Source: Chloroflexota bacterium (GTDB lineage Bacteria; Chloroflexota; Dehalococcoidia; Lucifugimonadales; UBA3495). From it: 64,000 nt of DNA. Where the stretch lies: the NCBI GenBank assembly GCA_027623675.1, contig JAQBVF010000007.1, positions 1 to 64,000 on the forward strand, read 5' to 3'. Position numbers and translations under genes: made by a program. Every line of letters starts with the position of its first letter. Positions within the stretch are counted from its first letter, which is position 1. Below, in pieces: positions 1 through 64,000 of this stretch. The notes under the pieces are model-generated. The model worked only from the letters and a program-made list of their open reading frames with translations. It searched no databases and was not told the DNA's origin.

Positions 1-138
1 TAACACGTCCTTACCTTAGACCTCAACTAAGCCCTCTCCTATGCCACTCCGGTTCTTGCAACAGAACCGTCACACATCTGTCGGCAACTGGGGATGTATT
101 TTAGTCCGTGGGTCCAAAAGCGACAATCAAAAATTTAC

Positions 139-167
139 TTGCCTAGCCTGGGTAGAACAAGTAAAAT
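139..167 (+). promoter_or_regulatory. Putative sigma70 promoter overlapped by an 8-bp inverted repeat
   Basis: TTGCCT (139-144), 17 nt, TAAAAT (162-167). TTTACTTG (134-141) and CAAGTAAA (158-165) are reverse complements. Confidence 0.45.
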
Positions 168-226
168 CCGCGATTGACTCCCAATTTTTTATTCTTGGCG
201 AAACGAACGACGGATGTAGGAGAAGC

Positions 227-1018
227 ATGAAGATCGCGCACTTCCGAAGCAATGGCCGCACCGCTTACGGTGTGGTCCAGGGTGACGAGGTGGTGGAGAT
301 CCGCGGCAGCATCTTTACCAGGTTCCGCATGACCGACACCAAGCATCCGCTGTCAGACGTCAAGATCCTTCCTCCCACCGACCCCTCGGAGATCTGGTGC
401 CCTGGTCTGAACTTCGCCAATCATCTGGAATTCGCCGCCGGCGTTCTGGGCGACGAACACCCGTCAGTCCCCACACACCCGGAGCCCTGGATCAAGGCGA
501 GGGGTTCGCTCAATGGGACCGGCGAGCCCATAATCCTGCCCAGTGACTCATCGGGGGACATCCACTATGAGGGAGAGGCCGTGGCGGTCATCGGCAAGGT
601 CTGCCGCCGGGTGAGCCCACAGGATGCCCATAAGTTCGTGCTGGGCTACACCTGCGGAAACGACGTCAGCGACCGCGCCTGGCAGAAGGACGACTGGACG
701 TTCTGGCGGGCCAAGGGCGCCGACACATTTGCTCCGGTGGGCCCGTGGATCGACACCGATGTGGACCCTCAGAAACTGGAGATGATCGTGCGGCTGAACG
801 GAGAAGAGGTCCAGCACGGACGCACCGAAGAGATGCTATTCACCTTCGCCGAGATCATCAGCTACATCAGCCAGCAGGTAACTCTGCGGCCGGGAGACCT
901 GGTGTTCTCCGGCAGCACCGGGGTGACTGTTGCCCTCAAACCGGGAGACGTGGTCGAGGTAGAGATCCCCGGCATCGGAGTCGTGAGCAACCCGGTAGAG
1001 GCCGAAGCGACCACATAG
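227..1018 (+). CDS. Fumarylacetoacetate hydrolase family protein
   Basis: HYEGE, GYTCGNDVSDR and AKGADTFAPVGP motifs. The ATG at 227 follows an AGGAG RBS; the ORF track start at 41 is too long. Confidence 0.9.
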   Translation: MKIAHFRSNGRTAYGVVQGDEVVEIRGSIFTRFRMTDTKHPLSDVKILPPTDPSEIWCPGLNFANHLEFAAGVLGDEHPSVPTHPEPWIKARGSLNGTGEPIILPSDSSGDIHYEGEAVAVIGKVCRRVSPQDAHKFVLGYTCGNDVSDRAWQKDDWTFWRAKGADTFAPVGPWIDTDVDPQKLEMIVRLNGEEVQHGRTEEMLFTFAEIISYISQQVTLRPGDLVFSGSTGVTVALKPGDVVEVEIPGIGVVSNPVEAEATT

Positions 1019-1040
1019 GCGTCCCCAGCCAAGACATGAG

Positions 1041-1319
1041 TCATCCCGGAGTTTCATCGTGTGCAGCACGCTACCGGGCAGATGCCGTCATTTCGACTTT
1101 CGCCGAAATGACGGCCGGGCGGAGCAACCACACTCGCTACCTGTCATTCTCCTCCTTCCGCAGAAGGAGAAGAATCTCTTTGCTTGACTTCAAGGTCGCG
1201 TAACGCGGGACCGGCAGTTGGTCTCCAATCAGCAACGAGATTCCTCTCTTCGCTCGGAATGACAAACTTGGCCGGAATGACAAAGGCGGCGGCATCCACC
1301 CAGCAATCTCAGGGATGAC
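1041..1319. repeat. Cluster of REP-like palindromic elements (GTCATT.../...GAATGACA type)
   Basis: Hairpin GCCGTCATTTCG/CGAAATGACGGC at 1084-1115. TGTCATTCT...GAAGAATCTC (1142-1178) pairs with GAGATTCC...CTCGGAATGACA (1237-1264). Further GGAATGACA and GGGATGAC copies follow. Confidence 0.6.
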
Positions 1320-1343
1320 CGATGTTGCCAACCGAGCGCCGGT

Positions 1344-2606
1344 CTAGAAGTGGAGCATCCCCGTCAGGGCCTTGGTCCCGCCACGGGGACCGACCACCGC
1401 CAGCCGCATCCTCTCGTCTCTCAGGATGTTGTTGGCGACCCTGGCGATATCCGAGGTTGTCACCGCATCCATCAACTCGACCACTTCTTCAGGGGTGTCT
1501 ACCCGGTCTTGCAGAAGCTCCTGGGCGCCCAGCCACGAGGCGACCGACCGGGTGTCTTCCATCCGAAGCAGCATCCGACCCTTGGAATATTCCCTGGCCT
1601 TATTCAACTCCTGCCCGCCGGGTTCCTCGTGCATCCCTTTGAACTCCTGAACGATGCTCTTCACCGCCTCATTGGTCTTCTGGGGCTCGACCCCACAGTA
1701 GACCACCAGAGAGCCGGTGTCCCGGAACGAGCTGGACGAACTATGAACGTCGTAGGCCAGGCCCCGCTCCTCCCGCAGGCTCAAAAAAAGGCGGCTACTC
1801 ATACCGTCGCCCAATATGGTGTTCATCAGGTTAAAGGCATGCCGGTCGGGGTGCGACAACGACAGGCCGGGCACCGCCAAGCACATATGGGTCTGGTCAC
1901 TGCGGCGGCGTTCTACTTTGACCAATGGACTGGTAACGGTATCAGTGGCCGGTTCCCACTCCAATGATTCCTGCGGCTTCCAGTCCTTGGTGGTCTCGGC
2001 CAGCATGTCGACCACTTCTTGGTGTGTCACATTCCCGGCCACCGCCACCACGGTATTGGCGGGGTTGTACTGCTGGTGCATGTACTCGCGGATGTCTTTC
2101 TGCTGGATCTGAGCCACTGTTTCCAGGGTGCCACCCACGTCGCGGCCCATGGCCTGGTCCGGCCACATGGCCTCATCGATCAGCAGGTCCACCAGGTATG
2201 ACGGCTGGTCGTAGGTCATCCGCAGTTCTTCTTGGATGACCTCGCGCTCTTTCTCCACCTCTTCGGGGTCCAGGATGGAATTGAGCACCATGTCCATCAG
2301 CACGGCGAACGCCGTCTTGTAGTGGGGCAGGGCCACCTTGCACCAGAAGACCGTCATCTCCCGGTCGGTGCTGGCGTTCATCACGCCCCCAACACCTTCA
2401 ATGGCCTCGCTCACGGCGCGGGCAGTGGGCCAGCCGGTGGTGCCCTTGAAGGGCAGATGTTCGATGAAGTGGGAGACTCCGGCCAGGTCGTCGGACTCAT
2501 ATCGAGAACCGGCCCCGACGCAGATGACCATGGAGACCGACTGGGTGTGTTCCATGGTTGATGTCAGGACGCGCAGCTTGTTATCCAATACAGAACGTTG
2601 GTACAT
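1344..2606 (-). CDS. M16 (pitrilysin) family zinc peptidase
   Basis: Inverted zinc motif HFIEH; SSRLFLSLREERGLAY C-terminal motif. Confidence 0.92.
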   Translation of the reverse strand: MYQRSVLDNKLRVLTSTMEHTQSVSMVICVGAGSRYESDDLAGVSHFIEHLPFKGTTGWPTARAVSEAIEGVGGVMNASTDREMTVFWCKVALPHYKTAFAVLMDMVLNSILDPEEVEKEREVIQEELRMTYDQPSYLVDLLIDEAMWPDQAMGRDVGGTLETVAQIQQKDIREYMHQQYNPANTVVAVAGNVTHQEVVDMLAETTKDWKPQESLEWEPATDTVTSPLVKVERRRSDQTHMCLAVPGLSLSHPDRHAFNLMNTILGDGMSSRLFLSLREERGLAYDVHSSSSSFRDTGSLVVYCGVEPQKTNEAVKSIVQEFKGMHEEPGGQELNKAREYSKGRMLLRMEDTRSVASWLGAQELLQDRVDTPEEVVELMDAVTTSDIARVANNILRDERMRLAVVGPRGGTKALTGMLHF

Positions 2607-2633
2607 GTACTCCTTGGGTCGTCTGGGTAATGC

Positions 2634-3275
2634 TTAGGTTTTCAGCCAGTCAACGTCTCCGCTCAGGTTGTCGGGGTGGGAACGGGAAGCGAAGTCGGTG
2701 TAGCGGCGGCGGGCCTCGCCGATGGTGGTGTCGTCGCCGTGACCGGGATAGACATTGGTGTCGTCGGAGAGGGGCAGCAACTTGCTGGTGATACTGCCGA
2801 GCAGTTGCTTGAAGGCCTCCGGGCTGCGGGACTTGCCGGGACCGCCGGGGAACAGGGTGTCGCCCGAGAACAGGTGCTTGCCCACCAGGAAGCAGGACGC
2901 GCCGTCGGTGTGACCGGGGGTGTTCAGAACCCGCAGCTCCTGGTTGCCGAACTTGACCACCGTGCCGTCGGTCAGTTCGATATCCGGGTTCCGGGGCAGG
3001 GCATGGGCGTCGGCGGGGGAGATTCCAACCGGCGCATCCACTTTGGCGGTGATCTCGCCAAACCCTGCCAAGTGGTCACCATGGTTGTGGGTGATCAAGA
3101 TGGCCTTGATCTTCTCGTCGCTGATGGCGCCCAGCAGTTTCTCCGGCTCACCGGGGGTGTCGATCAATATGGATTCATTGGTGTCGGGGCAGGTGACCAG
3201 GTAGCCGTTGTTGCCCATCGCGCTCATGTTCGCGACCTTGGTGATCTTCACTTCGCCGTCATAATGCAGTGCCAT
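2634..3275 (-). CDS. MBL-fold metallo-hydrolase (glyoxalase II-like)
   Basis: THNHGDH, TPGHT, FSGDTLF and YPGHG motifs. Confidence 0.9.
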   Translation of the reverse strand: MALHYDGEVKITKVANMSAMGNNGYLVTCPDTNESILIDTPGEPEKLLGAISDEKIKAILITHNHGDHLAGFGEITAKVDAPVGISPADAHALPRNPDIELTDGTVVKFGNQELRVLNTPGHTDGASCFLVGKHLFSGDTLFPGGPGKSRSPEAFKQLLGSITSKLLPLSDDTNVYPGHGDDTTIGEARRRYTDFASRSHPDNLSGDVDWLKT

Positions 3276-3333
3276 ATCGCTTCTCCCAGTGGTTGTTTTG
3301 AGTCGATCGAATCCGGTTGGTAATTCTACCAGG

Positions 3334-6333
3334 CTAATCGCCGGCGGCGGCGGCCGGTTCTTTCGCCTTTGATCTACCTGCCGTTTTTCCTTCGTTCTTG
3401 TCCGTAGGTTTCGCGGTTTTACGGGCCGCCGCCTTGGGCTTGGAGAGGTTCACGCTGGGGCGTTTCCCCTGGAGCAGCGGCTTGAGGTACCTGCCGGTGA
3501 GCGACTTCGAGTTCGCGGCCAACTGCTCGGGGGTGCCGGTGGCGATGAGCCTGCCGCCCTTGTCGCCCGCGCCAGGTCCCAGGTCGATCACCCAGTCGGA
3601 ATTCTTGATGACATCCAGGTTGTGCTCGATGAGGATCACCGTGTTGCCGGTGTCAACCAGCCGGTGCAGCACCCCCAATAGAGCGTCGCAGTCGGAGAAC
3701 GACAGGCCGGTGGTTGGCTCGTCCAGCAGATACACGGTCTTGCCGGTGGCGCGGCGGGAGAGTTCGGTTGCCAGCTTGACCCGCTGGGCCTCGCCGCCGG
3801 AGAGGGTGGTGGCCGGCTGTCCCAAGCGGATGTAGCCAAGGCCCACATCCCGCAAAGTCTCCAACTTGGGCTTGATGCGCGGGAAATTGATGAAGAACTC
3901 CAGCGCCTGGGCCACGGTCATGTTCAGAACGTCGGCGATGCTCTTCTCTCGCAGCGTCACCTCCAGCGCCTCCCGGTTGTAACGGGCGCCCTGGCAGATC
4001 TCACAGGGAACCGTGACATCGGGCAGGAACTGCATCTCGATCTGGTTGTAGCCCTCGCCCTGGCAGGCCTCGCAGCGCCCGCCCTTGACGTTGAACGAGA
4101 ACCGGCCCGGCGCATAGCCGCGCACCCTGGCCTCGGGCAAACTGGCGAACAGGTCACGGATCGGCGTGAAGGCCCCGGTGTAGGTGGCCGGGTTGCTGCG
4201 GGGTGTCCGGCCGATGGGGGATTGGTCGATGTTCACGACCTTGTCCACGCCCTCGATGCCAAGGACTTCCTTGTGTGCGCCAGGGATATCCCGGCCCTTG
4301 TTGATCACCTGGTTCAGCTTCTTATACAAAACCTCGTAGACCAGGCTGCTCTTGCCGGAACCGGACACACCGGTGATGGATACCAAGCATCCCAATGGGA
4401 AGCCCACGTCCACGTTTTTCAGGTTGTTCTCGGAGGCGCCCTTGACCACCAACTCGCCGCCGGTCCCCTCACGCCGGGTCTTGGGGAACGGCACCACCTT
4501 GCGGCCGCTGAGGTAGGCGCCGGTCAACGACTCTTCCGAGGCCTCGATCTCGGCGACGGTGCCGGTGGCGACCACGTAGCCCCCATGCTCGCCGGCGCCG
4601 GGGCCAAGGTCGGCGATGAAATCGGCCGAACGCATCATGGCCTCGTCGTGTTCCACCACCACCACGGTGTTCCCCATCTCCTTAAGATGGAGCAGGGTGT
4701 CGATGAGGCGTTGGTCGTCGTGGGGGTGCAGCCCCACCGTGGGCTCGTCGCACACGTATAGCACCCCGGTCAGGCCGGAACCGATCTGGGTGGCCAGGCG
4801 CACCCGTTGGGCCTCGCCTCCGGACAGGGTGCGGGCGGTGCGGTCCATGGTGATATAGTCCAGCCCGATGCCTTCCAGGAAATTGACCCGCCCCTCGATC
4901 TCCTTCAAGACCTGATTGGCGATTGTCTTTTCCCTGGCGGTGAGGACGTTTTTCTTGTGAGGACCGGGCGCGTCGGGGTCGATCTCCCGGATCCACTCGG
5001 ACGCCTGGCCGATGTTCTTGCTGCAGACGTCCATGATCCCCAGACCGCAGACCTTCACCGCCAGCGCCTCAGGCCGCAGCCGCTTGCCGTCGCAGGACGG
5101 ACAGGGACGGGCGGACATGTATCGTTCGATCTGGGTGCGCATGTAGTCGGACTCGGTCCGCTTGTACCGCCGCTCCAGATTGGGAATCACACCCTCGAAG
5201 CTGGTGTCCCACGAATAGGTCTTGCCCCGGCCGGTCCGGTGGCGAACGGTCACCTTGGTATCGGCATTCCCGTAGAGGATCAGGTCAATATGCTTCCGGT
5301 CCAAGTCTTTGACCGGGGTGGTGGCGGAGAATCCGTTGGCCTGGGCCACGGACTCCATCAGGCTGATGTACCAACTGCTGGAGGGACCGCCACGGGTCCA
5401 CGGTGTGATGGCGCCCTGGGACAGCGAAAGCTCTTTGTTCGAGATGATCAGGTCCGGATCAAGGGAAAGCTTGTAACCGAGCCCGGTGCAATCGGAGCAG
5501 GCGCCGTGGGGGCTGTTGAAGCTGAAGGTGCGAGGCTCAATCTCCGGCAGGCTGGTACTGCACTTGGCGCAGGCGAACTGCTCGGAAAACACCAGGGTTT
5601 CGCCGCCTTCCACATGGGCTTCCACCACACCCTCGCCTTCGCGGAGGGCGGTCTCGACGGATTCAGAAACCCGGTTGATCTCGGTGTCGGGCCGAACGAT
5701 CAGGCGGTCGACGACAAGCTCGATGTAGTGCCATTTCTTCTTGTCTAGGTTCAGGTCGGCCATCTCTTCCAGCATGAGAATCTCACCGTTGACCCTGACG
5801 CGGACGAACCCGGAGCGGCGGGCGGCTTCGAAGACCTCTCGGTGCTCACCCTTCTTGCGGCGAATCTTGGGCGCCATCAGGGTTATCCGGCTGCCCTCTT
5901 CCAGGCTCATGATGGAGTCGACGATCTGGGAGATGGTTTGCCGCTCCACGGGGCGGCCGCATTTTGGACAATGGGGCAGGCCCACTCTGGCGAAGAGCAA
6001 GCGCAGATAGTCGTAGATCTCCGTGACCGTGCCGACGGTGGACCGGGGATTGTGTGAGACGCCCTTCTGGTCGATGGATATGGCCGGCGAAAGACCCTCG
6101 ATGTAATCGACGTCGGGTTTGTCCATCCGGCCCAAGAATTGCCGGGCGTAGGCCGAAAGGGACTCAACGTAACGCCTCTGGCCCTCCGCGTAGATGGTGT
6201 CGAAGGCCAGGGAACTCTTGCCGGAACCGGAGACTCCGGTAATGACCACCAGCTTGTCTCTGGGGATGGTGATCTCTACATTCTTGAGGTTGTGTTCGCG
6301 AGCGCCTTTTACGTGGATAAAATCCTGGGGCAT
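3334..6333 (-). CDS. uvrA: Excinuclease ABC subunit A
   Basis: Two Walker A motifs ([10 protein letters not shown]), two LSGGEAQR signatures and zinc-finger CxxC pairs; 999 aa. Confidence 0.98.
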
Positions 6334-6486
6334 ACAGCTCCACCCTCACCCAATATCGACCCACATTGTACCATCGTTATGACAATCGACGGCTTTTCGC
6401 TGGGCTTGGGCGGCGCGGTAAGATATATGTGCAGAAATAAGCAATTTGCGCAGAAATAGTATATTTATGCATCATCAGACAAGAAT

Positions 6487-6999
6487 ATGACTCAGCAAGA
6501 CGGCCAGCAATACTTGGACGCCATCCGCGATCGGCGACGGCTCCTTGAGGCCATCCCCCTAGACCCGGCGACCGGTTATCTTGATCTGAGCGAACGGACC
6601 GGCCTATCGGGTGCGGCCTTGGACGGCGCTTTGGCTGATTTGGAGGCCCTAGGCCTCATCGCATCCAAGAAAACCGTCGACCAGGTCTATTATTGGCCGG
6701 TCTCAACTGAACGTGAGAAAGCATGGTACTCCGTGGTGGAAGCCGCTAATTATCTGTCGGTTTCAAAACGCACGGTCCAGCAATTGATCCGTGACGGAGA
6801 GATGATCGCCTACAGGGTTGGACGTGGCGGCCATCATCGCATCCGAAAGGCCGATCTGGACTCGCCGATGCATATTGAACCCCATATTGAATCCCACAGG
6901 GAACCCCACGGAAAAATAGCGGAGATGGGCGACGCCGAGGACCTGGTTTTGAACGAATTATGGGACAACGAGCGGGATGCTGAGTACGATCAAATCTGA
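6487..6999 (+). CDS. Putative antitoxin: winged HTH, excisionase-type HTH and acidic C-terminal tail
   Basis: WYSVVEAANYLSVSKRTVQQLIRDG is an excisionase/HTH_17 pattern. The protein ends in LWDNERDAEYDQI and overlaps a PemK/MazF-like gene. Confidence 0.6.
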   Translation: MTQQDGQQYLDAIRDRRRLLEAIPLDPATGYLDLSERTGLSGAALDGALADLEALGLIASKKTVDQVYYWPVSTEREKAWYSVVEAANYLSVSKRTVQQLIRDGEMIAYRVGRGGHHRIRKADLDSPMHIEPHIESHREPHGKIAEMGDAEDLVLNELWDNERDAEYDQI

Positions 7000-7342
7000 C
7001 GGCGGTTACCGCCGTGGCGATATCGTATTGGTCAATTTCGTCTTTGCTGAGGAGACCGGCCGAAAACGCAGGCCTGTCTTGCTGCTTAGTTCGGAAGAAT
7101 ACATGGTAGGGCGGCAGGAAGTTGTGGTTTCGGCCATCACCAGCAACACCCGCCGGATGCTGGTCGGCGATCACCTGATGGTCGATTGGGAAGACTCGGG
7201 GCTCTTGTTCCCTTCGGTAGTCACCGGTATCATCCGAACGATCTAACAAGACATGATTGACCGCAAGATGGGTGTGGTCTCCTCAAGAGACCTCACTGAA
7301 GTCTAATCCAAGCTATCCCAGATACTGGAGCTAGCGAATTAA
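6977..7342 (+). pseudogene. PemK/MazF-family toxin with two in-frame TAA stops
   Basis: RGDIVLVNF...KRRPVLLLS...AITS motif. The frame continues past TAA 7244-7246 (QDMIDRKMGVVSSRDLTEV) and TAA 7304-7306 (SKLSQILELAN) to TAA 7340-7342. Confidence 0.8.
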
Positions 7343-7345
7343 GCG

Positions 7346-8141
7346 ATGAGCCGTGACCTATTCGGTACTGCCAAGGCGTTCATCGGCGTAGTCCATCTGA
7401 TGCCCCTTCCCGGCTCACCACGGTGGGGCGGCGACATGCCCAGGGTCTTAGCCAGGGCTGAGGAAGAAGCCGGGATATTGGAGCAGGGCGGAGTTGACGG
7501 TATCATCGTGGAGAATTTCGGCGATGTGCCCTTCCGCACCGGGCGGGTCGACCCCGAGACCGTCGCCGGGATGACCGTGGCGGTGGAAAGGGCAGGCGGT
7601 GGTCAAGGTTCCAGTGGGTATCAACATGCTGCGGAACGACGCCCTGTCCGCGCTGGGCATCGCCGCCGTCACCGGGTCCAAGTTCATCAGGGTCAACGTC
7701 CATTACGGCGTGATGGCGGCTGAAGAGGGCCTGATCGAGGGTGAAGCCTTCCAGGCCATGCGGCGCCGTCAGGCTTTGGGCGCCGACGTCAAGGTCCTTG
7801 CCGACGTATTGGTCAAGCACGCGGTGCCCCTCGGCGAGGTTGACCTGGGTCTTATCGCCCGAGAAACGGCCCAGCGCGGGTTGGCCGATGGCCTGATCGT
7901 GTCCGGCGCCGCCACGGGTGAAGAGACGGCCAGCATCGATGTCTCGGTGGTACGCCGGGCCAACCCCGACGTTCTGGTGCTTGTTGGCAGCGGCGTTACC
8001 GAGAAGAACATCCGGCGGGTCATCGAGCACTCGGACGGCGCAATCATCGGCACCAGCCTGAAAGAGGATGGAATCATCACCAACAGGGTCGATCCGCGGA
8101 AAGTACAGCGGATGAAGGAAATATTCCTCAGCCTGCTCTAA
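7346..8141 (+). pseudogene. BtpA/SgcQ family protein, frameshifted near 7590
   Basis: The N-part (IGVVHLMPLPGSP, IVENFGDVPF) is in the 7346 frame and the C-part (GINMLRND, LADVLVKHA, VGSGVT) is in the 7599 frame. Confidence 0.8.
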
Positions 8142-8280
8142 CCCCTGGATTCAATCGCAAGAATGGCAAGCCGCTCAGAACAGACCTTTTGTTTGTTCTC
8201 CCACCAACTTTGCGTGAGGATCAAGGCTGGGGAAATGGACCATTCTTTGCTTCTGTTGGACGGCGATTGGTAGACGGCGA

Positions 8281-9651
8281 TTAGGCCACGATCTCTTTGG
8301 ACACTTGGCCGAACACTTTGTCCAGGATGCCTACTAGGTCGTCGACCTCGCCGCGGGTGATGCAGAGCGGAGGGGCGATGTTCATGCGGTCGGCGCCTCT
8401 CAGCAGCAATCCATTCTGGGCGAAGCCCTGGCCCAGGCGGTTGGCCAGATCGGCCTCGGCGGGGAAGTATTCCTTGGTGTCCCGGTCGGCGACGATCTCG
8501 ATGCCGCAGAACAGGCCCAGACCGCGGACATCGCCGATGATCTGGTATTTCTCCTTCATCTCATTCAGGCCGTCCAGCAGGTAGCCGCCCATGCGGGCCG
8601 AGTTTTCCACCATGCCCTCGTTCTCCATGATCTCGATGTTCTTGAGGGAGGCGGCCGCAGCCACGGGGTGGCCGCCAAACGTGATGACGTGTTTGAAAGC
8701 AGCCTTCTCACTACCGATGAAGGCGTCAGAGATTACGCCCCGGGTGATGGCTGCGCCCATGGGGATGTAGCCGCTGGTGATTCCTTTGGCCACAGTCATG
8801 ATGTCGGGCACCACGCCCCAATGCTCGGTGGCGAACATCCTGCCGGTGCGGCCAAACCCCGTGATCACCTCGTCGGCGATGAGCAGGCAGCCGTAACGGT
8901 CGCAGATCTCCCGCAGCCGGGGCCAGTAATTATCCCCTGGCACCACGCAGCCCAAGGGACTGGATATGGGCTCGGCCACCACGGCGGCGATGGTGTCTGG
9001 GTCATTGAACTTGATGCATTCCTCAACAGCGTCGGCGCATAGGTCGGCGCATTCCTCCGGGGTCTGCCCGCCGTACTCGCAGCGGTAGGGCAGGGGTTGG
9101 GGGACGTGGAAGACGCCGGGCATCAGCGGTTCGTAATCGATCTTGGGGTAGAGATGGGAGCCGCCCAAGGCCAGCGCCCCCATGGTCGCTCCATGATAGG
9201 AGCCTTTGCGGCTGATGAACCTGGTCCGGTTGGGCTCTCCCACCCGCTTGAAATAGGCGCGGCTAAGCTTGATGGCGGTCTCGACAGACTCGGAACCGCC
9301 GCTGGTGAAGAAGGACCGGCTCATGTCGCCAGGAGCGATCTGAGAGATCTTATCGGCCAGACGGATGGCCGGTTCGGTGGTGGTGCCAAGGGGCATGTAG
9401 GTCAGCTTCAGCATCTGCTCGTAGGCGGCGTCGGCGATCTCGGTCCGGCCGTAGCCCACGTTCTTTAGCCACAGGCCCGACATGCCATCGATGGAGGTGT
9501 TGCCCAGGGCATCGGTAACGTGCACACCCTTGCCGCTGACAAAGATCGAGGGCTCGCCCCTTTCCGCCATGTCCGACGGCTCCCGCAGATACACCCAAAG
9601 GTGCTCAAGCGCTGACTCTTGCAGGCTCTTTACTTCTTGGGGCGATGTCAT
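8281..9651 (-). CDS. Class III PLP-dependent aminotransferase
   Basis: [22 protein letters not shown] and [10 protein letters not shown] motifs. Confidence 0.93.
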
Positions 9652-9688
9652 CGGATGCTCCTTACTGATCTGGCGGCGTCTGGCCGGC

Positions 9689-9740
9689 GGCTACCGGTCC
9701 TGGCTATCGGTCTTGGCTATCGGTCTTGGCTATCGGTCTT
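9689..9740. repeat. 13-bp tandem repeat x4 (GGCTATCGGTCTT) overlapping the LLM stop codon
   Basis: GGCTACCGGTCCT followed by three exact GGCTATCGGTCTT copies. Confidence 0.85.
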
Positions 9741-10617
9741 GGATAGAAGGGATCACGACCTCGGCCAGCATCTCCATCACCGGGACAAGCTGCCCTGGGT
9801 CGCGGGTGTTGGCCGAGACGAGCAGGCGCTCAACCCCCATCTCCTGGTATAGATGGGCCCTTTCCAGTATCTCCTCCGGGTCTTCCCCCAGTGAATAGCG
9901 GTTGTGGTTATGGGTGTTGCCGATGGCGGCGCTGACCGACACGGCGATCTCTGACGGGTCGCGGCCGGCAACCTCTGCCTGCTCTTTCAGGTATTCCATG
10001 CCCTGGGCCAGGACCTCCGGAGACAGGGCGGTTGGGTGCCACGCCGTTCCGGACCTGGCCGCGCGCCGGATGGCCGCCCGGCTGGTGCCGCCGATGCAGA
10101 TCGGTATGTGCGGCTTCTGGACCGGCTTGGGGGTGAATTTCATTCCTGAGAAGCTGTGGTACTTTCCCTGGTAGCTGGGGTCGGGGTTGGTCCACAACTC
10201 TTTCATGATGGCGATGGATTCGTCGGTGATGGCACCCCGTTCGGCGTGAGGGCTGCCCATCGCTTCCAGCTCTTCTTCGATGACGCCGACGCCCACCCCC
10301 AGCATCAGACGGCCGCCCGACAGAACATCCAGCGTTGCTGCTCTCTTGGCCAGGCGAATGGGGTTGTGATAGGGCAGGACCAACACGCTGGTGCCCAAGC
10401 GGATGGTCTTGGTGAGGGCTGCCACGTAGGTCAGGATGGTCAGCGGTTCGTAGTATGGCTTGTCGCCGATGCGGTCGTAGACGTAGCTCACATTGAAGAC
10501 GTGCTCGCTGGCCCAGACGGACTCAAATCCCAGTTCTTCAGCGCGGACGGCCAGTTGCACCACGCCTTGGACATCTTCAATGCCTTGGTTATTGGACAAC
10601 GAGTAAGCGATCTTCAA
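9730..10617 (-). CDS. LLM class F420-dependent oxidoreductase
   Basis: GFESVWASEH, LGTSVLVLPYHNPI, SGGRLMLGVGVG and PKPVQKPH motifs; TTG start. Confidence 0.9.
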   Translation of the reverse strand: MKIAYSLSNNQGIEDVQGVVQLAVRAEELGFESVWASEHVFNVSYVYDRIGDKPYYEPLTILTYVAALTKTIRLGTSVLVLPYHNPIRLAKRAATLDVLSGGRLMLGVGVGVIEEELEAMGSPHAERGAITDESIAIMKELWTNPDPSYQGKYHSFSGMKFTPKPVQKPHIPICIGGTSRAAIRRAARSGTAWHPTALSPEVLAQGMEYLKEQAEVAGRDPSEIAVSVSAAIGNTHNHNRYSLGEDPEEILERAHLYQEMGVERLLVSANTRDPGQLVPVMEMLAEVVIPSIQDR

Positions 10618-10657
10618 CCGGGGTCTCCTGATATTGATTTTGACCGCCGGTGGGTTT

Positions 10658-11443
10658 TTACGCCGCCGGTTTGAATACGAGGAACATGGCTCCCTGAGGG
10701 TCCTGGAATCCGGCTAACCGGCCTATCCCTGGTATGTCCATGGCCGGCACTATCGTTGTAGCGCCCAGCGAAACCGACTTTTCAACCGTTGCATCGACAT
10801 CGTCGACCCCGAAGTACACCGACCAATTTGGCGGAATAGGGCCCATATCCTCGGTGATCTTCATCACACCTGCCACGTCGGTCCCTCCGGCGTTAAGCAG
10901 GGTGTAATCATCAGGCCCAGGCATCTTCGATGAACCCAAGCCCAGCAATCCGGAATAGAACAGGACCGCTCTCGCCGGGTCGGTGGTCAAGAGTTCGTTC
11001 CACATCAGCGCGCCGGTCTCTCCCTTGAGCCGCACACCTATATGCTCGTTGGCCTGCCAAAGTGCGAAGACGGCTCCCAGAGGGTCTTGGATGATTGCGG
11101 CGTGTCCCGCATCAAATACCTGCATCGGTCCCATGATCACGGTTGCCCCGGCCTTGGTGACCGATGCCGTGGTCTCCTGAATGTCATCGACGGCGAAATA
11201 GGTCCGCCAGTGGGGCGGCACTCCCTGTTCCCTCTCTTCGGCCCCCTGCTGATAAATGGCGGCAACTTCCAATCCGTTCAGTTTCTGAAGATGGTAGTAC
11301 ATCCCCGGGCCCATCTCCTGGGGATCATCCACCCAACCGAACAGAGCGCTGTAGAAGGCCATCGCCCCTTGATCGTCCGTGGTGACCAATTCTACCCATG
11401 AAGGGGTCCCTTGAAAGTGGCTGGTGATCTCTGGCATCAACAT
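10658..11443 (-). CDS. VOC/glyoxalase family protein (two-domain)
   Basis: Repeated WxELxTTD...FY..LFGW and DPQGA motifs. Confidence 0.88.
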   Translation of the reverse strand: MLMPEITSHFQGTPSWVELVTTDDQGAMAFYSALFGWVDDPQEMGPGMYYHLQKLNGLEVAAIYQQGAEEREQGVPPHWRTYFAVDDIQETTASVTKAGATVIMGPMQVFDAGHAAIIQDPLGAVFALWQANEHIGVRLKGETGALMWNELLTTDPARAVLFYSGLLGLGSSKMPGPDDYTLLNAGGTDVAGVMKITEDMGPIPPNWSVYFGVDDVDATVEKSVSLGATTIVPAMDIPGIGRLAGFQDPQGAMFLVFKPAA

Positions 11444-11722
11444 GCTCCTTCTGAGGTTGGTGATATAGGCGGGCAGAGCGGAGTGCTATCGGAGGGATAT
11501 CGATGCGGCGGGGTCCCGGTTACCTTCCGCCTTAACTACACCGATGAGACGCGCAGATCCCTGGGCGAGAACCTGGGCCTAAGTTTACATCCGCTGCCAT
11601 TTGTCCACAAATCCCGGCTGGGACACGTCTCCAGGTTGAAGCCCATTCCCGATTCCGATAAGCTGAGCCTTGATATCTGAAAGCTGATTGCCCCGATTTT
11701 ATAGGGGCAGCGGAGTTACCAC

Positions 11723-14662
11723 ATGGCCACCACGGCAGCGGCACGGGTCCACGCAGCAGAACGGGGCGACATCGAGAATGCGCTGAAGCGCCGGGTATCG
11801 GGCGAGGTTCGGTTCGACCCGTTCTCCAGGGTGCTCTACAGCACCGACGCCAGCATCTACCAGATGGAGCCGGTGGGCGTGGTCATTCCCCGCAACGTGG
11901 AAGACGTTCTGGCCGTGATCGAGGTGGCCAAGGAGAACCGGGTGCCGGTGCTGCCTAGGGCCGGGGGTACCAGCCTGGCGGGCCAGACCGTGAACCATGC
12001 CATCGTCGTCGACTTCAGCAAGTACCTTAATCAGATCATCGAGGTCAACCAAGAGGAGCAGTGGGCCAGGGTACAGCCGGGTATAGTGCTGGACGACCTG
12101 AACCGCCAACTGGTCCCCCATGGCCTGATGTACGCGCCCGACCCGACCACCTCCAGCCGGGCCTGCGTTGGCGGCGGCGTTGGCAACAACACCTGCGGCG
12201 CCCACTCGGTGATCTACGGCAAGACGCTGGACCACATTAAAGAATTGGACGTCATTCTGTCCGACGGCACTCAGACCCACTTCAACCCGCTGGAGGCCCG
12301 TGAGCTGGAGGCCAAGCTCAGCGGCGTTGGGCTGGAATCTGACATCTACCGCGGCGTGCGTCGGCTGGCCCAGGAGAACGCCGCCGAGATTGAGGCCCGC
12401 TACCCCAACATCATGCGCCGGGTCAGCGGCTACAACCTGGATGAGTTCCTGACCGACTCGCCCTTCAACATGACGAAGATGGTGGTCGGCTCCGAGGGGA
12501 CCCTCTGCGTCGTCACCGAGGTCAAGATCAACCTGGTCCCCCGGCCCACCATGACCGCCCTGGGAGTGGTCCATTTCGAAGATATCTTCGGGGCCAGCGA
12601 GGCGGTGAAAGACATCCTGGCCCACGAGCCATCGTCCATCGAGATACTGGACCGGAACGTGTTGGAACGGTCCAAGGCTTCCACCGGCCTGGGTTCCAAC
12701 ATGGCCTTCATCGAAGGCAACCCAGGCGCGGTCCTGGTGGTCGAATTCTACGGTGAGTCGGAAGCTGAACTGGCCGACAAGACGACCAAACTGAAAGACG
12801 ACATGTCGCGCCGGAGCCACGGCTACGCCACCGTTAACATGCTGGACCGGGCGTCGCAGGCCAGCGTCTGGGCGGTGCGGAAGAACGGCCTGGGCCTGCT
12901 GATGAGCATGCACGGCGACGCCAAGCCCCTGCCCTTCGTGGAAGACACGGCGGTGGACCCTGAAAACATGGGCCCGTTCGTTCGGCGGTTCGACGAGATC
13001 GTGCGCAACCACCAAACAGAGGCCGCCTACTACGGCCATGCCAGCGTGGGCTGCCTGCACATCCGCCCGGTGGTCAGCCTGAAGAGCCAGGACGGCGTGG
13101 ACAAGATGCTGTCCATCGCCGACGAGATCAGCGACCTGGTCAAGGAGTTCGGCGGGTCACTAAGCGGCGAGCATGGCGACGGCATCGTCCGGGGCGTCTG
13201 GAACCAAAAGATGTTCGGGCCGGAGATCTATAAGCTGTTCCAGGAACTAAAGGGCACATTCGACCCCGACGGCATCATGAACCCCGGCAAGATCATCGAC
13301 TGTCCGCCCATGGACCAGAACCTGCGCTACGGGTCCGATTACCGCGCCAAATCCCTGCCCACCAAACTGGATTTCTCTATCGACACCGATTTCGCCGGGG
13401 CGGTGGAGATGTGCAACGGCATGGGCGCCTGCCGTCAGCACGTCGGCACCATGTGTCCCTCGTATGTCGCCACCAGGGACGAGGAGCATTCCACCCGGGG
13501 CCGGGCCAACCTGCTGCGGGCGGCGCTGTCGGGAAAGCTTCCCGAAGGGACCATGACCAGCAGGCGGCTCTACGAGGCCATGGACCTGTGTCTGGAGTGC
13601 AAGGGGTGCAAATCGGAGTGCGAGTCGGGCGTGGACATGGCCAAGCTCAAATACGAGTTCTTGGACCAGTACCACCGGGCCAACGGCACCCCGTTGCGGA
13701 ACAGGGTGTTCGCCAACATTAACCGGCTGAGCGCGTGGGGCAGCCGCACGGCGCCCCTCTCCAACCTGATGACCGGCAATCCCATCGGCCGGATGATGGC
13801 CCAGATGCTTCTGGGAGTAACCCCAAAACGAAAGACGCCCAAATTTGTCCGGCAGACTTTCGCCAAGTGGTTCAAGGGCCGGGGAAACCCCCATCGGTCC
13901 GCCGCTACGAACACGAGAGGAGGTTCGGCGAGCGTGACCGCAACCGACACGGTGGTGCTGCTGAACGATACCTACATGAACTACAACTATCCTGAGATCG
14001 GGAAGGCGGCGGTCGCGTTACTGGAGGCGGCGGGCTTTAAGGTCCTGCTGTCCGACACGAAGTGCTGCGGCCGGCCCATGATCTCCAAGGGATTGCTGGA
14101 CGACGCCACCGCCAACGCAGTTTCCAACGTCGAGCAGCTCCACGCCTATGCCGAGCAGGGCATACCGGTGATCGGCTGTGAGCCGAGCTGCCTGCTGACC
14201 TTCCGGGACGAATACCCCGAGTTGGTGCGGGACGAAAAAGCAAAGAAGGTGGCCGGGAACTCCTTTATGATCGACGAGTTCCTGGTCAAGCTCATGGAGG
14301 ACGGCAAGCTGGAGTTGGACCTGGGCAAGCTGGAAAAGAAGGTGCTATTTCAAGCCCACTGCCATCAGAAGGCCGACATGGGAACGGCCACGTCGCTGGC
14401 GGCGCTGCGGCTGGCGCCGGGATACCAGGTGGAACTGATCAACGCTGGCTGTTGCGGCATGGCCGGGTCATTCGGCTACGAGAAAGAGCACTACGACCTG
14501 TCGATGAAGATCGGCGAAGAGGCGCTGTTCCCGGCCATCCGCGCCAAAGGTGACGACTGGGAGGTGGCAGTGATGGGCGTCTCCTGCCGCCAGCAGGTGG
14601 AACACGGCACCGGCCGCAAGGCGCGGCATCTGGTGGAAGTGCTGGCCGACGCCCTGGGCTAG
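11723..14662 (+). CDS. FAD-binding and Fe-S cluster oxidoreductase (GlcD/GlcF-type fusion; D-2-hydroxyacid/glycolate dehydrogenase-like)
   Basis: RAGGTSLAGQ, GEHGDG, CNGMGAC, CLECKGCKSEC and CCG motifs. Confidence 0.88.
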   Translation: MATTAAARVHAAERGDIENALKRRVSGEVRFDPFSRVLYSTDASIYQMEPVGVVIPRNVEDVLAVIEVAKENRVPVLPRAGGTSLAGQTVNHAIVVDFSKYLNQIIEVNQEEQWARVQPGIVLDDLNRQLVPHGLMYAPDPTTSSRACVGGGVGNNTCGAHSVIYGKTLDHIKELDVILSDGTQTHFNPLEARELEAKLSGVGLESDIYRGVRRLAQENAAEIEARYPNIMRRVSGYNLDEFLTDSPFNMTKMVVGSEGTLCVVTEVKINLVPRPTMTALGVVHFEDIFGASEAVKDILAHEPSSIEILDRNVLERSKASTGLGSNMAFIEGNPGAVLVVEFYGESEAELADKTTKLKDDMSRRSHGYATVNMLDRASQASVWAVRKNGLGLLMSMHGDAKPLPFVEDTAVDPENMGPFVRRFDEIVRNHQTEAAYYGHASVGCLHIRPVVSLKSQDGVDKMLSIADEISDLVKEFGGSLSGEHGDGIVRGVWNQKMFGPEIYKLFQELKGTFDPDGIMNPGKIIDCPPMDQNLRYGSDYRAKSLPTKLDFSIDTDFAGAVEMCNGMGACRQHVGTMCPSYVATRDEEHSTRGRANLLRAALSGKLPEGTMTSRRLYEAMDLCLECKGCKSECESGVDMAKLKYEFLDQYHRANGTPLRNRVFANINRLSAWGSRTAPLSNLMTGNPIGRMMAQMLLGVTPKRKTPKFVRQTFAKWFKGRGNPHRSAATNTRGGSASVTATDTVVLLNDTYMNYNYPEIGKAAVALLEAAGFKVLLSDTKCCGRPMISKGLLDDATANAVSNVEQLHAYAEQGIPVIGCEPSCLLTFRDEYPELVRDEKAKKVAGNSFMIDEFLVKLMEDGKLELDLGKLEKKVLFQAHCHQKADMGTATSLAALRLAPGYQVELINAGCCGMAGSFGYEKEHYDLSMKIGEEALFPAIRAKGDDWEVAVMGVSCRQQVEHGTGRKARHLVEVLADALG

Positions 14663-14886
14663 GCGCGCCACCCACGCGGAGCGCAGACGGTGTTACCCGC
14701 GCCATTACCAACCCACTCTCAGCCGCGGTTGAATCGCAGCGAAAGCTGCCGAAACGGTTCAACCCCAACGTGGTCCTCCCCAGTGTCGCGAGGGAACCCG
14801 TCGCCCCCATGAAACCATGTTCCACATCAAGATAAAATCCTGCTAGGCGAATCCCCGCTTGGCCCCAAGTTAGGGCGAGGCGACCC

Positions 14887-17160
14887 CTACTTCTGGGCGG
14901 CTTTGACCGCTTTGCGGTTCCGGAACAGGGCCGGTTCCACGTAGGCGCTGGGGGATGACAGCGCGTCATCGATGATCTCCAGCACGGCCACGATGGCCGG
15001 GGTCGCCAGCAGGCCATCCACCTTTTCTTGAGTGTCGGCCAAAGGCAGGTAGCCGGGCTGCCCGCCGTTCTGCTGGTCCAGTATGCCGACAGCTTTCTTC
15101 ACGGCCTCCTCGATGTCCTGCTGACTCACCACGCCGTGCAACCGCCAGTTGGCGATGATTGCGCCGTCGATGCGTTCGGTGGCCCGGTCTTTCATCTCCT
15201 CGATCTGATTGAAGTTGGGTACGCCGCTGCAGCCGACGCCCCGGTTGACCCATGGCTCCACGTAGGCAACCATGCTGTGGGCGTAGCCCAGCAACAGGTT
15301 CTGTTTGACCTCGGGGTCGGCCAGTTTGCTGTTATCCAGCACCGGGAATGACAGCAGGTCCCGCCTGGAGATCTCCGGCATCGGGGAGTCTTCCATGACC
15401 CGCTGCACCTCGTCCACGTCGATCATGTGGTAGTGCATGGAATGAAGATGACTGGGGTTGGGCGCTGGGACCCAGGCCGTGTTGCCGCCGCTCCTGGGAT
15501 GGTCGATCTTTCGCTCCAGCATCTCCGCCATGGCCCGGTTCTTTACCTGCATCCCCTTGCCGATCTTGCCCTGCCGGTGGACGCCGGTCTGGATGCCCAC
15601 GGCCACGTTATGCCGCTCGTAGCTGGTGTTGAAGACCGCGCCGGTCAGGTCGTCCCGCAGGTCAACCGGCCCGGCATGGGTCTGGACCCGTATCTGGGAG
15701 CCGGTGCGGTCCAGGAAGCCGGTGTTGATGAAAAAAACGCGGCTCTGGGCGGCTTTCAGGGATTCGGCCAGTTCCAGGGTCATACCAAGCTCTTCGTTCA
15801 TGATGCCGATGAGCAGGGTTCCATCTTTCAGGCCCAGTTTCGCTTCAACCGCCTGGAAGAACCTGACCTGCTCGGCGACCTCCTCAGAGGTTTGCAGCTT
15901 GGGCGTGACCTGGTAGATGAAGCCTTTGCTGCTGTTCGGGGCCCTGACCGGCACGGGCGACAACCCTGGCTTGCCGCCAAAATCAACCCCGTCAGAGCCA
16001 CGGTCATGGGAGGAGGCGATCAGCGTGGTCAGCAGCACCCCCAGCATCCGCTCCGGGATGTCCTGGCCGTCCACGGTCACCATGTCGGTGTACATATGCA
16101 GCGACACGTTGCGGACGGACATGAGGCTGGTGCCCTTCACGGTCTGGGCCGCGCCGTTAACGTCCGTGTAGGTCTTATCCGAGTCCATAATCTTTAGGGC
16201 CCCGCGGGAGCTGCGGGCTTGGAGGTCCCCTCGGATCAGGCCTAGGTAATTCCGCAGGCCAACCACCATGTCTTCCGCATCGACGATGGCCACGGCGTCC
16301 TCGAAGTCGACGATGTTGGTGACAGCCGATTCAACGACCAGGTCCTTGAACTGCCCGTTCTCCGCGTTCACCTTGCCGCCGTCGTACAGCTGGAACAGCA
16401 GCTTCATTCCGTTGTCTTCCAGGAAAAACTCGGTGAGTTGGCCGCTTTCCTGGTTGAAGCCAATGAATCTGGCCGGGTCGGCCAACCTCACCTCGGCGCC
16501 GCCGCTCCGGTGGCCCAGCAGTTCGTGCTTTCCTTCCGGGGTCCGGCCCAAAGAATAGGCCACCAGGTCATTGAAGCTGACGCCGCCGTCCCACTGGGCC
16601 ACGTGTTCGTCGAGATACGCGTTGGTGCGGTCCACCACCATCTGCAAGCGTTCGTTCCGGGCGGTTTCCCGGTCGATCTCTGGGTTCACGTCGCTTAGGA
16701 AATAGGCGTCGTATAGGCTGCCCCAGCGGGCGTTGGCGCCGCCCACGGCCATGCTGGCGTTGGTGACCGGCGTAACCAACTCGGGGCCATTCTGGGACAT
16801 CTCATAGTCGAGCTCAGGGGTTGTCATGGCGAATCCGGCCGGCGTTTCCGGCTCCAAGTAGCCCTCGGCTACCAGGAATCGCCCGATCTCGGCGGCGTCA
16901 TCGGCTGCGGAGTCGGCGGTGGGCGCCCAGCCGGCCTTCCGCTTCTCCTGGTAATACTCGTCGATCCGCGATTGGCGGCTGGCCCGTTTGTCCAAAAGCT
17001 CCTGGTTCTTGGGGCCGAATTCCTGGACCAACTCGCCCAGGATCGTGAACACTTCGTCGACAGTCTTGTCCGTGCCTGGAACAACCTCGTCTCTGACGAA
17101 CGCATACAGCGCATCGTCGATCGCCACGGACGCTCCAGATGCCAGATTTACCGTTGTCAT
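14887..17160 (-). CDS. glcB: Malate synthase G (divergent)
   Basis: GPELVTPV, NARWGSLYDA, VRNV, INTGFLDRTG, GGNTAWVP and MKDRAT motifs. ATG at 17160 chosen. Confidence 0.82.
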   Translation of the reverse strand: MTTVNLASGASVAIDDALYAFVRDEVVPGTDKTVDEVFTILGELVQEFGPKNQELLDKRASRQSRIDEYYQEKRKAGWAPTADSAADDAAEIGRFLVAEGYLEPETPAGFAMTTPELDYEMSQNGPELVTPVTNASMAVGGANARWGSLYDAYFLSDVNPEIDRETARNERLQMVVDRTNAYLDEHVAQWDGGVSFNDLVAYSLGRTPEGKHELLGHRSGGAEVRLADPARFIGFNQESGQLTEFFLEDNGMKLLFQLYDGGKVNAENGQFKDLVVESAVTNIVDFEDAVAIVDAEDMVVGLRNYLGLIRGDLQARSSRGALKIMDSDKTYTDVNGAAQTVKGTSLMSVRNVSLHMYTDMVTVDGQDIPERMLGVLLTTLIASSHDRGSDGVDFGGKPGLSPVPVRAPNSSKGFIYQVTPKLQTSEEVAEQVRFFQAVEAKLGLKDGTLLIGIMNEELGMTLELAESLKAAQSRVFFINTGFLDRTGSQIRVQTHAGPVDLRDDLTGAVFNTSYERHNVAVGIQTGVHRQGKIGKGMQVKNRAMAEMLERKIDHPRSGGNTAWVPAPNPSHLHSMHYHMIDVDEVQRVMEDSPMPEISRRDLLSFPVLDNSKLADPEVKQNLLLGYAHSMVAYVEPWVNRGVGCSGVPNFNQIEEMKDRATERIDGAIIANWRLHGVVSQQDIEEAVKKAVGILDQQNGGQPGYLPLADTQEKVDGLLATPAIVAVLEIIDDALSSPSAYVEPALFRNRKAVKAAQK

Positions 17161-17203
17161 ATTTGGCTCCGAATCGGTTTTTTCAATCTCAGTGATCCAG
17201 GAC

Positions 17204-18283
17204 CTACCCGTTGGTCCGCTCAAACTCCCTCATGAATGACACCAGGGCCTCCACACCCTCTTTGGGGAAGGCGTTGTAGATGGAGGCGCGGATGCCCCCC
17301 ACCGAACGGTGGCCCTTGAGTTCGACCATTCCCTCCGATGCCGCCTCGGCCACGAATCGGTCCTCCAGATCGGCACCGGGCAGGCGGAAGGTCACGTTCA
17401 TCCTAGAGCGGTGTTCGGGCAGGGCGTGGCCGCGGTAGAACTCGGACGAGTCCAACGCCTGGTACAGGACCTGGGATTTCTCGTCGTTCAAGCGGCCCAT
17501 CTCGTCCAGCCCACCCTGCGCGGTCAGCCACTGGACCACCAACCCCAGGACGTAGATGGAGAAAACGGGCGGCGTGTTGTGGGCGGAGTTGGCCTTGGCA
17601 TGGGTGGCGTAATTCAGCATCGCCGGCAGGCTTTCTGGGCAACGCTCCAGGAGGTCGTCACGGACGATCACCAACGTCACTCCCGCCGCTCCCAGGTTCT
17701 TCTGAGCGCCGGCGTAGATGAGGCCATACTGCGTTATGTCGATGGGCTTGCTGAAGATATTGGAGGAAAGGTCCGACACCAATGGAACGCCGCCGACATC
17801 CGGTTCGGCCGGCCATTCGGTGCCGTAGATGGTGTTGTTTCCGGTGACGTGAACGTAGTCGGCCTCGGGGTCCAGGTTCAATTCATCTTGGTAGGGGACA
17901 CGGTCGAAGTCTCGGTCTTCGGTGGAGCCTGCCTCCTGGATGTTGCCGACCTTCTTGGCGTCTTGAAACGCCAGTTTGGCGAAATTGCCCGTGACTATAT
18001 GGTCGGCCTTGCCACCCTCCGACAATAGGTTCATCGGAACCATGGAGAATTGGAGGGACGCGCCGCCCTGGAGGAACAGTATGCGGTAGTTGTCTGGTAT
18101 CCCAGCAAGCTGCCGGATGCCGTCTTCCGCGCCTTGAATGATGCCCTGCACGGTCTTGGACCGGTGGCTCATCTCCAGCAATGAGATGCCCACGCCTGGA
18201 TAGGAGACCAGGTCTCGCTGCGCCTCTGTTAGCACCGAAGCCGGCAATATGGCCGGGCCGGCGGCAAAGTTATATATCGTCAT
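17204..18283 (-). CDS. serC: Phosphoserine aminotransferase
   Basis: YNFAAGPA, EMSHRS, YAGAQKN and GHRSVGGIRASIYNA motifs. Confidence 0.95.
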   Translation of the reverse strand: MTIYNFAAGPAILPASVLTEAQRDLVSYPGVGISLLEMSHRSKTVQGIIQGAEDGIRQLAGIPDNYRILFLQGGASLQFSMVPMNLLSEGGKADHIVTGNFAKLAFQDAKKVGNIQEAGSTEDRDFDRVPYQDELNLDPEADYVHVTGNNTIYGTEWPAEPDVGGVPLVSDLSSNIFSKPIDITQYGLIYAGAQKNLGAAGVTLVIVRDDLLERCPESLPAMLNYATHAKANSAHNTPPVFSIYVLGLVVQWLTAQGGLDEMGRLNDEKSQVLYQALDSSEFYRGHALPEHRSRMNVTFRLPGADLEDRFVAEAASEGMVELKGHRSVGGIRASIYNAFPKEGVEALVSFMREFERTNG

Positions 18284-18435
18284 AAAGGTCTCTTTCGCGC
18301 CGGGATAGCCGTTGCCCAGCGCAATCGTATTGGAATAGGGGAACGGACAACAAAGTATGCTATCTGACCCCAATTACTTTGGCAAACGTGGCCCTACCCG
18401 TATGAACTCAATCCCACGCCCAAACACCCAGAAGT

Positions 18436-18469
18436 CAAAAACGGCCCAGCCAATCATGGCCGGGCCGTT
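18436..18469 (-). terminator. Rho-independent terminator after the LLM gene
   Basis: AACGGCCC/GGGCCGTT stem with a T-run on the minus strand. Confidence 0.6.
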
Positions 18470-18502
18470 CGTTGCCTTGATCCAGGAGCTTATTAGCTTG
18501 GT

Positions 18503-19696
18503 CTAGTCGTAGGCGTGGAGCTTGATCTCCTTCAGGGCGGGGATCACCTCTTTACCCAGCAGTTCGATGGACCGCATGGAAACTTCGTGGGGCATGGGGC
18601 CTTCGTTGCCGTAGATCAGTAGATAGCCGGGGTTGAGGTTCTCAGCCACGTAAGTAAGCTTCTCAATTACGGAATCCGGAGTGCCCACGATGATGACTCT
18701 GGCTGCTTGTTGGTTCTCGTAGGACTGGGCGTCTCCCATGTTGCCGGCGAACACGCCGCTGGGACGGCTGCGCTTGATCTCCAAGGCTTGGCGCGACTGG
18801 TAGCCGGGGGGATCAACATGCTCCCTGGGACCGCGCTGACGATGTCCTTCGGTCCAGACGAAGTGCCGGCCCATCTCCTGGGCCTTCTCCTCGGTGTCGG
18901 CCACCAGGACTTTCAGCAGATAGCCAAAGTGCTCTGGGCCGGCCTTGAACCCGGCGTCTTTGGCGGTGTCGATGTAGATCTGTTTCAGCCATTCGGTGGT
19001 TTCCATGACCGCGCCCAAGTTCATGTAGGGGTGGCCGTGCTGGGCCGCCCACACCACGCTCTCGGGGCTGCCGGTGCCTGGGAACCAGATGTCCGGACGA
19101 GGCTTCTGCATGGGCATTACCCAAGGGTTAACCACCCGGTACTGATAGTGCTTGCCCTCATAGCGGAAGGGACCGGGCTCGGTCCAGCATTTCACTATCA
19201 GGTCATGGGCCTCCTCGAAGCGCTCCCGGTTGGTCGTGGGGTCGATACCGGCCTGCAGGGTCTCGACGGCTCCGCCTCGGACGAACCCGGAGATGACCCG
19301 GCCGCCGGAATAGCAGTCCAACATGGCCACTTCTTCGGCCATTCTGATGGGGTCGTTAACGGCGATGACGTTGCCCAAGATGGCGATCTTCACCTTCTTG
19401 GTTATCTTTGCCAGCACGGCGGCGTCGAGGTTGACCGCCGGCTTGCCGCACCAATAGGCGGAGTGATGCTCGTTGGTCATGATTCCATCGAAACCCACCT
19501 CGTCGGCCAGCGCATATTGGTCGTGGTACTGGTTGTAGAGGACATGGGCCTTGGCGGGGTCGAAGTGGCTATTGGGGAAAGCCAGGCGTCCCGAGTCGAA
19601 CTTCTCCAGTTCGCCGTCGGAGATATATCCTTGAGCCTGCTCCGAAAACCAGTAGACCTCCATCTGGTCTTTGGGCCGGGCCAATTGGTCAACCAT
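18503..19696 (-). CDS. LLM class flavin-dependent oxidoreductase
   Basis: GFDGIMTNEHH, PIRMAEEVAMLD and GKEVIPAL motifs. Confidence 0.9.
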   Translation of the reverse strand: MVDQLARPKDQMEVYWFSEQAQGYISDGELEKFDSGRLAFPNSHFDPAKAHVLYNQYHDQYALADEVGFDGIMTNEHHSAYWCGKPAVNLDAAVLAKITKKVKIAILGNVIAVNDPIRMAEEVAMLDCYSGGRVISGFVRGGAVETLQAGIDPTTNRERFEEAHDLIVKCWTEPGPFRYEGKHYQYRVVNPWVMPMQKPRPDIWFPGTGSPESVVWAAQHGHPYMNLGAVMETTEWLKQIYIDTAKDAGFKAGPEHFGYLLKVLVADTEEKAQEMGRHFVWTEGHRQRGPREHVDPPGYQSRQALEIKRSRPSGVFAGNMGDAQSYENQQAARVIIVGTPDSVIEKLTYVAENLNPGYLLIYGNEGPMPHEVSMRSIELLGKEVIPALKEIKLHAYD

Positions 19697-19768
19697 GATC
19701 TGTGCCTCCCTGAGTAGTTTTCGATACTATAACCGATTGATAACGAGATTGTAGCGGTGAAGCCGGGC

Positions 19769-20398
19769 TTAATCCGGCTGTCCGGCCAGGTCTTCGTCGA
19801 TCAGCCCGGCAATCTGCCGGTCGTAGTCGCTGTCGTGGGACTTGAGCTGTTCGGACACCAGACGCCGGCGGCGCTCCGGATGGTTCTGGTTCAGCTTCCA
19901 CTTGCCCTGCAGCCTGGTGATCTCGATGGTGAAACCGACGATCCGCTTCAGCATCTGGCTAGAATATTCGGTGCTGAAATCGGCCTGCCAGGGTTGGGGT
20001 TGTCCGGACTCGTGGAAATCGGTGAGCCGCCCCACCAGGTCTTCCATCCCAGCCCGGTCCTCCACCGCCTTGAACACCCCGGTGGCGTGGACCGCCGTGT
20101 AGTCCCAGGTGGGGACGACGTCTTTATCCTGATACCAGGTCGGTGAAACGTAGGAGTGGGCGCCGTGAAAGACAACCAACACCTGCTGGCCGTCGGCGTA
20201 ACGCCATTGGTCGTTGGCCTTGGCCATGTGACCCAGTATCGCGCCCTGGCTGCCGGCCGTGGCATCGAGCAGCAGTGGCAGGTGCGAGGCTATCGGCTCT
20301 TCTCCGGTATGTGAAAACAGGATGCCGAAGCCGTTGTCGTTGATGAACCGGTGCAGTTTGGCAACATCGTCAACGGCGTACATCTTGGGCAGATACAT
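19769..20398 (-). CDS. PaiB-like FMN-binding negative transcriptional regulator family
   Basis: ASHLPLLL, GHMAKANDQW, YVSPTWY, VPTWDY and GKWKLNQN motifs. Confidence 0.85.
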   Translation of the reverse strand: MYLPKMYAVDDVAKLHRFINDNGFGILFSHTGEEPIASHLPLLLDATAGSQGAILGHMAKANDQWRYADGQQVLVVFHGAHSYVSPTWYQDKDVVPTWDYTAVHATGVFKAVEDRAGMEDLVGRLTDFHESGQPQPWQADFSTEYSSQMLKRIVGFTIEITRLQGKWKLNQNHPERRRRLVSEQLKSHDSDYDRQIAGLIDEDLAGQPD

Positions 20399-20442
20399 CG
20401 GGACACCTCGGGTCCACGAGATTTGAACCGGGGAAGCAGGGA

Positions 20443-20474
20443 CGTGGGACGCTGAGTTACCTCAACGTCCCACG
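20443..20474. terminator. Stem-loop downstream of the BVMO gene
   Basis: CGTGGGACG/CGTCCCACG inverted repeat. Confidence 0.45.
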
Positions 20475-20521
20475 CGCCGGTACCTTAAAAAAGCTCGGCC
20501 GCCGAAACAGCGTAGCGATTC

Positions 20522-22153
20522 CTATTCGAGGATGAAGCCCTCGTAGCCGTTGGCCGACACCGCGTTACGCTTGGCCCGCATGACCGGGGCAGTGTCCGGG
20601 GCGGTGAGCAAGACCCGCGCCTTGCCGGGGATGTTCGCCCCCACGAACCAGGAGTTGGCCTGCGTCCTGAGGACCTTGGCGCCGTCTTCGTTCACGTGCT
20701 GGACCCAGGCGTCCTCCGCCTCCACCGTGGCCGTGATCCGGGAATGGCCATGGTCGCGCACATGGGCCATGGCTTCGCTGACCCAGTCCACCAGCGGCTC
20801 GGCGGCCCGGACGAAGTTGCCCACGGAGGCGGCGTTGATGGTGAAGAGGTTTGGGAACCCGGCGCTGGAAACCCCCATGTAGGTGCGCGGGCCTCCGGCG
20901 AATTTGTCCTTGAGGGTCTTGCCGCCGATGCCTTTGATGTCTAACTTGGCCAATGAGCCGGTCACGGCATCGAACCCCGTGGCATAGATGATGACATCCA
21001 GTTCGTACTCGGCTTCAATGGTCTTCACGCCTTTGGGAGTTATGCGCTCGATGGGGGCTTCACGCACGTCCACCAGCAGGACGTTGTCCTGGTTGTAGAC
21101 CTCGTAGTACCCGCTCTCGCAGGGCAGGCGCTTGGACCCGAACATGTGGTCCTTGGGCACCAGCTTCTCGGCAACCACCGGGTCGTGAACGCGCTCACGG
21201 ATCTTGTTGCGGACGAATTCGGCGTAGTCCTCGTTGGCTTCGCCGGGCAGCATGACATCGTAGAAGTTGGACAGCCACTTCTTGAAGCCGCCCTCCTGCC
21301 AGAGTTCTTCGTATAGGGCATGCCTTTCTTCTTTCGAGACCGACATCGCCGAGCGCGGGTCAAATTGGTGCATGAACGAGCCGGGGGTTTCCATGCACTT
21401 CTTGAATATATCCGGGTAGCTAGACTTGATCTCCTGCTGGGTCTGGTCGTCGATCGGCCCGTTCCGCAGCGGCGCGCAGTAGTTGGCCGTGCGCTGGAAT
21501 ACTGTCAGATGCCCCACCTCTTTGGCTATCTCGGTGATGAGCTGGACTCCGCTTGCGCCGGTGCCAATCACCCCCACGCGTTTGCCGGCCAGGTCCATGC
21601 CCTCAGCCGGCCACTTGCCGGTATGGCACCACGGCCCCTTGAAGTCGTGGATGCCTTCGAAGTCGGGCACGTAACCCGAAGATAGGATGCCCACAGACGT
21701 GATCAGGAACTGGCCTCGCGCCCGGTGGCCGTCCTCAAGCCGGACCTCCCAGCAGTTGGCCTCCTCATCAAAGGTGGCCCCAGTTACCCGGGAATTAAGG
21801 CGAATGTGCTTCCGCAGATCGAACTTATCGGCCACATAGTTGAGGTAGCGCTCGTTCTCCGGCTGGGCGGAGTAATGCTCCTTCCAGTCCCATTCCTGCA
21901 ATAGTTCTTCCGAGAAAGAATAACCGTAGGAGTAGCTCTCGGAGTCGAACCGGCATCCGGGATAGCGGTTCCAATACCAGGTGCCGCCCACGCCGCCGCC
22001 ATCATCGAACGCCTGGACGGTGAACCCAAGCTCACGCATGCGGTACAGGGAATATAACCCTGTGACCCCAGCGCCGATGATGATGGCGTCAAATCTCTCG
22101 ATCTCGCCCGAGTCTGCCGGTCCGGTTGCCGGTTGTTGTAGCGATTCCACCAT
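20522..22153 (-). CDS. Baeyer-Villiger monooxygenase (cyclohexanone monooxygenase family)
   Basis: GAGVTG, GGTWYWNRYPG, the FxGxxxHxxxW fingerprint (FKGPWCHTGKW), GTGASG and ATGF. Confidence 0.93.
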   Translation of the reverse strand: MVESLQQPATGPADSGEIERFDAIIIGAGVTGLYSLYRMRELGFTVQAFDDGGGVGGTWYWNRYPGCRFDSESYSYGYSFSEELLQEWDWKEHYSAQPENERYLNYVADKFDLRKHIRLNSRVTGATFDEEANCWEVRLEDGHRARGQFLITSVGILSSGYVPDFEGIHDFKGPWCHTGKWPAEGMDLAGKRVGVIGTGASGVQLITEIAKEVGHLTVFQRTANYCAPLRNGPIDDQTQQEIKSSYPDIFKKCMETPGSFMHQFDPRSAMSVSKEERHALYEELWQEGGFKKWLSNFYDVMLPGEANEDYAEFVRNKIRERVHDPVVAEKLVPKDHMFGSKRLPCESGYYEVYNQDNVLLVDVREAPIERITPKGVKTIEAEYELDVIIYATGFDAVTGSLAKLDIKGIGGKTLKDKFAGGPRTYMGVSSAGFPNLFTINAASVGNFVRAAEPLVDWVSEAMAHVRDHGHSRITATVEAEDAWVQHVNEDGAKVLRTQANSWFVGANIPGKARVLLTAPDTAPVMRAKRNAVSANGYEGFILE

Positions 22154-22264
22154 GTCGATCTTCCTCCGGTCTTTTACTTTTACCTTTGGTTAGAAAGGGT
22201 TGTCCTGTTAATCAGGAATTTCCCTTTGGTTTAGTTGCTTGATCGGGGTACTCTGCCGATTTCC

Positions 22265-23443
22265 CTAGCACTCACCCATCTGAGTTAGGCGGCCCTCACG
22301 CCAGCCAACCTGTCCGGCCCGGACGGTCAAGAACGTGTCCAAACGGACCTTGCCTTCTTGAGTGTGGCCGGCCATGTCGAGCCACTTGAAGTTGCCCTCC
22401 CGCATGTCGAACACCGCGGCGTCGCCACTCATCCCCGGCGCCAGGGAGCCGATCTCGTTCTCCAATCCCAATACCTTGGCTGGAGTGCTGGTGCTGGCGG
22501 CGATGGCATCGGGCAGGGTCATGCCCATGGCGTGGAATTTGCTCACCAGATCGTTCATCTTGTAGACGGTGCGGTCAGGCGGCGGATTGTGAATGTCGGT
22601 GCTGATGGTGGTGGGTGGCAATGCCTGGTCCAAGGCGTGCTTGACCACTTCCACATCGCAGTGGACGCCGGCGTGGGCCACATCCAGTATCACGCCCCGG
22701 TCGGCTGCTTCGCGGACCTCTTTCCGGACCTTGTAGTTGCGGTCGAGGATGTTCTCCGGCAGGCCGTTGAAGGCATGGGTGCAGATATCGCCAGGCGCCA
22801 GAAATTCCAAGACGTCGGGCAGCGGGATGGGCGTGCCGCTGACATGGACCATCAACCTGGTTTTGGCCTGGTCGGCCACCGCCCTGGCGGCCCGCATGGC
22901 TTCGTGGGCGTTCCAGGCGGCGACGGCGTTGATGTGCATCCGAACCTTGACCCCGAAACAGAAGCCGGGGTTGGCCTTGATCGCGTCGGATGTCTGGTCG
23001 ACGTCAATCATGCGCATGTCGTGAAGTCCGCCGCCCAGCAAACGGTTATTGGCCAGGCCCACGCCGCTCACGTGGAGCAGCGCCAGCAGGCGGGTGCGGT
23101 GGGCGGGGAACACGTAGTCCCGCATGGCCTCGTAGTTGATGAAGCCGGCGCTGCCGGCGTCGACGCCGGTGGTCGTTCCCGAAGACAGGCAGATCTGGTC
23201 CGGGTGTACGGCCGATGGGTTGCCGCCGTGGTAGAAGTGGCCGTGGAGGTCGATCAGCCCAGGTGTTATCAGCTTGCCGGTAACATCCACCGAGGTGGCT
23301 GCTCTCGCGGCGTCGATACGCTCGGCGACCTCGGCGACCTCGCCGTCCTTGAAGGCGATATCCCGGCGTTGGTTGATCCCTTGGGCCGGGTCCAACAGGG
23401 TGCCCCCGGTGAGGAGCAGATCGTAGTCGGGTGCGGTGGTCAT
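22265..23443 (-). CDS. Amidohydrolase/deacetylase family metallohydrolase (dihydroorotase-like)
   Basis: PGLIDLHGH, VDAGSAG and TISTD motifs. Confidence 0.85.
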   Translation of the reverse strand: MTTAPDYDLLLTGGTLLDPAQGINQRRDIAFKDGEVAEVAERIDAARAATSVDVTGKLITPGLIDLHGHFYHGGNPSAVHPDQICLSSGTTTGVDAGSAGFINYEAMRDYVFPAHRTRLLALLHVSGVGLANNRLLGGGLHDMRMIDVDQTSDAIKANPGFCFGVKVRMHINAVAAWNAHEAMRAARAVADQAKTRLMVHVSGTPIPLPDVLEFLAPGDICTHAFNGLPENILDRNYKVRKEVREAADRGVILDVAHAGVHCDVEVVKHALDQALPPTTISTDIHNPPPDRTVYKMNDLVSKFHAMGMTLPDAIAASTSTPAKVLGLENEIGSLAPGMSGDAAVFDMREGNFKWLDMAGHTQEGKVRLDTFLTVRAGQVGWREGRLTQMGEC

Positions 23444-23488
23444 CTGCGTCTCCCTAAATCTTTATTGCAACTAAGATAATCATCGGGA

Positions 23489-23977
23489 TTATTTGGCGGG
23501 GGTGTCGCCCTCTTCCATCTCCCAGCCCAACTCCACGTTCGGCTCAGGAACCTCTTGGTAGTTGATCCGCCGCAGGCGCGGGTAGACCATTATCTTGGGG
23601 GCTTCCAGGTCCTTGTCGGTGATCTCAGCCGACTCTTCCACTTCGCTGATGCCCCACTTCTCGATGGCTTCGTCCATCATCTTCTGGACGATCTGGGGCG
23701 AACGGCCTTCCAAGCGGCCCAGGTGGTAAGCCAGGGTGACGGCCAACTGGTTCTGGGTGATGTGTTCAAAGGCGTCGTCGGCCTTCAGGTCGGCGGGCAT
23801 CCCCCCGGACTGGTCCAGGAGATCGTCCAGCACCTGGCCCATGATGTCGGTCAGGCCGCCCAGTTCGATCTCCTGCATGTATCCGGTCAGGGTATCGGTC
23901 AGTTCGACCACGCCCTCATCGGGCAGTATGCCGTAGACTTCTTCGGGGATGTGTTCATGGGGGTGTTCAGTCGCCAT
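23489..23977 (-). CDS. Hypothetical acidic protein
   Basis: 162-aa ORF with host-like codon usage, co-oriented with the amidohydrolase; no motif recognised. Confidence 0.65.
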   Translation of the reverse strand: MATEHPHEHIPEEVYGILPDEGVVELTDTLTGYMQEIELGGLTDIMGQVLDDLLDQSGGMPADLKADDAFEHITQNQLAVTLAYHLGRLEGRSPQIVQKMMDEAIEKWGISEVEESAEITDKDLEAPKIMVYPRLRRINYQEVPEPNVELGWEMEEGDTPAK

Positions 23978-24131
23978 AATTAGAGGTCTCCCAATCAGGT
24001 GCGGGACGAACTTAGTCTACCACGCCGGGAATAACAAGCGGGACTTAGTATGCCCGGCAAGTCGTGTAAGGCGTCGGTTGGCCTCTCTCGGGTCTGCCTG
24101 ATTCTAACCAGCCCCGTTGAAAAATCGTTTT

Positions 24132-24833
24132 TCAGTAGCCGGTCGCCGCACTCGTAAGGGTGCGCACCACCGGCCCCATGACAGACCAAAGGATCCCAAA
24201 CCCAAGGGCGTAGTCCAGCATGATGATGGCCACCAGCAGGCCCGGACCGTTTCGTTGCAGCTTGTCGAAAGCGGCGGAATGCTCCTTGGGCACCACCCCG
24301 GCCACGACCCGTGAGCCGTCCAGCGGAGCCAGCGGCAGCAGGTTGAAGACGCCCAACAGCAGATTAAAGAATATGACCAATGCCAGGATGTCGGCGATGC
24401 CCTCGCTTAGTCCGCCGGTCATCACGTGGGCGACCCGGTCCAATGACAGACCCGCCGGGACCAGTAGTCCGGTCTTGAAGGGGATGGCCAACAGAAAAGC
24501 CAGAACCAGGTTGGACAGCGGCCCGGCGGCGGCGACCAGCGCCGTGTCGGTGTGCCCGCGGGTTAGCTGGCGAGAGTCCACCGGCACCGGCTTGCCCCAG
24601 CCAAATCCGGCGATAAACATCATGATGGTGCCGCCCAGGTCCAGGTGGCGCATGGGGTTAAGGCTGACGCGTCCCAGGCGGCGGGCGGTGTTGTCGCCCA
24701 GTGCGCTGGCAACGAACGCATGGCTGAACTCATGGAAGGTAATGGCGGTGACCAGCGCGAAGGCGACCAGCACCGCCAGCCGGAAGAAGCCAGACGGGTC
24801 ACTCTCGAGCAATTGGTAGGAACCGAGAAGCAT
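24132..24833 (-). CDS. Site-2 protease (M50) family protein
   Basis: HEFSH, AGPLSN and FNLLPLAPLDG motifs. Confidence 0.92.
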   Translation of the reverse strand: MLLGSYQLLESDPSGFFRLAVLVAFALVTAITFHEFSHAFVASALGDNTARRLGRVSLNPMRHLDLGGTIMMFIAGFGWGKPVPVDSRQLTRGHTDTALVAAAGPLSNLVLAFLLAIPFKTGLLVPAGLSLDRVAHVMTGGLSEGIADILALVIFFNLLLGVFNLLPLAPLDGSRVVAGVVPKEHSAAFDKLQRNGPGLLVAIIMLDYALGFGILWSVMGPVVRTLTSAATGY

Positions 24834-24858
24834 GAACTAATCCGAAGCGCGAGGGCGG

Positions 24859-25632
24859 CTACTCATCGTCCTCATCAGGCTCGTGTTCGTGCTCTTCGGC
24901 GGGCTGGGATAGGACCGCACCAGGCAGGATGGCGTTGGCGCGACTGGAACGTTCCGGGCCGGCCTTGGGCATCTCCAGCAGTGTCTTCTTGAACGCTTCC
25001 AACGTGTCTTTCCCCACCGAAACGTCCAAGACCAGACCGTTGATGCCGGCGGTGCGCAGCACCTTAAGATCGTCGGCGGCGGGCGGCTCGGTGATCTCGG
25101 CCAGTAGATACTTGCCCAAGCGGCTGCGGACGCGGGCCACCTTGGCCAGGTCGTCCAGGGTCCACGATGATGACGCCCCGGCGAGGGGGAACAGCACGGC
25201 GTCGATGGGCAGCGAGTTCATGTCGCGGAGGTCTTCCACGTCGGCGGCGGGGTCGATACACAACAGCCGGGCCGAGTCATCGGAAGAGACGGCGCCGATG
25301 GACGTCCCGTTGAGTTGAAAGGCCAACACCCCGGCTCCCGCTTCCTGGAAGGCTTTGGCGTCGGCGGCGCTCAGGGAGCCGGTCTTTACGCCCCAGACCT
25401 TGCCGGTCAGGGAGTCCTTTAGCTCGTCGACCTGGGCTGCGCCGCTCAGGCCGGAGAGGAATATGCAGTCGGGAGATACGCCGGCGGCCGTGTCGACGCC
25501 TGCTTTGTGGCTGCTGGAAACCTGGACTATCAATGCAAGCCCAGGAACTTTTGCCCCCCTGGCTGGCCCAAAGCCCATGCGTGCGGGGGCGCCGTCAATA
25601 ATCTCGTCCAAGCGGTCGATAAACTTACTCAT
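24859..25632 (-). CDS. Hypothetical protein, probable TIM-barrel (aldolase-like)
   Basis: 257-aa ORF with an alternating beta/alpha pattern and an acidic tail; the fold is an inference. Confidence 0.6.
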   Translation of the reverse strand: MSKFIDRLDEIIDGAPARMGFGPARGAKVPGLALIVQVSSSHKAGVDTAAGVSPDCIFLSGLSGAAQVDELKDSLTGKVWGVKTGSLSAADAKAFQEAGAGVLAFQLNGTSIGAVSSDDSARLLCIDPAADVEDLRDMNSLPIDAVLFPLAGASSSWTLDDLAKVARVRSRLGKYLLAEITEPPAADDLKVLRTAGINGLVLDVSVGKDTLEAFKKTLLEMPKAGPERSSRANAILPGAVLSQPAEEHEHEPDEDDE

Positions 25633-26119
25633 TTAACCCAGTCCCTGTAGAATAAGCACGCTGGCCGCTGCCTGCCCAGATGGACCCGCAGGCCGTTCGT
25701 GCGTGTTTCGGCTTTCAGTGTCGAGCGTCTCAGGCGCGGAAGCACGCGGCGAAAACACTCAGCGCTGATTATACTCTATAAGTCGATTCTCCCGGCAGGC
25801 TTGGCGGGCGATATTCTGTATCCTTATTTACTATCGTCCGTTTCCAGATAGGGAACGAGCGGCGATCCGGGGCAGTGTTGGAACAATGCATAGCGCTCGT
25901 GCGCAGGCTAGATCGTCGGCTTTGCCCAAGTCGTGGATACCGGCGGATACCGTCTGGAATCCTGGAAACGAGCGGGCTAGAACAACGGATAGAATGTGGT
26001 CCGTTTCCCCCAGCCCATGACGGGCGGCAGGCTCGATTGCTCCGTTTTGATGGGGTGCCGTATAATTGCAGGCACGAAGTCCCTCTAAGTTTTTGCAAGA
26101 TAGCGGTAATAGTCACCAG

Positions 26120-26884
26120 ATGCTCTTAACGATAGATATTGGCAACAGCATGGTCAATCTGGGCGTATTCGAAGGCGATTCCCTGGTCGCCAATCTAAGG
26201 GTTTCGACCGACGCACGCCGGTCGGCGGATGAATATGGCCTCACGCTGCGGGACCTGTTGGCCCTGAACGGCGTGGAGGCCGCGGGAATCACCGACGTTT
26301 GCATGTGCAGCGTGGTGCCGCCTTTGACCGGGGTGTTCGAGGAGCTTTCCAAGACTTACTTCCATGTAAAGCCCTTGAACGTCACCGCTGGAGTTCGGAC
26401 CGGACTGCAGATCAGCTACGACAACCCCCGCGACGTGGGCGCTGACCGGATCGTGGACGCAGTCGCGGCCATCGAACTTTACGGTCCGCCAATCATCATC
26501 GTGGACTTCGGGACTGCGACGGTATTCGACGCAGTTTCCAAAGATGGGGTCTACCTGGGAGGGGCCATCGCGCCAGGCATCAACGTGGCCGCCGAAGCCC
26601 TGTTCTTGAACACGTCGCAACTGCGCCGGGTGGAATTGGTGGCCCCAAAATCGGCCATCGGCCAGAACACCTCAGCCGCGTTGCAAGCCGGTTTGGTGCT
26701 GGGCTACGCCGGACTGGTCACCGGACTAGTCGACCGGTTCAAGAATGAACTGGGGCAGGACGCCAAGGTGATCGGCACCGGCGGCTTGGCCAACATCATC
26801 TCCAAAGAAGCAGACGTCTTCGACGCCATCAACCAAGACCTGACATTGATCGGCCTGCGGCTGATCTACAATATGAACCAATAA
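26120..26884 (+). CDS. coaX: Type III pantothenate kinase
   Basis: IDIGNS, VGADR, VDFGTAT and GGAIAPG motifs; TATAAT at 26061-26066 upstream. Confidence 0.95.
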   Translation: MLLTIDIGNSMVNLGVFEGDSLVANLRVSTDARRSADEYGLTLRDLLALNGVEAAGITDVCMCSVVPPLTGVFEELSKTYFHVKPLNVTAGVRTGLQISYDNPRDVGADRIVDAVAAIELYGPPIIIVDFGTATVFDAVSKDGVYLGGAIAPGINVAAEALFLNTSQLRRVELVAPKSAIGQNTSAALQAGLVLGYAGLVTGLVDRFKNELGQDAKVIGTGGLANIISKEADVFDAINQDLTLIGLRLIYNMNQ

Positions 26885-26953
26885 CGGGACGAACATACTC
26901 AGAATGAATTTACTGAGGAATATCGCGATTATGTATCGGTTTGGGAAAAACTC

Positions 26954-28150
26954 GTGGCTGGACCACTAACTGGCAAGCACATCGTCCTCGGCGTCACCGG
27001 CAGCATCGCCTGCTACAAGGCACTCGACCTGGCCAGCAAGATGGTGCAGGCAGGGGCCTGGGTGGACACCATCATGAGTTATGGCGCCACCCAGTTCGTC
27101 ACACCGTTGGCCTTTCGCAGCATCACCCACCGGGCGGTGGTGACCGACACCTTCGACGCCGACTCCGAATACAGCGTGGAGCATGTTGCGCTGGCCCAGC
27201 AGGCCGACGTGATTATCGTGGCCCCGGCAACCGTGCATTGCATCGCCAAAATGGCCCTGGGCTTGGCTGACGACCCCCTAACAACGACTCTGGTTGCCGC
27301 CAAATGCCCTCTGGTCATCGCGCCGGCCATGGACGGCAACATGTACGACCACCCCGCCACCCAGGCCAACCTGGCCACCCTGAGGGACAGGGGCGTGGTC
27401 ATCGCCGGTCCCGGAACTGGGAGGCTGGCCTCCGGGCTGATGGGCGTGGGACGCCTGCTCGAAACGCCGGAACTGCTGGGCTATATCTCTTACGCCATGG
27501 GGAAGGACGGCGACCTGGCCGGAAGAACCGTCGTGGTTAGCGCCGGTGGCACGGCCGAACCCATCGACCCGGTGCGGGTCATCACCAACCACTCGTCGGG
27601 AAAGATGGGCTACGCGCTAGCCGAGGCCGCCCGCGACCGTGGGGCCAACGTGGTGCTGGTTGCCGCGCCGACCAACCTGGCCGACCCAGTTCTGATGAAG
27701 GTGGTCCACGTCCGCACCGCCAAACAGATGGGCGAGGCCGTGAAAGAGTACGTCAAGACGGCCGACGCTCTGGTCATGGCCGCTGCGGTTGCCGACTACC
27801 GCCCACTGGAGGAGGCCGGCCAGAAGATCAAGAAGGACGACGACGAGTTGAACATCGCCCTGGCCAAGACGGACGACATCCTGAAATCCGCCCAGGGGAA
27901 TTTCGTGCGGGTGGGATTCGCGGCCGAAAGTCAGAACCTGGTTGAGAATGCCAAGGCCAAGGTGAGTGGCAAGAACCTGGACCTGATCGCGGCCAACGAC
28001 ATAACCGCCGAGGGCAGCGGTTTCGGTTCGGACACCAACAAGGTCACCCTGATCGGCCGGGACCTGGCCGTCGAAGAATTGCCCCTGCTGACCAAGTACG
28101 AGGTCAGCAACCGCATCTGGGACCGGGTGGCCGGGTTGTTCCGGGACTGA
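26954..28150 (+). CDS. coaBC: Bifunctional phosphopantothenoylcysteine decarboxylase/ligase
   Basis: GVTGSIACYK, IDPVRVITNHSSGKMG, AAAVADY and VGFAAE motifs; GTG start. Confidence 0.95.
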   Translation: MAGPLTGKHIVLGVTGSIACYKALDLASKMVQAGAWVDTIMSYGATQFVTPLAFRSITHRAVVTDTFDADSEYSVEHVALAQQADVIIVAPATVHCIAKMALGLADDPLTTTLVAAKCPLVIAPAMDGNMYDHPATQANLATLRDRGVVIAGPGTGRLASGLMGVGRLLETPELLGYISYAMGKDGDLAGRTVVVSAGGTAEPIDPVRVITNHSSGKMGYALAEAARDRGANVVLVAAPTNLADPVLMKVVHVRTAKQMGEAVKEYVKTADALVMAAAVADYRPLEEAGQKIKKDDDELNIALAKTDDILKSAQGNFVRVGFAAESQNLVENAKAKVSGKNLDLIAANDITAEGSGFGSDTNKVTLIGRDLAVEELPLLTKYEVSNRIWDRVAGLFRD

Positions 28151-28277
28151 CCTTTGCCGGCGGAATCACGATCAACCCGGGCGCCAACCCACAAACTCGA
28201 TAAACTTTCTGTCTGTTAGCCGATTCCCCGGTCCGGCTCTTCCTCCGCAGTGCATCGGGGGGCCGGGAAGGCGGACG

Positions 28278-29552
28278 TCAGTCCACGCTCCACCGGGGGT
28301 TTTGGCTGGCCTCGGTCTGTAGATGATTGACGATCCAGTCCTTGACCGAATCCGCTACGTAGAAAGCGGGCATCATCAGGTCTCCATCTTCAAAGACCCG
28401 CCCCTCGGACCTCGCCTGGGCCGCCGATCTTGAGCCGGGCAACATCCGGATCCCGATCCTTAGGTTGGCCACCGCCGGCGTTATGCCCCGAAGGAAAGCC
28501 AATTTTTGTTCGACAGTTTCCCGAGTTTCTCCGGGGGCGCCGAAGGTCTGGCCGACGGTGTAGGGGAGGCCGCCTTCCTCACACAGGAGGCAAACCTGCT
28601 GCATCTGGCCCAGCCGGACCGATAGGTCCTTGGGGTCGTGGGCATCAACCACCAGGTCGCCGATTATCACCAGCCCGCACCCGGCTGCCTTCATCAGGCG
28701 GATCAATTCCCCATCGCAGTTTCGGGGAACGAGGCCGGTGTTCCAATCGATCGTGAGACCGCTGTCTATCAGAGCTTGGCAGAAAGCTTTGGCATGGTCG
28801 GGAGGGACGTTGAAGCCGTTGGCGATGAAGAAGAACTTGCTCAACCCCAACCGTTGCTCCAGGTCCTTCACTTCAGCAACCACCTCTTGGATGGGGCGCA
28901 GGTTCTGCCGGTCCGGATCATTATCCGAGGAAGTTTGGTTGCCAAACCATTTGGTGATAACGCCGATGCCGAATCCCGCCTCGGCGTATCTGTCCAGGTC
29001 CAGGTCTTCCAGGCGCGGAGGCTTCATTACGCCGGACGTGGCCTGCTGCTCGGTCGACGTGATCTTGCCGTCTTCCCGGTACACCAGACCGGGCAGGCCC
29101 TGATATGACTCCCCTCGTTCGAGACGCTCAGCCAGGTCGGCAAATGAATCGCCGCCGCTGCCCGTGATGCCCACGTCCGGTCCGATGTATTCGAAGCACT
29201 CGTGCGGCAGGATGCTGAAAGCAGGGCCGCCGCAGACGATCGTAGCCTGGCTGATCGACCGGACCAAGTCAGTGACCTCCTTGGTGATGGGAAGCACCGA
29301 CTCGGGGTTCAGATTGCTGCCGTTGTCCAGGTTTCGGATCGACAATCCCACCAGATCGGGCTGAAAGTCTTTCACCGCCGCTTCCACCTCACCCAGGTAG
29401 TCATCGGCGAACATGAGGTCCAGCATCTTTGTGCTGTGCCGTTCCGGGTCGAAATAACCGGCGATGTATGCCAGGCCGATGGGCAAGGGCTGGGCCTGTA
29501 GGTTATTCATGTAGCGCCCGTGCCGGTTAGTCGCGATCAGCAGTATTTTCAA
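28278..29552 (-). CDS. B12-binding / radical-SAM-fold protein lacking the CxxxCxxC motif
   Basis: N-terminal B12-binding pattern (PIGLAYIA, LVGLSIRNLDN, VCGGPAFS) and C-terminal GAPGETRETV. The expected Cys triad is replaced by ITKWFGNQTSSDND. Confidence 0.75.
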   Translation of the reverse strand: MKILLIATNRHGRYMNNLQAQPLPIGLAYIAGYFDPERHSTKMLDLMFADDYLGEVEAAVKDFQPDLVGLSIRNLDNGSNLNPESVLPITKEVTDLVRSISQATIVCGGPAFSILPHECFEYIGPDVGITGSGGDSFADLAERLERGESYQGLPGLVYREDGKITSTEQQATSGVMKPPRLEDLDLDRYAEAGFGIGVITKWFGNQTSSDNDPDRQNLRPIQEVVAEVKDLEQRLGLSKFFFIANGFNVPPDHAKAFCQALIDSGLTIDWNTGLVPRNCDGELIRLMKAAGCGLVIIGDLVVDAHDPKDLSVRLGQMQQVCLLCEEGGLPYTVGQTFGAPGETRETVEQKLAFLRGITPAVANLRIGIRMLPGSRSAAQARSEGRVFEDGDLMMPAFYVADSVKDWIVNHLQTEASQNPRWSVD

Positions 29553-29890
29553 TATTCTCTCCGGTTTATATCCGGGTAGTGTCCGGGCCAGTCCACCGTG
29601 GCGGGGGGCTGAAGTTGAAACTAATCAGTGGGCGGGAAAGGAATCGGGACGTTTTTACGCCCACCGCCGGGTTGGCGGATGCCGGCGGCCCTTTCTCAGC
29701 TCAAATCACCGGGTTTTGGGATGTCAGACAACAGGGTTAGCCGGAGGGCTCCCAACCCGTTGGCATGGGCGCACGGAAGGACCGGTCCGGCACAGCCCTA
29801 CGGCGAGGTCACCATTAGCGATTCCGGTATCGGCTCCCTCAAAGGCAGGAACCGGACTAGATTGATGTGCCGGACCGAGTCCGTTCGAGC

Positions 29891-30757
29891 CTACCCTGAG
29901 ACCGTCTCTTTGAAGCGTTTAATGGCTTGTATGTGTTGGTCGGGGCCTTTTAGGCCGGCTTTCATGGTGTTTACAGAGAGGTGGGTTGCGCCCACTTCGT
30001 CCCAAGACGCAGCCATCTTCTCCCAGGTCGATTGGTCGTCGGCGGCGTAGGATATGCGGCCTTCGATGCCCACGGCCTGGGGGTCGCGTCCGGCTTGGGT
30101 GGCGTATTCCCGCATCTGTTGTATCTTCTCTTGGCCGGCGCTGTCGGGCTGGAACTGAGGGAACCAGCCATCGGCCATCTTGCCGATGCGGCGAATCACG
30201 CGTTCCTCGCCTCCGCCCAGCCAGATGGGGATGGGACGCTGCACCGGCATGGGGTTGATGCCAGCGTTGGTGACTTTGTGGTAGCGGCCATTGAAGTCCA
30301 CAGTCTCCTCGGTCCATAGCTTTCGCAACAGCTCAATCTGCTCCTCGCTGCGGCGGCCGCGGTTGGAGAAACTCTGGCCCAGGGCTTCGTATTCCACCTC
30401 GTTCCAGCCGATACCGATGCCCAGGCGCAGCCGCCCGCCGGTCAGGACGTCTACCTCCGCGGCCTGCTTGGCCACCAGGCCGGTCTGGCGCTGGCCCAGG
30501 ATCAGCACTCCGGTGGTGAACTCGATCTTCTCGGTGATCGCGCCCAGGTAGCCGAACATGACGAACGGCTCGTGGAACATGTCATCTTTGTTGTAGGGCC
30601 GGTCCCACACGTCCCTTTTGGTTTGGTCAGCGCCCAGCACGTGGTCGAAGACCAATATGTGGTCGTAACCCAGGGCCTCGGCCGCTTGGGCGAAGTCCTT
30701 AACGGCGGATGGGTCCGCGCCGATCTCGGTCTGGGGGAAGATTGCTCCTAGTCGCAT
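29891..30757 (-). CDS. LLM class F420-dependent oxidoreductase
   Basis: MRLGAIFPQTEIG, DHVLG and AKQAAEVDVLTGGRLRLGIGIGWN motifs; RBS AGGAGG before ATG 30757. Confidence 0.92.
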   Translation of the reverse strand: MRLGAIFPQTEIGADPSAVKDFAQAAEALGYDHILVFDHVLGADQTKRDVWDRPYNKDDMFHEPFVMFGYLGAITEKIEFTTGVLILGQRQTGLVAKQAAEVDVLTGGRLRLGIGIGWNEVEYEALGQSFSNRGRRSEEQIELLRKLWTEETVDFNGRYHKVTNAGINPMPVQRPIPIWLGGGEERVIRRIGKMADGWFPQFQPDSAGQEKIQQMREYATQAGRDPQAVGIEGRISYAADDQSTWEKMAASWDEVGATHLSVNTMKAGLKGPDQHIQAIKRFKETVSG

Positions 30758-30954
30758 CTGGGCCTCCTGGCGGGTCTTCCTAGTTGGGGTATTTTGGCGA
30801 GGTTCTTTGGCGTGTCTTTCTTGGCGACGCCTGAAATCACGCTCAGTATCCAGGGTTGATGCGCCGCCGTCAACTCCGGCCAAGCCCAAGCACAACTTGC
30901 TCTATAATGCGTCAATCCCCTGGATATTTCGCATAGCCGGACAGGAGGTGACCC

Positions 30955-32061
30955 ATGAAAACGATTGAGCTTGACTACTCCAAACGATGCGGCGATGAAC
31001 CGGATAAAGGACATAACCGCTGGCATCCGGATATTCCCCCTGCCGTGGAAGCCGACCCCGGCGAAGAAGTGGTGATGCAGACCCGGCATGCCTTCGACGG
31101 GCAGGTCACGCCCACCACGGTATCGGCCGACCTTTTGGGCGCCGACCTCGGCCTGGTCCACCCGCTGACCGGGCCGGTTTTCGTGAAAGGCGCCGAACCG
31201 GGCGACCTGCTGGAGATCACGATCCAGCGCATCGAACCGGCGTCTTGGGGCTTCACCAGCATCCTGCCCGGATTCGGGTTCCTGCGAGACGTCTACACCG
31301 AACCATATCTGGTCCACTGGGAGATGAGCGACGGGTTCGCCCGCTCCCCGCAATTGCCCGGAGTGCGCATCCCCGAGGCGTCTTTCATGGGGACCATCGG
31401 GGTTGCGCCGTCCCGCGCCCTACGGCAGGAGATACTTCTCAGAGAGGATGAGCTGCTGCGCCGGGGTGGAATGGTCGTGGGCCCGACACCGGAAGGGGCG
31501 GTACCGGCACACGAGCCGTTCGCCAGCGAGGGGCTTCGGACCATCCCGCCCAGGGAGCATGGCGGGAACCTGGACATCAAACAACTCACGGCAGGCACCC
31601 GGCTGATGCTGCCGGTGTTCACCGAGGGCGCGCTGTTCTCGGCCGGCGACGCTCACTACGCTCAGGGCGACTCGGAATGCTGCGGCACCGCGGTTGAGAT
31701 GGATTGCACCCTCCATGTGAGTTTCCGGCCGTTGAAGGGAGAAGCCACCCGACGTGGCATCCGTTACCCAATCTTTGAGCGGGACGAATACTTCACAAGT
31801 CCGGAGATGGCGGCGCCCCGGCGGTTCATCGCCGCCACCGGCATGTGCATCTCCGATGGTGTAAATCAATCAGAGGATGGCACTCTTGCGTCCCGAAACG
31901 CGCTTCTCAACATGATCCAACTGCTGATGGAACGGGGTTGGTCCAGGGAGCAGGCCTACTGCATCTGCAGCGTGGCGGTTGACCTGAAGGTAAGCGAGGT
32001 CGTGGACGTGCCCAACTTCGTCGTTTCCGCCTTTTTGCCGTTGGACATATTTGAGGACTGA
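30955..32061 (+). CDS. Acetamidase/formamidase family protein
   Basis: HNRWHPDIP, HPLTGP, PREHGGNLD and GDAHYAQGDSE motifs. Confidence 0.92.
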   Translation: MKTIELDYSKRCGDEPDKGHNRWHPDIPPAVEADPGEEVVMQTRHAFDGQVTPTTVSADLLGADLGLVHPLTGPVFVKGAEPGDLLEITIQRIEPASWGFTSILPGFGFLRDVYTEPYLVHWEMSDGFARSPQLPGVRIPEASFMGTIGVAPSRALRQEILLREDELLRRGGMVVGPTPEGAVPAHEPFASEGLRTIPPREHGGNLDIKQLTAGTRLMLPVFTEGALFSAGDAHYAQGDSECCGTAVEMDCTLHVSFRPLKGEATRRGIRYPIFERDEYFTSPEMAAPRRFIAATGMCISDGVNQSEDGTLASRNALLNMIQLLMERGWSREQAYCICSVAVDLKVSEVVDVPNFVVSAFLPLDIFED

Positions 32062-32082
32062 GGGTTCGCCGCAGCTAATCGA

Positions 32083-32718
32083 TTATGATTTTTCTATAGA
32101 GAAGAGCCAGTTGGCGCCGGACTGCCCTCCCGCCTCCAGGTCGTCTCGAGTGGGAAACCCGGCCCAAATAACCGATGCCAAGAGGAAATGCTTGCCCGTC
32201 GCAAGGGGCAATGGCACGATTACCTCCCAGCCTTGCACGCCCTCGTCCCGGTTAAAGGTCAGATCACAGGGATTGTGCGTTCCCGAGGCGAGGAGAATAT
32301 TCTGACATGAATACAGGACCGACGGGAGCTCCGTGCCCAGCCCTGTTTCACTTACCCTTGATATTTTTACATCGACTGGCGGCGCCGTGGCGCCAAGTCT
32401 TAGTAGAAAAGAGCCTCTTTGCAACGCCGCAATCGACTCGGGCATTGGCCACGGCAGGTCCACTGTGTAGCGCTCTAATTCTCCTTTCACGGTCCAATCG
32501 TAGTGAATCATCACACCTTCCTGGATGTGGGCGCCCGTGTCATTTTCCACGACGAGATGGGCCAGTGGAGGCCTTAGGGGCAATGGCGGCCATACAGCGG
32601 AGGTGTCCCCATTTTCACCCATGAGCCTGTCCACGGCAACAAACAGCGGCCCGGCAACGACGGTGACGATCAGGATAATTGCCAAAAGTTTTTTGGAATG
32701 CAGGACCAACTTTGACAC
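32083..32718 (-). CDS. Hypothetical protein with N-terminal membrane anchor
   Basis: Hydrophobic LLAIILIVTVVAGPLFVAV; GTG start; atypical codon usage. Confidence 0.5.
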   Translation of the reverse strand: MSKLVLHSKKLLAIILIVTVVAGPLFVAVDRLMGENGDTSAVWPPLPLRPPLAHLVVENDTGAHIQEGVMIHYDWTVKGELERYTVDLPWPMPESIAALQRGSFLLRLGATAPPVDVKISRVSETGLGTELPSVLYSCQNILLASGTHNPCDLTFNRDEGVQGWEVIVPLPLATGKHFLLASVIWAGFPTRDDLEAGGQSGANWLFSIEKS

Positions 32719-32794
32719 CCCCCATAAACATGGACCACCCTTGTATCCAGATCAAACTCGTCCAAGCCAAGCGGCGCTCAGGCTCTTTAAATGC

Positions 32795-33529
32795 CTAACC
32801 TACATACTGAATCTTGACGCCGGGAGGGGGGGTGAACTCGAACATGTCATCGGGGATAGTTTCATCGAAGACCACCTGAGTCACCTCCCTTATCATCAAT
32901 TGCCGGCCATCGATCCACGCCGCTACCCTAAGCATGGAGCCACGCTCTGCGTCGACCAAAAGCTCGTACTCATCAGCCCATGCCCACAACATTTCCGAAA
33001 GCGGGTCCTTGGGGTCGATATCGTCTCTAGGCCACGCCTTCACCCGTATCGCCTCTCTCCCGGCGTGGGTAGCCCGGCCGGATGGCTCTACGACCACCAT
33101 CAGGAGCGCGTTTGATGGGTCGTAGATGTCCGTACCCTCCCGATAGTAGCGAGTGTATTGTGGATTGGCGATTACGGTCTGACCTGCTTGTACGTTTGTG
33201 ACGACTGAGGGTCGACGCAGATTGTTATGCCAGAATCGATCGCCGTTTACAATCTTCGTCAGCCAGGGCTCCCCATCTGGGCGATAAAACTCGTAGCGCC
33301 AACGGGACGGGGGTTGGACCCAAATGCGCGAAAACCACTCTGTCTCGGGGGCAACGGGAGACTGGGGGCCGAGAGAAACCACGCTCCCGGCCCCCCGCGC
33401 CGAATGGAAGCGGCGGCTAGCTTCCGCCTGCGCTTCTTCATCCCGCCAAACTCGCACCGTCGCCTGGAAGGTGCTGAAGGAATCGCGGGCAGTAAAGATT
33501 AGCTCCAGTAGGTCCCCCAACTCACTCAT
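32795..33529 (-). CDS. LolA/RseB-like fold protein (putative)
   Basis: Patterns RIWVQPPSRWRYE...IVNGDRFW, LLVDAERGSMLR and FDETIPDDMFEFTPPPG. Confidence 0.55.
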   Translation of the reverse strand: MSELGDLLELIFTARDSFSTFQATVRVWRDEEAQAEASRRFHSARGAGSVVSLGPQSPVAPETEWFSRIWVQPPSRWRYEFYRPDGEPWLTKIVNGDRFWHNNLRRPSVVTNVQAGQTVIANPQYTRYYREGTDIYDPSNALLMVVVEPSGRATHAGREAIRVKAWPRDDIDPKDPLSEMLWAWADEYELLVDAERGSMLRVAAWIDGRQLMIREVTQVVFDETIPDDMFEFTPPPGVKIQYVG

Positions 33530-33543
33530 AGATGTGGGCCTGT

Positions 33544-33999
33544 TTAGCCACAGACGACGTCGGTGGGCGTGTTGAATGTTGGGTCATTAAGGGATGAAGT
33601 AGTCTTAGTCCATTGATCTGTTCCCTCTATCACCAGATGATTAGTCATGGTGAAGTATTTTCCATTCTCGCAAATTCTACGTGGATTGCCGTCCACCAAT
33701 ATTTTATTAGGGCCTTCGCCTACGCCGGTTGTAAGCTGAGTGTTGCCATTGATAGTCCATTTCCAAAGTCCCGTGTTAGCCCTCAAGTAATCTCGAGGTT
33801 GCCCGTCTTCGCAATAAGTGAATCCATGGGCCGAAAGGTCCTGACCTGGATTCGACCAATGCGGGTTGTCGCTCCTACCCGTACAGGGGCCAACATTCTC
33901 CTCACGCTGGTGGTCATACGCCAAAGCCGTGGTAGTAAATGCCGCCACAAGGATAAACAGAACGAATGAAACCCCCGACAAAAGTTTGTACCGATGCAT
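33544..33999 (-). CDS. Small secreted protein with 4 Cys
   Basis: Signal peptide MHRYKLLSGVSFVLFILVAAFTTTALA; GAGGTG RBS upstream of ATG 33999; low GC. Confidence 0.65.
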   Translation of the reverse strand: MHRYKLLSGVSFVLFILVAAFTTTALAYDHQREENVGPCTGRSDNPHWSNPGQDLSAHGFTYCEDGQPRDYLRANTGLWKWTINGNTQLTTGVGEGPNKILVDGNPRRICENGKYFTMTNHLVIEGTDQWTKTTSSLNDPTFNTPTDVVCG

Positions 34000-34288
34000 G
34001 ATACACCTCGCTAATTTAGATGCATGGAATATACATAAACCGCGATAATTATCCAAATGGTGTGAACAAAGTGTGAGTTTCTAACTGATGTGATAAGCAT
34101 AGCCCGTTTTAAAAAAAGCGCCGCTGGTGGGTGGTTTCGGCAGTCATCGGGTTCCGAGGGAGTTGAAGACCGTGGCCCCGCCGCAGAGCGTAGGCCAATC
34201 TGTACCGGCTCCCGGTTCGATGAGGTATACTCCCAGTAATCCAGCCGAGGGTCGGCAATCGCGAAGAAAAATCAAAGGGGGTGAAGAC

Positions 34289-35470
34289 ATGAAATTCGGA
34301 CTCCTATTTGAGATGCAACGGCCCTTTGAGGGCAACGACGTGGACTGGAACTCCCTGTACCGGGAGACCCTGGACCAGTGCGAACTGGCCGACCAGGTGG
34401 GCTTCGACGCCCTGTGGTTCGTGGAGCACCACTTCTTGATGGGGTTCTCCGGTTCGCCCTGTCCCGAGGTCATGCTGGGCGCTCTAAGCCAACGCACCAA
34501 GAACATCCGCATCGGCTTTGGGGTCTCCATCCTCCCCAACCACCATCCCATCCGGGTGGCAGAGCGCGTGGCAATGGTCGACCAACTGACCAACGGCCGC
34601 GTGGAGGTCGGCACCGGCCGCTCCAACGCCTACGAGCAGGTGGGCCAGGGCATCGACCCCCGCGAGACCAGGGACCGCTGGGAAGAGTCCATCTCCATGC
34701 TGCCCAAGATCTGGCAGTCCGACGAATTCTCCCACGAGGGCAGGTTCTGGAATGTCCCGCCCAGGCGCGTGCTGCCCAAACCGTTCCAGAAGCCCCACCC
34801 TCGCTTGTACCTGGCCTGCACCCAGACGGAGAGCTTCCGATTGGCGGCGCAGAAAGGCATCGGGGTGCTGTCGTCCGCGTCATACGCCGTGGATATCCTG
34901 AAGGAACACGTCAAGGTTTACCGGGACGCCATCAAGGACGCTGAGCCGGTCGGTGCGGAGATCAACGAATTCTGGGGCAACAACGTCCATTCCTTCTGTG
35001 GCAAGGACGACCAGGCCGCCAAGGAACTTTGCGCCGATTCCATGAAGACTTTCTTCGGCCCAGACAAGCCCTACATCCAAGGCCGCATCAACGCCTACGA
35101 GGAGTTGTTGGAGTCCTGGGGCGGCGTGCCCGATAACCTGAAGGCCGACTTTGGCCGGTGGCTGCGCCAGTCCGATGACGACCACAAGACCCAGGCGGCA
35201 GAGGCCGGCATCTCCCTTGATTCGGGTCCGGGGGCGGCCCGCGCCGCCGTGGCCGAACTTGACGCCAACGTGCTGGCCGACCGGGGCGTCATCATCGCCG
35301 GAAACCCCGAAAGCTGCATCAAGACCATCAAGACCTACGAAGACATCGGGGTCGACCAGGTGATGCTCATAATGCAGACGGAGACCATCGAGCACGACAA
35401 GGTGATGGAGTCCATCGAATTGTTCGGCAAAGAGGTCATCCCAGCGTTCAGCAAGTCCAAGGTCAGCTAG
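34289..35470 (+). CDS. LLM class flavin-dependent oxidoreductase
   Basis: MKFGLLFE, WFVEHHF, HPIRVAERVAMVD and FGKEVIPAF motifs. Confidence 0.92.
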   Translation: MKFGLLFEMQRPFEGNDVDWNSLYRETLDQCELADQVGFDALWFVEHHFLMGFSGSPCPEVMLGALSQRTKNIRIGFGVSILPNHHPIRVAERVAMVDQLTNGRVEVGTGRSNAYEQVGQGIDPRETRDRWEESISMLPKIWQSDEFSHEGRFWNVPPRRVLPKPFQKPHPRLYLACTQTESFRLAAQKGIGVLSSASYAVDILKEHVKVYRDAIKDAEPVGAEINEFWGNNVHSFCGKDDQAAKELCADSMKTFFGPDKPYIQGRINAYEELLESWGGVPDNLKADFGRWLRQSDDDHKTQAAEAGISLDSGPGAARAAVAELDANVLADRGVIIAGNPESCIKTIKTYEDIGVDQVMLIMQTETIEHDKVMESIELFGKEVIPAFSKSKVS

Positions 35471-35492
35471 CGCCGGCGCGAGCGGCAACAAA

Positions 35493-35526
35493 AAGCCCCT
35501 GGTCTTAAAGATAAGACCAGGGGCTT
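35493..35526. terminator. Bidirectional terminator between convergent genes
   Basis: AAGCCCCTGGTCTTA/TAAGACCAGGGGCTT 15-bp stem. Confidence 0.75.
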
Positions 35527-35557
35527 CGTCTTTCGTTTAGGCCGCAACGGTCAAGGG

Positions 35558-36502
35558 TCAAAGCCGCGTTCTGACCTCCGACACCAGTTCCGCCGCCAGA
35601 CGTTCGCCTTCGGCTATCGACGCCACCTTGTACCCGGCCATGCCGCATTTCAGGCTGGCTTGGGCGGTGGCGAACCGGGCGCACTGCTCCAAACTCCACC
35701 CCCTCACGCTCCCGTAGATGAACCCTGCCGAGAAGCACGAGCCGGCCCCGTTGCCGTCGATCGCGTCGACCCGCGGTGCGCTAACCCTTACAGTCTGGCC
35801 GGCGTCGGCGGCCAGACTGCCGCGCCCGCCTCCGGTGACGACTGCCGTCGCCATGCCCGAATCCAGCAGACCCTCAGCGATTGACACCATGTCTTCCTCG
35901 GAGTTGGCGTCATCGGCCGAGACCTGACAGACAGGGGCGTAGGGGGCAAGCTTGCTGAGCAGCTCGTGGTCCCGGTATTGGGACTCGATGTTTACCAACA
36001 CTGGAACCCCCAAACCCGAGGCGGCCTTGATCGCCCGAAAGATGTGGTTGCCATCGTACCAATCGACATAGAGGAATCCGGCGCCCTCCAACGGCGTCAG
36101 GTCGGCATCGTCCAACGTGGCCACCAACTCCGGGGTCCGCTGGTAGAAATAGGTGCGTCCACCGCTAGGGTCGACGATGGACAGTTCGGCAACGGTTGCA
36201 ACTTGGGGGTCCAAGGTGATCTCCGCCGGAATGCCCTGACGGACGATGATGGCAGCCACTTTGGCGCCCAGGTCGTCGTCTCCCAGAGCTGACGGGATAA
36301 GCCTGGTCTTCTGGCCCCATTGGTGGAGCATGCCCGCAACTATGGCTGCGTCGTCGCCGTAGGAGTCGGTCAACCGCTGGATCGGTAGCCCCGTGTTGTG
36401 GATGGGTATCCGGTCCACCGCCATCAACTGCAGATAGCTCAACACACCGAAGCACACCACTTGTTTCCCAGATCCCGCGCCTGCCCCGTCTTCGCTGCTC
36501 AA
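35558..36502 (-). CDS. PfkB family carbohydrate kinase
   Basis: VVTGGGRGS and a DGNGAGSCFSAGF variant of the PfkB signature. Confidence 0.78.
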   Translation of the reverse strand: MSSEDGAGAGSGKQVVCFGVLSYLQLMAVDRIPIHNTGLPIQRLTDSYGDDAAIVAGMLHQWGQKTRLIPSALGDDDLGAKVAAIIVRQGIPAEITLDPQVATVAELSIVDPSGGRTYFYQRTPELVATLDDADLTPLEGAGFLYVDWYDGNHIFRAIKAASGLGVPVLVNIESQYRDHELLSKLAPYAPVCQVSADDANSEEDMVSIAEGLLDSGMATAVVTGGGRGSLAADAGQTVRVSAPRVDAIDGNGAGSCFSAGFIYGSVRGWSLEQCARFATAQASLKCGMAGYKVASIAEGERLAAELVSEVRTRL

Positions 36503-36733
36503 TCGGCCACTCCCGTTATGGGTAATCCGGTACGGCCCTCGCCGCGTATACCCGGCAAGTATCTGTTCCCAACTCTGGTCCAGTCACCCAGTATAGCAAT
36601 CCGTTATTGGCGGCAAAGGCGTAGCCGGTGAGATAGTGGCCCTCATCGACGACTGAGTTCATTGACACTAGCTAGGGGCCTTATTACAGTTGAATCTAGT
36701 GATTATCTTACCGGGAAAACCGTTAATCGACCC

Positions 36734-38479
36734 ATGGCGAGGGATCGGATGAGACCGCTATTCGCTCTTGTATCATTGGTTCTTTTGGTGGCGATCGCGT
36801 GCTCTCCGGGATCCACATCCGATTCCGCATCCGGTCCTTCTTCGGGAGACAGCCCCACCCAGGCCGCGCCCTCCGACGCTGGGAATGAGACCGCCGGCGG
36901 ACCACCAGGCACACCCACTCCGACCCCGCTACCTGCCAACCCACCGGCGGGGCGGTCCGGAAGCGGGAAGATCGTGGACGGCGGGACATTCAGAGTCCTG
37001 GCGTCCGACCCTCCAACGCTCGACCCACACCTCACCACCGACGTGAGCTCGGCTATCTTTGCCGTAGAGATATTCGGCGGCCTGATGACCATCGACAAGA
37101 ATCTGGCCGTGGTGGGCGACCTGGCCGAGGGCTGGGATGTTAGCCCCGACGGCACAGCCACCACCTTCCGCCTGAGGCCCAACGCCAGATTCCAAGACGG
37201 CGAAAGCGTGACGGCAGGCGACGTCAAATGGTCCCTGGAAAGGGCGGCCGATCCACTGACGGAGGCGTTCAACGCCAGCATTTTCCTGGGTGACATCGTC
37301 GGAGTTGAACAGAAGCTTTCCGGAGCGGCCACCCAGATATCCGGAGTGCAGGTGATCGACGAGCGGACCATCACCATCACCACCGACGCTCCCAAGGCCT
37401 ATTTCCTCTCGAAACTCACCAACCCCATCTCATTCGTATTGGACCAACAGAACGTTGAATCAGGCCGAAATTGGTTCTTGAAACCCAACGGGACCGGCCC
37501 CTTCCGGCTTACGGAGTACCGGCCCGGTGAAGTGCTGCGGCTGTCCAAGTCCGAAAACTACCACCTGGGTCCGCCCATGTTGGACGAGGTGGAGTTCTTG
37601 CTCAGCGGCGGCAACAGCATGCTGATGTACGAGAACGACGAGATACAGGTCACCGGGATCGGTCTGTCAATGTTGGACGGCGTCCTTGACCCGTCCAACC
37701 CTCTGAGCGCAGAAGTTGTTCAAGCCCCGCCCCAATTCGAAATCCAATATTTCGGACTGAACACGTCCCAGCCTCCGTTCGACGATGTGAAAGTTAGGCA
37801 GGCTTTCAACTATGCCATCGATCGGCAGACCCTGGCCAGCACCCTGCTTCAGGACCTGGTGTCGCCGGCTGAAGGTATCCTGCCTCCGGGATTCCCAGGC
37901 TTCAATCCCGACCTCAAAGGGTACAGGTTCGACCCGGACAAGGCGCGCCAGTTGATCAAAGAGTCCAAGTACGGCTCCGCCGAGGCGCTGCCCCGAATCA
38001 CATTGACGCTCCCCGGCAATTTTGGCGCAGCGATCAGCCCGTCCACCGAGGCCATGCTGGCCATGTGGGAAGAAACGCTGGGGGCGGACATCAACATCCT
38101 TCAGACTGAATGGGCCATATTCCTACAGGACCTGCACCAGAATCGGTTCCAGATGTTCGGCGGTCTTGGCTGGATCGCAGACTATCCAGACCCAGAGAAC
38201 TTCCTGGACGTACTATTCCATAGCAACAGCAAGAACAACCAGTCGGAATACAGCAACGGTCAGGTTGACCTGCTTCTTGAGCGTGCCCGGGTTGAGCCGG
38301 ACGAGAATAAACGTTTCGACCTCTATCATCAGGCGGAAAGGATCATTGTCGACGAGGCCCCGTGGATACCGCTTTGGCACTCTAACGGCGGTTCGGTCCT
38401 GCTCAAACCCGAAGTGAACGGATACTTCATATTTCCGATGGTGGTTCCGAGATACCGCTACATCTACTTCACTGAATGA
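36734..38479 (+). CDS. Peptide/nickel ABC transporter substrate-binding lipoprotein (family 5)
   Basis: Lipobox AIAC; TLDP, PNGTGPF, VRQAFNYAIDR and GWIADYPDPENFL motifs. The start may be 36749. Confidence 0.88.
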   Translation: MARDRMRPLFALVSLVLLVAIACSPGSTSDSASGPSSGDSPTQAAPSDAGNETAGGPPGTPTPTPLPANPPAGRSGSGKIVDGGTFRVLASDPPTLDPHLTTDVSSAIFAVEIFGGLMTIDKNLAVVGDLAEGWDVSPDGTATTFRLRPNARFQDGESVTAGDVKWSLERAADPLTEAFNASIFLGDIVGVEQKLSGAATQISGVQVIDERTITITTDAPKAYFLSKLTNPISFVLDQQNVESGRNWFLKPNGTGPFRLTEYRPGEVLRLSKSENYHLGPPMLDEVEFLLSGGNSMLMYENDEIQVTGIGLSMLDGVLDPSNPLSAEVVQAPPQFEIQYFGLNTSQPPFDDVKVRQAFNYAIDRQTLASTLLQDLVSPAEGILPPGFPGFNPDLKGYRFDPDKARQLIKESKYGSAEALPRITLTLPGNFGAAISPSTEAMLAMWEETLGADINILQTEWAIFLQDLHQNRFQMFGGLGWIADYPDPENFLDVLFHSNSKNNQSEYSNGQVDLLLERARVEPDENKRFDLYHQAERIIVDEAPWIPLWHSNGGSVLLKPEVNGYFIFPMVVPRYRYIYFTE

Positions 38480-38537
38480 TCGTAACTGGGAATAACCTAG
38501 ACTGGGGGCGGGATTGACGGAACCGGCCGGGGGTGGC

Positions 38538-39422
38538 ATGAAGGTATATCTGGTGGACGGCACCTACGAGTTATTTCGCTCCTACTTCGCTCTGCCGCCA
38601 ATCCAGGCTCCCGACGGCCGCCCGGTTGGGGCGGTGCGCGGCGTGGTGCAGAGCCTACTTCATCTGCTGCGGGAAGAGTCCGTAACCCATATCGGCTGCG
38701 CTTTCGACCACGTCGTAGCGTCGTTCCGCAACGACGTGTTTGCCGGCTACAAGACCGGCGAGGGCACCCCGGAAGACCTCATGGACCAGTTCGAGTTGGT
38801 GGAGCGGGCGGTGGCGTCTCTGGGGATACAGGTCTGGCCCATGGTTGAATACGAAGCCGACGACGCCCTAGCCACGGCGGCCGCCAGATGCATCAAGATG
38901 CCTGGCGTGGAACAGGTTGTGATCTGCTCCCCGGACAAGGACCTGGCCCAGGTCGTGCGGGGGAACTCGGTGGTCTGCCTGGACCGGCGTCGGAACAAGC
39001 TGATCGACGAGGCCGGCGTGGTGGAGAAATTCGGCGTGTCACCCGGTTCCATCGCCGACCTGCTGGCCCTGACCGGCGACGCCGCTGATGGCATTCCGGG
39101 CATCCCCCGTTGGGGCGCAAAGACAGCATCCCAGGTCCTGGCACGCTACGGGCGAATCGAAGACATACCCCGAGACGCGGCTGATTGGGATGTCAAAGTC
39201 AGGGGGGCGGCAGGCGCGGCGGATAGCCTGAACGCCCATGCCTCCGAGGCGGCGCTATACAAAGACCTGACCACCCTGCGGACGGACGTTCCCATCAACA
39301 CTGATCTGGCGACGCTGGAGTGGCCGGGAGCCCACCGGGAGAGATTCCAGAGTTTATGCGCAGAGTTGGGTTTCGGCAGTAGGCTGGCGGAACTGCCACA
39401 CCGGTGGTCAGACGGGTCTTAG
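38538..39422 (+). CDS. Stand-alone 5'-3' exonuclease / flap endonuclease
   Basis: LVDGTYELFR, EADDALAT, SPDKDL and GDAADGIPGIPRWGAKTA motifs. Confidence 0.9.
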   Translation: MKVYLVDGTYELFRSYFALPPIQAPDGRPVGAVRGVVQSLLHLLREESVTHIGCAFDHVVASFRNDVFAGYKTGEGTPEDLMDQFELVERAVASLGIQVWPMVEYEADDALATAAARCIKMPGVEQVVICSPDKDLAQVVRGNSVVCLDRRRNKLIDEAGVVEKFGVSPGSIADLLALTGDAADGIPGIPRWGAKTASQVLARYGRIEDIPRDAADWDVKVRGAAGAADSLNAHASEAALYKDLTTLRTDVPINTDLATLEWPGAHRERFQSLCAELGFGSRLAELPHRWSDGS

Positions 39423-39428
39423 ACGGCA

Positions 39429-39456
39429 ATAAGGGCGGGTGCTTACCCGCCCTTAT
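39429..39456. terminator. Terminator hairpin between convergent genes
   Basis: ATAAGGGCGGGT/ACCCGCCCTTAT stem. Confidence 0.7.
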
Positions 39457-39579
39457 CGTTACATCAGCCGCCGATCAATCCTGGTTGGCCGCCTTAGTTT
39501 TCGTTGAATGGCGATTTCGTTCAGCGGCGGGAGGGACGTGATTCACCATTGGCGCCCTACCCGATCGTCATCAATCAGG

Positions 39580-42500
39580 TTAGTCCTGTATCCCACCGCT
39601 CGTGGTTATCTTGATCGTCTTGAGGAATCCATCACTCCCGGGGCCTTCGTAAGCCACGGCGAACACATCGCCAGAGATGTGAATGATTGCCGGTGTTTTG
39701 CCCGTCAAAGTATCAAACTCCAGCGTATCGATCACGGTGTCAGTTATCTGGCCATTGGTGGCAGTCTCGATCGTCTTCACGAAACCGTCATCGCCGTTAC
39801 CGGCATAGGCCACCGCGTAGACGTTGCCCGAGACTTTGATAAGCTTTGGATTCTTGCCCTTTGAGGTGTCCCATTCCAGCGTGTCGATCGCCGAGTCCGT
39901 GATCTGGCCACTGGTGCTTATCTCGATCGTCGTTACGAAGCCGTCATCGCCGTTGCCGGCATAGGCTACCGCGTAAACATTACCGGACACTTTAATTATC
40001 TCTGGGTTCTTGCCCAATGTGGTGTCGAACTCCAAAGTGTCGATCACCGCATCCGAGATGTCTCCGGCGGCTGATATGTCCACCGTCTTCACGAATCCGT
40101 CGCTGCCGCTTCCAGAGTAGGCGATGGCGTATATGTCGCCGGAGACCGGGGTGATGCTGGGAGATTCGCCCTGGGAGGTGTCGAATTCCAGGGTGTCGAT
40201 CACCGAGTTGGCGATCTGACCGGCGGTGGTTATGGAGATGGTCTTCAAGTACCCGTCCCCGTCGTTGCCCTCATACACCACGGCATAGACGTTACCCGAG
40301 ACCGAAATAATCACGGGCTCCTTGCCGGAATCAGAGTCGAATTCCAGGGTGTCGATCACGGAGTTGGTTATCTGGCCGCTGGATGAGATCTCGACGGTCT
40401 TCACGAACCCAGCATCTCCGTTTCCGGCATAGGCGACGGCGTAGACGTTACCCGACACAAGGACGATACTGGGCGTCTTACCCTTTGAATCGTCGAATTC
40501 CAGAGTATCGATCACCGTATCGGTGATCTGTCCATCGGCGGAGACCTCAAAGGTACTCAAGAAACCGTCATCACCGCTGCCGGAGTAAGCGATGGCGTAG
40601 ATATTGCCCGAAATGGCGATGACATCGGCCGTCTTGCCCTGTTCGGTGTCGAACTCCAGGCTATCCGAAGCGAACGACGGCACCGGTGTCGGAGTTGGCG
40701 CAGGCGTGGCCGTCGGAGCGGGCGTCGGCGTCGGCAAGGGAGTACCCGTCGGCACGGGCACCGGTGTCGGACCAGGCGTAGATGTGGGCGTCGCCGTCAG
40801 CACAGGGGTTAGCGTCGGTGTCGGACCAGGCGTCGGTGTCGGCGTCGCCGTCGACACGAGGGTCGGCGCGGGCGTCGCCGTCGGAGTGGTTGTCGCCGCA
40901 GGCGTGGCTATAGGCACGGGTGTAGCCGTCTGGCCTCCCACCGGGGTGGGCGTAGGCGTGGGCGGCAGTTGCGGCGTGGCGGTCGGGAACGGGGTTGGCG
41001 TCGGCACTGCGGTGGGCGAAGGATTAGGCGTGCCAAAGGGAGTCGGAGTGGGCGAAGGTAGACCTGCGCCTGCTTGCACCACCACCGCGGAACCGGCGGT
41101 CAATTCGATCACGCCATCCTTGCTGGAGATGACCAGCGGTTGGTCGTCGTCTATATTCTCCAGATTGACCACATCGCGGGCAACGACGGTTACTTTGGCG
41201 GCGCCGGCAGTGGGGACCGCAGCGGTCAAGTCTTTATTCAATTCGATCTCCACCGGTCCGCTATGAACGGTCACTTCGGTGGAGCCGCAGGTGCCGACGA
41301 AAACGTCACCATTGGTCAGATACAATCTGGTGCCGCACAGGCTGATGGTAGCATTGTTGGTGCCCAGGCCGGAGACCGTGATCAACACTCCCAGTCCGGG
41401 TGCGGTCAGGTCCGCTACGTTGACATCCAGCCCCGCCGACTCAACAACGCTTCCGTAGGTCACTCCACCAAGGTGTTGGTCGGTAAAGCGTCTCGATTTT
41501 ACCAATCTCTCATCGACCAATGCGCCATTCTCGAATGCGCCGTCGATGGTGTCCCAGATGCGGTCATTGTCCCGATCGTAAATGATGTCGGCCACGCCGG
41601 ATGGCTCATGCCAGGACTGAATCAACACCTGATGCGGCGACAGGGAAGACTTTTCTGGGGTCCACGGCAGGGGCGCGATGGGACCCGGGACCTGGCGCAC
41701 CACGGATTTAACGGCAACGCCGCCGTACTTGGTCAGTATCAGATAGTCCCGATAAGACGAACCGAAGATCCAAGTGCCTTCGGTGCCGCCGCTCTGCGAG
41801 AATGGCTTCGTGTAAACCGTCGGGCCGTCTTCGTGTTTCTTATCCACGTCGTTGGAGAAGATGAAGGTGTAGATTCCGGGCTGCACCTCGAAGTACCCGG
41901 TCCGCACGAAAGTCTCCCCGTGGTTGGGGTGGATATGGGCCGACGCCACCAGGTCGTTGCCCTCTTTGTCTTTGGGGTCACCGAAGTATCGGCCGAGTGG
42001 GATTTCCGCCCCGTCGTCCAGCACGGTGCCTCGGAATACCTTTATGGACACTTGATCATGATCCGGATTGTGGTCATTGTGGTCCTCGACCGGCATCGGC
42101 AGGAACGCCCAGTTGACGCTGAACAAGCCAGCTTGAACGTTATTTAGCTGGATAACGAAACTCGCACCCGGCGGGACCGCCTTGAACTCCTCGGCGCCGG
42201 CTGTTGGGTCGATGAATTGATGTGACGCTTCGGGCAGCAGAGTATCGCGGACCTCAGTGGACGTGGCGAAAAAGGACATGCGGTCAAGTTCAACCTGGAA
42301 TTCTTTCTTGCCCTTGAACGTCATTCTCACCCGGGCGAACTTATCGGTTAGGGTATTGATGTAGGCGACAGCCTCTTCTCCGACTTCAAAGGCCATGTAC
42401 CGGTCGATATCGCTGGCCCTTATCTTTTGCTTGAATTTATCGATCTTGCTGAACCCGTCATCATCAGCTTTGGGATCAGCCGGATCGTAGATCCGAATCT

Positions 42501-42789
42501 CGACCTCCACATCCTTGTTGCCCTCTTTGGCATCTTCGCCATCCTCAGCGGGAGGCGGCGAAGTTTGATTGGAACGGACCACGAACGGAACCACCAGGGT
42601 GTCCACCTTTTCCAGGTCAAATATACCGCTGGTTACCTCAAATTCGACCTTCCCGTTGTCGCTTTCCAAGGTGAAATACGATAAATCGTCTCTCTGGGTA
42701 TCCGCCATTCCGCCGGAAACGACCGTTCCTTTGCTGAGAACGATCGCATCATTGCCGAACCGGGTGTCGGCGGCGATGGGACCCAGCAT
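39580..42789 (-). CDS. Large extracellular-type protein with Pro/Thr linker and C-terminal 7-repeat beta-propeller-like domain; 5' end disrupted
   Basis: 1069-aa ORF. PT-rich linker at about 40675-41060. Seven ~52-aa repeats DTLEFD...SGNVYAVAY...DGFVKT. No signal peptide at the called start. Confidence 0.7.
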   Translation of the reverse strand: MLGPIAADTRFGNDAIVLSKGTVVSGGMADTQRDDLSYFTLESDNGKVEFEVTSGIFDLEKVDTLVVPFVVRSNQTSPPPAEDGEDAKEGNKDVEVEIRIYDPADPKADDDGFSKIDKFKQKIRASDIDRYMAFEVGEEAVAYINTLTDKFARVRMTFKGKKEFQVELDRMSFFATSTEVRDTLLPEASHQFIDPTAGAEEFKAVPPGASFVIQLNNVQAGLFSVNWAFLPMPVEDHNDHNPDHDQVSIKVFRGTVLDDGAEIPLGRYFGDPKDKEGNDLVASAHIHPNHGETFVRTGYFEVQPGIYTFIFSNDVDKKHEDGPTVYTKPFSQSGGTEGTWIFGSSYRDYLILTKYGGVAVKSVVRQVPGPIAPLPWTPEKSSLSPHQVLIQSWHEPSGVADIIYDRDNDRIWDTIDGAFENGALVDERLVKSRRFTDQHLGGVTYGSVVESAGLDVNVADLTAPGLGVLITVSGLGTNNATISLCGTRLYLTNGDVFVGTCGSTEVTVHSGPVEIELNKDLTAAVPTAGAAKVTVVARDVVNLENIDDDQPLVISSKDGVIELTAGSAVVVQAGAGLPSPTPTPFGTPNPSPTAVPTPTPFPTATPQLPPTPTPTPVGGQTATPVPIATPAATTTPTATPAPTLVSTATPTPTPGPTPTLTPVLTATPTSTPGPTPVPVPTGTPLPTPTPAPTATPAPTPTPVPSFASDSLEFDTEQGKTADVIAISGNIYAIAYSGSGDDGFLSTFEVSADGQITDTVIDTLEFDDSKGKTPSIVLVSGNVYAVAYAGNGDAGFVKTVEISSSGQITNSVIDTLEFDSDSGKEPVIISVSGNVYAVVYEGNDGDGYLKTISITTAGQIANSVIDTLEFDTSQGESPSITPVSGDIYAIAYSGSGSDGFVKTVDISAAGDISDAVIDTLEFDTTLGKNPEIIKVSGNVYAVAYAGNGDDGFVTTIEISTSGQITDSAIDTLEWDTSKGKNPKLIKVSGNVYAVAYAGNGDDGFVKTIETATNGQITDTVIDTLEFDTLTGKTPAIIHISGDVFAVAYEGPGSDGFLKTIKITTSGGIQD
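39583..40665 (-). repeat. Seven ~156-nt intragenic repeats (52 aa each)
   Basis: Repeat units read directly from the translation. Confidence 0.85.
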
Positions 42790-43018
42790 GGCGAAGTTGA
42801 CATCCTCAACGTGAAGCGTGAAGCGTGAAGTCCGGACGGTCGCGCCTCAGCCAATGGTGGAAATGGTCGTGTTTGAAGGTGTCGCCACTGTATTTTATTG
42901 AGCTGTCATCATTGGTGTGGGCGAGATTGAAGGTCGCCCATTGAAGGTCGCCCATTTTGCCAGATCACCGTCAAGCCATTTCGCCGGCGGCCGGACTCCC
43001 AAAAACCAGCGGCTTAGC

Positions 43019-43309
43019 TTAACACCGGCCACGTGAGACCACGGTTTCGCAGGGATTGGCGGGGATTATCTCCACGCTGCCCATCTGGCCGAAGGGGGCC
43101 ATAAACTCTTGGACCTTACCGCCGTCCCCGGCTTCTAAGATGAGATGAAGGGTGTGCAAACCCTCGAGAACCGCCGAGGCCTTGACGTCGACCCCGAACC
43201 GGGTTGCGTTGGGCTGGGAGAGTATCTGCAGCAGCATGGGAGCCATCTCTTTGTCACCCGAGGGGCAGGCCTCCGCGGTATGCTCGTGTTTAACTACGAA
43301 TAGCGACAT
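43019..43309 (-). CDS. Small hypothetical protein (DUF3303/GYD-like dimeric alpha-beta barrel, tentative)
   Basis: HxHxxExCP N-terminal motif, CE..V.RG.C C-terminus; GAGGTG RBS. Confidence 0.6.
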   Translation of the reverse strand: MSLFVVKHEHTAEACPSGDKEMAPMLLQILSQPNATRFGVDVKASAVLEGLHTLHLILEAGDGGKVQEFMAPFGQMGSVEIIPANPCETVVSRGRC

Positions 43310-43451
43310 CTTAGATTCACCTCTGGGACTGATTAGGCTGAACGCAGCTTGAAGCGCGCTGCCCGGTCGAAGAATCCCGCGAAAACCCCGCGGTCTGCGC
43401 CCCGACGATTTGCGGAATCGGCCAGGGGAACCAATGCGGGTAAAAGGAAGA

Positions 43452-43525
43452 TGGCTGGGGATGGAGGGTTCGAACCTCCGCTTCCTGATCCAGAGTCAGG
43501 CGTCCTACCACTGGACTAATCCCCA
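43452..43525 (-). tRNA. tRNA-Gln (anticodon CTG)
   Basis: Minus strand reads TGGGGATTAGTCCAGTGGTAGGACGCCTGACTCTGGATCAGGAAGCGGAGGTTCGAACCCTCCATCCCCAGCCA. Confidence 0.95.
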
Positions 43526-43592
43526 ATCTTAAAGAGGCTTGGCCTGACGTCGGCTCGGTCTAGGTCTCCCAAGTCCCAGTCAGGCTACAACT

Positions 43593-43621
43593 ATGGTATT
43601 GACGGGCCAGAACGGTGTCAA
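43593..43621 (-). promoter_or_regulatory. Sigma70 promoter for tRNA-Gln
   Basis: Minus strand TTGACA, 17 nt, TACCAT. Confidence 0.6.
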
Positions 43622-43812
43622 GGCGCAGGCATCCGGCCAACTTGATATGCAACTTGACATACAATGGCGTTTGTAACAAAATTCGGGGTGCCGTGCCCCA
43701 GCCTCTAATAATACACCGCCTACCTTATATAACAACACGATATATGACACTCAGGCGCCGACGCTGATAAGGGCCACCGGCGGCAAATCCGGTTAAGAAT
43801 GAGGGACGATTC

Positions 43813-44610
43813 ATGACGCTCGCGAAAACCGCCAACCAGTCCACGGTCACGGTTTCCGGCCACGATGTAGAGTTGCACAAAGGCGGGTCCGGACCGCCTC
43901 TGTTATTCCTGCACGGCGGCGGCGGATTCGGCACTTATGACCCAACCACCGGCCCATTGGCTGAGAATTTCACCGTATACGCGCCGTCGCATCCGGGCTT
44001 CTTCGGCACTGCCCGGCCCGATTGGCTCTACACCATAAGAGACGCAGCCCACTTCACCAAGGACCTCGCCAGGGAGTTGGGCTTGAACGACTACGTTCTG
44101 GCCGGACATTCCATCGGCGGCTGGATCGCCGCTGAGATGGCCGCCATGGACAGCCACAACATCAAGGCCCTGGTGCTGATCGACGCCGCTGGCATACGCC
44201 CGGAGAAAGGCGAGATCACCGAGATCTTCATGGTTTCGGACCAGACCCGGCTGAAACTGGCGTTCCACGACCCGGCCCAGGTGCCCAACTACGATTTCTT
44301 CACCGCCGAGCGGACCCCCGAGGAAGCGGCGGTGGCCCACGGCAACATGGAGATGCTGTCTCGACTCTGCTGGAAGCCCTATCTCCACAATCCCAGCCTG
44401 CCCCATTACCTGGCCGGGGTTAGCTCTCCGGCGCTGGTCGTCTGGGGCAAGGACGACGCCATAATCCCCGTGGAGTGCGGCGAGATGTACGCCAAGTTCC
44501 TGCCCAATGCCACGCTCAAGACCATCGACAACTGTGGCCACAGCCCCCAGATGGAGAAGCCGCAGGAGTTCAACGACGCGGTCTCGGCGTTCCTGGGCGA
44601 GCTTAAGTAA
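43813..44610 (+). CDS. Alpha/beta fold hydrolase
   Basis: FLHGGGG, nucleophile elbow GHSIGG, WGKDD and CGHSPQ motifs. Confidence 0.9.
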   Translation: MTLAKTANQSTVTVSGHDVELHKGGSGPPLLFLHGGGGFGTYDPTTGPLAENFTVYAPSHPGFFGTARPDWLYTIRDAAHFTKDLARELGLNDYVLAGHSIGGWIAAEMAAMDSHNIKALVLIDAAGIRPEKGEITEIFMVSDQTRLKLAFHDPAQVPNYDFFTAERTPEEAAVAHGNMEMLSRLCWKPYLHNPSLPHYLAGVSSPALVVWGKDDAIIPVECGEMYAKFLPNATLKTIDNCGHSPQMEKPQEFNDAVSAFLGELK

Positions 44611-44648
44611 CCGCCTAACGGCTCGGGCTTCAGCGCAAACTAAATCAA

Positions 44649-44685
44649 CAGGGGCACCATGGTTCGCCGGGGTGCCCCTGATTTT
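44649..44685. terminator. Terminator hairpin
   Basis: CAGGGGCACC/GGTGCCCCTG stem followed by ATTTT. Confidence 0.6.
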
Positions 44686-44731
44686 CGTTCGCCGGGCTTT
44701 TTGCCAGGTTTATTTTGCCGGGTTTATATCG

Positions 44732-46003
44732 TTAACCGACCACGCCGTCCTCGCGCCAATCGTCGATCTGTTTCTGATCGAAGCCCAGCGATCCCAGTAT
44801 CTCGCCGGCGTGCTGCCCCAACGCGGGCGACGCTTGGGGAGGATCGGGCGCCGTGCCCCGAAAGTGGGCCATGGGACCCATCATCTTGACCTTGCCCTCT
44901 TGGATGTGTTCCGTCTCGGTTACCAGACCGTTGGCGACCACCTGCGGGTCTTCAAACAACTCCTCGATGAAACGCACCGGGCCGGCGGGGATGGCGCGGG
45001 CCTCGAATATCCGGAGCCACTCGGCGCTGGACCTGGATGCCAACAGTTCCTCGGCCTGCCTTTCCAACGCCTGGCTGTAGGCCCGGGACTCGGGTTTGGT
45101 TGGGTCCCAGCCCGGCTCCAGGCCGTCGTCAGTCATGCCCAACGTGTCCAGGAGGCGGCGGCGCAGCGGGTCGCTGAGGCAGCCCACGCCGATGGGGGCG
45201 TCCTTGGTGTAGTAGATGCGGTAATAGAGGTTGCCGTGGTGCTCCCGGCGGCGGCTTCCCGGAGATATGGCGACCATCTCTTCGTAGGTTGCACCCTCTT
45301 CCCGTTTGGCCTTTAGTTCACTGACGGTCTTAGCCCTGGTCTCGGCGTCCAGCGATTCCACGTGCAGGAACCTGGCGCCCATCAAAGACAGGGCCGACGC
45401 CAGAAGACTGGTCTCGATCTTCTGGCCGATCCCGGTCTTCTCCCTGGCGTACAGGGCGGCGCAGACCGACCAGGCCATGCAGATGCCGGCCGAGGTGTCG
45501 ATCAGAGGACTGGACCAGACCCACGATGGCACGCCATCCAGGGTCTTGGTTTCTGAGGCGACCATCCCGGTCATGGCCTGCACGATCATGTCGTAGCCGG
45601 GACGGTCGGCGTCGGGGCCTTCGCGTCCGTAGGCGGTCAGTTCGCAGTAGACCAGCCGGGGGTTGATGGCGGATAGCGTTTCGTAGTCCACGCCCAGCTT
45701 GGCGGCCACATCGGGGCGGAAGTTGACCAGGGCGATGTCCATCTCCGGGATGAGGCGTTTAATGATCTCGGCCGCGCCCTCCTTGGTCAGGTCGAGGGGC
45801 AGGCTGCGCTTACCCCGGTTGTAGGTCATAAAGGTGCGGCTCTCGGTGGGTGTGAACCGCTGGGTTAGCCGCCAAGGCTCGCCCCAGGGCGGCTCCACCT
45901 TGATCACGTCGGCGCCCAGGTCGGCCAGCAGCCGGCCGGCCAAAGGCCCAGCGATGATCTCGGTGAAATCGACGACTCTGACGCCGTCCAGGGGTCCGGG
46001 CAT
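44732..46003 (-). CDS. CaiB/BaiF family III CoA-transferase
   Basis: LADLGADVIKVEPP, NRGKRS, NFRPDV and GYDMIVQA motifs. Confidence 0.92.
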   Translation of the reverse strand: MPGPLDGVRVVDFTEIIAGPLAGRLLADLGADVIKVEPPWGEPWRLTQRFTPTESRTFMTYNRGKRSLPLDLTKEGAAEIIKRLIPEMDIALVNFRPDVAAKLGVDYETLSAINPRLVYCELTAYGREGPDADRPGYDMIVQAMTGMVASETKTLDGVPSWVWSSPLIDTSAGICMAWSVCAALYAREKTGIGQKIETSLLASALSLMGARFLHVESLDAETRAKTVSELKAKREEGATYEEMVAISPGSRRREHHGNLYYRIYYTKDAPIGVGCLSDPLRRRLLDTLGMTDDGLEPGWDPTKPESRAYSQALERQAEELLASRSSAEWLRIFEARAIPAGPVRFIEELFEDPQVVANGLVTETEHIQEGKVKMMGPMAHFRGTAPDPPQASPALGQHAGEILGSLGFDQKQIDDWREDGVVG

Positions 46004-46220
46004 GTGGGTTCTCCTGGATGCCGGCAATCAGCCGCCGGCCATCAGCTTTCGGATACCGGCATTATGCCCAAAGGTGGGAACGCGCCGCAATGGGGTGTGT
46101 TGGGATGGCCGGCAAATAGATTATCGCTCAAACTCCGATTTCGCCGCCCACCTTGAGGTTCTCGGAGGACGCACACCAGTCAAGTAACTGATCAACAAAA
46201 ACTAGGGTCATCAACAGCGG

Positions 46221-46246
46221 TGGTTCGACGAGCTCACCATGAGCGG
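46221..46246. repeat. REP-like element (second family); related copies at 50227-50278
   Basis: The reverse complement CCGCTCATGGTGAGCTCGTCGAACCA resembles CCGCTCGTGGTGAACCCTTCGAACCA (50253-50278). Confidence 0.55.
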
Positions 46247-46510
46247 CCCTGCTCCTTAAGTTCCCTACGATGGAAAGAGGCTGGAAATACACTGGAACCA
46301 CCCCGGAAAATCCCTGAATGAATAGTGTTCGTGGTTTGCCGATGCATCGACGCTGCCGCCTCGAACAAGGTCGTGAGTCTCGCTGATTGACCGGCGGACC
46401 TAACGCCGCCTCGTGGGTGGGCCAAACAACTCCTAGCTCTGGAGCGGGGCTTCTTCGGTAGCCCGCGCCTGTACCGCGCCTGGCCCGTGCGTGTTATAAT
46501 TACGGCGCGT

Positions 46511-46587
46511 CGGGGTGTGGCCCAGTCCGGTAGGGCACCTGCATGGGGTGTAGGGGGTCGTCGGTTCGAATCCGACCACCCCGACCA
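46511..46587 (+). tRNA. tRNA-Pro (anticodon GGG)
   Basis: CGGGGTGTGGCCCAGTCCGGTAGGGCACCTGCATGGGGTGTAGGGGGTCGTCGGTTCGAATCCGACCACCCCGACCA. An extended -10 (TGTTATAAT) lies just upstream. Confidence 0.95.
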
Positions 46588-46594
46588 GAAAAAG

Positions 46595-46634
46595 AAAAAC
46601 GACCGTCCCGGATTGACCGGGACGGTCGTTTTTT
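46595..46634 (+). terminator. Rho-independent terminator after tRNA-Pro
   Basis: AAAAACGACCGTCCCGG/CCGGGACGGTCGTTTTTT. Confidence 0.85.
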
Positions 46635-46865
46635 GTGTGCCGTGGAGTTGGACCCTTTAGGAGCCTAACCCCCCAAGGTGAAGGTAAGATTCACGCCGCC
46701 GGCCGGGCAGACGGAGAGCTTCATCACAGAGGCATTTCCGGTGACTCCGGTCAGGCCCCCGGTGATTTCGCTCAGTTTGAGCTAGGCGCTCCAGGTTATG
46801 TCCACCCTGTTGGACCTCCAACCGACCACGAAGGTGCCCGGCGCTGAAGGCTCAGATAACGGCGG

Positions 46866-48050
46866 TTACGCCGCCTTTTCCACGTTGAACTTGGGCATTA
46901 CCTCTTTGCCGAACCGCTCGAGCTGCTCGATCATTACGTCCAGCGGCGTGCCCTGGCGGCTGCAGCCCACGTGCATGTACTCAAGTCCGGGGTACCGGTC
47001 CTGCAGCTCCATGATGCGCTCGGTGATGTGCTCGGCGGTGCCGCAGAGCCAGGCCCCGGCGGCCACGGTGTCTTCCATCGTCGGGAATCCATAGGTGGGA
47101 GCGCGCTTGGGGTCGCCCAGGGCCTCAATCATCTCCGGCGAGAAGCCCCGGAAGAACCCCAGCGGCGCGAACATCTTCATGTCCTCCTCCAGGTATTTCC
47201 GTGACTGGTCGATAGCCTCTTTCTCGCTATCGGCGATGAACGTGGGCAGGCCAACCACCAATCTGCTGCCCAGTTGGGCGTCCTGGTGGCCGTGCTTGAC
47301 CAGTGTCTCGGTCCAGCGTTTGATGACATCGTCGGACGGCCCTCCGGTGACGGCTCCGCCGCCGACGATAGCCTGGATCTGGTGTTTGGCCATGAAGTCC
47401 ATGGCCCGCTGGCTGGCGCTGACCATGGGCTGCCAGGTCTCAACCGGCAGGTACTTGGGCCGGGGCACCAGGGTGATCTCTTTCAGGGTGTAGCCGCGGT
47501 AAGGCACCTCGGGCGGCAGGTCGTAGTGCTTGCCGTGGTGGGAGAACGACTTCTCGTTGAACGCCTTCATGATGACTTCGACCTGTTCTTCGAATATCTC
47601 ACGGTTGGCGTCGCTGTCGGTGTTGGTGCTGGGCACTCCAAAGGTGTCCACCTCGCGGGAGTGGTAGCCGCGGCCAACGCCGAAGATCACCCGGCCGTTG
47701 GTCAAGATGTCGGCGGTGGCGTAGTCCTCGGCCAGGCGCAGGGGGTGCCACATGGGGTTGACGTTGAATCCGCAGCCGAACTTCAGGTTCTTGGTCAGGT
47801 GGGCCAGGTGCACGTAGAGCAGCAACAGGTTGGGTATGGTCTCGTTGCCCTCGTGCTGGAAGTGATGTTCCGCAGCCCAGAAGCTGTGATAACCAAGGTC
47901 GTCCATCACCTTAACCATCTGCTCCACCCGGTTGAAGATGGTCGAGAGGTGCTCATTGTCGAAGCGTCTGTCATTCAGGGCGGTGGCGCCCAGACCCAGG
48001 TCTCCCAGGTCGACATGTCCGGCGTATAGGTTGCCGAATTTAGTGATCAA
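46866..48050 (-). CDS. LLM class flavin-dependent oxidoreductase
   Basis: WAAEHHFQ, WHPLRLAEDYATAD, GVGRGY and FGKEVMP motifs; TTG start. Confidence 0.92.
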   Translation of the reverse strand: MITKFGNLYAGHVDLGDLGLGATALNDRRFDNEHLSTIFNRVEQMVKVMDDLGYHSFWAAEHHFQHEGNETIPNLLLLYVHLAHLTKNLKFGCGFNVNPMWHPLRLAEDYATADILTNGRVIFGVGRGYHSREVDTFGVPSTNTDSDANREIFEEQVEVIMKAFNEKSFSHHGKHYDLPPEVPYRGYTLKEITLVPRPKYLPVETWQPMVSASQRAMDFMAKHQIQAIVGGGAVTGGPSDDVIKRWTETLVKHGHQDAQLGSRLVVGLPTFIADSEKEAIDQSRKYLEEDMKMFAPLGFFRGFSPEMIEALGDPKRAPTYGFPTMEDTVAAGAWLCGTAEHITERIMELQDRYPGLEYMHVGCSRQGTPLDVMIEQLERFGKEVMPKFNVEKAA

Positions 48051-48095
48051 TTTTTCAGTCCTTGATTCTGTATTAGGGTCGGAACGGTTCCTGAC

Positions 48096-48123
48096 ATTCT
48101 AAAGGCGCGGTCTTCATTGTCAA
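48096..48123 (-). promoter_or_regulatory. Sigma70 promoter for the LLM gene
   Basis: Minus strand TTGACA, 16 nt, TAGAAT. Confidence 0.6.
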
Positions 48124-48181
48124 TCGCGGTCAATCGCGGTCAATCGCGGTCAATCGCGGTCAATCGCGGTCAATCGCGGTC
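48119..48181. repeat. 10-bp tandem repeat x6 (GTCAATCGCG)
   Basis: Six exact copies at 48119-48178 plus a partial copy. Confidence 0.95.
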
Positions 48182-48354
48182 GGACGCTTGTTGGCGAGCG
48201 CCCTTCGTGCCCCAGCCACTGTTGACGCTGCGTGGGGCCGCCATTATCATCCTTGCTTAAGCCAAGGTCCGCCGGTCCACTGGATAAGCCCTTGATAATA
48301 AGGCCTCTGCCACGAGACGCATCACATCAAAGGAGAGCGAAAGGGAGAGCGAAA

Positions 48355-49905
48355 ATGAAGTACGACACGATCGTTGTCGGAGCCGGCTCGGCCGGTTCGA
48401 TCATGGCTTCCCGGCTCAGCGAAGACCCACACCACTCCGTGTTGCTATTGGAAGCCGGGCCGGACTACCCCGAGTTCGAGCACCTGCCCGATGAGGTGAA
48501 GTTCGGTTACGCCACCGCCACCGACATCATGACCAGCGACCACAACTGGCAGTTCTGGGGCAAGGCTACCGAGACTGCCCCGCCCATGATGGTCCCCCGC
48601 GGCAAGGTTACCGGCGGGTCCAGCGCCATCAACGGCCAGGTATTCCTACGGGGAGTGCCCGAGGACTACGACTCCTGGGCGGCCATGGGCAACGACGAGT
48701 GGGCCTTTCCCAATCTCCTGCAGTACTTCAGGAAGATCGAGACGGACACCGACTTTCCCGATGATGACTTCCATAGCTCGGAGGGTCCGATCATAGCCCG
48801 CCGGTTCAAGCAGGACGAGTTGTTGCCCGACCAGTCGGCCTTCCAAGCCGCCTCCCGGGCCGCCGGATTCCCGGAGAGCCCCGACCACAACCATCCCGAG
48901 GCATCAGGCATCGGCCCGATCCCCTTCAACAACCCCAACGGCATCCGGTTCAGCACCGCCCTGGGCTACCTGAACCCGGCCCGGCACCGGCTCAACCTGA
49001 CCATCCGCCCCAACTGCGCCACCCGGCGGATAATCTTCGATGGCAAGCGGGCCGTGGGCGTGGAAGTTGAAAGCGGCGGCGAGCGATTCACCGCCCAAGC
49101 CGACCAGATCGTGCTCAGTTCCGGCGCCATCGGGTCGCCCCACCTCCTGCTGCTGTCGGGTGTCGGCCCGTCCGCCCACCTGCGGGAGATGGGCATACCG
49201 GTGGTGCACGATCTGCCCGGCGTGGGCCAGAACCTGCGCGACCACCCCATGATCTACGTTACTTTCAGGACCAAGGCCAGCTACCCATTGGACGGGTTGG
49301 CGCCCAGGGTCCAGATGGGCCTGCGGTGGACGGCCGATGGCTCGGAGTACCGCAACGACCTGATGATTCTGATGCAGTCCTACGCCACCGAGCGGGTGGA
49401 CCGGGGCGGGGAACGCATGGAGCCGCTGGGCATCCGCATGCTGGGCGTGTTGGACCTGGCCATGGGCTCGGGAGAGTTGAAACTCACATCCGCGGACCCG
49501 GATGAGCAGCCATTCTTGGACTACCGTTATCTGCAGGACCCCTTTGACCGGCAGCGGATGCGGGAGATGGTGCGGACCTGCGTCAACCTGGGACAACATG
49601 AAAGCTTCAAAGACATAGTGGAGCACCGGATCGAGCCAACCGACGAGGAGTTGGCCTCCGACGACGCCCTGGACGCTTTCTGCGCCCGCGACGTCACCAC
49701 CGGTCAGCACATATCGGGCACGTGCAAGATGGGCCCCGCCTCCGACGGCATGGCGGTGGTCGACCAGCACGGCAGGGTGCACGGCCTGGATGGCCTGCGG
49801 ATCGCCGACGCGTCGGTCATGCCCAATTGCATCCGCGCCAACACCAACGTCACCACCATGATGATCGGCGAGCACATGGCCGACTTCATCAAGAATGGAG
49901 GCTAG
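48355..49905 (+). CDS. GMC family oxidoreductase (choline dehydrogenase-like)
   Basis: VGAGSAG, RGKVTGGSSAIN, VGQNLRDHP, GTCKMG and ADASVMP motifs. Confidence 0.92.
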   Translation: MKYDTIVVGAGSAGSIMASRLSEDPHHSVLLLEAGPDYPEFEHLPDEVKFGYATATDIMTSDHNWQFWGKATETAPPMMVPRGKVTGGSSAINGQVFLRGVPEDYDSWAAMGNDEWAFPNLLQYFRKIETDTDFPDDDFHSSEGPIIARRFKQDELLPDQSAFQAASRAAGFPESPDHNHPEASGIGPIPFNNPNGIRFSTALGYLNPARHRLNLTIRPNCATRRIIFDGKRAVGVEVESGGERFTAQADQIVLSSGAIGSPHLLLLSGVGPSAHLREMGIPVVHDLPGVGQNLRDHPMIYVTFRTKASYPLDGLAPRVQMGLRWTADGSEYRNDLMILMQSYATERVDRGGERMEPLGIRMLGVLDLAMGSGELKLTSADPDEQPFLDYRYLQDPFDRQRMREMVRTCVNLGQHESFKDIVEHRIEPTDEELASDDALDAFCARDVTTGQHISGTCKMGPASDGMAVVDQHGRVHGLDGLRIADASVMPNCIRANTNVTTMMIGEHMADFIKNGG

Positions 49906-50041
49906 GCATCAGGGCAAAAAATCAGTCGGGGGTTCTTCTACAGGCTCGGGACGGCAAGATCGACTCTTGATTCTTGGGGACATTGCCCCAACGGTAACTG
50001 TGGGGAAGCGTCAAGGTATGATATTAAAGGCGCCCTTCAAA

Positions 50042-50278
50042 TGTCACGCTGAGTCCTTCGGGAGAAGGGCGAAGGGTCTGCCAAGTTGATGATTGGCAGG
50101 TTCTTCCTCGCTTCACTCGTCAGAATGACATCATTGAGGCGATGCCCTCCCGAAGCGAAATTTTAGGTCTGCCGATCCGTCGGTGAGACTCTCGGCATGG
50201 CCGAAGATCGGGCGCCTAGTCACCGTCCGCTCGTGGTGAGCCCGGTCAAAATCCGCTCGTGGTGAACCCTTCGAACCA
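50042..50278. repeat. Intergenic cluster of REP-like elements (both families)
   Basis: TGTCACGCTGAG...GAAGGGTCT, ...CTCGTCAGAATGACA and two CCGCTCGTGGTGA copies. Confidence 0.5.
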
Positions 50279-50363
50279 TCACTCCGCGTAAACCAATGAG
50301 ATTCATTCGGGAGAACGCCCCACCAACTCCCAGATACCACAACCCGGACAAAGGTGCATAAAC

Positions 50364-51722
50364 ATGGCGACAAACAACAGCGGAAACGGTTCCGGAGCGC
50401 TGGCCCAGGAGAGCCTGGACAGATTCAAACGTGAATTCGACGCCGACCAGACCAAGCGGCTGGTCCAGAACGTGGTGACCCAGCATGACGTTAACGACGT
50501 GGCGCTCAGCCGGTCCATCGTGACCGACTCGCCGCATTCGTTCTCCATCGTGCTGGACGACTGGGCGGTGACCAACCAGGCCCGGACCGGACGCTGCTGG
50601 ATGTTCGCCGGGCTGAACCTGTGCCGGGCCGACACCAGGAACGTGGTCAACGTCAAAGATTTTGAGTTCAGCCAGAACTACCTGATGTTCTGGGACAAGA
50701 TGGAAAGGGCCAATTTCGTATTGGAAGCCATCATCGAGACGGGCGACCGGCCTTCCGACGACCGGACCGTCGCCTTCCTGCTGCGGAGCCCCCTGTCCGA
50801 CGGCGGCCAGTGGGACATGTTCACCGCCCTGGTGGCGAAACACGGCGTCGTCCCCAAAACGTCCATGCCCGAGACTGAAAGCTCCTCTAGCTCGGCCCGG
50901 ATGAACTCCAGCCTGAACTACCAGATGCGGCAGGGCGCCAAGCGCATACGCGACGCCTATGCCGGGGAATCGGGACTGGACGAATTGCGCCATATCAAGA
51001 ACGGCGTGCTAAAGGTCATCTACGACATACTGTGCATCCACCTGGGCACGCCGCCGGCGGAAGTGGACTGGCAATGGAAGGACAAGGACGGCGAGTTCAA
51101 CCGCGCCGGCAAACTGACGCCCCTGGAATTCGCCGCCAACTACCTGAAGACCCCGATCCATGATTACGTCAGCCTGGTGCATGACCCCAGGGAAAGCAGC
51201 CCGGCCGGCGTAACCTTCACGGTGGAGTACCTCGGCAACGTGGTCGATGCGCCGCCGATCAAGTACCTGAACGTGGATATCCAACTCATGAAGGACATCG
51301 CCCTAAAGATGCTGCAGGACGGCAAGCCGGTATGGATGGGCTGCGACACCGGCAAGCAGATGCACCGGGACCTGGGCCTGTGGGACGCCGGCCTGTTCGA
51401 CTACTCCAGCGTCTACGGGGCGGAATTCTCGTTGGACAAGGCCTCGCGGCTGGAATACCACCAGACGGCCATGACCCACGCCATGATGTTCACCGGCGTC
51501 GACTTGGTGGATGGCGTGCCGCGCCGCTGGCGGGTGGAGAACAGTTGGGACGACAAGGTCGGCAACAAAGGATTCTTTTTGATGAACGACTCCTGGTTCG
51601 CCGAGTACATGTTCGAGATCGCCGTGCCCAAGCACTACCTGTCCCCCGAGTTGCAGCAGGCCCTGGAATTGGAGCCGATCGTGCTGCCGGCCTGGGACCC
51701 GATGGGTTCATTGGCGGGGTAA
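50364..51722 (+). CDS. pepC: Aminopeptidase C / bleomycin hydrolase (C1B)
   Basis: NQARTGRCWMFA, THAM and VENSW catalytic motifs. Confidence 0.93.
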   Translation: MATNNSGNGSGALAQESLDRFKREFDADQTKRLVQNVVTQHDVNDVALSRSIVTDSPHSFSIVLDDWAVTNQARTGRCWMFAGLNLCRADTRNVVNVKDFEFSQNYLMFWDKMERANFVLEAIIETGDRPSDDRTVAFLLRSPLSDGGQWDMFTALVAKHGVVPKTSMPETESSSSSARMNSSLNYQMRQGAKRIRDAYAGESGLDELRHIKNGVLKVIYDILCIHLGTPPAEVDWQWKDKDGEFNRAGKLTPLEFAANYLKTPIHDYVSLVHDPRESSPAGVTFTVEYLGNVVDAPPIKYLNVDIQLMKDIALKMLQDGKPVWMGCDTGKQMHRDLGLWDAGLFDYSSVYGAEFSLDKASRLEYHQTAMTHAMMFTGVDLVDGVPRRWRVENSWDDKVGNKGFFLMNDSWFAEYMFEIAVPKHYLSPELQQALELEPIVLPAWDPMGSLAG

Positions 51723-51767
51723 GCCACCGCCTCAAGGCACTGATATTCGTAGACCTCGGAGGACCTG

Positions 51768-52286
51768 ATGCCCAGAGTCGCATTGGACCTGAACAACGGG
51801 GAAGACCGGAAAAAGGTAAAAGGGGAATGGCGGGTTGGCGAGGGTTTCGTGCCTGGAGAGCCCAACGAGGGGCTGACCGCCCGACTGCTGGCCGTCCCGG
51901 CCCGGACCGCCGATTTTGACGATTCTAGCTGGCCGGTGTGCCCCGACATCCGGCGGAGCCTGTCGGTGGGCTTCACATTCGCCTGGTACCGCATCACGGT
52001 GGAACTACCCCAGGAAGCCAACGGGATGCCGGTGGCGGGCGCGCGGCTTTGGTTCGAGACCAACATCGATAACTACGGCGAGATCTGGGTGAACGGACAG
52101 ATCGACCGAAACGCCGGGGTGATCGTCGGCATCAACGCCCCGCAGCGTGTCGAGCTGGCCACCAGCGCCACACCCGGTGACAAGTATGTGATCGCCTGCC
52201 TGGTGGCCAACGGCCCTCTGGCCGAGCCCCGGGGAGGCATCTTCATGCGCTTTGCCACGCTGGCGCTGGAGACCACCGACGATTAG
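51768..52286 (+). CDS. Hypothetical protein, galactose-binding-like jelly-roll (tentative)
   Basis: FDDSSW, AWYRITVELP and IDNYGEIWVNG resemble GH2-type sugar-binding domains. Confidence 0.55.
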   Translation: MPRVALDLNNGEDRKKVKGEWRVGEGFVPGEPNEGLTARLLAVPARTADFDDSSWPVCPDIRRSLSVGFTFAWYRITVELPQEANGMPVAGARLWFETNIDNYGEIWVNGQIDRNAGVIVGINAPQRVELATSATPGDKYVIACLVANGPLAEPRGGIFMRFATLALETTDD

Positions 52287-52391
52287 GGGGCACAGCCCCT
52301 TTCATGCGCTTGGCGGGTCCGGCCCCTAAATCTTATTAGCGACCGGAACAATCTTCTTTAGCAACGGCCCCATCAAGGAGTGCCCATAGTT

Positions 52392-53066
52392 ATGGTTAGA
52401 AAGAAAGGTTCAGCATTGTTGCTGGTGTTCACCGACGTTGACGTCGAACACGACGCGGAATTCAATTCCTGGTACAACGAGGAGCATCTGCCGGAGCGGC
52501 TCAGCGCACCGGGATTCTTGGACGGCGCCAGATACCAGGCGGTCAAGGGCGGGCCTCGTTACCTGGCGGTCTACGAACTGGAGTCGGCGGAGGCCTTGCA
52601 ATCCCCTGAGTACAAACATCAGTCCCAGAATCCCACTGAACGGACCAAACGCTTTTCCCCCAGCGCGATCGGCCGGGGAACGGTGCGCAGTGTTTGCACC
52701 CAGATATACCCCGCCGAGAGCGACCCCGGCACCGTAGGCCGGGGCATGGCTCCGGCGCTGCAGATCGGGCGGATGGACGTGCCTTCGGACATAGAGGCCA
52801 GGTATAACGACTACTACGACAACACCCGCACCCCCGGCAACCTGAAAGTGCCCGGCTGCCTCTTCGTCCGCCGCTACCACGTGGTCGAAGGACAACCGGG
52901 GTACCTGACCATGTACGAATTCGAGCACGAGAAGGTTCCCGAGTCGCTGGCGTGGGAAGAACACCGGAAGCAGGACACCATGCACGAATACATCGGGGGC
53001 AGTTACGGCCACGCCGCCGGGTCGCCGGGGGTGTACCGGCGCATAATGCCGCCCCGGCCTTTCTAG
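52392..53066 (+). CDS. Hypothetical two-domain DUF4286/EthD-like protein
   Basis: Duplicated motif: FNSWYNEEH.PERL..PGF...RY and YNDYYDNTR.PGNL.VPG...RY. Confidence 0.65.
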   Translation: MVRKKGSALLLVFTDVDVEHDAEFNSWYNEEHLPERLSAPGFLDGARYQAVKGGPRYLAVYELESAEALQSPEYKHQSQNPTERTKRFSPSAIGRGTVRSVCTQIYPAESDPGTVGRGMAPALQIGRMDVPSDIEARYNDYYDNTRTPGNLKVPGCLFVRRYHVVEGQPGYLTMYEFEHEKVPESLAWEEHRKQDTMHEYIGGSYGHAAGSPGVYRRIMPPRPF

Positions 53067-54100
53067 TCTTTGATCGCCGGCTGTAACTCCGAAAGCAGGG
53101 GCAGCCGGTAGGCCTTGGCGGCAGCGTCATGGAACAGGAGCGTCCGCTCGGCGGCGGTGAAGTCCTGAGTCATGATCTTGAAGGAATTCCAGACCGCCGT
53201 ATAAGAGTAGGAATTCTTGTCCACCGGAAAGTTGCTCTCAAACATGCAGCGTTCCGGACCGAACGCCTCGATGGTGTGCCGGTAATACGGCGCCGTGGCC
53301 TGGACAAGCTCAGCGGAGTCCGGCGGCTTGGGCTGGGTGTCCCATCCGAACCCGCTGATCCGGTTGCCCAGTCCTCCCACCTTGACCACCACGTTGGGGC
53401 ATGCGGCCATCGCCGTCATATCCCGCTGCCACGCCTGAAATACCTCATCACGACGGCCGGCGTAGGGGCCTAGGCCCAAGGGACGCCCGATGTGGTTCAG
53501 GATGATGACCGCGCCGGGGAAGGCGTTGGCCAGGTCCACCAACTCCAGCAGTTGATGATGGTAGACCAGGGCGTCGAAGCCGTGGCCCCTGCGCTGTAGG
53601 ACGTCGAATCCCTGCCTGAATTTGGGGTCGGACAACATGCCGGGGCCGGCCATCCGGGGGGAACGCAACTCGGGGTTCTCGTCCCAACTGCAGGTGTAGC
53701 GGATGCCGCGGAAACGCCCGCTGCTGGCCTGGTCCAGGGCCTCTAAAACCGGCTCGACCGCGGCGCCCAAGCCCAGGTCGGCATAGCCCACGATCCCGGC
53801 GGCGAGCCGGGTGGGGCCGTAAAGCCCGCTGTCGCCTTGGGCGGCGATGCCACGGACAAACTCCACCTCGCCGACGGACCGCATCTCCTCCAGCCCCGAT
53901 GCCCGGTACATCGAGTCGCACTCCACGAACACGGTCTGCACGACATTGTGTCCCGAGGCGAAGTCACCCGTAACCTCGTCGATCATGTAACGGTCGGCGG
54001 GTTTATCCCACAGATGGTGGTGGGGGTCCAAGATCGGCAGTTCCGGCTCCAGGGCCTCTTCCTCGGTCAACTTAAGCCAGGCGTCACGTTCCGCTGTCAT
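53063..54100 (-). CDS. Amidohydrolase family protein (amidohydro_2)
   Basis: DPHHHLW, LNHIG and FGPERCMFESNFPVD motifs. Confidence 0.88.
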   Translation of the reverse strand: MTAERDAWLKLTEEEALEPELPILDPHHHLWDKPADRYMIDEVTGDFASGHNVVQTVFVECDSMYRASGLEEMRSVGEVEFVRGIAAQGDSGLYGPTRLAAGIVGYADLGLGAAVEPVLEALDQASSGRFRGIRYTCSWDENPELRSPRMAGPGMLSDPKFRQGFDVLQRRGHGFDALVYHHQLLELVDLANAFPGAVIILNHIGRPLGLGPYAGRRDEVFQAWQRDMTAMAACPNVVVKVGGLGNRISGFGWDTQPKPPDSAELVQATAPYYRHTIEAFGPERCMFESNFPVDKNSYSYTAVWNSFKIMTQDFTAAERTLLFHDAAAKAYRLPLLSELQPAIKD

Positions 54101-54296
54101 CTGCTCTCCTTAAGTCATTGCCGGTCCATCCGGCGCTTTGGGTCTGGCGATGATTCGAGTTCGGCGCCTCCGAAATATACCGGGCGGCTACCGATTCCAC
54201 ACGGAATCCTAACGCTCGGATGTTCAAATCCATCCACAAGGCGTTTAACATAAGATTAGCTAAAAAAAGGATCATCACCCTGGAGATGGAACTACA

Positions 54297-54584
54297 ATGA
54301 CAATCAAAGCCTTTGCTCCGAAGCAAGCTGTTCATCCATTGATTGCCGCGCAGGAAGCCGTCAACCCAGCAGTATTGGAGGTGGTCCAGGAATCAGATGT
54401 TTCGGCGAACGCGCTCTCAGCCGCCGAGGCCGCCCAGAAGTCGGCCGAAAGCGACCTGGCCGCCGTCCGGGAATTGTGGACCGAGCTGGCCTCGATGCGC
54501 CCCGACCTCTTGGCCGAGTCCGATCCTGAACCGACGCCACATTCCTCCGACATCGAGGGACTGATATCGAAGGGCGCGGTCTAA
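54297..54584 (+). CDS. Small hypothetical protein
   Basis: 95-aa ORF with host-like codon usage and GGAG upstream. Confidence 0.45.
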   Translation: MTIKAFAPKQAVHPLIAAQEAVNPAVLEVVQESDVSANALSAAEAAQKSAESDLAAVRELWTELASMRPDLLAESDPEPTPHSSDIEGLISKGAV

Positions 54585-54675
54585 GCGCCGCCGTTAACCG
54601 GGCTCTTTTACTCCGGCGTCACGCCCGGCCGTAACCAACTTTCTAGCTACCCCCCGAGCAGACCAGCTAGCAAAC

Positions 54676-55476
54676 CTACAGGCCCACCAGCTCCCTGAAA
54701 TTCTCGCCCAAGATGCGTTCTTTGGCGGCGTCGGGCACCGGCAAACTCTCGATGAACTCGGCGTCCTTCGCCATATCAGCCAGCGGGAAATCGGTGCCGA
54801 AACAGACCTTGTCCGGCCCGTGCTTGTTGATGATGGCCGTCAGGGTGTCCGTGCCAACCTCTTTCAGCTCCGGCGGCCAGGTGGTGTCGATCAGGATGTT
54901 GTCCCGGCCGATCAACTCCCGCTCCGACTCGTCCAGCATGTAGAACCCGCCCAGGTGGAGCGCGATCACCTTCAGTTTGGGGAACTGCCGCACCATGTTC
55001 ATCACCCGGCCGGGCGGCGAGTAGACCGTGTCTCCCGGTTTGGTGTGTGCCCAGCGGCCCGAGTGTATCTCCACCACCATGTCGTCGCCCAGTTCCTCGT
55101 ATAGCGGGAACATCTTTGGGTCGTCCGGGAAGAACCGGTTCACCATGGGGTGCAGTTTCACGCCCTTGATGCCGGCGTCGCGCAGACGGCGTATCTCGCC
55201 GGGCAGGTCTTCCATATCGGGGTGGACCGCTCCGAAGGGCACCAGCATTTCGTCTTGGATGCTGATCAGCCAGTCGTTGGCCGGTTTCACGTGTTCCAGC
55301 CGCTCCACCACACCCAGCACCACCGATTTGTCCACTCCGGACGCGCGCATGTGGGCCTTGATGCCGTCGATCGTGTTGATACCCACGGCTGGATAGCCGA
55401 AGGTCTCGGTCATGTTCTCCAGCACCGGCGCGGCGATGCGGTCAGGGGAGATGTGGGTGTGGACGTCTATTCGCAT
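54676..55476 (-). CDS. Amidohydrolase family protein
   Basis: MRIDVHTH, GVKLHP, ALHLGG and FGTDFP motifs. The true start is 55476. Confidence 0.88.
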   Translation of the reverse strand: MRIDVHTHISPDRIAAPVLENMTETFGYPAVGINTIDGIKAHMRASGVDKSVVLGVVERLEHVKPANDWLISIQDEMLVPFGAVHPDMEDLPGEIRRLRDAGIKGVKLHPMVNRFFPDDPKMFPLYEELGDDMVVEIHSGRWAHTKPGDTVYSPPGRVMNMVRQFPKLKVIALHLGGFYMLDESERELIGRDNILIDTTWPPELKEVGTDTLTAIINKHGPDKVCFGTDFPLADMAKDAEFIESLPVPDAAKERILGENFRELVGL

Positions 55477-55480
55477 CTGG

Positions 55481-56323
55481 CTACCCCAACATCTCCTCGG
55501 CCAGCTTCTCCAGGCCGGAAAGTCCTTCGCCGGGGGCGGTGGATGGCAGGCGGACGGTGGCCATGGTGGCGCCGGCCTCTTCCATCTGCTTGATCTCGTC
55601 GCGGCTGGACGCGCCGTAGACCATGATCTGGATGCTGTCGGGGTCGCGGCCCGCGGCGTCGGCCAGTTCGTCCAGCGACGCCCGGCCCGCCCGCACGCTG
55701 TCGGGGGTGGCGCGCACCGGCATCCAGCCGTCGCCGTAGGTGACAACGCGCTTGAACACATTGGAGGCCGCGCCGCCCAGGAACACCGGGGGATGTGGCT
55801 TCTGGGCCGGCTTGGGGAACACCCTGACCTTGGGGAAGTCGTAGTAATGGCCGTGGTACTCGGCCTCGTCCTTGGTCCACATCTCTTTCATCGCTTCGAC
55901 GGCTTCCCGCGCCTGGGTCCAGCGGTGGTCGAAGTCGCCGCCCATGATCTCGGTTTCCTCGCGCAGCCAGCCGGTGCCGATCCCGAATATGAACCGGCCG
56001 CCGGAGTGGTAGTCCAGCGCCGCGATCTGCTTGGCCTGGACCAGCGGGTTGTGCTCGGGGATCAGGCAGATGCTGGTGCCAAGCATGATCTTGCTGGTGG
56101 TGGCGGAGGCGATGGCCAGGCTGATGAACGGGTCGGCCATATCGTTCATCGACTCGGGGATACTTCCGTCTGGCGTGCCCCCGTATTTGGAGGTGGTATG
56201 GACGGGGATTATGGGATGCTCGGCCATCCAGATGGACTCGAACCCCAGGTCTTCCGCCTTCTTGGCCAGTGCGCCGATGTCCATTGATCCGCTATTTACG
56301 GCCACGTTTACGCCGATTTTCAT
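55481..56323 (-). CDS. LLM class F420-dependent oxidoreductase
   Basis: GFESIWMAEH, DPFISLA, SGGRFIFGIGTGW and PKPAQKPHPP motifs. Confidence 0.92.
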   Translation of the reverse strand: MKIGVNVAVNSGSMDIGALAKKAEDLGFESIWMAEHPIIPVHTTSKYGGTPDGSIPESMNDMADPFISLAIASATTSKIMLGTSICLIPEHNPLVQAKQIAALDYHSGGRFIFGIGTGWLREETEIMGGDFDHRWTQAREAVEAMKEMWTKDEAEYHGHYYDFPKVRVFPKPAQKPHPPVFLGGAASNVFKRVVTYGDGWMPVRATPDSVRAGRASLDELADAAGRDPDSIQIMVYGASSRDEIKQMEEAGATMATVRLPSTAPGEGLSGLEKLAEEMLG

Positions 56324-56482
56324 CGCATCTCCTCCGATCGTTCTGCCTGGTGATTAGCCCGGTGAAAAAGTGCCCCGATGGTACCACGCCTGGCTCGTAT
56401 CAGTCGATTAATAATCAGACGGACTCAAAATACGGGGAAAGATAAGTTGGATTACAGCAATCGTATGATAAGATATTTCGGT

Positions 56483-57043
56483 ATGCAGCAGACACAGGAA
56501 CAACCCCTCCACCGAGACGACCACCGGACCAAGCTGAATCTAACGATTATCTTCGCGTCGATCGTCGCCGTGATTGGCATCTTCGGCCAACCGGTGCTGT
56601 TCGTGATGGGCGTCGGTGTGATGATTTACAGCTGGCTGACCAATCCGAAGCAGTACCTGATCTACCGCGACGCCTTGGTTATCATCTACGGCAAACCCAG
56701 GATCAAGGCCTTCCCCTTCCAAGAGATATCCCACCTGGAGACATTATCGCTGCCGATCGGCGAGCGGCTTCGGGTGCGCATGGTGAACGGCCGCCGTATC
56801 ATGCTGATGACCAAGGACCCGGAGACGTTCCGGGCCAAGCTGGACGAAGCTCTGGAGGCATTCCACGGCGAACAGCAGGGAACGGACTACAACCGGCCCC
56901 AAGAAAACCGGTCAAACGGCGGTCAGCCCGAGTTGACCGATACCGGATACCAACAGGAAGCCCAAGCCGATGCAACGCCGGAAGCGCCCCCTGAAGAGCA
57001 TCGGGGCGAGAGTTCAACCGAGAACGACGACGTTCCCTACTAG
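56483..57043 (+). CDS. Hypothetical membrane protein (2 TM plus PH-like domain, tentative)
   Basis: Two hydrophobic segments, then a beta-rich region and an acidic tail; start uncertain. Confidence 0.55.
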   Translation: MQQTQEQPLHRDDHRTKLNLTIIFASIVAVIGIFGQPVLFVMGVGVMIYSWLTNPKQYLIYRDALVIIYGKPRIKAFPFQEISHLETLSLPIGERLRVRMVNGRRIMLMTKDPETFRAKLDEALEAFHGEQQGTDYNRPQENRSNGGQPELTDTGYQQEAQADATPEAPPEEHRGESSTENDDVPY

Positions 57044-57075
57044 CGTCCGCCCGAGGGTTTTCAACCAGCAATACT

Positions 57076-57106
57076 GCCCGGCCTCGACAAAATGGCCGGG
57101 CTTTTT
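57076..57106 (+). terminator. Rho-independent terminator
   Basis: GCCCGGCC/GGCCGGGC stem followed by TTTTT. Confidence 0.7.
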
Positions 57107-57145
57107 GTTGCCTATCTTTGGGCGGACTGCCCGGCAAGAAGCCGG

Positions 57146-58198
57146 TTAAGGAAGCTGAATCTCTTTGGTGACTGCGGTGGTGTCGCCGAAGTTGCCGCAG
57201 TATAGGACGTGGTACGGCTCAGGCCCTCCGGAAACCGCCACGATTATGTCGTCGGCGGACCGGCAGGGGCACACCAGGTCGCCGTCCATGGCGAAGCCGT
57301 CCTCGTAGGTGATTACCGAAGTCTCCTTGGGAAACCGGTCGATGGGCACCTTGCTGCGCTCGAATAGCTCCTGCTTGACCATCTGCTTGTTGTAGCCATT
57401 TTCCGCGAAGATACGGGAGTGACCGGGCGTAAGTATCACCAGCGGGTTGCCGGCGGCCAACAGGTAGTTGTTGTCGCTGATGTCGGCCATGGCGCTGGCG
57501 ATCATGGTCAGGAAGCTCTCCGGCTCCTTATAGAAGGTGAGGCAGTTGCTGTAGCCCTGCGCTCCCACCACGGTGACCGTGCTCTGCTCCGGCGAGAAAC
57601 CGCGCTCCACATGCAGCGGCTCCCAGACGTTGTCCTCTTCGTTCTCGCCCATGCAGGCGCTGAACTTGGCGGCGCTGCCGTGGACCGCCATGTCGGTGGA
57701 CCAGGGTTTGGCCCCGCCCACGTTCAGCAGCAACAGGCGCAGCGCGCGTCCGATGGTGGCGTTGGCCCGGTAGCCCGGCCCCAATGTGCCTCGGCCGCTG
57801 TTCAACCCGATCCGGCCTCGCACCGGACCGTTCACGATCATGAGCGGCGACGCCGGGTTGGTGGTGGTCTGCAGGCCGTGGATGTTGAAGGCCGGTTCGG
57901 TTACCGCCTGCACGGCGGCGATGAGGACAGGCATGTATTCCGGGAGACAACCAGCCATCACGGCGTTCACCGCGATCTTCTCAACCGTGGCGGCGCCGGC
58001 GTCGGGATTGATGTAACCCACCAACTCCGACGCATCCCGCCCCGCGTATTCCAGCATGGCCCGCACGCGGTCTGCGGTGGGCGGTATCACCGGCAGCCCG
58101 TCGGACCAGCCCTGGTCGATCATGAACTGGAATACGGCTTCGGGGGAGTCTTCGGACAATTCCATCTGAGACGAAGTGAGGCGCGGGTCTACTGCCAT
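57146..58198 (-). CDS. Conserved uncharacterised protein usually adjacent to or fused with UGSC (seleno)proteins
   Basis: GWSDGLPVIPPT, ATVEKIAVNAVMAGC, RANATIGRA and ENEE..WEPLHVERG family motifs. Confidence 0.75.
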   Translation of the reverse strand: MAVDPRLTSSQMELSEDSPEAVFQFMIDQGWSDGLPVIPPTADRVRAMLEYAGRDASELVGYINPDAGAATVEKIAVNAVMAGCLPEYMPVLIAAVQAVTEPAFNIHGLQTTTNPASPLMIVNGPVRGRIGLNSGRGTLGPGYRANATIGRALRLLLLNVGGAKPWSTDMAVHGSAAKFSACMGENEEDNVWEPLHVERGFSPEQSTVTVVGAQGYSNCLTFYKEPESFLTMIASAMADISDNNYLLAAGNPLVILTPGHSRIFAENGYNKQMVKQELFERSKVPIDRFPKETSVITYEDGFAMDGDLVCPCRSADDIIVAVSGGPEPYHVLYCGNFGDTTAVTKEIQLP

Positions 58199-58360
58199 CC
58201 GTTACTCCTGTTTACAAACGTCTCAAAACAAAACCACTCCCTCCGATTCAATTGGAAGGAGCTGCGAGAATCCTAGCTGGATCCAGTTTTTATCGTTCCC
58301 TGGGAGATCCGTCGATCTCTTAAAGAGGCCCACGGCTCCCGCACGGGGCGAAAGCCAGGC

Positions 58361-58569
58361 CTACAGGCTCTTCGCCCTGTGGTCCAGGACGGCCCTCACT
58401 TGGGCGTCGGTCACCCCAGGGAACCATTCAAGAAACTGCGATGTCTGGGCCCCGTCCTCCAGATTCTCGAACAGCGCGGAAACCGGAACGCGGTTGCCAC
58501 GAAATACCCAATCGCCGCTAACCCGCTGCAAAAAAGCACAACTGCTGCGCACGAAGACCAATCCAACAT
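58361..58569 (-). pseudogene. DUF433-family antitoxin, frameshifted
   Basis: ATG 58569 gives MLDWSSCAAV, while RVSGDWVFRGNRVPVSALFENLEDG...FLEWFPGV is in another frame. The shift is near the A6 run at about 58529-58534. Confidence 0.7.
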
Positions 58570-58686
58570 AGCCAAATTTTACCTGCCGTATATCCGCCGT
58601 TCAATTCGTCTAAATGCCTTCATCCCAACAACAAGTTTGTTGGGGGCCTCATCATCCGCAAACTCTGATCAATCTTTCCACACATA

Positions 58687-58906
58687 TCAGCGCCCTTGGA
58701 GAAACTCTTGGACGGTCATGTCTCTGGCGACCTGTCTGAGCAGTGGCGGGGCGATATCCCGGCCTTGATGAAATGGGGACCGTGGTTGCGCGTCCATCGA
58801 GGTGTCCATTTCGCCGGTGCGATCCCCGTCTGCGAACCTCGACGAAACCAAAGCGAACCAGAATCGCGGCAACTTCGCGGGGGCGCAATACCGGGGAGTT
58901 ACGCAT
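58687..58906 (-). pseudogene. hicA: HicA-family toxin, frameshifted
   Basis: MRNSPVLRPREV...GFVEVRRRGSH...DGRATTVP continues as FHQGRDIAPPLLRQVARD in another frame. The shift is at a C4 run near 58775. Confidence 0.78.
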
Positions 58907-58911
58907 GCTGG

Positions 58912-59118
58912 CTACACTGTCACGCGTTGAGTGCCGACAAATTCTCCTTCCAGCTCAGGGTCCCCGTCCTCAAGCAGCATCGCGATGACCTCTTTCAAGT
59001 TTTCGTTTAATTCATCAAGGCTTGCCGCTTGGGAGTGGGCTCCTGGAAAACCAGGCACGTAACCGACATACAATCCGGTCGCCGGATCCTTTTCGATAAC
59101 CGCTGTGTATTCTTTCAT
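58912..59118 (-). CDS. hicB: HicB-family antitoxin (short form)
   Basis: YTAVIEKD..TGLYVGYVPGFPGAHSQAASLDELNENLKEVI; GAGGA RBS. Confidence 0.85.
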   Translation of the reverse strand: MKEYTAVIEKDPATGLYVGYVPGFPGAHSQAASLDELNENLKEVIAMLLEDGDPELEGEFVGTQRVTV

Positions 59119-59165
59119 GGTTGGTCCTCGGGCTAATGGAATCCACGGAACACAGGTGCCCACGA

Positions 59166-59195
59166 TACCGTTCTAACGGGCCCGTTAGAACGGTA
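59166..59195. repeat. Perfect 30-bp palindrome
   Basis: TACCGTTCTAACGGG|CCCGTTAGAACGGTA. Confidence 0.9.
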
Positions 59196-59215
59196 GTACC
59201 TTGGCTTTCTTGGGG

Positions 59216-59755
59216 CTATTCCGGCTCGCGTAGCTGGGCGATTATCAGTTCTACGGCCTCTTTGGCCACGGAGCGCACCACGTCGGGCTCGACGTACTCG
59301 GTGAGTTCGGTCTTGGGCAGGACGACCATGGGCGCGTCGGGCATGCCGTTGCCCCGCATGGAAGCCTTGGCCAGGGTGGTGAACCGCTCGGTTACCAAGA
59401 CCACCGAGGGCATGCCGCTCTTGATCAGTTTAACGCTGTCGTGGACACTCCACGCGGTGCAGGAACCTCAATTTGCCAGGCCGACTATGGCCAGTTGGGC
59501 GCGCGCCTCCACCTCGTCGAAGGTCGCTTGGGGAGCCGCCGAGGCCAGGGGGATCAACCTCTCAAAGACTTCGGTCACACCGTACTGTTCCTTGAGGATG
59601 ATGCCGATCTGCTCGGAGATGATGTTCATGCTGGTCCAGCGGTTGTTCAGTATGGCGACCGTGGCGCCTTGCAGATCGTTTATGTGGGGGATGTGGCCGT
59701 CCATGGGACGCCACGCCTCCGCCGCCGGGCTGAGGATCGACATCTTGTTGACCAT
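59216..59755 (-). CDS. UGSC-family selenoprotein (Sec at TGA 59468-59470)
   Basis: ORFs 59468-59779 and 59216-59413 are in one frame, joined by AAT TGA GGT TCC TGC ACC = N-U-G-S-C-T. A hairpin follows the TGA. AAGGAG RBS before ATG 59755. Confidence 0.85.
59440..59454 (-). promoter_or_regulatory. Putative bacterial SECIS element (UGSC gene)
   Basis: CGUGGA-GUG-UCCACG hairpin starting 13 nt after the UGA. Confidence 0.6.
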
Positions 59756-59793
59756 GGCCATGCTCCTTCGCCTCTCCAAAGGTGAATCCGGAC

Positions 59794-60420
59794 CTAGCGG
59801 TTGGCGGCCGCGCTCTTTGCCGGGTCATACACCGGGCGGACCATCTCGTAACGGTCGCTGGTGCGGCAGTACATGTTGCCCGCCATGCGGCCGGTGGCCA
59901 TGAGCTTCTCCTGGTCGATGCGGTGCCCGTTGATAATGTCGTCACGGACGTGCATCAAGACGATGGTGCCGATAACCAGTCCATGCTCGTGGTCACCGGA
60001 GCCGATCTGCACCACCTGGTCCAGCTTACATTCGATGTTCACCGGAGATTCAAGCACCCTGGGGGCTTTGACGATATCCGAGGGTGCATGGGTCAGCCCG
60101 GCAATCTCGAACTCATCCACGCCCTCGGGGAATTCGGCCGCGGTGGCATTCATCGCCTCAGCAATGGGATCTACCACGATGTTCACCACGAACTCGCCGG
60201 TCTCTTCGATGTTCCGCAGGGTGTCCTTGCTCTTGTTACCAACGTGCCGGGAAGACGAGAAAACGACGGTGGTGTAGGACACGGCATTGAAGAATGAGTA
60301 AGGCGCCAGGTTGACCACGCCGTCGGGGGACACGGAAGATACGAACGCGATGGGCCTGGGAACGATCACTCCGGTGAGGACGCGGTTGAAACCTTCAAAT
60401 GTATTTGGGTCGATCTTCAA
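59794..60420 (-). CDS. Flavin reductase family protein (DIM6/NTAB-like)
   Basis: VPRPIAFVSS, NLAPYSFF, KDTLRNIEETGEFVVN and GRMAGNMY motifs; TTG start. Confidence 0.9.
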   Translation of the reverse strand: MKIDPNTFEGFNRVLTGVIVPRPIAFVSSVSPDGVVNLAPYSFFNAVSYTTVVFSSSRHVGNKSKDTLRNIEETGEFVVNIVVDPIAEAMNATAAEFPEGVDEFEIAGLTHAPSDIVKAPRVLESPVNIECKLDQVVQIGSGDHEHGLVIGTIVLMHVRDDIINGHRIDQEKLMATGRMAGNMYCRTSDRYEMVRPVYDPAKSAAANR

Positions 60421-60528
60421 GTAATTACCTCTACCGGGGGAGTCCCGGCTGCCTTATGATTTTATGTGGGTTGTTTCTGGGGGCTATCTCGTGGGAATTA
60501 TATAGACCGCCAGGGGAGACGCCAAGTT

Positions 60529-60557
60529 TTGACAATCGAAAGTGCCACTGTTATGTT
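60529..60557 (+). promoter_or_regulatory. Putative sigma70 promoter for the comDE-like pair
   Basis: TTGACA, 17 nt, TATGTT. Confidence 0.5.
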
Positions 60558-60638
60558 GGTAGCCGCTCACGCCTGGGGCCTCTCACGTGCTTTTCGGCCG
60601 GTCACCAGGGAGCTACTAGGGCCATTGGAGACAGATAC

Positions 60639-61145
60639 ATGAACTGGGCGGAAATGATAGTCAAAGCGCTCAAGGACTGGGATACGTCCTTGATTGCCTA
60701 TGTGCCGGACATATCCATCCATCGGGTGACCAGCCTGATCGAGGCCGACCCCTACTTCAGATTGGTCGCGGCCACCAGAGAGGAGGAGGCCATCGGCATC
60801 GCGGTCGGGTCTTACGCGGCGGGCCGCAACGCAGCCGTATTCATGCAATCCAGCGGGTTCGGCAATAGCGTAAACGCCCTGGCCAGCCTGTGCATCCCAT
60901 CCAGAACGCCCATCCCCATGTTCGTCAATCTGCGGGGCGGGCCCGGCGAGTTCAACATCGCCCAGGTGGCCATGGGACAAGCCGTCCGGCCTATCATGGA
61001 CCAGTTGGGGCTGGTTCACTTCACACTGGACGACGACCGGAACATGGAAAAGTTGCTCGACGGCGCCATGAAGCTTTGCCACGCCAACCGGCAGCCCTTG
61101 GCGGTGTGCATGACCCAATTGCTGCACGGAGGCAAACTTGCGTAG
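60639..61145 (+). CDS. Sulfopyruvate/phosphonopyruvate decarboxylase alpha-subunit-like (ComD-like)
   Basis: TREEEAIGIAVG, MQSSGFGNSVNAL and RGGPGEFNIAQV motifs. Confidence 0.82.
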   Translation: MNWAEMIVKALKDWDTSLIAYVPDISIHRVTSLIEADPYFRLVAATREEEAIGIAVGSYAAGRNAAVFMQSSGFGNSVNALASLCIPSRTPIPMFVNLRGGPGEFNIAQVAMGQAVRPIMDQLGLVHFTLDDDRNMEKLLDGAMKLCHANRQPLAVCMTQLLHGGKLA

Positions 61146-61710
61146 ATTCGAAGGCACACAAATGATTTTGCGTTTGGCGGGCGATGCGCCCATCGTCAGC
61201 AACCTTGGTCCCGGGTCTGACGACCTTTGGCACGCCGGACACCGCGACCGCAATTTCTACACCTACGGCAACATGGGGCTTTGCTCGTCCCTGGCGCTGG
61301 GCATGGCCATGGCCACCGACGAACAGGTCATTTCCCTGGACGGCGACGGTTCGCTCCTGATGAACCTGGGAACGATCGCATCCATCGGGCGGGAGCAGCC
61401 CAAGAACCTGACGGTGGTGGTATGGGACAACGAAAAGTGGGGCCAGACCGGCGGGCAGACCAGCCACACCGGCATGGGGACCGACCTGGAGCAGGTAGCC
61501 CGAAGCTGCGGGATCGCCCGCACGAAGACCGTGTCGGACCTGGAAGACTTGGAAGCCGCAGTGTCCGAGGCGCTGGCGACTGACGGCCCCAATTTCATAG
61601 TAGCCAAGATCGATGAGGGCGAATATCTGCCGGTGGCCCCGGTGGAGCCCGAGTTCACCCTATACCGTTTCCGGAACACCTTCGTGGAACAGCGACAGCC
61701 CGGCCACTAG
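61138..61710 (+). CDS. TPP-binding decarboxylase beta-subunit-like (ComE-like)
   Basis: NFYTYGNMG, the TPP motif DGDGSLLMNLG...WDN, and TGGQ. Overlaps the upstream stop. Confidence 0.82.
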   Translation: MRRFEGTQMILRLAGDAPIVSNLGPGSDDLWHAGHRDRNFYTYGNMGLCSSLALGMAMATDEQVISLDGDGSLLMNLGTIASIGREQPKNLTVVVWDNEKWGQTGGQTSHTGMGTDLEQVARSCGIARTKTVSDLEDLEAAVSEALATDGPNFIVAKIDEGEYLPVAPVEPEFTLYRFRNTFVEQRQPGH

Positions 61711-61732
61711 CCCCCGATACCGTGGCGCAATC

Positions 61733-61772
61733 ACAAAAGGCCCGTTCATCAACCGACGAACGGGCCTTTTGT
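61733..61772. terminator. Bidirectional terminator between comE-like and deiodinase-like genes
   Basis: ACAAAAGGCCCGTTC/GAACGGGCCTTTTGT. Confidence 0.8.
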
Positions 61773-61795
61773 TGTCGTTGGCCGCTGAGAGACTT

Positions 61796-62536
61796 CTAAC
61801 TGACTTTGGCCCCGGCCTGCATCTTTTGGATCGCGCCGTCCAGTTCTTCTAGGTCGAACAGGTGGGGGCCGGCGCCGCCGTGGTAAACGACTTTGCCGTC
61901 CTTGCCGATCAGGTACAGGCGCTCCGGGGCAGCCCCGTAAGCCTCGTCGATGGCGTTGTCCATCTCTTCAACCAAGGTTGGAAGTGAGATGTGCAGCCCG
62001 ATGGTGCAGGACTGGGCGGCCTCTTCCCGTTCCTCGTAGCTTTGGTGTTGGCGCAGCAGGACACCTTCCTCGACATTGGAATCGGTCTGCCAGCCGTCGG
62101 TGGGGTGGGCCTCTTGAACGTAAACCACGAAGAACTCGATGTGGTCCTGGTACTGGCTGTAGAGTTGCTCCATGCGCTCAACCTGAGCGCGGAAGGGCGG
62201 TCAAGTGTAGCTGCCAAAGATCAGGGCCACGGGCCGTTTATCTTTGAAGCTGGACAGCCGGACCCGCTCCTCCGAGCCCGCCCGCTTTAGTTCGAAATCG
62301 GGGGGCACATCGCCAACGTGAGGGCCCATCTCGTCCCGGGCCACCACTGCTTCCATGGCCTCGCGCAGGATGGGGGTCAGGTTTCCGCCGATCGCCTCTA
62401 GCATCTCGCGGGCCGGCATCTGACCGACGGTCGTCCCCTCGCGTTTTGCCCGGTAGTCGTCCATGAACCGCCGGAACAGTTTCCGGTCATCGCCCTGAAG
62501 GTTCCCCAGTATCTGGTCTCGGTCTGCTTTCAGCAT
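61796..62536 (-). CDS. Iodothyronine deiodinase-like selenoprotein (Sec at TGA 62201-62203)
   Basis: ORFs 62201-62608 and 61796-62173 are in frame: FGSYT-U-PPFRAQVERM. Downstream deiodinase motifs are YVQEAHPTDGW, AYGAAPERLY and GGAGP. Confidence 0.9.
62174..62190 (-). promoter_or_regulatory. Putative bacterial SECIS element (deiodinase-like gene)
   Basis: GCGCUCA-GGU-UGAGCGC perfect 7-bp hairpin starting 10 nt after the UGA, extendable by UUCC/GGAG. Confidence 0.7.
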
Positions 62537-62678
62537 ATCGGCCTTCCCCTTGAGCGCGGGCGCAGATTGATTCGGGGCTATTGTATTCGCCGTGCCTGGC
62601 GATAACAACCCGTCGGACCAGACCCCACCGCCAGTGGGGACGACCAGGACGGACCTCTCGTGTCACCCGGAGTAGAAA

Positions 62679-62710
62679 GACCCGGAGGACGCGGCTGCGT
62701 CCTCCGGGTC
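62679..62710 (-). terminator. Terminator after the dienelactone hydrolase gene
   Basis: GACCCGGAGGACGC/GCGTCCTCCGGGTC stem with TTTCT on the minus strand. Confidence 0.7.
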
Positions 62711-62748
62711 AATCATGTTCAAGCTAGGCCTGGACTGGGAACGTTGGG

Positions 62749-63516
62749 TTATTTGACGTATTTGTCGAACCAGCCTAGGGTGCGGGAGAAGGCGTCCTTG
62801 GCGGCCGCCTCGTTGTAGCTGCCCCGGTCGTCACAGTTGAAGCCGTGACCGGCGCCGGGGTAGGACTTGAAGTCGTAGGTCACGCCTGCTCCCTTAACTG
62901 TGGCCTCAATGGTTGCCACGTCGGCGGGTGACGGGTTCTCGTCCAACTCGCCGAAGTTGCCCATCACGGGAATCTTGATTTTGTTGGTGAGAACGATGGG
63001 AGCGGGACCGTCGCCGAACGGCACCAGGATGCGCCCGCCGTAGTAGACCGATGCGGCGCTCAGGCCCGGGCAGCTGGCGGCGGCCAGGTAGGCGATCCGT
63101 CCGCCCACGCAGTACCCGACGATACCGATCTTGTTGCCGGCGGTCCGTTGGTTCCGGTGTTGCAGATAATCAATGGCAACGTTGATGTCTTCAACGATCT
63201 CGTCGTCGCGCAACGCTCCCATGTATTGCTGCACCGCGGGCATCTCGTCGTATCCCAGTTTGGGATTGGGATGCTGGCGGTGGTATAGGGCAGGGGCAAT
63301 GGCTACGTAGCCATTGGCGGCGTACTGGTCGCAAACCTTTTCGATATGGCCGGTGACCCCAAAAGCCTCCATGATAACGATAACAGCCGGGAAACTGTTT
63401 CCCTTGGAAGGTGAGGGACTGCTGACATAGGTCACCATGTCCTGCCCCTGCGCGCCGTGCAAGTCGTCCATTTCCCGCTCGCCGGGAAATCTTAGATTCT
63501 CCCAAAACGATGGCAT
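62749..63516 (-). CDS. Dienelactone hydrolase family protein
   Basis: EAFG, nucleophile GYCVGG, GELD and YPGAGHGF motifs. Confidence 0.92.
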   Translation of the reverse strand: MPSFWENLRFPGEREMDDLHGAQGQDMVTYVSSPSPSKGNSFPAVIVIMEAFGVTGHIEKVCDQYAANGYVAIAPALYHRQHPNPKLGYDEMPAVQQYMGALRDDEIVEDINVAIDYLQHRNQRTAGNKIGIVGYCVGGRIAYLAAASCPGLSAASVYYGGRILVPFGDGPAPIVLTNKIKIPVMGNFGELDENPSPADVATIEATVKGAGVTYDFKSYPGAGHGFNCDDRGSYNEAAAKDAFSRTLGWFDKYVK

Positions 63517-63867
63517 ATAGATACCTCCTTAACCGTACCGATGTCACCCGCTATAATCCGTCTGCGTCCCGAACTGCCGTCTGATTTGCCTGCAGCTCGT
63601 GAATCGCCCAAATTCTCAGACCAGCGAGGTTCGTGAAGATTCTAGCAGAGGGCATAGTCGCGCACAAGCGCGGATTTTCCGTGACTGTATCGGGCATGTC
63701 TTGACCTCCAGCGGTCCGCCGGTGCTATATTGCAGAGTCCCGTCCACGAGATAACCCGCACCGGTTTCAGGATAAACCGGCCCTGGGAGCATGCTTTGGA
63801 CCGGCCGCGGCGCATCGATGCGATTCGCAACGGTGTTTGGAAGCGGTCAAATCTTGAGGAGAGAGTA

Positions 63868-64000
63868 GTGCGAAAAACCAATATCAGAGTCTTGGCTGAG
63901 ATGAAGGCCCGCGGCGAAAAGATCCCAATGATCACGGCATATGATTATACCTCGGCCCAATTGGCCAGCTTGGCCGGCATACCCCTGTTGTTGGTGGGGG
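63868..64000 (+). CDS. panB: 3-methyl-2-oxobutanoate hydroxymethyltransferase, 5' part (runs off the window)
   Basis: GTG start after GAGGAG; translates as [44 protein letters not shown]. Confidence 0.85.

What the first reader, a model, noticed from the sequence alone, without database searches (positions are those of the whole stretch)
61796..62536. Hidden deiodinase-like selenoprotein split by an in-frame UGA
Seen: two ORF-track genes are in one frame, separated only by TGA 62201-62203 in TTT GGC AGC TAC ACT TGA CCG CCC TTC (FGSYT-U-PPF). A perfect GCGCUCA-GGU-UGAGCGC hairpin starts 10 nt later. Known: this matches the catalytic FGS-x-T-U-P-P-F of iodothyronine deiodinases, and the EAHxxDGW and YGAxPERLY motifs are also present. 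Inference: a ~246-aa selenoenzyme with an extra ~70-aa helical N-terminal domain, possibly a reductive dehalogenase or thiol-redox enzyme. Standard annotation would miss it.
Basis: partly seen in the sequence, partly recalled or inferred. Interest (0 to 1): 0.88.

Follow-up and report, generated by a model that had tools for sequence, protein, structure and literature searches.

The report
Bacterial deiodinase-like selenoprotein gene
Two "split" reading frames are one gene for a soluble, selenocysteine-containing bacterial relative of the thyroid-hormone deiodinases; the call is right, but this family has been known since 2005 and its substrate is still unknown.

Summary
Confirmed, on the minus strand. 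62536-61796 encodes 246 aa with TGA 62203-62201 at the deiodinase catalytic position (FGSYT-U-PPF; PF00837 121 bits; best fold match mouse Dio3, Z 21.7). The genome holds selA, selB, selD and tRNA-Sec. TGA is kept in 65 of 66 related loci covering the column. The downstream hairpin is a SECIS: 92.9% of cells paired, with compensatory changes above shuffled and synonymous-codon controls. In a Planctomycetota sample, the one Cys-codon copy lies in a genome where selB was not found. Relatives are SAR202/Dehalococcoidia. The gene is single-copy, has its own conserved promoter, and has no shared operon. It keeps the whole Dio hydrogen-bond network, including the His219 equivalent that most bacterial homologues lack. 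It has no membrane anchor, neither Dio cysteine, and no Arg275 or Asp211; it has a conserved Cys177 and a four-helix N-domain of unknown fold. Most likely it is a selenol reductase with a peroxiredoxin-type cycle; aryl-halide reduction is plausible (about 0.3) but untested. It is a new member of the deiodinase-like selenoprotein family described in 2005. This scan reported the same gene type in five other genomes.

The parts
61796..62536 (-). Deiodinase-like selenoprotein gene, 246 aa (ATG 62536, stop TAG 61798-61796)
   Evidence: the start Met is invariant in 49 of 49 aligned N-termini, whose starts I chose by the M-x-K motif or, failing that, the first Met 95-130 codons upstream of the TGA; GGGGAAGG lies just upstream
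62201..62203 (-). In-frame TGA = Sec112, aligned with Sec170 of mouse Dio3
   Evidence: TGA in 65 of 66 loci covering the column
62174..62190 (-). Bacterial SECIS hairpin inside the coding sequence; apical loop begins 17 nt after the UGA, with G first
   Evidence: G at that column in 64 of 65 loci
62321..62536 (-). Soluble four-helix N-terminal domain (residues 1-72), clade-specific, no assigned family; it sits where animal Dio has its membrane helix and linker
   Evidence: (maximum 19-residue hydropathy 0.84)
61799..62320 (-). Thioredoxin/peroxiredoxin-fold catalytic core with the deiodinase insertion (EAHPTDGW 62113-62090, QHQS 62050-62039, helix with Cys177, YGAAPERLY 61939-61913)
62580..62608 (-). 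Sigma-70-type promoter-like site TTGTTA-17 nt-TACAAT
   Evidence: AATACAAT invariant in 11 of 11 close relatives aligned; function inferred
62679..62710 (-). Intrinsic-terminator-like hairpin that separates the gene from the upstream dienelactone-hydrolase-family gene
   Evidence: a hairpin plus T-run is seen at the same place in the 11 sequences (read by eye)
61735..61770 (.). 13-bp inverted repeat with A/T ends between this gene and the convergent comE-like gene; probably a bidirectional terminator
   Evidence: read from the sequence; not listed by the scan, whose loop limit is 8 nt (this loop is 10 nt)

Best explanation
One monocistronic gene. SelB reads the in-frame SECIS and inserts selenocysteine at UGA, giving a soluble 246-aa enzyme (shown at the sequence level, about 0.97). 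Inferred mechanism: a ping-pong selenol reductase. The Sec112 selenolate, held by the S109/T111/Y139/E142/H144/H164 network and R206, attacks a small oxidant or electrophile. It is then resolved by Cys177 in the insertion helix (the position of the resolving Cys in poplar GPX5) and re-reduced by a cellular thiol or thioredoxin. I take a housekeeping redox-defence substrate (peroxide-type or similar small oxidant) as slightly more likely than an aryl halide. The four-helix N-domain probably replaces the membrane helix as a dimerisation or stabilising module (inference only). The confidence given is for the whole statement, including the substrate class.
For: Recoding: tRNA-Sec at C23:60570-60666; selA 554.8 bits, selB 347.7 bits, selD 380.3 bits, all over cut-off, and selD itself has an in-frame TGA; TGA conservation; SECIS covariation. 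Of 31 Planctomycetota genomes with the gene tested, selB was found in 29 of 30 with a TGA copy and not in the one with a TGC copy. Fold: pLDDT 90; mouse Dio3 Z 21.7, rmsd 2.8 over 172 residues, then peroxiredoxins Bcp1 and AhpE at Z 17.8 and 17.5. Cys177 is present in 50 of 50 TGA loci, 109 of 150 representatives and 29 of 38 further loci, and lies in helix 167-180; PMC7506546 places GPX5 Cys92 in the equivalent helix. A general redox role fits the many architectures of the domain: EF-hand, TPR and CMD fusions, predicted membrane anchors (read by eye), and up to 5 copies in one genome. The S-x-x-U plus Arg arrangement resembles the peroxiredoxin active site (recalled, not tested).
Against: No activity, expression or protein evidence. 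In Dio3 the distal Cys is far from Sec and PMC7506546 argues it does not resolve directly. Animal Dio enzymes carry the same S-x-x-U and Arg and are deiodinases, so the motif does not favour peroxides. The protein keeps the Dio-specific insertion that peroxiredoxins lack.
Confidence: 0.5

Rival explanations
1. A true reductive dehalogenase: the Sec selenolate removes iodine or bromine from halogenated phenols or tyrosines, as animal Dio does, giving SAR202 a cobalamin- and flavin-free route into halo-aromatics.
For: All residues that the Dio papers name for the proton relay and loop anchor are present (Dio3 S167, T169, Y197, E200, H202, W207, Q218, H219, R225, E259, R260), each in 48-50 of 50 TGA loci (papers). 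The His219 equivalent is rare elsewhere: 7 of 150 representatives, 2 of 30 database homologues, 4 of 30 Planctomycetota loci. P204 and A222 match the Dio1 pattern of a wider site. Deep-sea Chloroflexi carry other dehalogenases (PMC9088039). A dienelactone-hydrolase-family gene is adjacent in the close relatives (13 of 71 loci, upstream), and a distant paralogue is adjacent in 4 further loci.
Against: Arg275, Tyr257, Asp211 and Asp278, which the Dio3 model uses to hold thyronines, are not kept. The hydrolase gene is cut off by a terminator, the genome has 6 matches to that hydrolase, and other clades have unrelated neighbours. No paper found in searches or 87 reports activity for a bacterial member; the 2005 paper expects a different, redox function.
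Confidence: 0.3
2. A protein-disulfide or mixed-disulfide reductase of the TlpA/ResA or monothiol-glutaredoxin kind, acting on a protein partner that the N-domain recruits.
For: ResA, DsbE and TlpA chains are next in the Foldseek list and among the top VIA-align rows. The family has TPR and EF-hand fusions.
Against: There is no UxxC: position +3 is Phe in all 81 aligned sequences. The Dio insertion next to the active site is fully conserved.
Confidence: 0.15
3. TGA is a real stop (pseudogene or two polypeptides), a sequencing error, or is read as Trp.
For: An ATG lies 10 codons after the TGA and is kept in 52 of 65 loci. Databases list two proteins, and 4 of 30 database homologues show W at the column.
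Against: It is always TGA, never TAA or TAG, in 65 of 66 loci and 37 of 38 loci. The alternative codon is TGC. The SECIS covaries. That Met is Ile or Leu in 13 of 65 loci. The stop would cut the thioredoxin fold at its catalytic residue. The genome has tRNA-Trp(CCA) and tRNA-Sec(TCA). Contigs of three runs match the site without change; two of them may be the source sample.
Confidence: 0.03

Closest known systems
Prokaryotic 'deiodinase-like protein' selenoprotein family (Zhang, Fomenko and Gladyshev 2005, PMC1088965; 22 Sec and 21 Cys sequences in GOS, PMC2398784; listed in reviews PMC9312934 and PMC13188914)
   Same: PF00837 domain, Sec at the deiodinase catalytic position, bacterial SECIS with G in a small apical loop, Cys homologues exist, function unknown.
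   Different: The two reviews give the motif as UxxC, whereas this protein has UPPF (the GOS table gives no motif). It has a clade-specific four-helix N-domain and keeps the His219 equivalent. No paper holding both 'SAR202' and 'selenoprotein' was found.
Animal iodothyronine deiodinases Dio1-3 (mouse Dio3 4TR3/4TR4, Dio2 9H48)
   Same: Fold (Z 21.7; 33-34% identity to Dio3), S-x-T-U-P-P-F, deiodinase insertion, complete hydrogen-bond network. The loop is three residues longer than in Dio3, as in Dio2. Pro at Dio3 Phe258 and Ala at Arg275, as in Dio1.
   Different: No transmembrane helix. No proximal Cys (Tyr110) and no Cys at the Dio3 Cys239 position; Cys177 in the insertion helix instead. No Arg275, Tyr257, Asp211 or Asp278. 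The SECIS is in-frame and bacterial, not in a 3' UTR.
NCBIfam NF038285 deiodinase_rel (deiodinase family protein, 347-position model)
   Same: E 3.6e-58 over the catalytic core.
   Different: 197.7 bits, below the 250 cut-off; only model positions 167-340 match.
Atypical 2-Cys peroxiredoxins and glutathione peroxidases (Bcp, AhpE, poplar GPX5)
   Same: Same core fold (Z 17.5-17.8 for Bcp1 and AhpE); a second Cys in the helix where GPX5 has its resolving Cys.
   Different: 17-18% identity, and they lack the deiodinase loop; peroxidase activity is not shown here.

Membership tests
Prokaryotic deiodinase-like selenoprotein | PF00837 domain over the curated cut-off | tested here: met
   121.1 bits, cut-off 27
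Prokaryotic deiodinase-like selenoprotein | In-frame TGA aligned with the catalytic Sec/Cys, conserved in homologues | tested here: met
   65 of 66; 37 TGA, 1 TGC of 38
Prokaryotic deiodinase-like selenoprotein | Bacterial SECIS right after the UGA, with G in a small apical loop | tested here: met
   same geometry as other candidate Sec genes of this genome. bSECISearch itself was not available.
Prokaryotic deiodinase-like selenoprotein | Sec machinery (selA, selB, selD, tRNA-Sec) in the genome | tested here: met
Prokaryotic deiodinase-like selenoprotein | Sec incorporation shown at the protein level | not testable with these tools
   needs 75Se labelling or mass spectrometry; the family itself is computationally defined
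UxxC subtype, as in the motif column of the 2022 and 2026 review tables | UxxC motif | tested here: not met
   UPPF here; UPPC forms occur in other loci (L038, L119, L120). The GOS table gives no motif for the family, so this is a subtype mark and not the family definition.
NCBIfam NF038285 deiodinase_rel | Score of at least 250 bits | tested here: not met
   197.7 bits; not filed under it
Animal iodothyronine deiodinases | N-terminal transmembrane helix | tested here: not met
   maximum 19-residue Kyte-Doolittle mean 0.84; charged four-helix domain
Animal iodothyronine deiodinases | Thioredoxin fold with deiodinase insertion and the Ser/Thr/Tyr/Glu/His/His network | tested here: met
Animal iodothyronine deiodinases | Homodimer needed for activity | not tested
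   no dimer model was obtained; requirement taken from PMC11592359
Animal iodothyronine deiodinases | Reductive deiodination of thyronines | not testable with these tools
   needs an enzyme assay
Peroxiredoxins (AhpC-TSA) | AhpC-TSA domain and fold | tested here: met
   39.1 bits, cut-off 26, far below the PF00837 score
Peroxiredoxins (AhpC-TSA) | Thiol-dependent peroxide reduction | not testable with these tools
   needs an enzyme assay

The most novel reading that the evidence does not exclude
This clade is a soluble, membrane-free selenocysteine dehalogenase for iodinated or brominated aromatics. That would be a cobalamin- and flavin-independent route of microbial reductive dehalogenation, hidden in SAR202, Entotheonella and Planctomycetota genomes by gene splitting, and the functional forerunner of the animal thyroid-hormone deiodinases.
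Probability: 0.25. Interest if true: 0.75.

Novelty: new member of a known kind. Interest (0 to 1): 0.24.

Why it matters
As a gene call it only corrects an annotation: one selenoprotein in place of two fragments. Its value is as a test object. It is a soluble, naturally anchor-free relative that keeps the full deiodinase network, so one assay could settle what bacterial deiodinase-like proteins do, a question left open in the 2005 and 2026 papers read here. The family also looks much more common than the early counts suggested: 32 of 101 Planctomycetota genomes sampled, nearly always with TGA. If it dehalogenates, it would add an overlooked route to marine iodine and bromine cycling and explain where animal deiodinase chemistry came from.

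Tried and rejected
Plus-strand translation: no open frame. Folding energy of the hairpin alone: not significant (8.8% of 2000 synonymous recodings fold as well). A first DNA alignment with mis-set coordinates was discarded and redone. Conserved operon: rejected; the neighbours differ between clades. N-domain: no Pfam family for the window's own domain and only scattered weak hits among 49 members; no solved-structure hit below E 0.25; best fold Z 6.6, which is background for a small helical domain; Atlas hits of 0.81 or less to unnamed clusters. None of this shows a new fold. 'Most homologues are Cys proteins': my first reading of the C letters in database proteins (26 of 30; 132 of 150) was dropped once DNA showed TGA in 37 of 38 further loci; many of those C and W letters may be Sec rendered by pipelines. 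'His219 goes with Sec': rejected, since only 4 of 29 TGA-bearing Planctomycetota loci have it. 'This clade is the closest bacterial kin of animal Dio': not testable, because no eukaryotic sequence was recognised among the listed hits. By PF00837 score the protein ranks 6th of 67 selected homologues, and the tree (quick method only, bacterial rows, midpoint root) says nothing on this. No RNA holder listed. No Rfam match in 57000-64000. No dimer prediction was obtained, so oligomeric state is open. Supplements of the papers were not read and may list SAR202 or Planctomycetota members.

Full report
Observation. The feature is real and lies on the minus strand; the plus strand has no open frame. 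Read with TGA as Sec, 62536-61796 gives 246 residues with U112 in FGSYT-U-PPF. The two standard ORFs, 62201..62608 and 61796..62173, share one frame, and public collections hold the 111-aa and 125-aa pieces as separate proteins. The hairpin GCGCTCA-GGT-TGAGCGC sits at 62190-62174, ten bases after the TGA.

Sec machinery. The genome (91.4% complete) has tRNA-Sec at C23:60570-60666, and selA (554.8 bits), selB (347.7) and selD (380.3), each over its cut-off; selD has its own in-frame TGA. selB was found in 55 of 61 related genomes. A rough script scan flagged 29 of 195 in-frame TGA candidates with a SECIS-like hairpin; about half look like real selenoprotein genes by motif (read by eye), and they share this gene's geometry, with the loop starting 16-20 nt after the UGA. 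The scan missed selD, so it is incomplete.

Conservation of the TGA. Among 61 genomes, 22 including this one have a match of at least 53% identity over the catalytic core or the whole protein, with exactly one TGA; one more is frameshifted and one holds only a 5' remnant. Of 71 loci from a wider genome scan, 69 gave a hit and 66 covered the column: 65 had TGA and one, a distant thioredoxin at 26% identity, had TGC. These loci overlap those and are not independent. Their titles are mostly SAR202/Dehalococcoidia/Chloroflexota, with two Entotheonellaceae, three Planctomycetota and three Longimicrobiales; the quick tree places the window protein with SAR202/Dehalococcoidia rows. In a Planctomycetota sample, 32 of 101 genomes matched PF00837 at E 1e-12 or better, and 45 of 46 matches held one TGA. 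Of 38 further loci read (30 from that sample, 8 from the window's class), 37 had TGA and one TGC at the column. selB was found in 29 of the 30 TGA-bearing genomes tested and not in the TGC-bearing one; it was found in 13 of 20 genomes without the gene. That is a single Cys case in genomes of unreported completeness, so it agrees with Sec decoding but does not prove it. Contigs of two runs that may be the source sample, and one short record of another study, cover the site with no change.

SECIS. Energy alone is weak: z -1.95 for 41 nt and +0.15 for 64 nt. Comparison is strong. The six-pair stem, defined from the window's own sequence, pairs in 92.9% of 396 cells over 66 sequences, with 36 two-sided changes against 10.0 in shuffles (0 of 500 as high) and 21-65% pairing in slid registers; the count of pairs with a two-sided change (4) is not significant (80 of 500). 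With amino acids fixed and codons redrawn, the full stem appears in about 1 of 65 loci against 38 observed. One compensation is non-synonymous: C-G to U-A in 9 loci, with Arg to His at the 3' partner codon in 8. One pair (18-26) is a C-A or other mismatch in 19 of 66. The first loop base is G in 64 of 65, the feature named for bacterial SECIS in PMC1088965 (passages).

Protein. PF00837 scores 121.1 bits and AhpC-TSA 39.1; NF038285 scores 197.7, under its cut-off of 250. The best solved relatives are mouse Dio3 (E 3.6e-28) and Dio2. The model has pLDDT 90.1 and matches Dio3 at Z 21.7, rmsd 2.8 over 172 residues, ahead of the peroxiredoxins Bcp1 and AhpE (Foldseek also ranks Dio3 and Dio2 first). 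I mapped Dio3 numbering by counting along the alignment. Kept in 48-50 of 50 TGA loci are the equivalents of S167, T169, Y197, E200, H202, W207, Q218, H219, R225, E259 and R260, the residues that PMC11592359 (passages, section 13 and part 1 of section 14) and PMC7506546 (passages) assign to the proton relay, loop anchor and pocket floor. Not kept are both Dio cysteines (C168 is Tyr, C239 is aliphatic), R275 (Ala, as in Dio1), F258 (Pro, as in Dio1), Y257, D211 and D278. Cys177 is invariant in the 50 loci and lies in the insertion helix, where PMC7506546 places the resolving Cys of poplar GPX5. The His219 equivalent is a clade mark: 48 of 50 here, 7 of 150 representatives, 4 of 30 Planctomycetota loci. 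Residues 1-72 form four helices, are not hydrophobic, hit only close relatives among the stored proteins and have no informative family or fold match.

Context. The gene is single-copy. A terminator-like hairpin at 62710-62679 and a promoter-like site at 62608-62580 separate it from the upstream dienelactone-hydrolase-family gene; AATACAAT is invariant in 11 of 11 close relatives. A comDE-like pair converges on it from below (under cut-off). This arrangement holds only in the closest relatives; other clades have other neighbours. In a sample of the class, 16 of 201 genomes pass the PF00837 cut-off, several only marginally, so the gene is patchy. Context gives no substrate.

Mechanism. Shown from sequence: one gene, Sec at the catalytic position, deiodinase fold and network. 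Inferred: the selenolate attacks a small electrophile, is resolved by Cys177 and re-reduced by a thiol system, as in atypical 2-Cys peroxidases; the N-domain may supply the dimerisation that Dio needs (PMC11592359), which I could not model. I put about 0.5 on a peroxide-type or similar redox-defence substrate, 0.3 on aryl halides, 0.15 on protein disulfides and 0.03 on no recoding. For dehalogenation speak the full network and the halo-organic metabolism reported for deep-sea Chloroflexi (PMC9088039 and PMC12750322, passages; neither mentions deiodinases). Against it speak the missing thyronine-binding residues, the lack of an operon, and the many fusion architectures of the domain (an EF-hand fusion is already reported in PMC9402790, passages).

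Comparison and verdict. Sec- and Cys-containing bacterial deiodinase-like proteins with bacterial SECIS were described in 2005 (PMC1088965, passages), counted again in GOS (PMC2398784, passages) and listed in reviews that call the functions of such proteins largely unknown (PMC13188914, passages; table entry also in PMC9312934, passages). A Dictyostelium homologue is known (PMC2375036, passages). Searches of the held library found no biochemical study of a bacterial member and no paper joining SAR202 and selenoproteins; most subscription papers and all supplements were outside what I saw. Five earlier reports of this scan reached the same verdict on other genomes; I had reached it before that look-up, and they are not independent evidence. 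The finding is correct and is a new member of a known family. Interest 0.24.

Noticed in passing
window 59216-59779, minus strand; TGA 59470-59468: A second split selenoprotein 2.3 kb away: UGSC family (ANUGSC), PF24696 108 bits when read through, with a SECIS-like hairpin. It lies between a flavin-reductase-like gene and, further downstream, a 350-aa gene without a Pfam match (57146-58198).
   Followed up: partly
G000 genome-wide: Apparently a large selenoproteome: seven UGSC-like genes (C12, C13, C17, C20, two on C35, C46), three CxxU, two Prx/Trx-like UPxC, one UPAC, plus selD. Labels were read from motifs by eye, and the scan is rough.
   Followed up: partly
L136-L165 (Planctomycetota sample): Deiodinase-like genes in 32 of 101 genomes, up to 5 copies, 45 of 46 matches with one TGA; far more common than the early counts of 4 and 22 sequences suggest.
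   Followed up: partly
P0002-P0338: Database homologues show C or W at the Sec column, although DNA from genomes mostly shows TGA; counts of 'Cys homologues' taken from protein collections may be inflated.
   Followed up: partly
L036 (G021) and L037 (G006): One relative has a frameshift just after the SECIS stem, and one keeps only the first 52 codons: decay or assembly error.
   Followed up: no
L038, L039, L043, L119, L120: A second, distant deiodinase-like subfamily in relatives with U-P-P-C or U-P-Y-C (UxxC), the motif that the reviews list.
   Followed up: no
L059-L110 subsets: Clade-specific neighbours: in 17 loci a rhodanese-like, a cupin-like and a sulfite-oxidase-like gene lie upstream; in 5 loci the gene follows a methionine-salvage/SAM-cycle run ending in metK. 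Names were recognised by eye and not searched.
   Followed up: no
L059, L062, L063, L082: A distant dienelactone-hydrolase paralogue (about 30% identity) lies directly downstream, while the closest relatives have one directly upstream. This may be chance, as the family is multicopy.
   Followed up: partly
window 58361-59163: Three small ORFs that look like a DUF433 gene and a HicB/HicA-type toxin-antitoxin pair, the HicA-like one apparently frameshifted (recalled resemblance, not searched).
   Followed up: no
window 60639-61710, plus strand: Sulfopyruvate-decarboxylase-like alpha/beta pair (TIGR03845 and TIGR03846, both under cut-off), convergent on the gene.
   Followed up: partly
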